DNA of 21,960 bases from an uncultured Verrucomicrobiota bacterium (lineage in GTDB: Bacteria > Verrucomicrobiota > CALLYA01 > CAYNBQ01): contig CAYNBQ010000040.1 of the NCBI GenBank assembly GCA_964395275.1, forward strand, positions 1 through 21,960, read 5' to 3'. The position numbers and the translations under genes are program-made. Numbering within the stretch: the first letter of the stretch is position 1; the number at the start of each line of letters is the position of its first letter. Below the pieces are notes generated by a model. The model had not been told where the DNA came from. It saw only the letters and a list, made by a program, of their open reading frames with translations, and did no database searches. Of the stretch, positions 1 through 21,960 are shown piece by piece.

Positions 1-139
1 CGTGCGACGGGGATGTTGCGAGACGGCGCGGAGGATGGAGAGGAACGACGGCATGGGAGCCTTTTCCGGTCCGGGAGCGCGGCGGGCGGACGGGTTTCCG
101 GAGGCGGGTTCTCCGTATCACGGACCGGGCCGGGCGCGG

Positions 140-1561
140 TCAACCGGATCCTTCGGGTTCCGCGGGTTCTTCCTTCGCCTTCTGCTCCCGCACGCGGAGG
201 ATCTCCGGCAGGTTCATCCCGGCCATCTCGAAGAGGTTCTGCAGCGGCGGCAGCGACTGCAGCAGCCCCGAGAGGTAGGAGGCCGTGCTCGTCTTGCCGT
301 CGGGGCCGACCCCGGAATCCCACACGGTCACCTTGTCGATCTTCAGGTTCTTGACCGCTTCCACCTGCGCTTCGACGAGCTGCGGCAGCTTGTCGGTGAT
401 CATCAGCATGGCCGCCAGGCTCGGGTCTCCGCCGGAGGCCTCGACGACGGCCTGGAGCCCCTCGGCCTGCTTGACGAGCATCTCCCGGTTCCCCCGGGCT
501 TCGGCCTCGAGCTTGGCGAAGATCGCGTCGGCCTGTCCCTTGGCCTCGCGCCGGAGACGCTCGGCGGCGGCGTCCGCTTCGATGACGATCCGCTGTTTCT
601 CGATCTCCGTGGGGACGACGACGTTGGCGAACTGGGTGGCCCGTTCCCGTTCGGCGCGCTGCATCTCGGCCTTCTGCTCGGCCTGGTAGGCTTCCTCGAG
701 GGCGCGGGCGCTCTGCACCTTCTCCGCAGCCGTCCCGAGACGTTCCGCCTCGGCCTCCTTCTGCCGGCGGTTGGCGTTGGAGTTGGCCACGTCGATGATC
801 GCCGTGTTTTCGCCGTCGACCGCCGCGGCGTTGGCCGCGGCGACCCGGATCCGCTGTTCGCGTTCCGCCTCGGCCTTGCCGATCTCGCCGTCGCGGGTCC
901 GTTCGGCCACCTGGCGTTTGGCGTCGTTGATGGCGCGGGCCGCCGCCTCCTGGCCGAGGGCCTCGATGTACCCGGACTCGTCGATGATGTCCTTGACGTT
1001 GACGTTGATCAGCCTCAGGCCGATCTTCTTCAGTTCCACCTCGACGCCGTTGGTGATGTTGTCCACGAACTTGTCGCGGTTGGAGATGATCTCCTCGATC
1101 GACATCGTGGCGATCACCACGCGGGTCTGGCCGAAGATGATGTCCTCGGCGATGTGCCGGATCTCCTGGATCTGGAGGCCGAGCAGGCGTTCCGCGGCGT
1201 TTTCCATGATGCCGGGCTCGGTCGAGATCCCGACGGTGAAGGTCGAGGGCACGTTGATCCGGATGTTCTGCTGGGAAAGGGCGCCCTGCAGGTCGATGTC
1301 CATGGTGATCGGCGTCAGGTCCAGGAACTGGTAGTCCTGCACGATCGGCCAGACGAAGGCCGCCCCGCCGTGCAGACAACGCCCCGAGAGACGCCCGGCC
1401 GGACCTTTCCCGACCTTGCCGTAGATCACCAGGATCTTGTCCGGTGGACAGCGCTTGTACCGTTGCAGGAAGGCGACGACGGTGACGAAGGAAACGAGGA
1501 TGAGCGCCAGGACCAGCCAGAGCCACCCGATCGATACCGCAAGAAAAGGGATCGGCGTCAT
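140..1561 (-). CDS. Flotillin-like SPFH/band-7 membrane protein (YqiK/FloT family)
   Basis: 473-aa ORF with an N-terminal hydrophobic anchor (IGWLWLVLALILVSFVTVVAF). SPFH-domain core (VVIATMSIEEIISNRDKF...). Long Ala/Glu/Arg-rich coiled coil (EAEREQRIRVAAANAAA...AEQKAEMQRAERERA) typical of bacterial flotillins. The ATG at 1559-1561 overlaps the stop of the upstream NfeD-like gene (ATGA). Confidence 0.9.
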   Translation of the reverse strand: MTPIPFLAVSIGWLWLVLALILVSFVTVVAFLQRYKRCPPDKILVIYGKVGKGPAGRLSGRCLHGGAAFVWPIVQDYQFLDLTPITMDIDLQGALSQQNIRINVPSTFTVGISTEPGIMENAAERLLGLQIQEIRHIAEDIIFGQTRVVIATMSIEEIISNRDKFVDNITNGVEVELKKIGLRLINVNVKDIIDESGYIEALGQEAAARAINDAKRQVAERTRDGEIGKAEAEREQRIRVAAANAAAVDGENTAIIDVANSNANRRQKEAEAERLGTAAEKVQSARALEEAYQAEQKAEMQRAERERATQFANVVVPTEIEKQRIVIEADAAAERLRREAKGQADAIFAKLEAEARGNREMLVKQAEGLQAVVEASGGDPSLAAMLMITDKLPQLVEAQVEAVKNLKIDKVTVWDSGVGPDGKTSTASYLSGLLQSLPPLQNLFEMAGMNLPEILRVREQKAKEEPAEPEGSG

Positions 1562-2181
1562 GATTTCGCCTCCAGACGTTTCACCAGCAGGATGTTGTCC
1601 CCGACGTAATCCACGACGCGCACCGGCGTGCCGGTGGGGATCTTCTCATCGTCGTCGGTCACCGCCGCGATTTCCCGGAGCCGGCCCTGGACCTTCACCT
1701 GCACCTGGCCCGTCGCTTCCCGGGCGGGCGGAACGGGGATGTAGACTCGGGCGTCCTGCCCGACCGCGTTGCGCACGTCGATGTTGCCCGATTCGGACAG
1801 CCCGGCGATGGCGCTCATCAGCCGGAAGACGACGAACATGAAGATGCCGCCGAAAAGCAGCGCCAGCGCGACGACCACGATCAGCGGCCGGTTCGGATCG
1901 CCGAGGGCGGCGACCCCCGCCCAGCCGAACCCGACGAAAAAGGCGAGGATGGTCCTCGTCGAAAGCATCCCCAGGCCGCTGCTGTGGGCGTCGAGATCGG
2001 GGTGATCCACCGCCATGTCGTGCGGCACGTCGAATCCGGACGAATCGCCGACGTCGACGTCGTGCCCCGAAAGCCCCATCAGGGTCAGCAGGAACTGGAT
2101 GAACAGGACCACCGAGGAGGTGATCGCGATGATGTAGAAGACCTGCTGCGCGTCGCCCAGCGCGTTCCACCATTCGGTCAT
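1558..2181 (-). CDS. NfeD-like (YqiJ/YuaF-type) membrane protein, flotillin partner
   Basis: Start placed at the internal ATG (MTEWWNALGD...), 17 codons inside track ORF 1558..2232. Hydrophobic segments (FYIIAITSSVVLFIQFLLTLMGL; LIVVVALALLFGGIFMFVVF) followed by a soluble beta-rich tail (OB-fold-like: QVQVKVQGRLREIAAVTD...VRVVDYVGDNILLVKRL). Canonical position immediately upstream of, and translationally coupled to, a flotillin gene. Short NfeD form with no ClpP-like protease domain. Confidence 0.8.
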   Translation of the reverse strand: MTEWWNALGDAQQVFYIIAITSSVVLFIQFLLTLMGLSGHDVDVGDSSGFDVPHDMAVDHPDLDAHSSGLGMLSTRTILAFFVGFGWAGVAALGDPNRPLIVVVALALLFGGIFMFVVFRLMSAIAGLSESGNIDVRNAVGQDARVYIPVPPAREATGQVQVKVQGRLREIAAVTDDDEKIPTGTPVRVVDYVGDNILLVKRLEAKS

Positions 2182-2284
2182 GACCGCCTCCCGCTGCGGA
2201 AACGCCCCGGAAGCGTCTCTCGCACGAGACACTCTGGCCGACGCGGGATGCCGGGTCCAGATCTTTTTCTACCGTCCGTCGCGC

Positions 2285-2857
2285 CTACCAGTTCTCGCAG
2301 AGCAGTTCGAAATGGGCCTGCGGATGGGCGCAGGCGGGACAGACCTTCGGCGCTTCCGGTCCTTCGTGAATGTAGCCGCAGTTCTTGCACCGCCAGACGA
2401 CGGGCTGGTCGCGGCGGAAGACCTTGCCTTCCTCGATGTTGCGCGCCAGGGCGAGATAGCGTTTCTCGTGCTGCTTCTCGGCGACCGCGATGGATTTGAA
2501 GACGACGGCGATGATTCCGAAGCCCTCTTCCTCGGCCGTTTGCGCGAAGGACGGATACATCTCCGTCCACTCGTGGTTCTCGCCGGCTGCGGCGGCCTTG
2601 AGATTCTCGACCGTGGAACCGATGCCTCCCGCCGGAAACGCGGCGGAGATCTCCGCCTCGCCCCCTTCGAGCAGTTTGAAGAGTCGCTTGGCGTGTTCCC
2701 GTTCCTGGTCGGCGGTTTCCTCGAAGATCTCCGCGATCTGGCGGAATCCTTCCTTGCGGGCGACGCTCGAGTAGTACGTGTAGCGGTTCCGCGCCTGGGA
2801 TTCCCCTGCGAACGCCGTCAGAAGATTCCGTTCCGTCCTGCTGCCCTTCAGTTCCAT
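2285..2857 (-). CDS. rbr: Rubrerythrin (ferritin-like diiron domain plus C-terminal rubredoxin-like CxxC...CxxC)
   Basis: Start at [29 protein letters not shown], the canonical rubrerythrin N-terminus, preceded by an AGGAGG Shine-Dalgarno. Diiron ligand motifs E..EXXH are present ([14 protein letters not shown]; AEKQHEKRY). C-terminal [12 protein letters not shown]...CPACAHPQ is a rubredoxin-like Fe(Cys)4 site. Track ORF 2285..2998 runs 47 codons further upstream with no good RBS. Confidence 0.9.
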
Positions 2858-3095
2858 TCTGCCTTTCCTCCTGGGGCGTTCCCGCTCCCGGTTCCCGGTC
2901 GGAATCGGGGAGGCGGCGCCGTTCACCCGGGAGACTACCCCGAAGGGGTCCGGCGGGTCGAGGAAGAGCACGGGGGAAGGCGCCTCCCCCCCGCGCACCG
3001 AATGCGTTTCCTCGGGCTTTGCCCGAAGGGCGGGGCGCCGGTATGCTCTGCCGTCGACGGTTTGTCGGGCGGAACGACGCGAACGGAGGCATCCG

Positions 3096-4004
3096 ATGAA
3101 CGAGATTCCCGGGGCGGACGCAGGTGACGAGATCGTGGTCGCCGGAGAACGGTTTCACACCGGCACGCCGGTGGTGCTCTGGTCGGATCCGGGCGGATAC
3201 AACGCCTACCTGGAACACCGGTTCTTCGAACCCGGCGAGATCCTGCCTTCCCAGGCGTCCGTCGATCGGCCGCGCCGCTACGACGAACGCGTTCCGGAGG
3301 ACGACGCCCTGGCCGAACGCGTGGCCGAAGAGGGTTGGACCCTGGAGAACCTGCAACGGGCCGTCCGGCTCTTCGTCATCCACTACGATGTCTGCGTCAC
3401 GTCCCGATACTGTTTCCGCGTGCTGCACGACGTGCGCGGGTTGTCCGTGCATTTCATGCTGGATCTCGACGGGACGATCTACCAGACCCTCGATCTCCGC
3501 GAACGCGGCCGGCATTCCGGGCCGGCCAACAATCCCTCGATCGGCGTCGAGATCGCCCATATCGGGGCCTATCCCGACACCGAAATCCTCGACCAGTGGT
3601 ACCGCCCCGACGAGACCGGCCGGTTGCGCGTGGTCCTTCCCGAGGAGAGAGGCGACGGAGGGATCCGGACCCCGGGATTCGTCGCCCGCCCGGCGCGCCC
3701 CGGTCTCTTCGAGGGAACGATCCACGGCCGGCGCCTCGTTCAGTACGATTTCACCGAGGAACAGTACCGCGCCCTCGGGCGGCTGACCGCAGCCGTGGCG
3801 AGGGCCCTGCCGCGGATCCGCCCGGAGGCGCCGCGCGACGCCGCCGGGAAGGTGCGCGCCGACCGGTTGAGCGACGGCGAACTGGCGCGGTTCGAGGGGC
3901 TGGTCGGCCACTGGCACCTGACGACGAACAAGATCGATCCGGGTCCGGCGTTCGACTGGGACCGGGTGTTGAACGACGCCCGCCGGTTCCTGGCGGAATC
4001 CTGA
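3096..4004 (+). CDS. N-acetylmuramoyl-L-alanine amidase, Amidase_2 (PGRP/AmpD-type) family, cytoplasmic paralog
   Basis: 302 aa. Amidase_2 core (VIHYDVC...[20 protein letters not shown]...[18 protein letters not shown]...). C-terminal [17 protein letters not shown] matches the Zn-ligand His / K.DPGP.F motif of AmpD and PGRPs. No signal peptide. About 100-aa N-terminal extension ([28 protein letters not shown]...) shared with the next gene. The GGAGG RBS sits 6 nt upstream of the ATG. Confidence 0.8.
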
Positions 4005-5029
4005 TGCGACTCGACCGGGCGGGGCGGAGCCGAACCTTCCTGCGATGGGCGGCCGCGTCGGCGATTCTCTGCGCCGCCCCGGCGTGCCGCCGCCGCAAAC
4101 CGCCGCCGGAAGAGCGGGTCGGCGACGAGATCGTCGTCGCCGGCCGGATGTTCCACACCGGCACGCCGGTCGTTCTCTGGTCGGATCCCGGCGGCTACGA
4201 CGCCTACCGGGAAACCTGTTTCTTCGTTCCGGACCGAGTCATGCCCTCTTCGAAGACCTACCGGGGCGGGCCGAAACGATACGGCGTGCGCAACCCGGGG
4301 GAAGGGGAGATCGCGCGGCGGGTGCGCGAGAAAGGCTGGACGCTCGAAAACCTCCGGGACTTCGTCCATCTCTTCGTGATCCACTACGACGCCTGCGGCA
4401 CGTCGAAACGCTGTTTCCGGGTCCTCCACGACGGCCGCGGCCTGTCCGTGCATTTCATGCTCGATCTCGACGGGACGATCTACCAGACCCTCGATCTCCG
4501 CGAACGGGCGCGGCACGCGGGTCTCTACAACAGCCGGTCGATCGGCATCGAGATCGCGAACATCGGCGCGTACGCGGACGGGGAACGGCTGGAGAAGTGG
4601 TATCGACGGGACGGGGACGGGCGGTTGCGCGTCGTCCTGCCCGCGGACGACGAGAGCGAAGGGATCCGCACCCCCGGCTTCGTCGCCCGTCCCGCGCGGC
4701 AGGAACTCGTCGAGGGCGAGATCCACGGAAAACGTTTCCGCCAGTACGACTACACGCCCGAGCAGTACGAAGCGCTGGCCCGCCTCACGGCGGCGCTGCA
4801 CCGGATCTTCCCCCTGATCCGGCTCGACGCGCCGCGGGACGAGGAAGGCCGGGTCCGGACCGACGTGCTCTCCCGCACGGAAATCCTCTCCTTCGGCGGG
4901 CTCGTGGGCCACCTGCACATCTCCTCCCGGAAAATCGACCCGGGACCGGCGTTCGACTGGGAAGGCGTCCTCCGGAACGCCCGCCGCATCTACCGCGAGA
5001 CGTCCGGCGCGCGACGGTCGAATCGCTGA
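4004..5029 (+). CDS. N-acetylmuramoyl-L-alanine amidase, Amidase_2 family, exported or lipoprotein paralog
   Basis: Its ATG shares one base with the TGA of the previous gene (cTGATGc). N-terminus [28 protein letters not shown] is signal-peptide or lipobox-like. The rest is collinear with, and about 60-65% identical to, the upstream paralog, including the [17 protein letters not shown] motif. Track ORF 3335..5029 is an out-of-frame upstream extension through the previous gene and is not real. Confidence 0.8.
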   Translation: MRLDRAGRSRTFLRWAAASAILCAAPACRRRKPPPEERVGDEIVVAGRMFHTGTPVVLWSDPGGYDAYRETCFFVPDRVMPSSKTYRGGPKRYGVRNPGEGEIARRVREKGWTLENLRDFVHLFVIHYDACGTSKRCFRVLHDGRGLSVHFMLDLDGTIYQTLDLRERARHAGLYNSRSIGIEIANIGAYADGERLEKWYRRDGDGRLRVVLPADDESEGIRTPGFVARPARQELVEGEIHGKRFRQYDYTPEQYEALARLTAALHRIFPLIRLDAPRDEEGRVRTDVLSRTEILSFGGLVGHLHISSRKIDPGPAFDWEGVLRNARRIYRETSGARRSNR

Positions 5030-5046
5030 ACGGCCCTGGCATCCTG

Positions 5047-5079
5047 CATCCGGGCCCGGGGCGACGGATGTTTCTCGTT
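5047..5079 (+). terminator. Candidate intrinsic terminator after the amidase pair
   Basis: Hairpin catccg-ggcccggggcga-cggatg: 6-bp stem (5047-5052 / 5065-5070) with a GC-rich 12-nt loop, followed directly by TTTCTCGTT. Lies 18 nt after the amidase stop. Confidence 0.35.
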
Positions 5080-5192
5080 GACATTCCCTCCCCTGATGCG
5101 GTGGCATCGTCGCCGGCGGTTTCGCGACGAACCGAATCTTCGCGCCGGATGCGGGAAGAAGGAATTCTCACGCAGGGGAGGATCGTTGCGCG

Positions 5193-6302
5193 ATGTGCGG
5201 CGACACCGGGAAGAGACATCCGTTCCGAAGGGAACGCCTGCGTCGTCCCACGCCGTTCCACAGGATGTTCGACCGGCCGCGGCGTCGGAACGCCCTGGTC
5301 GAGTTGAACAACGCCCTGGCGGAAGCCGTGAGGATCCGGGACGTTCCGGAAACGCTCGTCTATGAGTTGAACCGGAAATACCAGCTGGATCTCCAGAGGG
5401 TTTTCCGCAGGCGCCTCGAAAGGATGTACCGGGAGTTCATCCTGTTCTGCATGCAGGACGAACGTTTCGACGACGACGAGGTGGAAGACCTCTCGCATCT
5501 CCAGCTGCTCTTCGGCATCTCCAACCCCCGGCACAACGAGATCTACCTGGAGACGGCCGAGGAGAAGTACGGGAAGACCGTGGACGAGGTGCTTGCGGAC
5601 GGGCGGGTCACCGACGCCGAAAAGGCCCGGCTGGAACGGATGAGGAAGGATCTCGAGATCCCGGAATCGACGGCGGCCCGGCTCCTTCAGGACAAGGGGG
5701 GCAAGGTGCTGGCGAAACGGTGGCAGGAGGCCGTCGACGACGGACTCCTCTCCCCGGAGGAGGAACGGGAGCTGGACGCACTGGCGAAACGACTCGGCAT
5801 CGAGGTGCATCCGACGGAGAAGAGCCGGGAAGAGATCGAGCGGTGCCGGTGGAGATGGCGGATCGTCAACGGGACGCCTCCGCAGATCCCGGTGTCCATT
5901 CATCTTCCGCGGGGAGAGGTCTGCTATTTCAAGACGGACGTCGCCTGGTACGAGCTGCGCCGCGTGACCCGCAGGATCCGGTACGGCGGTCCGACGATGC
6001 GGATCAAGCTCATGAAGGGAGTGTACTGGAGAATGGGCGATCTCGGGGTCCGATCCGTTTCGGAAGACGTGATGACCCGGATCGACGAAGGGACCGTGTA
6101 CGTGACGAATCGGCGGCTTCTCTTCCGCGGTGAGAGGAAGAACACATCGATCCGGCTCTCGAAGATCCTGGATATCACGCCCCATCGCAACGGGGTCGAG
6201 ATCGAGAAGGACACCGGCCGTTCCCCCTTCCTCGAGTTCCACAGCGACGTCGACATCTTCTGCGCCGCCCTCACGCGCGCCATCGAGGATGCGATCCGAT
6301 GA
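5193..6302 (+). CDS. Hypothetical soluble protein: N-terminal acidic helical repeats (TerB-like?) plus C-terminal bacterial PH/GRAM-like domain
   Basis: 369-aa ORF with GGAGGA 10 nt upstream of the ATG at 5193. An alternative ATG exists at 5265 (MFDRP...). No TM segments. Repeated helical D/E-rich units (DDDEVEDLSHLQLLFGIS; DDGLLSPEEERELDALAKRLGIEV). The C-terminal approximately 150 aa is all-beta (TDVAWYELRRVTRRIRYG...GTVYVTNRRLLFRGERKNTSIRLSKILDITPHRNGVEIEK), as in bPH_2/YokE-type PH domains. Its stop TGA (6300-6302) overlaps the ATG of the channel gene. Confidence 0.6.
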   Translation: MCGDTGKRHPFRRERLRRPTPFHRMFDRPRRRNALVELNNALAEAVRIRDVPETLVYELNRKYQLDLQRVFRRRLERMYREFILFCMQDERFDDDEVEDLSHLQLLFGISNPRHNEIYLETAEEKYGKTVDEVLADGRVTDAEKARLERMRKDLEIPESTAARLLQDKGGKVLAKRWQEAVDDGLLSPEEERELDALAKRLGIEVHPTEKSREEIERCRWRWRIVNGTPPQIPVSIHLPRGEVCYFKTDVAWYELRRVTRRIRYGGPTMRIKLMKGVYWRMGDLGVRSVSEDVMTRIDEGTVYVTNRRLLFRGERKNTSIRLSKILDITPHRNGVEIEKDTGRSPFLEFHSDVDIFCAALTRAIEDAIR

Positions 6303-6315
6303 ACCGGAAACGGGC
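6264..6315. repeat. 52-bp direct repeat, copy 1 (spans the upstream gene's 3' end, the stop and the first 6 codons of the channel gene)
   Basis: gccgccctcacgcgcgccatcgaggatgcgatccgatgaaccggaaacgggc. Identical to 7113-7164 except one base (6295 T versus 7144 C). Copy spacing is 849 bp. Confidence 0.9.
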
Positions 6316-7105
6316 ATGGGAGATCGTCGAGGTTGCCCGTCAGGGGGACAGGGCGAGCCGCCTCTTCGATGTCGGCATTCTCACGCTGATCTTTCTCAAC
6401 GTGATCGCAGTTGTCATCGGATCCGTCCGATCGGTGCGGGAACGCTGGGGTCTTTATCTCGATGTTTTCGAAGTCTTTTCGGTTGCAGTCTTCACGCTGG
6501 AATATGCCACGCGAGTCTGGGCATGTACCGCTAACGACCGCTATCGCGAACCGATACGGGGACGCATCCGATTTGCGTTCACGCCAATGGCCATCATCGA
6601 CCTCCTGGCGTTCCTGCCCTTCTATCTGCCTTTCGTGGGATTCGACCTCCGGTCGATGCGGGTGCTGCGCCTGCTGCGCGTTTTCCGGATCGCGAAGATG
6701 AGCAGGTACTATTCTTCAATGCAATTGATCAGGAACGTTCTCCGTGCCAAGAGAGAAGGCCTTGTCCTCAGTTCCGTGATCATGTTGTCGCTGTTGGTGA
6801 TGGCGTCGAGTGTCTTGTACTACCTCGAGAATCCAGTGCAACCGGACACGTTTTCGAGCATCCCGGCAACGATGTGGTGGGCGGTGGCGACGCTCACGAC
6901 GGTGGGATACGGCGACATGTATCCCGTAACCGCCGCCGGGAAATTCTTCGCAGGTGTGATTGCTGTTCTCGGGATCGGCATGTTCGCCTTGCCGACCGGC
7001 ATCCTCGGAGCCGGCTTTGTCGAGGAGATTGGGAAGCGCAACAAGCCTGCCCGGGCTTGCCCCTTCTGCGGAAGGACGATCCCGCCGGATGACGACAGTA
7101 TCTGA
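6299..7105 (+). CDS. Voltage-gated K+ channel (6-TM Kv/KvAP-like, ion_trans family)
   Basis: 268 aa. Six predicted TM helices. S4 has Arg at every third position (LRSMRVLRLLRVFRIAKMSRYYS). The pore loop carries the canonical K+ selectivity filter (TMWWAVATLTTVGYGDMYP). S6 is glycine-rich (GVIAVLGIGMFALPTGILGAGF). Short C-tail with CPFCGR. Start ATG overlaps the stop of the upstream ORF (ATGA). Confidence 0.92.
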   Translation: MNRKRAWEIVEVARQGDRASRLFDVGILTLIFLNVIAVVIGSVRSVRERWGLYLDVFEVFSVAVFTLEYATRVWACTANDRYREPIRGRIRFAFTPMAIIDLLAFLPFYLPFVGFDLRSMRVLRLLRVFRIAKMSRYYSSMQLIRNVLRAKREGLVLSSVIMLSLLVMASSVLYYLENPVQPDTFSSIPATMWWAVATLTTVGYGDMYPVTAAGKFFAGVIAVLGIGMFALPTGILGAGFVEEIGKRNKPARACPFCGRTIPPDDDSI

Positions 7106-7112
7106 TCCGTAG

Positions 7113-7164
7113 GCCGCCCTCACGCGCGCCATCGAGGATGCGACCCGATGAACCGGAAACGGGC
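7113..7164. repeat. 52-bp direct repeat, copy 2 (intergenic, just after the channel stop at 7105)
   Basis: gccgccctcacgcgcgccatcgaggatgcgacccgatgaaccggaaacgggc. Encodes ...AALTRAIEDATR* followed by a decapitated MNRKRA... start. The sequence downstream diverges from the channel gene. Confidence 0.9.
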
Positions 7165-7199
7165 GTCTTCCTCACGGGAGGGCGACACTCCGCCGCGGT

Positions 7200-8315
7200 C
7201 TACCAGTCCCTCGAGTCCGGGACTTCCAGCCATTCCCCGCCGCGCTCGATCGATTCCCGGCTGACGAGGCCGGGCAGGGTCAGGTCCATCGCCTCGTGGA
7301 TCCCCACGGTCGGCGGTTCTCCGCGGACGACGGCGTCGACGAAGTCGCGGATCACGAAATAGTCGCCGCCCCCGTGGCCCGCCGAGCGGACCGCATCGGG
7401 CAGCTCGCGGAGAAGGTCGGGGAGGAACTCGTCCTCGATCTCTTCGAGGTCCGTCCACCGATGCGGATCCTCGCAACGGTCGGCAAGCCAGATCTTGTGA
7501 TGTTCGCCCGGGTGGCGCGCGGATTCGAAACAGCCTCTGGTTCCCTGCAGCGTGTAGTTGTTCGTCGCATGGGGCCGGTTCGAGAGCATGTCGACCCGGA
7601 TCCGGATCAGTCGCCCGCGCTCGGTTCCGGCCGGCATCAGGCAGGTGTCCTCGTTCTCGTAGGGTTTCCCCTCGGAATCGACGTAGTGATGCCCGGATCC
7701 GACGCAACAGAGGCGGGCGACCCGGTCCCCCTCCATCCACTGCAGGATCGGGCCGAGGCTGTGCGTGCCGTAGGTGATCCCGTTGACGCCCGTCTGCCAG
7801 ATCCGCCGCCACGGGGTGGCGACCTGAAGCCCTTTCAACTCGTGGATGTACTCGCCCTCGGCGTAATAGAGCTCGCCGAAGAAGCCCCGGCGGACCATCT
7901 CCCGGACGACGAGGTTCGAGCGCGTGTAGATGTAGTTCTCGGCCATCGCGTAGACGGCGCCGCTCTCCCGGCAGGCGGCGACCAGTTCGCGGCATTCCTC
8001 CAGGCTCACGGCCGCCGTGACTTCCGACAGGACGTGAATGCCCCGGCGGAGGGCGGCGATCGACATCGGGGCGTGGTGCTGCATGGGCGTGGCGATCAGG
8101 ACGGCGTCCAGTTCGGAACGGTCCAGCATCTCCTCGTAATCCGTCCAGGCCTCGGCCGCGCCGAGGGTTTTCCGCGCGGATTCGACCTTCTCCGGGTCGA
8201 TGTCGCAGACCGCGTGCAGCCGCAGTTCCGGGCAGGCGCGTATCGATTCACCGAAGGACCCGCCGCGGCCCGCGGCGCCCACGACGCCCAGGTTCAGCTT
8301 CTCGATTTCCTGCAT
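7200..8315 (-). CDS. Gfo/Idh/MocA-family NAD(P)-dependent oxidoreductase
   Basis: 371 aa. N-terminal Rossmann fold (LNLGVVGAAGRGGSFGES) with the family-typical layout (EKVESARKTLG...; AVLIATPMQHHAPMSIAALRRGIHVLSEV). ATG at 8313-8315 with a GGTGA-type RBS. Lies 4 nt downstream of the preceding gene's stop. Confidence 0.85.
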   Translation of the reverse strand: MQEIEKLNLGVVGAAGRGGSFGESIRACPELRLHAVCDIDPEKVESARKTLGAAEAWTDYEEMLDRSELDAVLIATPMQHHAPMSIAALRRGIHVLSEVTAAVSLEECRELVAACRESGAVYAMAENYIYTRSNLVVREMVRRGFFGELYYAEGEYIHELKGLQVATPWRRIWQTGVNGITYGTHSLGPILQWMEGDRVARLCCVGSGHHYVDSEGKPYENEDTCLMPAGTERGRLIRIRVDMLSNRPHATNNYTLQGTRGCFESARHPGEHHKIWLADRCEDPHRWTDLEEIEDEFLPDLLRELPDAVRSAGHGGGDYFVIRDFVDAVVRGEPPTVGIHEAMDLTLPGLVSRESIERGGEWLEVPDSRDW

Positions 8316-8319
8316 GGGA

Positions 8320-9321
8320 TCACCTTTCCGGGGTCGATTGCGCGAGGGCTTCGCGGACGGCTCGAAGCACGCGCTCGTGGATTCCGCCGGCGGCGGCGAC
8401 GATCCCGCGGTTGCCTTTCAGGGTGCGCCCCCGCCGGAAATCGAGGGCGCGCCCCTCGATGTCGGTCACCCGGCCGCCGGCCTCGCGGACGAGCAGGCTT
8501 CCCGCGGCATGGTCCCAGATCTTCTCCTCGTATCCCGGGCGGGTGGGCAGGCGCAGGTAGGCGTCCGCCTCGCCGCGGGCGACGACGCCGTACTTCGCCT
8601 GGCTGTCGAGACGCACCGGCGGCGCGGCGTTCATCAGGGCGGCAACGCGCGCGGAGATCTCGTGGGCCGAATGGGCGGGTTCGTACGGCTCGCAGAACCG
8701 CGGCGGACCGGTTCCCGGGGCGGTCGTCAGCCGAATCGGGTCGCCGCCTTTCCACAGGGGTTCCATCCAGCTTCCGCTTCCCCGCCGGGCGTGGAAGAGG
8801 CTTCCGGGATCGCCGCCGTCTTCCGATTCCAGGAGCGGGGGAAGGTTGGGGCATCCCAGGACGCCCAGGACCACTTCGCCGTCCTCGACCAGGGCCAGGG
8901 CGACGGCGTACTGATCCCCTCGGAGAAACCCCTTCGTCCCGTCGATCGGATCCAGGGTCCAGAAGCGTTCGGAGGGGCCCCCGGCGCCGTCCCCCCGGTC
9001 GATCGTCCGCAGGATCTCTTCCCGTCCCATCTCCTGGTAAAGGCTTCGGACGTGCTCGCAGACCCGGCCCAGGATCGGGGCGTTCTCCGGTCGCCGCAAT
9101 TGCGAGGAATCCTCCTCGGCGACGACGGGATCTCCGGGAAAAGCGTCGTTCAGCGCCCGGATGATCACCGCCTGCGCGGCGAAATCGGCGATCGTCACGG
9201 GCGAACGGTCGTCCTTGGCCAGGGCGGATGCGTCTTCCGCGCGCTCCTGCACGGCCCGGCAGACGGCGCAGGCGTTTCGGACGGCTTCCAGGGCGGTTGC
9301 GAGGGGTTCGTCGGGGATCAA
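8320..9321 (-). CDS. 3'(2'),5'-bisphosphate nucleotidase / inositol-monophosphatase-family phosphatase (CysQ/HAL2-like)
   Basis: Family motifs WTLDPIDGTKGFLRGDQYAVALAL (DPIDGT metal site) and KIWDHAAGSLLVREAGG (WD..AG). The start is uncertain. The track starts at GTG 9441, which would overlap the DUF190 gene by 35 nt and add an Arg/Pro-rich, non-protein-like 40 aa. I prefer TTG 9319-9321 (LIPDEPLATALEAV...), but this is an inference. Confidence 0.75.
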   Translation of the reverse strand: MIPDEPLATALEAVRNACAVCRAVQERAEDASALAKDDRSPVTIADFAAQAVIIRALNDAFPGDPVVAEEDSSQLRRPENAPILGRVCEHVRSLYQEMGREEILRTIDRGDGAGGPSERFWTLDPIDGTKGFLRGDQYAVALALVEDGEVVLGVLGCPNLPPLLESEDGGDPGSLFHARRGSGSWMEPLWKGGDPIRLTTAPGTGPPRFCEPYEPAHSAHEISARVAALMNAAPPVRLDSQAKYGVVARGEADAYLRLPTRPGYEEKIWDHAAGSLLVREAGGRVTDIEGRALDFRRGRTLKGNRGIVAAAGGIHERVLRAVREALAQSTPER

Positions 9322-9406
9322 GGGAACGGGTCTCCGTGGGCGAACGACGGCCTTCGCCGGTTTGAGCTTCGTACGGGTCGGATCCGGGGGCCTCCCGCGC
9401 GGGGTT

Positions 9407-9772
9407 CTACGATGCGGAATCCTCCGGTCCCGGGGAGGCACGGTACTTGATCACGCGCACCCGTTCCAGGGTGACCAGGCCGTCGCCCATCATGGCGTCG
9501 ATCTCCGGCATCAGCCGGTCGATCTTCTCCTGGCTGTCGACGATCTCGATGATGATCGGCAGGTCCTCCGAGAGGCGTAGGATCCGCGCGGTGTGCAGGT
9601 GGCTCTTCGCACCGAACCCCATCGGCCCGCGCAGGACCGTGGCGCCGGCCATCTTCATCTCGCGCGCCTTCATGACGATCGCTTCGTAGAGGGGCTTGCC
9701 GTGCCACCGGTCGCTCTCGCCGATGAAGATCCGCAGCAGGTAGCCGTCGTCCGGAATCTTGATGCCCGTCAT
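9407..9772 (-). CDS. DUF190-family (PII/GlnB-like fold) protein, crcB-associated
   Basis: 121 aa (MTGIKIPDDGYLLRIFIGESDRWHGKPLYEAIV...). Size and sequence pattern match the DUF190 proteins that habitually sit beside crcB. ATG at 9770-9772. Confidence 0.75.
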   Translation of the reverse strand: MTGIKIPDDGYLLRIFIGESDRWHGKPLYEAIVMKAREMKMAGATVLRGPMGFGAKSHLHTARILRLSEDLPIIIEIVDSQEKIDRLMPEIDAMMGDGLVTLERVRVIKYRASPGPEDSAS

Positions 9773-9820
9773 CGTCCCTTTCCTTCTTCCCGTCGCCCGC
9801 GCCTCGCCCGGCTTTCCCCC

Positions 9821-10207
9821 TCACAGTCCGAAGAGACGGACCGCCAGACGCCATCCCGTCCATGCGGCGACCAGTCCGACGACATTGTTCAGCAGAAGAT
9901 TCAGCGCCGCCAGCCGGAACGATCCCGCGGAGGCGAGCGTCAGCGTTTCCCATGCGTACGACGAAAACGTGGTGAACCCGCCGAGAAGACCGACCAGGAG
10001 GGCGATCCGCAGGTCTTCCCGGATCAGGATCGGGCCGCTCAGGGAGGTGGCGAGGAAGCCGATGAAGAAACAGCCGACCACGTTCACCGTCCAGGTGCCG
10101 ACCGGGAAAACCTGGCCTCCGATCCGCTGGGCCCACCCGGAAACGCCGTACCGGAGGAGCGAACCGGTGGCGCCTCCCAGCGCCACGGCGATGATGCGCG
10201 TCCACAT
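9821..10207 (-). CDS. crcB: Fluoride ion channel CrcB/Fluc
   Basis: 128 aa with four TM segments and the CrcB signature motifs (GSLLRY near the N-terminus; GLLGGFTTFSS). ATG at 10205-10207. Confidence 0.9.
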   Translation of the reverse strand: MWTRIIAVALGGATGSLLRYGVSGWAQRIGGQVFPVGTWTVNVVGCFFIGFLATSLSGPILIREDLRIALLVGLLGGFTTFSSYAWETLTLASAGSFRLAALNLLLNNVVGLVAAWTGWRLAVRLFGL

Positions 10208-10302
10208 GAGAAGGGGTTCCCGGACCTACCCGGCTCCTTCACGCGCAGCGTCCCGCCGCCGTCTCCCGCGCGCGGGATGCGGAGGATCCCGTCGCATGTC
10301 GC

Positions 10303-12030
10303 TCACCGGGGTGCAGCCGCCGTTTCCAGCCGGACCGAAACGCGCGGCAGCCAGGCGTCGGTGTGGTACGGCCGTCCTTCCCAGACGTAGTAGACGTCGG
10401 CGTAGGGCCGAATCCGCTTCTTGACGCCGTTGGACTCCCTCTTCGCCAGCTCGGGAGAAAAGACCAGTTCGTACTGCAGTTCGACGGAGGCGCCCGGCGC
10501 GAGTTCCTTCGGCGGTTCGTCCCCCACGAGGCGGGTCTTCACGAGATGATCTTCGCTCGGTTCCACGTCGGGACGCAGCCGGCCGTTGACGAAAACGAAG
10601 GCCGTGCCGCCGGGATAGTCCTTCTCGCTCTTGTCGCCGCAGGTGAAGACCAGGTCGGTCATCGGCGAATCCTCCAGGTTCCGGAAGCGGACCGTGGCGT
10701 GGTACGTCCTGCCGGCGATCACCTCGGGGGCGGTCTTCATCGTGCGCCGGGGGTCGTAGGGAAGGATCTCGAGATCCTTCGCTTCGAGCAGTTGCGCGGT
10801 CACCTCGTGCCGGGGGATGTACGGCGGGAAATGGTAGATCGTGTCGCCCTTGGGTTTGCCCTCGATGTCGATCAAGCCCCAGGGGCGCATGTAGGGCTTG
10901 ATCCAGTTCGGATCCGTGGTGCCGATGAAATAGCCGTCGAGATGGAATCCCTTCAGGTTGCCCTTCTCGTCGTATTCGGCGCGGGCCCGCTTTTCCCAGC
11001 CCCGGCCTCCCCAGTGGTCGTTCAGGACGAAGTAGGAGGCGCCGCAGACCCATTTCGGATCGTATTCGCCCGGCCGCGGCGTGGTGAGGTTGCGCCACCC
11101 GTCGAGAACCGTCTGCCGGTAGTGTTCGATCTCCGCGGGCGTGTAGGGACGCGTTCCCCCCCGGAAGGTCGGATCCTTGTCGATGCTGTCGGGCAGGGGG
11201 AAACAGGACCATCCTTCCGTGAGGATGATCGGGATGTCGGGATCGCCGCGGTAGGCCATCTCCTGGTGGCTTTCGATGACCTGTTCCATGTCGACGAAAC
11301 TGCCGCGGGGTCCGTAGGCGTGGATGGCGAGGATCTCGAAGTTGCCCTTGGCGCCCGCTTCGTAGAGGGCGCCGATGTGGTCGCGGTCGGAGTAGCAGAG
11401 TTGCCCGATGATGAGCCGGTTGTCCGGATGGGCCTTCTTCATGCCGCGGTGCACGGCCTTGATCGGATCCATGTAGTAGTAGTGCCAGTCCGGGAAATAC
11501 GGACGGTACGTCTCGGGAGCGACGAGATCGCGTTCGTTGCCCCCGGTGGAGAAGATCACGCGGTCGCCGTAGGTCTCCCGCGCGTAGCGGCAGGCGGCCT
11601 CCGCCCACTGTTCGAGGAGCCGGTTGTACCGGGGGATGTCGGTGAACCGGAACTTCTCGGCCCAGGGGTTCCCGAAGAACCGGAGATGGCAGATCAGGTA
11701 CTTGTGGTTCCGTTCCCAGGGATCGACGGTCACGCCGCTGAAATCGTAGACCGGTTCGCCGTCGCCGGGATCCTCCTTCTGGGTCGATCCCCAGTCGATC
11801 CCGAAATGGCCGGTGTTCTGTCCGGCGAGATCCTGGAACTTGCGCCGGATCTTGCGCGGCGGGCCGACGTCGTCGCAGTCCTCGCCGGGATCGCATCCCG
11901 GGGCGGTGAGCATGAGCATGAATCCCTCGGGGACCTCGCCGCGCGCCGGGACGGCTTCGCCCGCGCCGGCCGCGACGGCGAGCATTCCAACCAACAACGG
12001 AAAGCACAGATACAGGCGTCGTTCTTGCAC
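10303..12030 (-). CDS. Secreted putative glycoside hydrolase (TIM-barrel, clan GH-A-like)
   Basis: 575 aa. GTG start at 12030 preceded by GAGGAGAA. Sec signal peptide (MQERRLYLCFPLLVGMLAVAAGAGEA). Motifs resembling clan GH-A catalytic regions (NFEILAIHAYGP; IPIILTEGWS). Rich in Trp/Tyr, as expected for a carbohydrate-active enzyme. Family not recognised. Confidence 0.55.
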   Translation of the reverse strand: MQERRLYLCFPLLVGMLAVAAGAGEAVPARGEVPEGFMLMLTAPGCDPGEDCDDVGPPRKIRRKFQDLAGQNTGHFGIDWGSTQKEDPGDGEPVYDFSGVTVDPWERNHKYLICHLRFFGNPWAEKFRFTDIPRYNRLLEQWAEAACRYARETYGDRVIFSTGGNERDLVAPETYRPYFPDWHYYYMDPIKAVHRGMKKAHPDNRLIIGQLCYSDRDHIGALYEAGAKGNFEILAIHAYGPRGSFVDMEQVIESHQEMAYRGDPDIPIILTEGWSCFPLPDSIDKDPTFRGGTRPYTPAEIEHYRQTVLDGWRNLTTPRPGEYDPKWVCGASYFVLNDHWGGRGWEKRARAEYDEKGNLKGFHLDGYFIGTTDPNWIKPYMRPWGLIDIEGKPKGDTIYHFPPYIPRHEVTAQLLEAKDLEILPYDPRRTMKTAPEVIAGRTYHATVRFRNLEDSPMTDLVFTCGDKSEKDYPGGTAFVFVNGRLRPDVEPSEDHLVKTRLVGDEPPKELAPGASVELQYELVFSPELAKRESNGVKKRIRPYADVYYVWEGRPYHTDAWLPRVSVRLETAAAPR

Positions 12031-12041
12031 GGGACTTCTCC

Positions 12042-12072
12042 TCTGGAAAAGACACGTCTGGAAAAAGACACG
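12042..12072. promoter_or_regulatory. Tandem direct repeat (15 + 16 bp) in an AT-rich island just upstream of the 10303..12030 gene start
   Basis: tctggaaaagacacg (12042-12056) followed immediately by tctggaaaaagacacg (12057-12072). Each unit contains an ACACGT core. Sits about 12-40 bp upstream of the GTG at 12030 on the transcribed (minus) strand, in a 168-bp intergenic gap. Confidence 0.4.
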
Positions 12073-12105
12073 CGGAGAGTACCTTCGCAGACCCCGCCCG
12101 CCAAG

Positions 12106-12181
12106 AACGGGAAAAGAATTTCCGGGCCTTCCGCCGACGAGGCGATTCCGGCGGCGTTTCCGGCGCCTCCCGCCCGGAAGG
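12106..12181 (-). terminator. Candidate intrinsic terminator downstream of the 12199..15486 gene
   Basis: GC-rich inverted repeat ccttccg (12128-12134) ... cggaagg (12175-12181) with further internal pairing. On the minus strand it is followed by a U-rich tract (plus-strand aacgggaaaagaatttcc, 12106-12123). Begins 18 nt after the stop at 12199. Confidence 0.4.
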
Positions 12182-12198
12182 ATCGATTTCGACTCCGT

Positions 12199-15100
12199 TC
12201 AGTACGTGGTGAGGGTTTCCGAGACGGGGAAGGGGGAGGGGGCGCTTTCCACGGGGACGTCGTCGCGCGAGAGGATGTCGAACGAGACCCCGCCGGCATG
12301 GGGCGTCCCCGCATCGACGCCGTACTCGTACCGGGCGACCCGTTCGCGGTGGACGAGCATCGAAAAGTCCTGCAGCTCGATCTCCTGGTGGAAGCCGCTC
12401 GGCGTATCCCGTTCGCCGGAGTTGATCAGGATCAGCACGTCGTCCATCGGATTCTGAATCCGCAGCACGTACCGGTAGAACCGGGTCTCGTCGCCGACCG
12501 CGACCACGCTCCGCGTTCCGGCAAGCTCGATCCCGTCGTGCAGGACCAGCAGGGTGAACCGACCGTCCGGATCGTCCGTGCGCGCCCGGAACCGGATCTC
12601 GACCCGGTCGCCCGGCATGAGACCGGCGACGGGCCCGCCGGCAAACTGCGTCGTGGTCAGGCGCCACGATTGTCCTTCCACGACGGCTTCGACATCGATC
12701 CGGGCATGGAAGGGAACGACGTAGACCGTCCCCTCCCAGCTTCCGTCCTGCCGGACGCTCTTGAGGAGACCGGTTCGGGATGCGCCGGCGCCGACCTGCA
12801 CGATGTTGTACCGCTGCTCGGGGCGGGCGCCGGCCGGTCGGACCACCGCTCGAACGGGGCCGACGCCGCCCGTGACGCCGGGGCGGGGGACGCCGTCCGC
12901 GGCCAGCGATTCGTACGCCGCACGCGCCGTTTCGTTCCAGCCGGCGTCGTCCCAGGTCATGTGATGCACGAACGAAACCCCGTGCTCGAAGACGTAACGG
13001 ATCTGTTGTTCGGCGGCGGACACGCTCGCGGTGTGCGGATGGTATTCGCCGATCGACACGAGGCCCAGGCCGGAAGAAAACGATCCCTGGATCCAGTTCC
13101 GCGCGCGATCGTACCAGATGCCGTATCGGGTGCCGCCGTACCCGGTTCCGGCGGCCAGGCTCCAGGCGATGGGGGTGATCCGCCGGCCGCTCAGAACGTC
13201 GCCGACGGCGTAGTCCGCCGGGATCTGGTGGGTCTTGATGATCTCCGGAGGGAAACCGGCAAGAAGCGATTCCCGCATGCCTTGGGCGATGCGGAGGTTG
13301 ACCACCCTCCGTTCGTATTCGACCCACGCGTTGTAGAACGGGTTCGACGGGTCGTACGCGTCCCAGGCGCCGCGGCCGAGGTTGCGCGGCGGATCGAAGT
13401 CCTCCCGTCCCGCGAACGACGTGCCGTGGCGGCTGTTGACCTTGGCCAGGGTCGTGTACCGGCGCAGGAGATGATCGTAGAACCCGTCGATCATCGCCGG
13501 GTTGTAGTCGCCGATCGTCTCGTCGTCGGCAACGTAGATCTCGAACTCGTGATTCGGTTCGAGCGCGGCCAGCCGGGACGGGTCGCCGTCCGTTCCGCGG
13601 AACTTCGGCGCGAGACGGCGCAGGTACTCGCGCAGCGGCCACACGATCAACCGCTCCAGGGGCGCCACGTCCGGCGCCCAGGTCATCACGTAGAACCGGC
13701 TGTCGCCCTCGCCGTAGGTCGTTTGGCGATCGAGCCGCGTCAGCGCCGTGAACCGGGGGAGGCCCGTGTCGGGATCGACGGCGTCGTGCCACGCGTCGAA
13801 TGTTCCGATGAACTGCCGATGGGAGGCGGTCGGTTCCCAGACCGACGGAAGACCGAGCGCATACTCCGCCTGGGTGCGTTCGATGAAATCCAGGAAACTC
13901 CCGCCCGCCCAGTGATCGTAGTCTTCGTTGTCGAAATCGACGTTCTCGCTGTACCCGGGGCTGGCGGCGTCGGTGCGGATGTGGCGGAAGGTCCCGGGCC
14001 GGACGAACTCCGACCAGGGATCCGTCGGCGGGGGAGGCGCGAAGAGGGGATCGTCGCTGACCGCGACCCAGTCGACGCGGGCTTCGAAACCGCGGAAGGC
14101 CTCCCACGTGCCGCCGTCGGGAAGGTCCAGCCGAAGGCGGGCGATGACGCCCTCGTGGGGGCTCATACCGGGGGTGGCGTTGGCCGGAAGGTTCAGGCGG
14201 ACCACCTGGGTCCCGTTGTGCAGGGAAAACGCCGCCCGCCCGACCCCGCCTCCTTCCGGATACCAGAAGACGGCCCCGGTGAAGGTCCCCGCGGGGCCTC
14301 CGGAAACGGTCAACGACATCGCGAACTCCTGCAGGACGTCCCCGTCGTAGTCGGCGACCGGTCCGAGGATGTAGGGGTCGAACGGGGATCCGTCATGCAC
14401 CCGAAGCACCAGCGCGCCGGATTCATACCCGGCGATGCAGGAGGAACTCTTCGCGTACCAGCCCTGCGGGTGGGAATCGAAGGTGTAGACCGGCTCCCCG
14501 CGAGGCGGATCGATCGGGTGGATCCGGAAGAGGTTTTCCCGCCGTCCGACGTCGTGCCGGGCGATGTTCCCGGCGTCGTCGATCGTCCAGAGGGTGGAGA
14601 GAAGGGGTTCCTCCGCCCCGGCGGCGACGCGTTCGTCGGCGAAGGCGGATTCCCACGGGCGGAAGCCCGAAGGAAGACCGTCCGCGGCGAGTTCCTTGAG
14701 AAGACCCCGGTCCGGTTCGAGCGCATACAGACGGCCGCCGGGATGATAGGCCAGCAACAGCACGTCCGGACCGCGGACGTGCATCACGGACATCTCCACG
14801 CGGTTCGTCGCCCCTTGCCAGGGCGCCGGCGCCGCCGTCGTCTTGCGCAGAACGCCGTCGCCGTCGTAGAGGAGGATCCGCCGGTTGTCCTCCCCCGCGT
14901 GACGCGACGTCACGGCGATTTCCTCCCCGGCAACGTCCTCCAGGAAATCGCCGACGGCGACGACGAAGGGCGGATCGAGTTCGGACGCGGGAGCGAAGAC
15001 CGATCGAAGGACGCCGTCTTCCCGGAAGATCCGGATCTCCCGGGTGTTCGTCGCCGAGAAGGGGACGGCGACGATCTGCACGTCCGGCGGAAAGATGCGA

Positions 15101-15486
15101 CCGGCGGCGACCCGCACGCCGCCCGTCACGGACGTCGGGTAGGCCAGGAACTGCAGTTCGGCGATCCCGTAGCGGTTCAGGATCCGGACGACCGTGAGGT
15201 TCATGGATGATTCGCCTTGGCCGGCGACGAGACGGGGTCCGGGGGGCACGAGGGGCGGATCGACCTCGGTCTCTGTCCTTTCGAGTTGCGCGGCCAGGTC
15301 GAGATCGGGATCCGGGACCTGGACCCAGCTCAAGCCGTCCATGCCGCGAGCCGGCGTCGCGGCGAGCGTTGAAAGGAGAACCGCCCCGCGGAGGCATCGC
15401 GCGAACCGACGCCTTCGAGCCGTTTCCGCCCCCCTCCGGACCGGGTCCGCGGCCGGGGGGCGATCCTGCGATCGGCGCGTCTTCAC
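12199..15486 (-). CDS. Large secreted multidomain protein, putative glycoside hydrolase (beta-propeller/beta-sandwich N-terminal region plus GH-A-like TIM barrel)
   Basis: 1095-aa ORF. The track start is GTG at 15486; an ATG at 15340-15342 is an alternative. Neither has a convincing RBS. N-terminal twin-arginine-like signal (ARRRRFARCLRGAVLLSTLAATPARG). FG-GAP/propeller-like repeats (VAVGDFLEDVAGEEIAVT; LLYDGDGVLR). Later TIM-barrel-like motifs (LEPNHEFEIYVADDE; VSIGEYHPH; HHMTWDDAGWNE). Family not recognised. Confidence 0.5.
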   Translation of the reverse strand: MKTRRSQDRPPAADPVRRGAETARRRRFARCLRGAVLLSTLAATPARGMDGLSWVQVPDPDLDLAAQLERTETEVDPPLVPPGPRLVAGQGESSMNLTVVRILNRYGIAELQFLAYPTSVTGGVRVAAGRIFPPDVQIVAVPFSATNTREIRIFREDGVLRSVFAPASELDPPFVVAVGDFLEDVAGEEIAVTSRHAGEDNRRILLYDGDGVLRKTTAAPAPWQGATNRVEMSVMHVRGPDVLLLAYHPGGRLYALEPDRGLLKELAADGLPSGFRPWESAFADERVAAGAEEPLLSTLWTIDDAGNIARHDVGRRENLFRIHPIDPPRGEPVYTFDSHPQGWYAKSSSCIAGYESGALVLRVHDGSPFDPYILGPVADYDGDVLQEFAMSLTVSGGPAGTFTGAVFWYPEGGGVGRAAFSLHNGTQVVRLNLPANATPGMSPHEGVIARLRLDLPDGGTWEAFRGFEARVDWVAVSDDPLFAPPPPTDPWSEFVRPGTFRHIRTDAASPGYSENVDFDNEDYDHWAGGSFLDFIERTQAEYALGLPSVWEPTASHRQFIGTFDAWHDAVDPDTGLPRFTALTRLDRQTTYGEGDSRFYVMTWAPDVAPLERLIVWPLREYLRRLAPKFRGTDGDPSRLAALEPNHEFEIYVADDETIGDYNPAMIDGFYDHLLRRYTTLAKVNSRHGTSFAGREDFDPPRNLGRGAWDAYDPSNPFYNAWVEYERRVVNLRIAQGMRESLLAGFPPEIIKTHQIPADYAVGDVLSGRRITPIAWSLAAGTGYGGTRYGIWYDRARNWIQGSFSSGLGLVSIGEYHPHTASVSAAEQQIRYVFEHGVSFVHHMTWDDAGWNETARAAYESLAADGVPRPGVTGGVGPVRAVVRPAGARPEQRYNIVQVGAGASRTGLLKSVRQDGSWEGTVYVVPFHARIDVEAVVEGQSWRLTTTQFAGGPVAGLMPGDRVEIRFRARTDDPDGRFTLLVLHDGIELAGTRSVVAVGDETRFYRYVLRIQNPMDDVLILINSGERDTPSGFHQEIELQDFSMLVHRERVARYEYGVDAGTPHAGGVSFDILSRDDVPVESAPSPFPVSETLTTY

Positions 15487-15589
15487 CGGAGGAAGGGGAT
15501 CCGGGATCGGAACCGGGATTGGATCTCGAAGGGACTCATCGGTTCAACGATAGCATCCGTGCAGGGCGTCGCAACCGGTTCCGCTCCTT

Positions 15590-16771
15590 TCACGGCGTCG
15601 CGGGATCCGTATCCGGCCTGTTTCCGACGTCGATCGCGAGGGCGGCGAGGCAGACCACGGCGACCGCCCACGGAAGGAGCAGAGGGACCGCCGCGGGAAC
15701 GCCGCCGATCGTCTCGGGCGGGACGAGCTTCGCCCTGAGGTAGGCGAGCTGGAACGCGTCGATCCCGATCAGGATTCCCAGCCACGGGCGTTCGGCGACC
15801 GTCGCGGCTGCGAAAACGGCCAGCAGAAGGAGCGCGGGAAGAAGATACTTGGCAAAGAGATGGTTCATCAGCATGACCATCAGCAGGTTGAGGCCGACGG
15901 CCGCCGCGGCCCTTCGAGCGAGTGACTCCCGGCGCCGCCGCCACAACGCCCAGAGTCCGATCGCCGCGAGGGAAGGCGGCGCGATGGCCCGGACGGTCCC
16001 GTAGCGCTCCGCCACGTTCCAGTCGCCCGCGACGAAGAGATTCAGGGCCGTCCGCGCCGCGTTCTTCGGCAGGTTCAGGGAGAGGCTTCCCGCAATGCCC
16101 GGTTCGCCGGCCGCCGCGGAATACGCGGTCGCAAACTCGCCCGTCTGCGCCCGGGTGATCGCGACGTAGACGACGGGGATCAGGCATCCGGCCGCGAGGA
16201 GAAGGCGCCGGCGGGTCGTGCGCACGGCGTCCGGGGCGAAGAGGGGGAGCAGGGCGGCGGCGAACGGCTTGACGATCACCGCGTATCCCCACGCCAGCGG
16301 CGCCGCCGGCCGCATCCGGATCGAGAGCAGGATGGTCACCAGGAGGAAGAAGACGAAGATCGTGTTGATGTGCCCCTTCATCGGTTCCCAGATCACCCCG
16401 GGCAGGAGGAGATAGAAAAGGGCCGCAACGGCTCCGGCGCGGTCGCCGCCGATCCGGCGGGCGACGAGCAACAGCAGCAGGGGGTTCAGCAGCGAGAGCC
16501 CGATCCCGAGCCATGCGACGGCGTGATCGGAGCGCGTGACCGCGTAGATCGGGGCGGCCGCCAGCGAGGAGCCGTGGAAACCGGTCGGCGTCAGATCGAT
16601 CCGGCCCTTCTCGACGGGCGCCCGCGCGGCGGCGAGGTAGTCGAACGCGTCGTCGACGAGGCGCACGCGGCAGAGGGAATACGACAGCACGAGCGCGAGA
16701 ACGACGATTCCGGGGAACATCCACGGGGAGAACCGCGGATGTCCGGCGGTTGGGGGCGGCTGCGCGTTCAT
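15590..16771 (-). CDS. Polytopic membrane protein, GT-C-type glycosyltransferase-like (DUF2029/GT87-like)
   Basis: Start placed at ATG 16769-16771 (MNAQPPPTAGHPRFSPWMFPGIVVLALV...). The 175 codons upstream of it in track ORF 15590..17296 are Arg/Ser/Pro-rich, non-protein-like, and overlap acnA. More than 9 hydrophobic helices. An acidic motif in the first loop (RVRLVDDAFDY) is typical of GT-C enzymes. Confidence 0.5.
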   Translation of the reverse strand: MNAQPPPTAGHPRFSPWMFPGIVVLALVLSYSLCRVRLVDDAFDYLAAARAPVEKGRIDLTPTGFHGSSLAAAPIYAVTRSDHAVAWLGIGLSLLNPLLLLLVARRIGGDRAGAVAALFYLLLPGVIWEPMKGHINTIFVFFLLVTILLSIRMRPAAPLAWGYAVIVKPFAAALLPLFAPDAVRTTRRRLLLAAGCLIPVVYVAITRAQTGEFATAYSAAAGEPGIAGSLSLNLPKNAARTALNLFVAGDWNVAERYGTVRAIAPPSLAAIGLWALWRRRRESLARRAAAAVGLNLLMVMLMNHLFAKYLLPALLLLAVFAAATVAERPWLGILIGIDAFQLAYLRAKLVPPETIGGVPAAVPLLLPWAVAVVCLAALAIDVGNRPDTDPATP

Positions 16772-16860
16772 CGGGGCGGATGATACCGCCGGAACCACGG
16801 GGAGGCGAACGGTAGAGCCGGCGGTCCGATTCCTCTTTTCGGCGGATCCGAAGGCGTGCG

Positions 16861-16890
16861 TATAGTACGGGATCTCCGCGGAACGCGGAG
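16861..16890 (+). promoter_or_regulatory. acnA leader: TATAGT -10-like box followed by a perfect 7-3-7 inverted repeat (candidate operator)
   Basis: TATAGT at 16861-16866. ctccgcg-gaa-cgcggag at 16874-16890. Lies 66-95 nt upstream of the acnA ATG in the 184-bp divergent intergenic region. Confidence 0.3.
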
Positions 16891-16955
16891 GAGGACGCGG
16901 CGAAGCACCGGTGGCGCAAACCGGCCGGACCGGCGGCCGAACGAGGGCGAGGGAC

Positions 16956-19667
<2,712 letters not shown>

Positions 19668-19742
19668 GAATCGGCCGGCGGCGTTCGTCCGCCGCAGGGG
19701 TCGTCGTCGCGCGGAGCGGCGGTGCGTCCCGTGCGGCCCGGT

Positions 19743-21362
19743 TCATCCCTCCAGCAGCCCGTGGTACCGGCCCATCCAGTAGGGCAGGAGCCAGAACGTG
19801 CCGCATTCCTCGTTCCGTCCGCTTCCCCCCTCGGCCCGGTAGGGGTTTCCGTTCCACTTGTGCAGGGGACGTTCCCGCCAGGAGAGCGGTTCGAGGAGCT
19901 GGGGTTCGCCGGCCCGTCCGTCGCGGGGATTCCTGCGGATGTCGAGACGATGCAGGTTCCTCGTCGGCCAGTCGACCAGGTCCAGGGGGATCTCCCGCAG
20001 GGATTCTACGGCCAGGTCGGCGTCGCAGGCCCGTCCCGTCGCCGCGCCGTAGATGAAGTTCCAGAGGGGACATCGCTCGGGACGTTCGATCCGCCAGCTC
20101 CGTTCGAGGCTCGCCAGGTAGATCGCCCGCAACTGCGGATCCTTCTCGTAGCGCAGGAGGGGTTCGTAGGAGAGAAACGCCAGTTCGTCGTCGGAATGGT
20201 TGTCTTCCGCGCCGGGGAAATCTCCCGGAAGAATCTTCTGTTCGACGGTGTTCAGGGCGTACCCATGATCCCGGATCAGCTCCGCGGCGGCCGCGGCGTA
20301 TCGCGCCTCCCCCGTGATGTGCACGGCCACCTTGAGATGGGAAAGGATCTCCAGGGAATTGAGTCCGCGTTCCGAACGCCATCGGGGCGAGTCGTTCAGC
20401 TCTTCCGGCGCCCACACGCCCCAGCGGGTCGGACGGCCGTCCAGGTCCACCAGGTGCAGCCCGTGGTCCAGGATGTGGTCCGTCACGCGGCGGACGGTTT
20501 CGCGGATCCGCGCCCGGTCGTCCTCGTCGGCGACCAGGTCGAAGTAGATGCCCCAGGCGTAGTAATGACCCACGATCTCGTCGGAGGAGGTGTCGCCCTT
20601 CCATTCCCATTCGCCGTCGTCGGTCCGGTGCCATTCGCCGTCGGGGTGGTTGCCGAAGCGCTCTTCGGAACGGTGCGTGAGCGCGCGGGCGGGAAATCCC
20701 GGGACGGGGCTCCGTTCTTCCAGCGCGAGAAGGGCGTGGAGCGATTCCCGGGCGCGCTCGCGCGCGGTCTCGTCGCCGGTGACCGCCCACCGGTACGATT
20801 CGGCGGCGACGTACATCGCCGTCCAGAGCCCGTCGTTGTCGCCGATCCCGTGGCGCCATCCGTCGAGATCGCCGGGCGAGGGCAGGTTGCATTCGATGAC
20901 GAACCCGAACCGCCGGTGGCGCGTGTCGGTCAGCCGTTCGTAGTGGGCCGCCTTCTCCTCGAGGGTCATCGGCAGGAAACGGATCCGGCTCCCGCCCTTC
21001 GCGGTCCGCACGAGAATCGACCCGTCGTCGGCGCACGCGAGTGCTTCCACGCGGTCGTCGGGCAGCCATCGCGGGCCGGCGTAGATTTCGAAGCGGCCGC
21101 CGCTCCATCGGACGACGCCCTGCGGGGTGCCGAACCAGAGATCGCCGTCCGGGGAGACCGTTGCGCAGGCGACGCCGGCGACCGGAAAGGGGTCGGGCGC
21201 GGCGCGTGCCGGTCCCCGCCCGGCGGCGGATTCGATCATCAACCTCCCGTCGCGCACGAGATAACGGTGTCCCCGGGCATCTTCCACGAAAGGGGGAGTC
21301 GGGGGCGGGTTTCCGGGCTCGAGGGAGACGAACTCGCGAACGGGCTGGCGGAAGGTCTTCAT
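19743..21362 (-). CDS. Hypothetical protein (Trp/Asp-rich, possibly alpha/alpha-toroid glycosidase-like)
   Basis: 539 aa. ATG at 21360-21362 preceded by GGGAGGAG. Coding-like composition, no signal peptide. No family recognised with confidence. Convergent with acnA. Confidence 0.6.
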   Translation of the reverse strand: MKTFRQPVREFVSLEPGNPPPTPPFVEDARGHRYLVRDGRLMIESAAGRGPARAAPDPFPVAGVACATVSPDGDLWFGTPQGVVRWSGGRFEIYAGPRWLPDDRVEALACADDGSILVRTAKGGSRIRFLPMTLEEKAAHYERLTDTRHRRFGFVIECNLPSPGDLDGWRHGIGDNDGLWTAMYVAAESYRWAVTGDETARERARESLHALLALEERSPVPGFPARALTHRSEERFGNHPDGEWHRTDDGEWEWKGDTSSDEIVGHYYAWGIYFDLVADEDDRARIRETVRRVTDHILDHGLHLVDLDGRPTRWGVWAPEELNDSPRWRSERGLNSLEILSHLKVAVHITGEARYAAAAAELIRDHGYALNTVEQKILPGDFPGAEDNHSDDELAFLSYEPLLRYEKDPQLRAIYLASLERSWRIERPERCPLWNFIYGAATGRACDADLAVESLREIPLDLVDWPTRNLHRLDIRRNPRDGRAGEPQLLEPLSWRERPLHKWNGNPYRAEGGSGRNEECGTFWLLPYWMGRYHGLLEG

Positions 21363-21482
21363 CGGCGGCTCCTCCCGGGGGGAACGTCGCCGATTCTACC
21401 GGGACCGTCGCGGGAATCGAGCGTTCCGCGTGACGCGCCGTCCCGCTCCGGCCCCGCGAAGGAAAACCTGCTGTAAGGGGCC

Positions 21483-21960
21483 GACCCCGTCTTGCCCTAC
21501 GTCTTGTCCGCCGTCTTGTCCTCCGTAGTGCCGCATTTGCGGCACGAAGGAGGAAGTTCCGGCATGTGGGACGAAGGCGGACGTTCCGTGGTCGCCCGAA
21601 CGGGGTCGGGCTCCTACTTTTGGTTGCGCGAGTAAAGAGAGAGTAGGAGGCCGATCCCGACGCGCCCTACGTCTTGTCCTCCGTAGTTCCGCGAGCGCGG
21701 AACGAAGGGGGAAGTCCTGCCGGGTGCGTGGAACAAGGGAGAAAATCGCCCGAGTATGGGACGAAGTAGGGTCGGCCGATTCGACCCACAAAGGAAAACC
21801 CGTGGAGCCGCGACGCCCTGTTCTCCTTCGTAGTCCCGCCGGCGGCCCGGGACTGCTGCGCCCCCGGAACGAACCCACTCCGTGGGTTCTCATCCCACCC
21901 TTTCGTGGGAAGGGCGGGTATGTTGGCGAACCAAGACGGAGCCGGGAATACCGAGTGGCT
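21483..21960. repeat. Cluster of REP/MITE-like imperfect palindromic repeats (intergenic, continues to the window edge)
   Basis: The shared unit gccctacgtcttgtcc(tccg) occurs at about 21494 and 21664. Each copy is followed by a long hairpin: tcctcc-gta-gtgccgc-attt-gcggcac-gaa-ggagga at 21519-21554, and tcctcc-gta-gttccgcg-ag-cgcggaac-gaa-ggggga at 21677-21712. The tgggacgaag motif is also repeated (21566, 21757). A third related palindrome (agtcccgccggcggcccgggact) lies near 21828-21850. A 9/10-bp-stem hairpin with a 25-nt AT-rich loop lies at 21609-21652. Confidence 0.6.

What the first reader, a model, noticed from the sequence alone, without database searches (positions are those of the whole stretch)
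6264..7164. Kv channel gene bracketed by a 52-bp near-perfect direct repeat; recombination between the copies would excise the gene and restore the upstream ORF
Sequence 6264-6315 and sequence 7113-7164 are identical apart from one base. The repeat carries the last 12 codons and stop of the upstream gene plus the first six codons (MNRKRA) of the channel. Copy 2 sits just after the channel stop. Read in the upstream gene's frame, copy 2 encodes ...AALTRAIEDATR-stop. A repeat-mediated deletion would therefore remove exactly the 849 bp channel cassette and leave the upstream gene intact, with one I-to-T change. A 52-bp duplication is far longer than ordinary transposase target-site duplications. 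It argues for recent insertion, duplication or cassette exchange of the channel gene, not an old vertically inherited arrangement. The near-identity implies the event is recent, or the repeat is maintained.
Basis: seen in the sequence. Interest (0 to 1): 0.8.

Follow-up and report, generated by a model that had tools for sequence, protein, structure and literature searches.

The report
Young 52-bp duplication flanking channel gene
A potassium-channel gene really is bracketed by a near-perfect 52-base direct repeat, but the gene pair it sits in is old and the repeat is most likely a recent local copying scar, not the footprint of a mobile gene cassette.

Summary
Positions 6264-6315 and 7113-7164 match at 51 of 52 bases, 849 bp apart, with sharp ends and no chance expectation. 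The main inference, a recent insertion of the channel, is not supported. The two closest relatives of the upstream gene (48-50% identity, a clade in 145/200 bootstraps) carry the same upstream-gene/channel pair with the same ATGA stop/start overlap, and the one relative with a readable downstream flank has no second junction copy. The repeat also contains the channel's own native start (MNRKRA; family consensus MN(I)RKR(T)WEIVE), so any 'empty site' would still hold a channel stub. No transposase, integrase, reverse transcriptase, tRNA, terminal inverted repeat, attC core or RNA structure is present. Best reading: a young, lineage-specific copy of the gene junction (templated insertion, or remnant of an 849-bp tandem duplication) in the 3' spacer of an old, translationally coupled operon. 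It makes the channel prone to loss or amplification. An older in-situ replacement of the channel is therefore plausible, but nothing links it to the repeat.

The parts
5193..6302 (+). Upstream gene 'U' (369 aa): helical Tic110/TerB-like N-terminal domain plus a C-terminal PH/GRAM-like beta-sandwich. Codon usage looks native.
   Evidence: Pfam PF16940 E = 2.9e-7. AlphaFold2 pLDDT 90.4. PH-like fold hits, best 5yqr at E = 9.5e-4. GC3 0.845 vs 0.843 expected, z = +0.1.
6264..6315 (+). Repeat copy 1: the functional junction. It holds the last 12 codons and TGA of U, the GAGGA Shine-Dalgarno, the ATGA stop/start overlap, and the first 17 nt of the channel ORF.
   Evidence: The same junction architecture is seen in L007 and L031.
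6299..7105 (+). Six-TM voltage-gated-type K+ channel (268 aa), with native N-terminus MNRKRAWEIVE and the C-terminal CPFCG motif intact.
   Evidence: PF00520 E = 1.5e-30 and PF07885 E = 1e-15. Family N- and C-termini compared. More than 7900 homologs, best 70% identity.
6316..7112 (+). The 797-bp unique segment between the repeat copies (channel codons 7-268, the stop, and a 7-nt tail TCCGTAG). It is a compositional outlier.
   Evidence: GC3 0.734 vs 0.886 expected from amino-acid composition, z = -8.3. Every 40-codon window is below expectation, with a minimum of z = -6.5 at codons 41-80.
7113..7164 (+). Repeat copy 2: an ectopic, non-coding duplicate of the junction in the convergent intergenic spacer, preceded by an in-frame TAG. 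It differs from copy 1 only at 7144 (C vs T).
   Evidence: No fold beats shuffled controls (z = -0.1 to -0.8). No terminator or promoter. No Rfam hit.
7148..7264 (+). 38-codon ORF (MNRKRASSSREGDTPPRSTSPSSPGLPAIPRRARSIPG*) opened by the duplicated Shine-Dalgarno and ATG. It is in frame with the channel and antisense to the 3' end of the oxidoreductase gene. Probably a by-product.
7165..7199 (.). 35-nt remainder of the spacer between copy 2 and the stop of the convergent gene. It has no similarity to the sequence that follows copy 1.
7200..8315 (-). Convergent Gfo/Idh/MocA oxidoreductase (371 aa), intact, with the family-typical C-terminus ...VPDSRDW* and native codon usage.
   Evidence: PF01408 E = 1.9e-21. 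C-termini compared. z = +2.2. Best homolog 65% identical.

Best explanation
Copy 2 is a young scar of a local replication or repair error, specific to this lineage and made from the genome's own sequence. Fifty-two bases of the resident upstream-gene/channel junction were copied into the short spacer 7 nt after the channel stop. This happened in one of two ways. It was either a single templated insertion (the nascent strand switched about 850 nt back, copied 52 nt, and switched forward again), or a tandem duplication of the 849-bp unit 6264-7112 followed by an illegitimate deletion of the rest of the second unit. The operon it sits in (a PH-domain/Tic110-like protein translationally coupled to a Kv-type channel through an ATGA overlap) is ancestral to a small clade and was not created by this event. 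Copy 2 has no demonstrable function. Its consequences are passive. First, the channel now lies between 52-bp direct repeats less than 1 kb apart, the kind of substrate on which RecA-independent template switching produces deletions and repeat expansions, so the channel is prone to loss or amplification while the upstream ORF is preserved. Second, a spare Shine-Dalgarno and ATG open a 38-codon ORF. SHOWN: the repeat, its content, its sharp ends, its youth, its absence from the one relative whose downstream flank is readable (L005/L007), the conservation of the gene pair, and the absence of any mobile-element machinery. INFERRED: the copying mechanism, neutrality, and instability.
For: (1) Two copies, 51/52 identical, zero expected by chance, sharp boundaries. 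(2) The pair with the same ATGA overlap is present in L005-L007 (P0003, 50% identity) and L031/L090 (P0002, 48%). The three linked upstream proteins form a clade in 145/200 bootstraps. About 25 more distant loci with an upstream-gene homolog lack the channel. (3) L005 and L007 have a complete channel and a downstream flank but no junction repeat. (4) The 17 nt of channel ORF inside the repeat encode the family-wide native N-terminus, also found in channels not linked to the upstream gene, so both copies derive from a pre-existing junction. (5) 51/52 identity is incompatible with copy 2 arriving from a divergent donor, so it is a copy of the resident sequence. (6) No transposase, integrase, recombinase, reverse transcriptase or tRNA in 22 kb. 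No terminal inverted repeats for any of the 53 permutations of the unit, and no attC core. (7) No RNA structure, terminator, promoter or Rfam family at copy 2. (8) Both flanking genes and the channel's C-terminus are intact, and copy 2 sits in the only non-coding gap nearby, where a 52-bp insertion is tolerated. [quoted passage not shown]
Against: There is at most 1 nt of microhomology at either novel junction, whereas slippage-type events usually use a few bases. The unit brackets one complete gene very tightly (35 nt before its ATG, 7 nt after its stop), which looks cassette-like and is a mild coincidence under a random tandem-duplication model. The segment between the copies is the one strong codon-usage outlier in the window (z = -8.3), and this explanation has to treat that as an unrelated, older event. 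No reads, sister genomes or independent assemblies exist to confirm the structure or show an ancestral state without copy 2.
Confidence: 0.6

Rival explanations
1. In-situ gene displacement with the junction as handle or scar. The slot downstream of the upstream gene is ancestral, but its occupant was replaced by a xenologous channel, and the duplicated junction is a by-product of that exchange or the homology that mediates it. One route would be Campbell-type integration of a circular R-channel molecule into the resident junction, followed by loss of the old copy.
For: The channel has GC3 0.734 vs 0.886 expected (z = -8.3), while the upstream gene (z = +0.1) and the oxidoreductase (z = +2.2) look native right up to the repeat copies. 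The anomaly is not a general family property: L032 z = +1.0, L035 z = -3.0, and in L005 the pair shifts together. The linked channels are not each other's nearest relatives: the window channel is 64.9% identical to L005's (rank 103 of 121) and they join in only 3/100 bootstraps, and the window channel shares an acidic C-terminal tail with unlinked Phycisphaerae-type channels. The unit brackets exactly one gene. Distant members of the wider family occur on plasmids and phages. The general concept is established (Omelchenko et al. 2003, Genome Biol 4:R55, as listed).
Against: A donor divergent enough to explain the codon usage could not carry a junction 51/52 identical to the resident one, so the copy is intragenomic and the two events need not be linked. 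Any one-step model requires the old channel to have been removed from exactly codon 7, a coincidence. The channel tree is star-like and the window channel sits on a long branch (0.218 vs median 0.115), with no sister above 24%, so the discordance is unsupported. The best channel homolog is only 70% identical, so no donor can be identified. Unlinked channels show no flanking repeats.
Confidence: 0.18
2. Assembly or population artefact. The contig is a walk through a graph that mixes haplotypes (for example a deletion allele together with a tandemly amplified allele), or it contains a chimeric junction, and no single genome has the structure U-R-channel-R-spacer.
For: The sequence comes from one metagenome-derived contig of 30.8 kb. 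All three proteins are singleton clusters seen on one contig only. No independent assembly exists.
Against: Both novel junctions (tail-to-copy-2 and copy-2-to-spacer) must exist in reads for any de Bruijn assembler to emit them. The copies share exact runs of only 31 and 20 nt, so an assembler with final k of 33 or more resolves them as separate paths. The single mismatch is tied to specific flanks. The haplotypes needed for a chimeric walk are themselves the recombination products of the observed structure.
Confidence: 0.07
3. Copy 2 is a maintained functional element. Examples: read-through of the convergent oxidoreductase mRNA would carry an antisense of copy 2 that is 51/52 complementary to the channel's ribosome-binding region (copy 1) and could repress channel translation; or the repeat pair serves as a programmed loss or amplification switch for the channel.
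For: No terminator separates the convergent genes, so antisense read-through across copy 2 is possible. Copy 2 covers exactly the Shine-Dalgarno and ATG region. Near-identity could reflect maintenance as well as youth.
Against: Copy 2 is absent from the one relative with the same operon whose downstream flank could be read (L005/L007); L031 is cut 183 nt into the channel. There is no structure signal and no recombinase. One lineage with one copy gives no evidence of selection, and youth alone explains the identity.
Confidence: 0.05

Closest known systems
Short, closely spaced direct repeats as products and substrates of RecA-independent template switching or slipped misalignment (Lovett; Bi & Liu; Chedin et al.; summarised in PMC7145654)
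   Same: Repeat under 200 bp, spacing under a few kb, same orientation. The predicted outcomes are precise deletion of one copy plus the intervening DNA, and repeat expansion. No dedicated enzyme is encoded nearby.
   Different: Those systems were engineered (for example 101-bp tetA repeats on plasmids) and the rates were measured. Here the repeat is natural, no rate is known, and the organism's repair repertoire is unknown. The junctions show essentially no microhomology.
Remnant of a tandem duplication (close direct repeats created in tandem and then eroded by deletion; Achaz, Rocha et al. 2002, NAR, recalled from memory and not held in the library)
   Same: Direct orientation, short distance, near-identity, and the unit junction lying in tolerated sequence.
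   Different: Only 52 of 849 bp of the supposed second unit remain, and nothing beyond it is homologous. So the two-step history is inferred and not visible.
Xenologous gene displacement in situ within a conserved operon (Omelchenko et al. 2003, Genome Biol 4:R55; reference as listed)
   Same: Operon architecture is conserved across relatives, while one member has atypical composition and a phylogeny that does not track its neighbour.
   Different: The phylogenetic discordance is not statistically supported here, no donor is known, and flanking duplicated junctions are not a described hallmark of such displacements.
Transposon or IS insertion with target-site duplication
   Same: A segment flanked by direct repeats of host sequence.
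   Different: 52 bp against the usual 2-14 bp. No transposase and no terminal inverted repeats. The 'target' contains the start of the 'inserted' gene itself.
Integron gene cassette
   Same: A single promoter-less ORF tightly bracketed by repeated sequence of about 50-60 nt that could in principle excise as a circle.
   Different: No IntI integrase, no attC hairpin or GTTRRRY core. The repeat is coding sequence of the neighbouring gene, and there is no array.

Membership tests
Transposon/IS with target-site duplication | Short target duplication of element-specific length (typically 2-14 bp) | tested here: not met
   The repeat is 52 bp.
Transposon/IS with target-site duplication | Terminal inverted repeats just inside the duplication | tested here: not met
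   For all 53 permutations of the 849-bp unit, the best inverted match of the termini is 13/30 with a terminal run of 1 nt.
Transposon/IS with target-site duplication | Transposase encoded in or near the element | tested here: not met
   The 797-bp segment holds only the channel ORF. Pfam scans of the plausible genes across the 22-kb window find no transposase.
Transposon/IS with target-site duplication | The duplicated target is host sequence unrelated to the cargo | tested here: not met
   The repeat contains the channel's own native N-terminal codons (MNRKRA; family consensus MN(I)RKR(T)W).
Integron gene cassette | attC site: imperfect palindrome that folds into a hairpin, with GTTRRRY / RYYYAAC core sites | tested here: not met
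   No core motif in either copy or within 20 nt of copy 2. Folds are no better than shuffles, z = -0.1 to -0.8.
Integron gene cassette | IntI tyrosine recombinase and attI adjacent to an array of cassettes | tested here: not met
   No integrase domain in the window. There is a single unit, not an array. The source genome beyond the window was not searchable.
Developmentally or phase-regulated excision element (skin, nifD-type) | Site-specific recombinase encoded within or beside the excised segment | tested here: not met
   None found in the window.
Diversity-generating retroelement (TR/VR pair) | Reverse transcriptase nearby, and TR/VR differences confined to adenines of the TR | tested here: not met
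   No reverse transcriptase. The single difference is T vs C (A vs G on the other strand), and one site cannot show a pattern.
Direct-repeat substrate of RecA-independent deletion/expansion | Direct repeats under 200 bp, within a few kb of each other | tested here: met
   52 bp repeats, 797 bp apart. Criterion as stated in PMC7145654.
Direct-repeat substrate of RecA-independent deletion/expansion | Observed deletion or expansion alleles in the population | not testable with these tools
   No reads and no sister assemblies.
Xenologous gene displacement in situ | Operon architecture conserved among relatives | tested here: met
   The same pair with the ATGA overlap is present in L005-L007 and L031. 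The upstream proteins form a clade in 145/200 bootstraps.
Xenologous gene displacement in situ | The displaced gene is compositionally atypical relative to its operon partner and neighbours | tested here: met
   z = -8.3 for the channel, +0.1 for the upstream gene, and |z| <= 3.5 for the 13 other genes. Controls.
Xenologous gene displacement in situ | The phylogeny of the displaced gene is significantly discordant with that of its partner | tested here: inconclusive
   The linked channels do not cluster (3/100 bootstraps), but the tree is star-like, the window channel is on a long branch, and no alternative sister exceeds 24%.
Tandem-duplication remnant | Residual homology of a second unit beyond the repeat | tested here: not met
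   Identity falls to random immediately after position 52. This does not exclude a clean deletion.

The most novel reading that the evidence does not exclude
The duplicated junction is not an accident but the working part of a recombinase-free swap system. The conserved stop/start junction of the PH-domain gene serves as a portable homology handle that lets channel alleles circularise, leave, and re-enter (or amplify within) a fixed operon slot. This would explain why the channel alone is compositionally foreign in an otherwise native neighbourhood.
Probability: 0.08. Interest if true: 0.65.

Novelty: new member of a known kind. Interest (0 to 1): 0.27.

Why it matters
As it stands, this is an ordinary if tidy example of how short ectopic duplications arise in bacterial genomes and make a gene prone to loss or amplification. 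It is also a useful caution: a gene flanked by direct repeats was not necessarily inserted. Two side results are of modest interest. First, there is a previously undescribed, translationally coupled operon of a Tic110/TerB-like plus PH-like protein with a Kv-type channel, conserved in a small clade, which hints at a cytoplasmic partner or regulator for a very widespread bacterial channel family. Second, the channel gene in that slot is a strong codon-usage outlier, a candidate case of in-situ gene displacement. If population data showed deletion, circular or amplified forms, the locus would become a natural model for repeat-mediated gene-dosage switching without a recombinase.

Tried and rejected
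(1) Exact-protein look-ups for independent assemblies of the same locus found nothing on record. All three local proteins are singleton clusters. (2) A scan of the metagenome collection for the 52-mer with synonymous positions relaxed gave 0 hits, so the empty-site test is not possible with public data. (3) The genome-collection scan with an alignment of the upstream protein returned 21 loci, none with a channel and none the source genome. A genome-wide search for further copies of the 52-mer was therefore not possible. (4) A degenerate junction pattern, validated on the known junctions, gave 63 metagenome hits, but only one true pair, the already known L031 contig. (5) The oxidoreductase homolog search, meant to find a close relative of the organism, gave a best hit of 65%. 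(6) RNA-structure, terminator, promoter and Rfam explanations for copy 2 were all negative. (7) Transposon, integron, excision-element and DGR readings all failed their defining features. (8) Campbell-type re-integration of a foreign circle was rejected as a one-step explanation, because 51/52 identity requires a conspecific donor that would already have the repeat structure. (9) Flanking repeats around unlinked channel genes: none. (10) Plasmid and phage carriage of the channel: only distant homologs, at most 49% identity. (11) Two background papers could not be opened.
Full report
OBSERVATION. The repeat is real and is placed exactly as described. Positions 6264-6315 and 7113-7164 are identical apart from one base (6295 T vs 7144 C), with start-to-start spacing of 849 bp. 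A scan allowing three mismatches finds only these two copies, and 100 dinucleotide-preserving shuffles give none. Identity drops to random level immediately outside the 52 bases on both sides. Copy 1 spans the last 12 codons and the TGA of a 369-aa gene (5193-6302, 'U'), a GAGGA Shine-Dalgarno, and the first 17 nt of a 268-aa Ion_trans/Kv-type channel (6299-7105; PF00520 E = 1.5e-30) whose ATG overlaps U's stop as ATGA. Copy 2 lies in the 94-nt gap between the channel stop and the stop of a convergent Gfo/Idh/MocA oxidoreductase (7200-8315, minus strand). It begins 7 nt after the channel stop, right after an in-frame TAG. Collapsing the repeat would remove 849 bp (3 x 283) and leave U intact.

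IS THE CHANNEL A RECENT INSERTION? No. U has only 44 detectable homologs among 5.8 billion clustered proteins. The two closest are P0003 (50% identity; contigs L005-L007) and P0002 (48%; L031, the same contig as L090). Both are followed by a channel of the same family, with the same 4-bp stop/start overlap. These three U proteins form a clade in 145 of 200 bootstraps. About 25 more distant U loci (33-45% identity) have unrelated genes downstream. The linkage is therefore ancestral to a small clade whose U proteins have diverged to 48-50% identity from the window's. L005 and L007 contain the complete channel and its downstream flank and show no junction repeat. The second copy is thus seen only in the window's lineage.

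WHAT THE REPEAT CONTENT SAYS. The six channel codons inside the repeat (M N R K R A) are the start of the family-wide native N-terminus MN(I)RKR(T)WEIVE. That N-terminus is present in well over a hundred homologs, including channels with no U gene upstream. Whichever of the 53 permutations of the 849-bp unit is called 'the insert', the hypothetical empty site U-R-spacer would still contain a 17-nt stub of the channel. The repeat therefore derives from an existing U/channel junction. It cannot be a target-site duplication at a site that had never held a channel. Because the copies are 51/52 identical, copy 2 must have been copied from the resident junction, or from a conspecific one, and not imported from a divergent donor.

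NO MOBILE-ELEMENT OR STRUCTURAL SIGNATURES. Pfam scans of the plausible genes across the 22-kb window find only housekeeping functions: SPFH, rubrerythrin, two Amidase_2 paralogs, oxidoreductase, inositol monophosphatase, DUF190, CrcB, aconitase, and several proteins with no family match. There is no transposase, integrase, recombinase or reverse transcriptase, and no tRNA. The ends of the unit carry no inverted repeats, and neither copy has an attC core. Copy 2 and its surroundings do not fold better than shuffled controls on either strand (z = -0.1 to -0.8). No terminator or promoter consensus lies there, and Rfam finds nothing in the window. The channel's C-terminus (CPFCG plus an acidic tail) and the oxidoreductase's C-terminus (...VPDSRDW*) are both family-typical, so the event damaged nothing.

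BEST EXPLANATION. Copy 2 is a young scar of a local replication or repair error: 1 difference in 52, 95% CI 0.05-10%. It arose either as a 52-nt templated insertion through a double template switch, or as the remnant of a tandem duplication of 6264-7112 whose second unit was then mostly deleted. It survives because it landed in the only non-coding gap in a tightly packed neighbourhood. Its effects are passive. The channel is now flanked by direct repeats under 200 bp and less than 1 kb apart. [quoted passage not shown] The duplicated Shine-Dalgarno and ATG also open a 38-codon ORF (7148-7264) antisense to the oxidoreductase's 3' end. I put about 0.6 on this reading. The copying mechanism, neutrality and instability are inferences. 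The weak points are the near absence of microhomology at the two novel junctions and the very tight bracketing of one gene.

THE CODON-USAGE ANOMALY. I used the window's other 14 genes as background and conditioned on amino-acid composition. On that basis the channel should have GC3 of 0.886 but has 0.734 (z = -8.3). U is at z = +0.1, the oxidoreductase at +2.2, and all other genes lie within |z| <= 3.5. Every 40-codon window of the channel is below expectation, with a minimum of z = -6.5 at codons 41-80, while U and the oxidoreductase are normal right up to the repeat copies. This is not a general property of the family. A Phycisphaerae channel matches its neighbours (L032, z = +1.0) and another is mildly low (L035, z = -3.0). 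In L005, U and the channel are low together (both about -4), as if that pair moved as a unit. The channel phylogeny neither supports nor refutes co-inheritance with U. The window channel is 64.9% identical to the L005 channel (rank 103 of 121) against 69% for the best unlinked channels. It sits on a long branch (0.218 vs a median of 0.115) and has no sister above 24%. It joins the L005 channel in 3 of 100 bootstraps. Replacement of the channel within a conserved operon slot ('gene displacement in situ', Omelchenko et al. 2003, reference as listed) is therefore plausible. But the identity argument above means the 52-bp duplication itself is intragenomic, and nothing ties the two events together in time. 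I give about 0.18 to a causal link.

OTHER RIVALS. An assembly artefact is unlikely (about 0.07). Both novel junctions must exist in reads, and the copies share exact runs of only 31 and 20 nt, so an assembler with final k of 33 or more keeps them apart. The point remains untested, because the locus exists in a single contig. A maintained regulatory role (about 0.05) has no support beyond the lack of a terminator. One example would be antisense pairing of oxidoreductase read-through RNA with the channel's ribosome-binding region. Copy 2 is also absent from L005/L007, the only relative whose downstream flank could be read.

LIMITS. The lineage is isolated. The best homologs are 50% (U), 70% (channel) and 65% (oxidoreductase) identical. 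So neither an empty site, nor a state without copy 2, nor a donor can be found in public data. The source genome outside the window could not be searched for further copies of the 52-mer.

VERDICT. The repeat is a real, recent, lineage-specific duplication of a gene junction inside an old operon. It is an ordinary kind of event, with one loose end worth noting: the compositionally foreign channel.

Noticed in passing
window 5193-7105; L005 5001-6892; L007 553-2444; L031 252-1537: A translationally coupled operon (ATGA overlap) of a 360-370-aa protein and a Kv-type six-TM channel is conserved in a small clade. The protein has a helical Tic110/TerB-like N-domain and a PH/GRAM-like C-domain (AF2 pLDDT 90). 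It may be a cytoplasmic partner or regulator of the channel. Most homologs of the protein are not linked to a channel.
   Followed up: partly
window 6299-7105: The channel gene is the one strong codon-usage outlier in the window (GC3 0.734 vs 0.886 expected, z = -8.3), while both neighbours look native. It is a candidate in-situ xenologous replacement. In L005 the whole pair is jointly low in GC3 relative to its neighbours (both z about -4).
   Followed up: yes
window 7060-7105 and channel homologs P0046-P0164: The channel family ends in a near-universal CP(H/F)CG motif, with exactly 5 further residues in 95 of 119 homologs. That is a single CxxC per subunit at the C-terminus of a presumably tetrameric channel, which suggests an inter-subunit metal site. 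The window's version has an 11-residue acidic tail like some Phycisphaerae members.
   Followed up: no
window 21470-21960: A non-coding stretch holds two to three diverged copies (77-83% identity) of a 60-100-nt element built around the hairpin CCTCCGTAGTGCCGC-ATTT-GCGGCACGAAGGAGG (21520-21553, with a second copy around 21679-21710). There is no Rfam match. It may be a REP-like dispersed repeat.
   Followed up: no
window 3096-5029: Two tandem paralogous Amidase_2 (N-acetylmuramoyl-L-alanine amidase) genes, 71-78% identical at the DNA level over several blocks. This is an older tandem duplication in the same neighbourhood.
   Followed up: no
window 9407-10207 (minus strand): A DUF190 plus CrcB (fluoride channel) pair has no fluoride riboswitch detectable at Rfam gathering thresholds anywhere in the window.
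   Followed up: no
window 7148-7264: The duplicated Shine-Dalgarno and ATG of copy 2 open a 38-codon ORF in frame with the channel and antisense to the oxidoreductase's 3' end. It is a possible accidental de novo ORF.
   Followed up: partly

Follow-up and report, generated by a model that had tools for sequence, protein, structure and literature searches.

The window analysed here, a stretch of 21,960 nucleotides from an uncultured Verrucomicrobiota bacterium, carries two overlapping genes, one for a protein built of TerB-like helical repeats and a PH-like domain (ORF1) and one for a voltage-gated-type K+ (Kv) channel. With moderate confidence, we read the two genes as an operon in which ORF1 is a cytoplasmic, membrane-peripheral putative partner of the channel, most likely a regulatory (auxiliary) subunit. 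The pairing recurs in many bacterial phyla, so that ORF1 probably represents an accessory or regulatory protein of bacterial Kv channels that has not been described before.

Layout of the two genes and domains of their products

Both genes, and the features placed by coordinate within and around them, lie on the forward (+) strand. ORF1 was called as an open reading frame of 369 aa at 5193–6302, and its start at 5193 is backed by an N-terminal HPF motif common to two relatives (P0002 and P0003; alignment A1). A Shine-Dalgarno-like stretch read from the sequence, AGGGGAGGA (5174–5182), lies 10 nt 5' of the ORF1 ATG. The channel gene (268 aa, S1–S6 Kv-type) follows at 6299–7105. Positions 6299–6302 read ATGA, so that the channel ATG overlaps the TGA stop of ORF1, as an earlier sequence-only reading of this DNA had claimed, and a Shine-Dalgarno GAGGA for the channel (6285–6289) is embedded in the 3' end of ORF1, 9 nt 5' of the ATG. 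A terminator that had been proposed at 5047–5079, upstream of the pair, did not hold up: the terminator scan gave no report of it, the site has no clean T-run, and the fold of 5030–5095 is weak, exceeding shuffled sequences by only a small margin (z −1.5; a fold as good arose in 14 of 200 shuffles). The 164-nt gap between the amidase stop and ORF1 and the good Shine-Dalgarno sequence are compatible with a separate, putative promoter for the pair. Past the channel, no significant RNA fold was found in the intergenic stretch 7100–7200.

The upstream product is soluble, as had been proposed, with no transmembrane (TM) or other hydrophobic segment (the top 19-residue Kyte-Doolittle mean is 0.92), and its AF2 model has a mean pLDDT of 91.3. 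Residues ~72–226 (5406–5870) form a helical region of three 47-aa repeats of TerB/Tic110 type. Each carries a D-x6-E motif, which we take to be the TerB signature (D89/E96, D136/E143 and D183/E190); the motifs are spaced by exactly 47 residues, and their D and E positions are invariant or nearly so in alignment A1. Pfam Tic110 (PF16940) matches residues 74–215 at 29.9 bits against a gathering score of 27, with ORF1 covering ~140 of the 574 profile positions, and the same family is matched by 36 of 38 relatives. The family profile also finds the Tic110 structure 4bm5 in the PDB (E 1.5e-18). Matches to TerB itself are weaker for ORF1 (PF05099, 16.1 bits, under the 24.4 cut-off; TerB structure 2ou3 at only E 0.023 with the family profile) and extend to 30 of the 38 relatives (E<=0.05), the best with an E of 3.8e-13. 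These matches bear out the earlier claim of acidic, TerB-like helical repeats.

For the C-terminal region (residues 235–369; 5895–6299), a PH/GRAM-like domain had been suggested. The fold bears this out, in that the region forms a seven-stranded beta sandwich capped by a C-terminal helix, as in PH-like folds; Pfam GRAM scores 16 bits, below its cut-off of 23.6, and matches 12 of the 38 relatives weakly. Inside the domain lies a basic/aromatic hairpin, RYGGPTMRIKLMKGVYWRMG (residues 263–282; 5979–6038). When genome contigs were searched with ORF1 alone, only a Levilactobacillus protein sharing the PH-like domain was returned, in which this domain comes directly after a hydrophobic N-terminal segment that we read as a TM anchor. 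Variants of the ORF1-type module itself also carry N-terminal TM anchors, as read from their sequences (P0171, P0173 and P0175). Together with the Levilactobacillus protein, these anchored variants would support membrane proximity of the TerB-repeat/PH module.

The downstream product matches Pfam Ion_trans over residues 21–243 (E 1.5e-30; 106.6 bits against a cut-off of 25) and Ion_trans_2 (E 1e-15). Its hydrophobicity peaks at residues 22, 97, 155 and 218 are complemented by an S4 segment, RSMRVLRLLRVFRIAKMSR (residues 118–136; 6650–6706), with R or K at every third position in a register of five Arg, one Lys and one more Arg. The selectivity filter TVGYGD occupies residues 201–206 (6899–6916), the S6 hinge LPTGI lies at 6989–7003, and a C-terminal CPFCG knuckle at 7058–7072; a C..C(G) tail of this kind is present in 119 of 120 channel sequences checked. 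The best PDB matches are KCNQ2/4/5, with E ~1e-33 over residues 25–248 (1.4e-33 for KCNQ2), and more than 7900 homologues were found, at 63–70% identity. A Pfam search found no RCK/KTN domain in either member of the pair. The voltage-gated-type K+ channel of the earlier reading is therefore recognizable in its Ion_trans match, TVGYGD filter and charged S4, and these features show the predicted product to be a minimal S1–S6 K+ channel of a large, highly conserved Kv subfamily. As a separate observation, the channel gene has a low GC3. The idea that Kv genes are intrinsically low in GC3 was rejected, the GC3 of the Kv gene being at least as high as that of its neighbours at loci L094, L100 and L102.

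Recurrence of the pairing in other genomes

The ORF1 family comprised 44 word-indexed matches, and 1041 representatives (at 50% identity) with E<=1e-30. Metagenomes were scanned for relatives with a 10-sequence alignment as query, and neighbours were counted at ~55 dereplicated loci on short metagenome contigs. In the ORF1 tree, every member of the window's clade has a co-directional Kv gene. The ATGA junction is common to four lineages of this clade (the window, L047, L006 and L014), and the last three also conserve an equivalent of the channel Shine-Dalgarno sequence, CAGGA(T/C). Overlap and internal Shine-Dalgarno sequence have been kept despite a wide difference in GC (~47% vs ~63%). The translational coupling proposed from the window is thus real and conserved. 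At locus L083 the gene order is unchanged, and a gap of ~85 nt takes the place of the overlap.

A second ORF1 clade (L058, L059, L060 and L067) lies beside a different Kv subfamily in convergent orientation, ~20–30 nt away, and L082 has a member of that same subfamily in divergent orientation. Being convergent or divergent, the genes of this clade are not co-transcribed. Further associations were seen at L078, with a K+ pore ~250 nt downstream, and at L076, where one lies 2.5 kb away. Co-occurrence of ORF1 homologues with Kv genes, which the earlier reading had singled out as a check, is therefore found elsewhere and in several independent arrangements, which favours a regulatory-subunit or sensor-effector relationship. 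These arrangements show that the TerB-repeat and PH module became linked to Kv genes on repeated occasions during evolution.

Ion_trans was the only recurrent Pfam family among the neighbours, with seven of 85 downstream ORFs and one upstream (the runner-up occurred twice), and a channel was adjacent in 7 of the 42 clusters with enough downstream flank. Counting four independent events only, the binomial P ranges from 1.8e-6 to 1e-2 for background rates between 0.001 and 0.01 per neighbour slot. Of the ORF1-family loci that could be evaluated, about 83% lack a channel next to them, and the nearest homologues of the window channel, P0047 (70%) and P0048 (68%), have unrelated genes upstream; the pairing is therefore recurrent, not obligatory. 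The concern that the channel might be a conserved gene with an unrelated neighbour in relatives thus holds for P0047 and P0048, and not for those relatives that are paired. The Kv genes linked to a partner are not monophyletic.

Such patchiness could mean that the adjacency is meaningless, with operons shared by chance in a few lineages and the enrichment arising from shared ancestry and sampling. This would fit the confinement of the linked loci to a few clades, the predominance of unlinked members in both the ORF1 and the Kv family, and a census based on short metagenome contigs. We nonetheless consider it improbable, given that two Kv subfamilies take part in no fewer than four different arrangements, that the overlap has been retained across so large a GC shift, and that in several phyla a remote homologue of the partner is likewise coupled by 4 nt to a Kv gene of the window channel's subfamily.

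This remote homologue came to light upstream of two Kv homologues, P0076 and P0099, where a gene for a ~394-aa protein directly precedes the channel gene with a 4-nt overlap (L099, L100 and L102). The protein consists of a DUF4236 domain followed by a pair of TM helices, two TerB-like repeats and a PH-like domain. It aligns with ORF1 in hhalign (96.6%, E 5.5e-10) over 210 columns that span the two repeats and the PH-like domain. The adjoining channels belong to the window channel's subfamily, end in a CPHCG tail and come from several phyla. In addition, 44 listed Kv homologues lie on contigs of 5 kb or longer, and for nine of them the contig is exactly as long as that of a listed DUF4236-type member. 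The distant DUF4236-type members L103 and L105 are without a Kv gene. The DUF4236-type proteins resemble ORF1 in their TerB-like repeats, their PH-like domain and the 4-nt overlap with a Kv gene; they differ in having a two-TM anchor, an N-terminal DUF4236 and two repeats rather than three, and in lacking the hairpin insertion. These pairs would argue for independent convergence on coupling to Kv channels. In the literature, one paper mentions DUF4236, in an unrelated context.

Genomic surroundings and the 52-nt direct repeat

The neighbours of the pair in the window encode an SPFH protein, rubrerythrin, two amidases, a GFO/IDH/MocA oxidoreductase, an inositol monophosphatase-family protein and aconitase, and related loci adjoin genes for PGI, BamA/LpxD, aromatic amino-acid enzymes or AmtB/PII. 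The sequence-only reading had entertained a quite different role, that of an abortive-infection or defence effector gated by the soluble partner, with location in defence islands as a check. In such an anti-phage module, the TerB/PH protein would sense infection and depolarise the cell by opening the channel. The Bunzi and Shango defence systems do contain TerB domains (bioRxiv 10.1101/2022.05.11.491447). At a few related loci, toxin-antitoxin, AbiGi or integrase genes are neighbours, each as a single case amid the housekeeping genes that surround the window pair and its relatives. The PADLOC model PDC-S48 matches ORF1 residues 121–217 (E 1.9e-13), and this match is limited to the repeat region (profile positions 226–318 of 411); PADLOC gave no match for the channel and no full-length match to a defence protein model for the pair. 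No relative was confirmed in an alignment-based scan of 2.9 million viral contigs. Opening of a K+-selective Kv channel would, moreover, tend to hyperpolarise the cell or stabilise its membrane potential, not collapse it. With housekeeping neighbours, a domain-level PADLOC match and no viral relatives, we regard a role in defence as very improbable.

The 52-bp repeats that had been reported to flank only the channel half of the pair are indeed present. Copy 1 (6264–6315), at the native junction of ORF1 and the channel, and copy 2 (7113–7164), which begins 8 nt past the channel stop, were recovered by a repeat search; they are 51/52 identical, far above chance, and bracket the channel with a spacing of 849 nt. 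Copy 1 spans the last 35 nt of ORF1, including the channel Shine-Dalgarno GAGGA, and runs on through the ATGA to take in the first 17 nt of the channel gene. Copy 2 accordingly holds a duplicate Shine-Dalgarno sequence (7134–7138) and an ATG at 7148, from which an ORF of 38 codons runs antisense to the GFO/IDH/MocA 3' end. No equivalent repeat was found at L006, L008, L014 or L083. The repeat is thus a separate, genome-specific feature, a copy of the junction placed just 3' of the channel.

An integron attC site or a transposon target duplication was rejected as its identity, since the 52 nt directly duplicate coding sequence, taken from a junction already ancestral within the clade. Neither copy has a significant hairpin (z −0.35 and 0.22), and no GTTRRRY core site was seen in the 52 nt by inspection. 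The repeat is most simply explained as a decayed tandem duplication or as the result of a rearrangement during replacement of the channel gene. It may also be an assembly artefact, although a de Bruijn assembler should emit only junctions that exist in the reads, so that both novel junctions would have to be present there.

Proposed function and comparison with known systems

If ORF1 acts on the channel, its PH-like domain with the conserved hairpin would place it against the inner side of the membrane, or else on the cytoplasmic surface of the channel. The acidic TerB-like repeats might then serve as a ligand-binding site, with a divalent cation the most plausible ligand in view of what has been proposed for TerB, and ligand binding might alter channel gating. 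By analogy only, ORF1 would tune its channel much as calmodulin, KChIP or Kv-beta do with eukaryotic Kv channels. The conserved genetic linkage expected of an auxiliary subunit is found here in recurrent, not universal, form. A more far-reaching possibility, which we advance tentatively, is that the soluble and the DUF4236-anchored TerB-repeat/PH proteins together represent the first cytoplasmic auxiliary subunits dedicated to prokaryotic Kv channels, docking under the CPxCG-tailed tetramer and setting its gating according to a cytosolic ligand (a divalent cation or an anionic lipid). Such proteins would constitute a bacterial counterpart of the control of KCNQ by calmodulin and PIP2. They would also assign a concrete molecular function to the TerB fold and provide a way into the purpose of bacterial Kv channels.

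Fusions and unlinked family members invite another view, namely that the TerB-repeat/PH protein has a related function without forming a complex with the channel. As a general membrane-peripheral sensor or adaptor for membrane or ion status, it would have outputs that vary by genome (Kv, J-domain or FtsK-gamma), and the channel would be one member of a stress or ion-homeostasis response. The ORF1-type module is joined to FtsK_gamma in P0195, P0197 and P0235 and to a C-terminal DnaJ/J domain in P0298, following the same logic as DjlA, and these fusions point towards a general adaptor or sensor role and away from a subunit dedicated to the channel. Most family members also stand alone in varied housekeeping neighbourhoods, and in the second clade the convergent or divergent genes are close but not co-translated. 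Among the long proteins read in the best 150 of the 1041 representatives, the module is joined to other domains, and no fusion to a channel (Rosetta-stone) was found. Against the general view stand the 4-nt overlap, which both of the remotely related partner versions conserve and which is an arrangement usual for subunits made in fixed proportion, and the standing of Ion_trans as sole recurrent neighbour. We therefore judge a general sensor or adaptor less likely than a regulatory partner of the channel, which remains our preferred reading.

How bacterial voltage-gated K+ channels are regulated, and what part they play in physiology, is still poorly understood. A conserved, coupled partner that exists in two remotely related forms in several phyla makes the question of Kv regulation testable, and it would supply the first concrete partner for a TerB-type repeat protein, a domain widespread in stress and defence loci. 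Full-text literature searches found no description of such a pair of Kv channel and TerB-repeat/PH protein, nor of an accessory subunit of a prokaryotic Kv channel, in agreement with the earlier impression that no such system had been described. To our knowledge, no such subunit is on record.

Several known systems resemble parts of the pair. With TerB and the TerB-like domain of DjlA, ORF1 has in common the acidic helical repeats with D-x6-E, and the J domain of P0298 is a further likeness to DjlA; membrane association, proposed here for ORF1, has been reported for TerB in the literature. ORF1 differs in its three tandem repeats and in a PH-like domain that TerB lacks, and it has neither a ter operon context nor a TM anchor. 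The likeness to Tic110 is confined to the repeat units. Tic110, a translocon protein of the plastid inner envelope with ~1000 residues, has TM helices at its N terminus and is devoid of a PH-like domain, whereas ORF1 is a bacterial cytoplasmic protein of 369 aa; the two share a repeat type and are not orthologues. Compared with the GRAM, GLUE and PH-like domains of Lam6/Ltc1, myotubularins and Vps36, the ORF1 domain has sequence matches below curated cut-offs and a family-specific insertion, the basic/aromatic hairpin.

Among K+ transport systems, KefC/KefF and KefB/KefG are K+ efflux proteins with an adjacent gene for a soluble regulator. These, like RCK/KTN-regulated channels, combine bacterial K+ transport with a soluble cytoplasmic regulator encoded alongside, and they differ from ORF1 and its Kv channel in transporter class and in regulator fold, theirs being flavodoxin-like or Rossmann-like. 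By analogy, a further parallel may be drawn to Kv7/KCNQ with its calmodulin, and to the Kv4/KChIP and Kv1/Kv-beta pairs, where a Kv pore likewise has a soluble cytoplasmic partner, possibly cation-binding in our case. Calmodulin and KChIP are EF-hand proteins and Kv-beta is an aldo-keto reductase; ORF1 is unrelated to all three, being made of TerB/Tic110-type repeats and a PH-like domain. The window channel is itself KCNQ-like in its top structure matches and in the P-x-G hinge of its S6 (LPTGI). Unlike KCNQ, it has no long C-terminal helices and ends ~25 residues after S6 with its CPxCG motif.

The overlapping genes and their products

We confirmed the gene pair described in the sequence-only reading: a 369-aa ORF (ORF1, 5193-6302, +) is followed by a 268-aa channel ORF (6299-7105, +), and the bases show an ATGA overlap at 6299-6302 (+), with the channel start codon on the ORF1 stop. 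AGGGGAGGA (5174-5182, +) precedes ORF1, and GAGGA (6285-6289, +) precedes the channel within the ORF1 coding sequence. As had been read, ORF1 lacks a TM segment; no hydrophobic stretch was found (maximum 19-residue hydropathy 0.92), and the protein is highly charged (D+E 64, K+R 71). The hydropathy profile of the channel has hydrophobic peaks, as expected. Of the two overlapping genes, one encodes a channel of the Kv type and the other a soluble protein with TerB-type repeats and a PH-like domain. A candidate terminator proposed at 5047-5079 did not hold up, being absent from the terminator scan and having a local fold that barely beats shuffled sequence (z -1.5).

ORF1 matched Pfam Tic110 above the gathering score (29.9 bits, residues 74-215), and its matches to TerB and GRAM were weak. 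Among 38 homologues aligned over their full length, 36 matched Tic110 and 30 matched TerB (best E 3.8e-13), while GRAM, Vps36-GLUE and CheF-arch were each matched by 12-14. The family profile also matched the Tic110 fragment 4bm5 (E 1.5e-18). Three repeats follow one another in this alignment at an exact spacing of 47 residues, each with a conserved Asp and, seven residues on, a Glu (D89/E96, D136/E143 and D183/E190). Structure comparison gave values of 13.6 for the Lam6 PH-like domain, 13.2 for pICln, 13.1 for MTMR2 GRAM and 12.8 for Vps36 GLUE, and Foldseek agreed; the earlier guesses of TerB-like repeats and a PH-like domain were therefore correct. Sequence conservation peaks in a hairpin particular to this family, RYGGPTMRIKLMKGVYWRMG (residues 263-282), in which basic and aromatic residues abound; model confidence is lower there. 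The family comprises 1041 representatives at 50% identity (E ≤ 1e-30) among 1.84 billion proteins.

The channel matched Pfam Ion_trans (E 1.5e-30) and Ion_trans_2, and carries the S4 segment RSMRVLRLLRVFRIAKMSR, a TVGYGD filter and the S6 hinge LPTGI. Its top matches among solved structures were KCNQ2/4/5 (E ~1e-33 across S1-S6). It is a member of a very large subfamily of ~262-aa proteins (>7900 matches) with unusually high conservation; the best 120 show 63-70% identity and derive from Phycisphaerae, Planctomycetota, Verrucomicrobiota, Latescibacteria and others. Nearly all subfamily members carry a CPHCG-type motif ~20 residues past S6 (CPFCG in the window, 7058-7072; also in subfamily proteins P0047-P0165), and C..C was present in the tails of 119 of 120 checked. 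With four such tails, a tetramer could bind metal between its subunits, immediately under the gate.

Recurrence of the pairing

Exact-protein look-ups and a metagenome scan yielded 93 loci, and co-occurrence of ORF1 homologues with Kv genes was indeed found elsewhere. Clade A loci have a Kv gene of the channel's own subfamily immediately downstream on the same strand. Their ORF1 homologues are 50% identical to that of the window in L006-L008 and L014, 57% in L047 (a partial contig) and 55% over the C-terminal part in L083, where the gap is ~85 nt. The ATGA overlap is retained in L047, L006 and L014 despite the very different base composition of those genomes. The window and the clade A loci form one clade in the ORF1-family tree, and their sister lineage (L001-L003) is without a channel. 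As a separate observation, GC3 at L006 (5171-7062) is 0.46-0.47 for the ORF1 homologue and Kv gene versus 0.58-0.67 for the upstream genes, as though the two genes had travelled together.

Clade B (L058, L059, L060 and L067) is distant, at 30-33% identity to ORF1, and its Kv genes belong to a different subfamily (~250 aa, S4 RLLRLLRLVR, TVGYGD filter, coiled-coil tail), lying in convergent orientation 20-30 nt from the stop of the ORF1 homologue. The same Kv subfamily occurs in divergent orientation at L082; a K+ pore lies ~250 nt downstream of the ORF1 homologue at L078, and a Kv gene at 2.5 kb distance at L076. The convergent Kv at L067 (5096-5870, -) matches in two different frames, which indicates a frameshift; the gene may be a pseudogene or the sequence may contain an error.

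When Pfam was applied to the nearest ORFs around ~55 dereplicated loci, Ion_trans was the only recurring neighbour family, found 7 times downstream and once upstream, with the runner-up at 2. Clustering at 90% identity gave 42 clusters whose downstream flank reaches 800 nt, and 7 of these have an adjacent channel, a count that, even taken as four independent events, is unlikely at any realistic background rate. The pairing of Kv and TerB-repeat/PH-like genes arose or was kept repeatedly.

We also examined the reverse direction. Unrelated genes lie upstream of P0047 (70% identical) and P0048 (68%), the closest homologues of the channel. P0076 and P0099, the Kv genes closest to the L006 and L014 channels, are preceded with a 4-nt overlap (L099, L100, L102) by a ~394-aa protein annotated only as DUF4236. 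It comprises a DUF4236 N-terminus, two TM helices, two helical repeats bearing a D-x6-E motif, as in ORF1, and a C-terminal domain sharing a TNKR-x-F core with that of ORF1. Profile comparison of the two families gave 96.6% probability (E 5.5e-10) over 210 columns spanning two repeats and the PH-like domain. One module thus exists in two remotely related versions, one soluble and one membrane-anchored, and each is coupled in translation to a Kv gene of the channel's subfamily. Close relatives of the DUF4236-type protein come from Thiohalocapsa, Verrucomicrobiota, Binatia, Hydrogenedentota, one Pacebacteria genome and Desulfocicer; more distant members (L103, L105) are without Kv. Longest-contig sizes in the Kv list and the DUF4236-type list agree in 15 cases, among them 9 of the 44 Kv homologues whose contigs reach 5 kb; such agreement stands in for a shared contig and does not prove adjacency. 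A small gene of 172 aa and no clear family (L100, 2266-2784; L101, 803-1321) overlaps the Kv 3' end by ~20 nt, and may be a third member of the DUF4236-type operon.

Channel history and genomic context

The 52-nt direct repeat previously noted is real: its copies, at 6264-6315 and 7113-7164, are 51/52 identical and 849 nt apart. Copy 1 is the native ORF1/channel junction, which is ancestral in the clade, and copy 2 is a duplicate between the channel stop and the convergent gene; the relatives compared had no such repeat. Recombination between the copies would excise the channel precisely, leaving ORF1 intact bar one I-to-T change. GC3 is 0.73 for the channel versus 0.82-0.91 for seven other window genes (0.84 for ORF1), and low GC3 is not general for Kv genes in other genomes. 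The flanking repeats, the low GC3 and a tree in which linked Kv genes form no single clade suggest that the channel gene does not share the history of ORF1 but was replaced or re-acquired. The repeat itself is most simply explained as a tandem duplication that has since decayed. Copy 2 also bears the channel's Shine-Dalgarno sequence and ATG, opening a 38-codon ORF (MNRKRASSSREG..., 7148-7264, +) antisense to the 3' end of the GFO/IDH/MocA gene; this ORF is probably meaningless, though the translation start site is duplicated.

A role in defence had also been proposed. Besides the pair, the window has genes for an SPFH protein and rubrerythrin and, directly upstream of the pair, two tandem paralogous Amidase_2 (N-acetylmuramoyl-L-alanine amidase) proteins (3096-4004 and 4016-5029, +); the window also holds a convergent GFO/IDH/MocA oxidoreductase gene, an inositol monophosphatase-family gene, an aconitase gene and a 1615-aa ORF (10363-15210, +) with no Pfam match. 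Related loci neighbour PGI, BamA/OmpH/LpxD, aromatic amino-acid and AmtB/PII genes. In PADLOC, the ORF1 repeats matched the candidate PDC-S48 at the domain level only and the channel had no match, and a viral-contig scan with a family alignment confirmed no relative. The defence reading is therefore unsupported. Long opposite-strand ORFs at 10363-15210 likewise have no Pfam match, and GC skew in the window is positive from ~10.5 kb onward.

The module outside channels and its proposed role

Some of the best 150 of the 1041 family representatives are longer proteins, and none of those read carried a channel domain. P0195, P0197 and P0235 combine the module with one to three DNA-binding FtsK-gamma winged-helix domains, and in P0298 a zinc ribbon and a J domain (DnaJ) are fused to it, an added J domain following the same logic as in DjlA. 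An N-terminal TM anchor was read from the sequences of P0171, P0173 and P0175. In Levilactobacillus tujiorum, a 410-aa protein (L013, 4749-5981) has an N-terminal hydrophobic stretch that was read as a TM anchor, shares the PH-like domain with its KGVYWRMG and TNKR motifs, and has a SHOCT motif at its C-terminus; the adjoining gene encodes a HExxH protein resembling ImmA, and the 410-aa protein's gene may belong to a prophage. These architectures show that use of the module is not confined to channels. The TM-anchored variants and the Levilactobacillus protein support the inner membrane face as its likely location, and the FtsK-gamma and DnaJ fusions suggest a general membrane-adaptor role. 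A looser functional link to the channel, with the module acting as a general membrane-state sensor or adaptor, seems to us rather improbable.

The comparative evidence supports the earlier idea of an auxiliary subunit or sensor-effector pair, and we give even chances to ORF1 being a direct regulatory subunit of the channel. As such a subunit, ORF1 would be held at the membrane or at the channel's cytoplasmic face by its PH-like domain and basic/aromatic hairpin. Its acidic repeats would bind a ligand, most plausibly a divalent cation by analogy with a proposal for TerB, and this binding would modulate channel gating. The literature passages quoted for the TerB domain describe it as membrane-associated and of unknown function. 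In full-text searches of the literature we came across no account of such a pair; a channel combined with a cytoplasmic regulator is in itself a known kind of system.

Follow-up and report, generated by a model that had tools for sequence, protein, structure and literature searches.

What kind of DNA makes up the run of long imperfect palindromes that closes this window? By the window we mean the whole stretch of DNA that was analysed, 21,960 bases in length. Near its right-hand end stand two head-to-tail units (21473-21790), each of them a long imperfect palindrome, and after these a decayed third unit that reaches to ~21915. Our preferred reading, which we hold with a probability of roughly 0.6, is that the cluster is made up of a non-coding, non-autonomous, GTAG-tagged hairpin repeat of the REP type, present head-to-tail as two intact copies plus a decayed one. 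That it belongs to a dispersed family of GTAG-tagged hairpins is very likely.

The window is a fragment of the chromosome of a high-GC bacterium (GC ~67%) and carries ordinary genes: SPFH/NfeD, rubrerythrin, amidase, ion channel, GFO/IDH oxidoreductase, inositol monophosphatase, DUF190, CrcB and aconitase. The 539-aa hypothetical protein encoded beside the cluster has a 100% identical database entry (P0001) and thousands of homologues, and these homologues carry Armatimonadota MAG labels. Counted from the start codon (ATG) of the 539-aa gene, the hairpin cluster begins 121 nt upstream, in agreement with the distance of ~120 bp given in an initial annotation of this DNA. At six orthologous loci, all with short upstream regions, the repeat was absent upstream of the gene, and our covariance model of the core hairpin had no match in three control loci orthologous to it. 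The element is therefore not tied to the 539-aa gene. On the other side of the cluster a + strand gene may begin at the ATG at 21920; third-position GC, counted by hand, is 10/13 in its codons within the window.

The cluster region itself is non-coding. Codon-position GC is flat there, at 0.58-0.67 in all six frames as against 0.84 at the third positions of real genes, and a 165-aa ORF that runs across the region has no Pfam match and no homologue among 5.8 billion proteins; protein-coding sequence was rejected on these three counts. We therefore regard it as extremely improbable that the repeats are small translated ORFs or translational-coupling units in the manner of MIRU, or that they form part of a gene continuing past the window. 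Such a role would suit the sub-unit lengths, which at 12 and 18 nt are each divisible by three, a consensus that is open in five of six frames, a 23-codon ORF (21564-21635) that comes after GGAGGA, and the Kiritimatiellia version of the repeat, which opens AGGAG-N5-ATG and has an ORF stop overlapping the next start. It suits neither the missing codon bias and homologues nor the copies themselves, in which distal stem lengths vary by 10-11 nt, frame-shifting indels occur, and the ATGs of copies 1 and 2 lie in different frames.

Coordinates of the features are collected in Table 1. Repeat finding gave two direct repeats, one of 64 nt (21512-21575 / 21670-21733, 77% identity) and one of 42 nt (21473-21514 / 21643-21684, 83% identity), which bear out the claim, made in the initial annotation, of a composite unit in at least two copies. 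TGGGACGAAG is present at 21567 and at 21757, and the 22-mer CCCTACGTCTTGTCCTCCGTAG has its matches in the 21,960-base window confined to the cluster, where shuffles predict 0. Copy 1 has one 12-mer more than copy 2; copy 2 has 32 extra nt between GGGGGA and TGGGACGAAG, in its second hairpin, so that an insertion of about 35 bp reported there is real but somewhat shorter. A third copy had been placed near 21828-21850, and a GTAG hairpin does lie in that region (GTAG 21830-21833; stem GTCCCG 21833-21838 / CGGGAC 21848-21853), preceded by a leader that matches 21453-21468. It proved to be a degenerate remnant: its fold is not significant (z = -1.65), it is too decayed to have been found by covariance model R1 at E <= 1, and it ends in unrelated small hairpins (GAACCCAC/GTGGGTTC and CCCAC/GTGGG). 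The covariance model and repeat search found no second cluster of the element within the 22-kb window.

Table 1. Features of the repeat cluster and its immediate surroundings
Feature	Position	Strand	Evidence or remark
Conserved 539-aa hypothetical protein gene (Armatimonadota-type)	19743..21362	-	Diverges from the repeat cluster; third-position GC 0.84
Leader (CCCGCGAAGGAAAACC...), recurring ahead of unit 3	21453..21472	+	Direct repeat 21453-21468 vs 21785-21800, 88% identity
Unit 1, long nested imperfect palindrome	21473..21618	+	Outer arms 21473-21490 / 21600-21617, 83% complementary
12-mer array, CCGTCTTGTCCT x3.3, read as stacked left arms of nested layers	21487..21526	+	Tandem Repeats Finder
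Core hairpin 1	21513..21557	+	Covariance model R1: 45.9 bits, E = 4e-8; -26.5 kcal/mol, z = -5.3
Next layer out in unit 1, right part: AG, small hairpin GTTCCG..TGGGAC, CGAAGGCGGAC	21555..21582	+	Pairs with GTCCGCC 21506-21512
Junction hairpin: 3' outer arm of unit 1 and 5' outer arm of unit 2	21601..21659	+	Inverted repeat and fold
Unit 2, of the same design as unit 1	21643..21790	+	Outer pair CCCTAC (21665-21670) / GTAGGG (21766-21771)
Core hairpin 2	21671..21715	+	Covariance model R1: 46.8 bits, E = 3e-8; -23.4 kcal/mol, z = -3.8
Unit 3, degenerate; leader like that of unit 1, then TTCTCCTTC-GTAG	21785..21915	+	Repeat finding and fold
Candidate + strand gene start, ATG preceded by GGGAAGGG	21920..21960	+	13 codons within the window

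Each intact unit is built around a core, CTTGTCCTCC-GTAG-variable stem-loop-CGAAGG(A/G)GGA, set inside one or two more layers of like design. The core arms form a 6-bp helix, UCCUCC/GGAGGA, which is followed by a symmetric GUA/GAA internal loop and then by a distal stem of 7-8 bp. Copy 1 (hairpin arms 21519-21535 / 21538-21554, 17 nt, 88% complementary) is made up of CTTGTCCTCC at 21515-21524, GTAG at 21525-21528, GTGCCGCA-TT-TGCGGCAC at 21528-21545 and CGAAGGAGGA at 21545-21554. The corresponding parts of copy 2 (arms 21677-21693 / 21696-21712, 17 nt, 82% complementary) are CTTGTCCTCC at 21673-21682, GTAG at 21683-21686, GTTCCGCG-AG-CGCGGAAC at 21686-21703 and, with a U.G wobble, CGAAGGGGGA at 21703-21712. 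Both hairpins keep the GTA/GAA internal loop, and their distal stems differ by compensatory changes only, GTGCCGCA/TGCGGCAC versus GTTCCGCG/CGCGGAAC; pairing is kept in both cores, as had been noticed before. In all three window copies GTAG stands directly at the foot of a stem of 6-8 bp, and it does likewise in >100 other loci. The layer outside the core of unit 1 has CTTGTCCGCC-GT on the left paired with CGAAGGCGGAC on the right, and its CCGCC/GGCGG is in turn a compensatory counterpart of the inner CCTCC/GGAGG.

A hairpin between the two copies had been singled out in the initial annotation for an AT-rich loop and put forward as a small RNA or protein-binding site. Its stem is real (arms 21601-21618 / 21642-21659, 18 nt, 89% complementary, with the 23 nt of 21619-21641 between them), and the 25-nt stretch named as the loop is 56% A+T. 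The arms are, however, the outer arms of the adjoining units, the 3' arm being homologous to the start of unit 1. This junction hairpin is therefore an alternative pairing produced by the tandem arrangement and no separate element, and the idea of an independent RNA or protein site at this place is not upheld. The junction hairpin and the outer stem of unit 1 are mutually exclusive.

For every window unit the + strand is stabler than the - strand, with RNA and DNA parameters alike. Unit 1 folds as RNA at -85.6 kcal/mol (z = -6.3), the junction hairpin at -39.2 kcal/mol (z = -7.5), and the full stretch 21440-21960 with z = -6.15; unit 2 has z = -2.3 on the + strand and -1.4 on the - strand. The patterns used to collect copies from elsewhere held the left arm fixed and left the distal region and right arm free. 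Among 71 non-redundant metagenome copies, which have 30 different stem sequences, the distal region has a mean of 4.38 consecutive paired positions versus 0.69 in shuffles (maximum 1.03); such strong covariation agrees with the selection on structure that had been suggested from the window copies. The free right arm has 53 instances of U.G and 6 of C.A, which is the wobble of the other strand, and a common variant, GGAUGGA, leaves the six pairs intact with one U bulged. Because U.G is common and C.A rare on this arm, the folding strand is the one reading CUUGUCCUCC...GUAG. Structure is selected, and it is selected on one strand.

These results weigh on the suggestion that the cluster is an array of double-stranded DNA sites for a DNA-binding protein, lying in a divergent promoter region, which we consider very unlikely. 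The 12-mers are tandem, the left arm is the best-conserved part of the element, and the TTGTCC(T/G/A)CC left arms, spaced at 12 nt, resemble the DnaA box of high-GC bacteria (TTGTCCACA); the variants TTGTCCTCC, TTGTCCACC (in locus L007) and TTATCCTCC (in Kiritimatiellia) fit the known TT(A/G)TCC degeneracy. Yet two mismatches fall at the most critical box positions (CACA -> CTCC), copies are found inside genes, and both the stem-loop covariation and the strand-asymmetric wobbles indicate single-strand folding. A DnaA-box cluster or origin was rejected, there being neither a GC-skew switch nor a dnaA/dnaN context.

Several further classes were tried and rejected. An integron attC was dismissed since no AAC...GTT pair of R'' (RYYYAAC) and R' (GTTRRRY) boxes closes the foot of the hairpin, whether in the window or in the Kiritimatiellia arrays, which look cassette-like. 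A CRISPR array has identical repeats of 25-40 nt, regularly spaced by ~60-75 nt and separated by spacers that are each unique; here successive cores are 158 nt apart, the flanking DNA is repeated too, and there are 2 copies. A hammerhead-type ribozyme core and a tandem minisatellite were rejected from the sequence. No Rfam family reached its gathering threshold in the window, the best sub-threshold score being that of Methylosinus-1 (21.5 bits vs a threshold of 145), and in 12 other loci the core was left uncovered by Rfam at E <= 1. Apart from tRNAs elsewhere and, next to one copy, an Acido-Lenti-1 RNA, the tRNA/tmRNA and Rfam scans came back empty.

The repeat is widely dispersed. An exact-pattern scan with CGTCTTGTCCTCCGTAG-N12-26-CGAAGG found 23 loci in species-representative genomes, labelled Hydrogenedentota, Opitutaceae/Verrucomicrobiota, Kiritimatiellia, Planctomycetota, Patescibacteria (including Komeilibacteria), Saccharibacteria and Babeliales, which makes at least seven named phylum-level groups. 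Four MAGs were matched on two contigs each, and there are up to 4 copies in 2.6 kb. A related pattern found 8 IMG/VR viral loci, two copies lying inside ORFs with a lambda-family portal domain, and a pattern demanding a long distal stem found 79 metagenome loci. The covariance model of the core, which scores the two window copies at 46-47 bits, found further diverged copies in many loci. The REP- or MITE-like character proposed in the initial annotation is thus confirmed to the extent that the unit is one of a family of GTAG-tagged palindromes present at >100 unrelated loci, in genomes other than the source. Blastn against plasmid and cultured-phage databases gave zero matches. Of the 103 copies, 28 are no more than 400 nt from a contig end, a pattern to be expected of repeats that break assemblies. 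Literature searches by core sequence and by encoded peptides returned unrelated papers and primers only, and the core family is apparently undescribed. A REP family is as a rule confined to one species or genus; the present core hardly varies from phylum to phylum. Where copies have diverged, the arms CTTGTCCTCC and GGAGGA are preserved better than GTAG itself, which is a poor fit with GTAG as the key recognition element.

The layers show a regular architecture. Multilayer copies have on the left a run of 12-mers ending in GT and on the right a run of 'AG + small hairpin + CGAAGGNGGA', and the left and right unit counts correlate: 66 copies are (1,1), nine are (2,2), six are (3,2) and few are unbalanced. 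Arrays of the 12-mer also occur in L010-L013, L017-L019, L023 and L027-L029. Arm variants match in nested order, CCGCC/GGCGG lying outside CCTCC/GGAGG both in the window and in L016, and an 'empty' outer frame is present in Kiritimatiellia loci. On our model the basic element is ~30-45 nt long and consists of the left arm CTTGTCCTCC, GTAG, a pairing stem-loop of free sequence, and the right arm CGAAGGAGGA, and its + strand is the one that folds, either as single-stranded DNA or as RNA. Were one element, CTTGTCCTCCGT|AG-hairpin-CGAAGGAGGA, placed inside another at GT|AG, the left and right runs that are observed would result: self-insertion at this site would stack the 12-nt left arms on one side and the 'AG-hairpin-CGAAGGNGGA' parts on the other. 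We infer that nesting came about by such self-insertion; independent slippage on both arms may be another origin of the layers. The window units would then be nests of two to three layers that were tandemly duplicated together with their flanks.

A trans-acting enzyme recognising the folded single strand would spread the element, on the model of REP/RAYT and of the IS200-IS605 type. We put forward RAYT-like mobilisation of the single strand tentatively. Neither a RAYT nor any other transposase is encoded in the window, and tblastn with E. coli RayT against the 706 kb of flanking loci gave no match, which is a weak test as it used one distant query. RAYTs are single-copy per genome, and for this reason their absence near the copies is weak evidence. 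The ~300 ORFs that flank copies gave 83 and 132 different Pfam families, none of them enriched and with no transposase standing out; no transposase ORF adjoined any copy among them, which leaves the element without the parent IS expected of a MITE.

The setting of the copies also bears on whether the repeat is a structured RNA acting on translation, in which a perfect Shine-Dalgarno (SD) sequence (AAGGAGG) would be paired to an anti-SD-like CCUCC and a leader or sponge would sequester or present the ribosome-binding sequence. This is the chief rival reading, and we judge it unlikely; in its local form the cluster would be the 5' leader of a candidate + strand gene beginning near 21920. Much would be accounted for in this way: the universal 3' end of 16S rRNA would give the same arms in all phyla, arms whose conservation exceeds that of GTAG; one strand tolerates U.G wobbles; a palindromic element offers an SD-like and anti-SD-like pair in either orientation; the competition of the junction hairpin with the outer stem of unit 1 provides alternative structures; and many sense copies lie 20-60 nt upstream of a start codon (for example in L040, L051, L056, L094, L096, L098, L112, L114 and the Kiritimatiellia loci). 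The invariance of the core at orthologous sites, described below, points the same way. But orientation relative to neighbouring genes is mixed and distance to them is not fixed, 22 of the 75 copies that have at least 400 nt on both sides lying antisense within ORFs of 120 aa or more. The downstream genes are unrelated, a promoter-like site was looked for and none found, Rfam has no matching family, and the AUG that follows the SD of copy 1 (21564) does not share the frame of copy 2. Returning to the repeat reading, we infer no dedicated regulatory role for the element at the window locus.

Some copies lie in frame within genes. A Babeliales contig (L024) has one in a 307-aa ORF, lipoprotein-like by its sequence, where it encodes ...SSSFAKASSSAKATEDKTAD.... 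In three related strains the polysaccharide deacetylase of an XrtA system is interrupted by the core together with heptamer repeats, and its TIGR03006 match falls into two pieces; removal of 81 aa in silico gives one TIGR03006 match over positions 1-271 and raises the score from 394 to 409 bits. Length differences between strains at this site are 21 and 54 nt, with the frame preserved. Across three diverged strains the core at this orthologous site is identical at 41-42 of its 42 positions, while the third codon positions of the adjacent gene are 52-68% identical. An invariant core beside diverged third positions argues for selection or homogenisation and against a passive selfish remnant. Where the repeats are translated, they give the low-complexity peptides ..FAKATEDK.. 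and ..YGGQD...

When the 7 nt before the core were compared with the 7 nt after it, 17 of 101 copies matched at six or more of the seven positions, where 2.4 would be expected. These 17 copies sit in phase in tandem heptamer arrays, where a 7-bp duplication looks identical to phase continuity. The heptamer varies by locus (GCGCTAT, ATTGCGG, GAGCGCG, CCTGAAC, CTGATGT), nested copies have no target-site duplication, and the window's own copies lie outside heptamer arrays. Intergenic heptamer repeats as such are already known (PMC4679880).

How the repeat relates to described systems is best seen against REPs, defined as GC-rich stem-loops with a stem of 5-13 bp, a loop of 2-20 nt and GTAG at one end. 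The window elements have this structure and also show the stem covariation by which REPs are recognised. Like GTAG-tagged REPs and BIMEs (PMC3733652; Nunvar et al. 2010, PMC2817692), they have GTAG at the 5' foot of a GC-rich stem of 5-13 bp with a short loop, they show compensatory stem changes and G-T pairs, their family is multi-copy in other genomes, and they are reiterated in tandem with flanking DNA; some copies of this family, as of those REPs, are intragenic and in frame. Of the known kinds of repeat, the GTAG-tagged REP superfamily comes closest; it is found in 8 phyla, the PVC superphylum (Planctomycetes, Verrucomicrobia, Chlamydiales) among them (Di Nocera et al. 2013, PMC3733652). 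The same source gives examples of REPs that sit in small palindromes (T. roseum CCGSSCC..GGSSCGG), names RAYT transposases as presumed mobilisers of REPs, and has head-to-tail as the rarest type of dimer among described REPs (PMC3733652). What sets the present family apart is that its 10-nt arms, CTTGTCCTCC and CGAAGGAGGA, are conserved across phyla and outlast GTAG, that the window units are head-to-tail whereas usual REPs form head-to-head or tail-to-tail dimers, and that no RAYT was found. The peptides that it encodes are absent from the intragenic REP lists of PMC3733652.

Other small elements share particular traits. REPINs (Bertels and Rainey 2011, PMC3116915) are likewise small and non-autonomous, fold into a larger hairpin and presumably move in the form of single-stranded DNA, but a REPIN is two inverted REPs, whereas the window has nested layers of one element and units in direct orientation. 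The window repeat resembles MITEs such as Correia and ERIC in its small size, its lack of coding sequence and its terminal inverted repeats, which are imperfect (CTTGTCCTCC vs CTTCCTCC); unlike them, it shows no consistent target-site duplication and no related IS, and its internal hairpin is selected, not the ends alone. Rickettsia palindromic elements (RPEs) are 100-150 bp long, confined to their genus and unrelated in sequence to the window repeat. Like this family, they can be present within conserved protein genes without loss of frame, lengthening the product by a hydrophilic peptide (see also PMC3733652). A close analogy is offered by another group that differs in sequence and host range. 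These are the cyanobacterial small dispersed repeats (SDRs) that Elhai and colleagues reportedly described in 2008, said to be hairpins of ~20-45 nt, mutually nested, located in heptamer STRR arrays and without a transposase of their own.

The finding is ordinary in kind and unusual in its conservation across phyla, in belonging to a family apparently not described before and in its signs of constraint. It is conceivable, although we consider it rather doubtful, that CUUGUCCUCC-GUAG-hairpin-CGAAGGAGGA is an undescribed, near-invariant micro-element, either a new class of self-nesting mobile hairpin, moved by some activity that many hosts share, or a host-useful SD/anti-SD-like motif with a universal partner such as the ribosome. 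Such an element would range over Patescibacteria, Babeliales, PVC bacteria, Hydrogenedentota, an Armatimonadota-type genome and phages, and its invariance would be maintained by selection or by continual re-copying.

On the repeat reading, the 480-bp structured non-coding stretch of the window is accounted for as repeat DNA, and annotators are advised to call neither the 165-aa ORF nor a small RNA at this place. A hairpin repeat of ~40 nt that has 20 arm nucleotides nearly unchanged across distant phyla, occurs nested within itself, lies in frame in enzyme and phage genes and does not vary at orthologous sites where synonymous positions are down to 52-68% identity is hard to square with lineage-specific REPs. 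Its recogniser could be a RAYT-like enzyme, the ribosome or some function of phages; identifying it would bear on the passage of the smallest mobile DNAs from one phylum to another, and would also account for the low-complexity ..FAKATEDK.. and ..YGGQD.. peptides.

Short tandem heptamer arrays enclose the GTAG-tagged hairpin core in phase at 17 of 101 copies, against 2.4 expected, and the array sequence varies by locus (L098, L105, L078, L051, L041, L045, L058 and others). Such in-phase heptamers could reflect either a 7-bp target duplication or insertion of the element into pre-existing arrays; heptamer arrays are also found away from cores, as with the CAAGGTG-type repeats in L038. Core and heptamer repeats together compose an insertion of ~81-115 aa in a polysaccharide deacetylase, which has a second repeat-derived segment farther along (..ALCSMPYAQ.., ..SEIRNRQS..). 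Between strains with this insertion, third codon positions are 52-68% identical and the core is invariant.

Features associated with the element, in the window and in loci (L-numbers) from genome, viral and metagenome collections
Feature	Location	Strand	Remarks
XrtA-system polysaccharide deacetylase (TIGR03006) with in-frame insertion	L038:2447-3706; L059:6179-7540	(-); (-)	likewise L071, L081
Longer composite version of element	L010-L013, L018, L019, L023, L027-L029; e.g. L011:4390-4700, L028:2590-2690, L028:4150-4280		rumen Kiritimatiellia-type genomes
23-codon ORF MWDEGGRSVVARTGSGSYFWLRE	window 21564-21635	(+)	start 9 nt past GGAGGA of core 1
Acido-Lenti-1 RNA (RF01687)	L017:3864-3909	(+)	Planctomycetota contig; 56.9 bits
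Different repeat CAGTGCCCTCCGT(G/A)A..TCCGTGGTTCA	L007:7240-7275 and 7343-7375		Hydrogenedentota locus; two occurrences directly upstream of element
Element in viral contigs	L032:8172-8216; L036:6005-6030		both inside N-terminal 140 codons of portal-domain ORFs

The Kiritimatiellia-type composite begins with AGGAG-N5-ATGAAACCCTTTGCACGAATCAAC, a start that may give a small ORF (MKPFARINLSSVLSSVALAKEE...), and AT-rich CCAAT-type hairpins follow. It recurs at 0.9-1.9 kb intervals in a single orientation, with small variable genes between the copies (zinc-ribbon membrane proteins, Sel1, AbiEii, AAA_14/DUF4143 and a 23S_rRNA_IVP four-helix-bundle gene). The layout resembles that of cassettes; attC boxes are absent from the arrays.

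The small ORF in unit 1 of the window is probably not a gene, because the corresponding ATG of unit 2 lies in a different frame. Elsewhere in the window, genes for DUF190 and CrcB (fluoride channel) adjoin each other (9407-10207, (-)), and the whole window gave no detection of any Rfam family, the fluoride riboswitch included. Two large ORFs with gene-like third-position GC, of 575 aa (10303-12030, (-)) and 1095 aa (12199-15486, (-)), contain no Pfam domain. The longest aconitase ORF (16911-19667, (+)) overlaps a 568-aa ORF (15590-17296, (-)) by ~385 nt; its true start is probably farther downstream, since the Pfam domain begins only at residue 89.

Several repeat families seem to collect in the intergenic regions of L017 and L007. 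The Acido-Lenti-1 RNA of L017 lies ~110 nt from the element, a lookalike sequence occurs close to the Hydrogenedentota element copies (L007, ~7815-7870), and the different repeat upstream of those copies has the motif CCTCCGT in common with the left arm of the core.

Phages are also carriers of the element. The remainder of each element-bearing viral ORF is a lambda-family portal domain, and the element is either in frame or upstream of the true start. Phages could be movers of the element from host to host.
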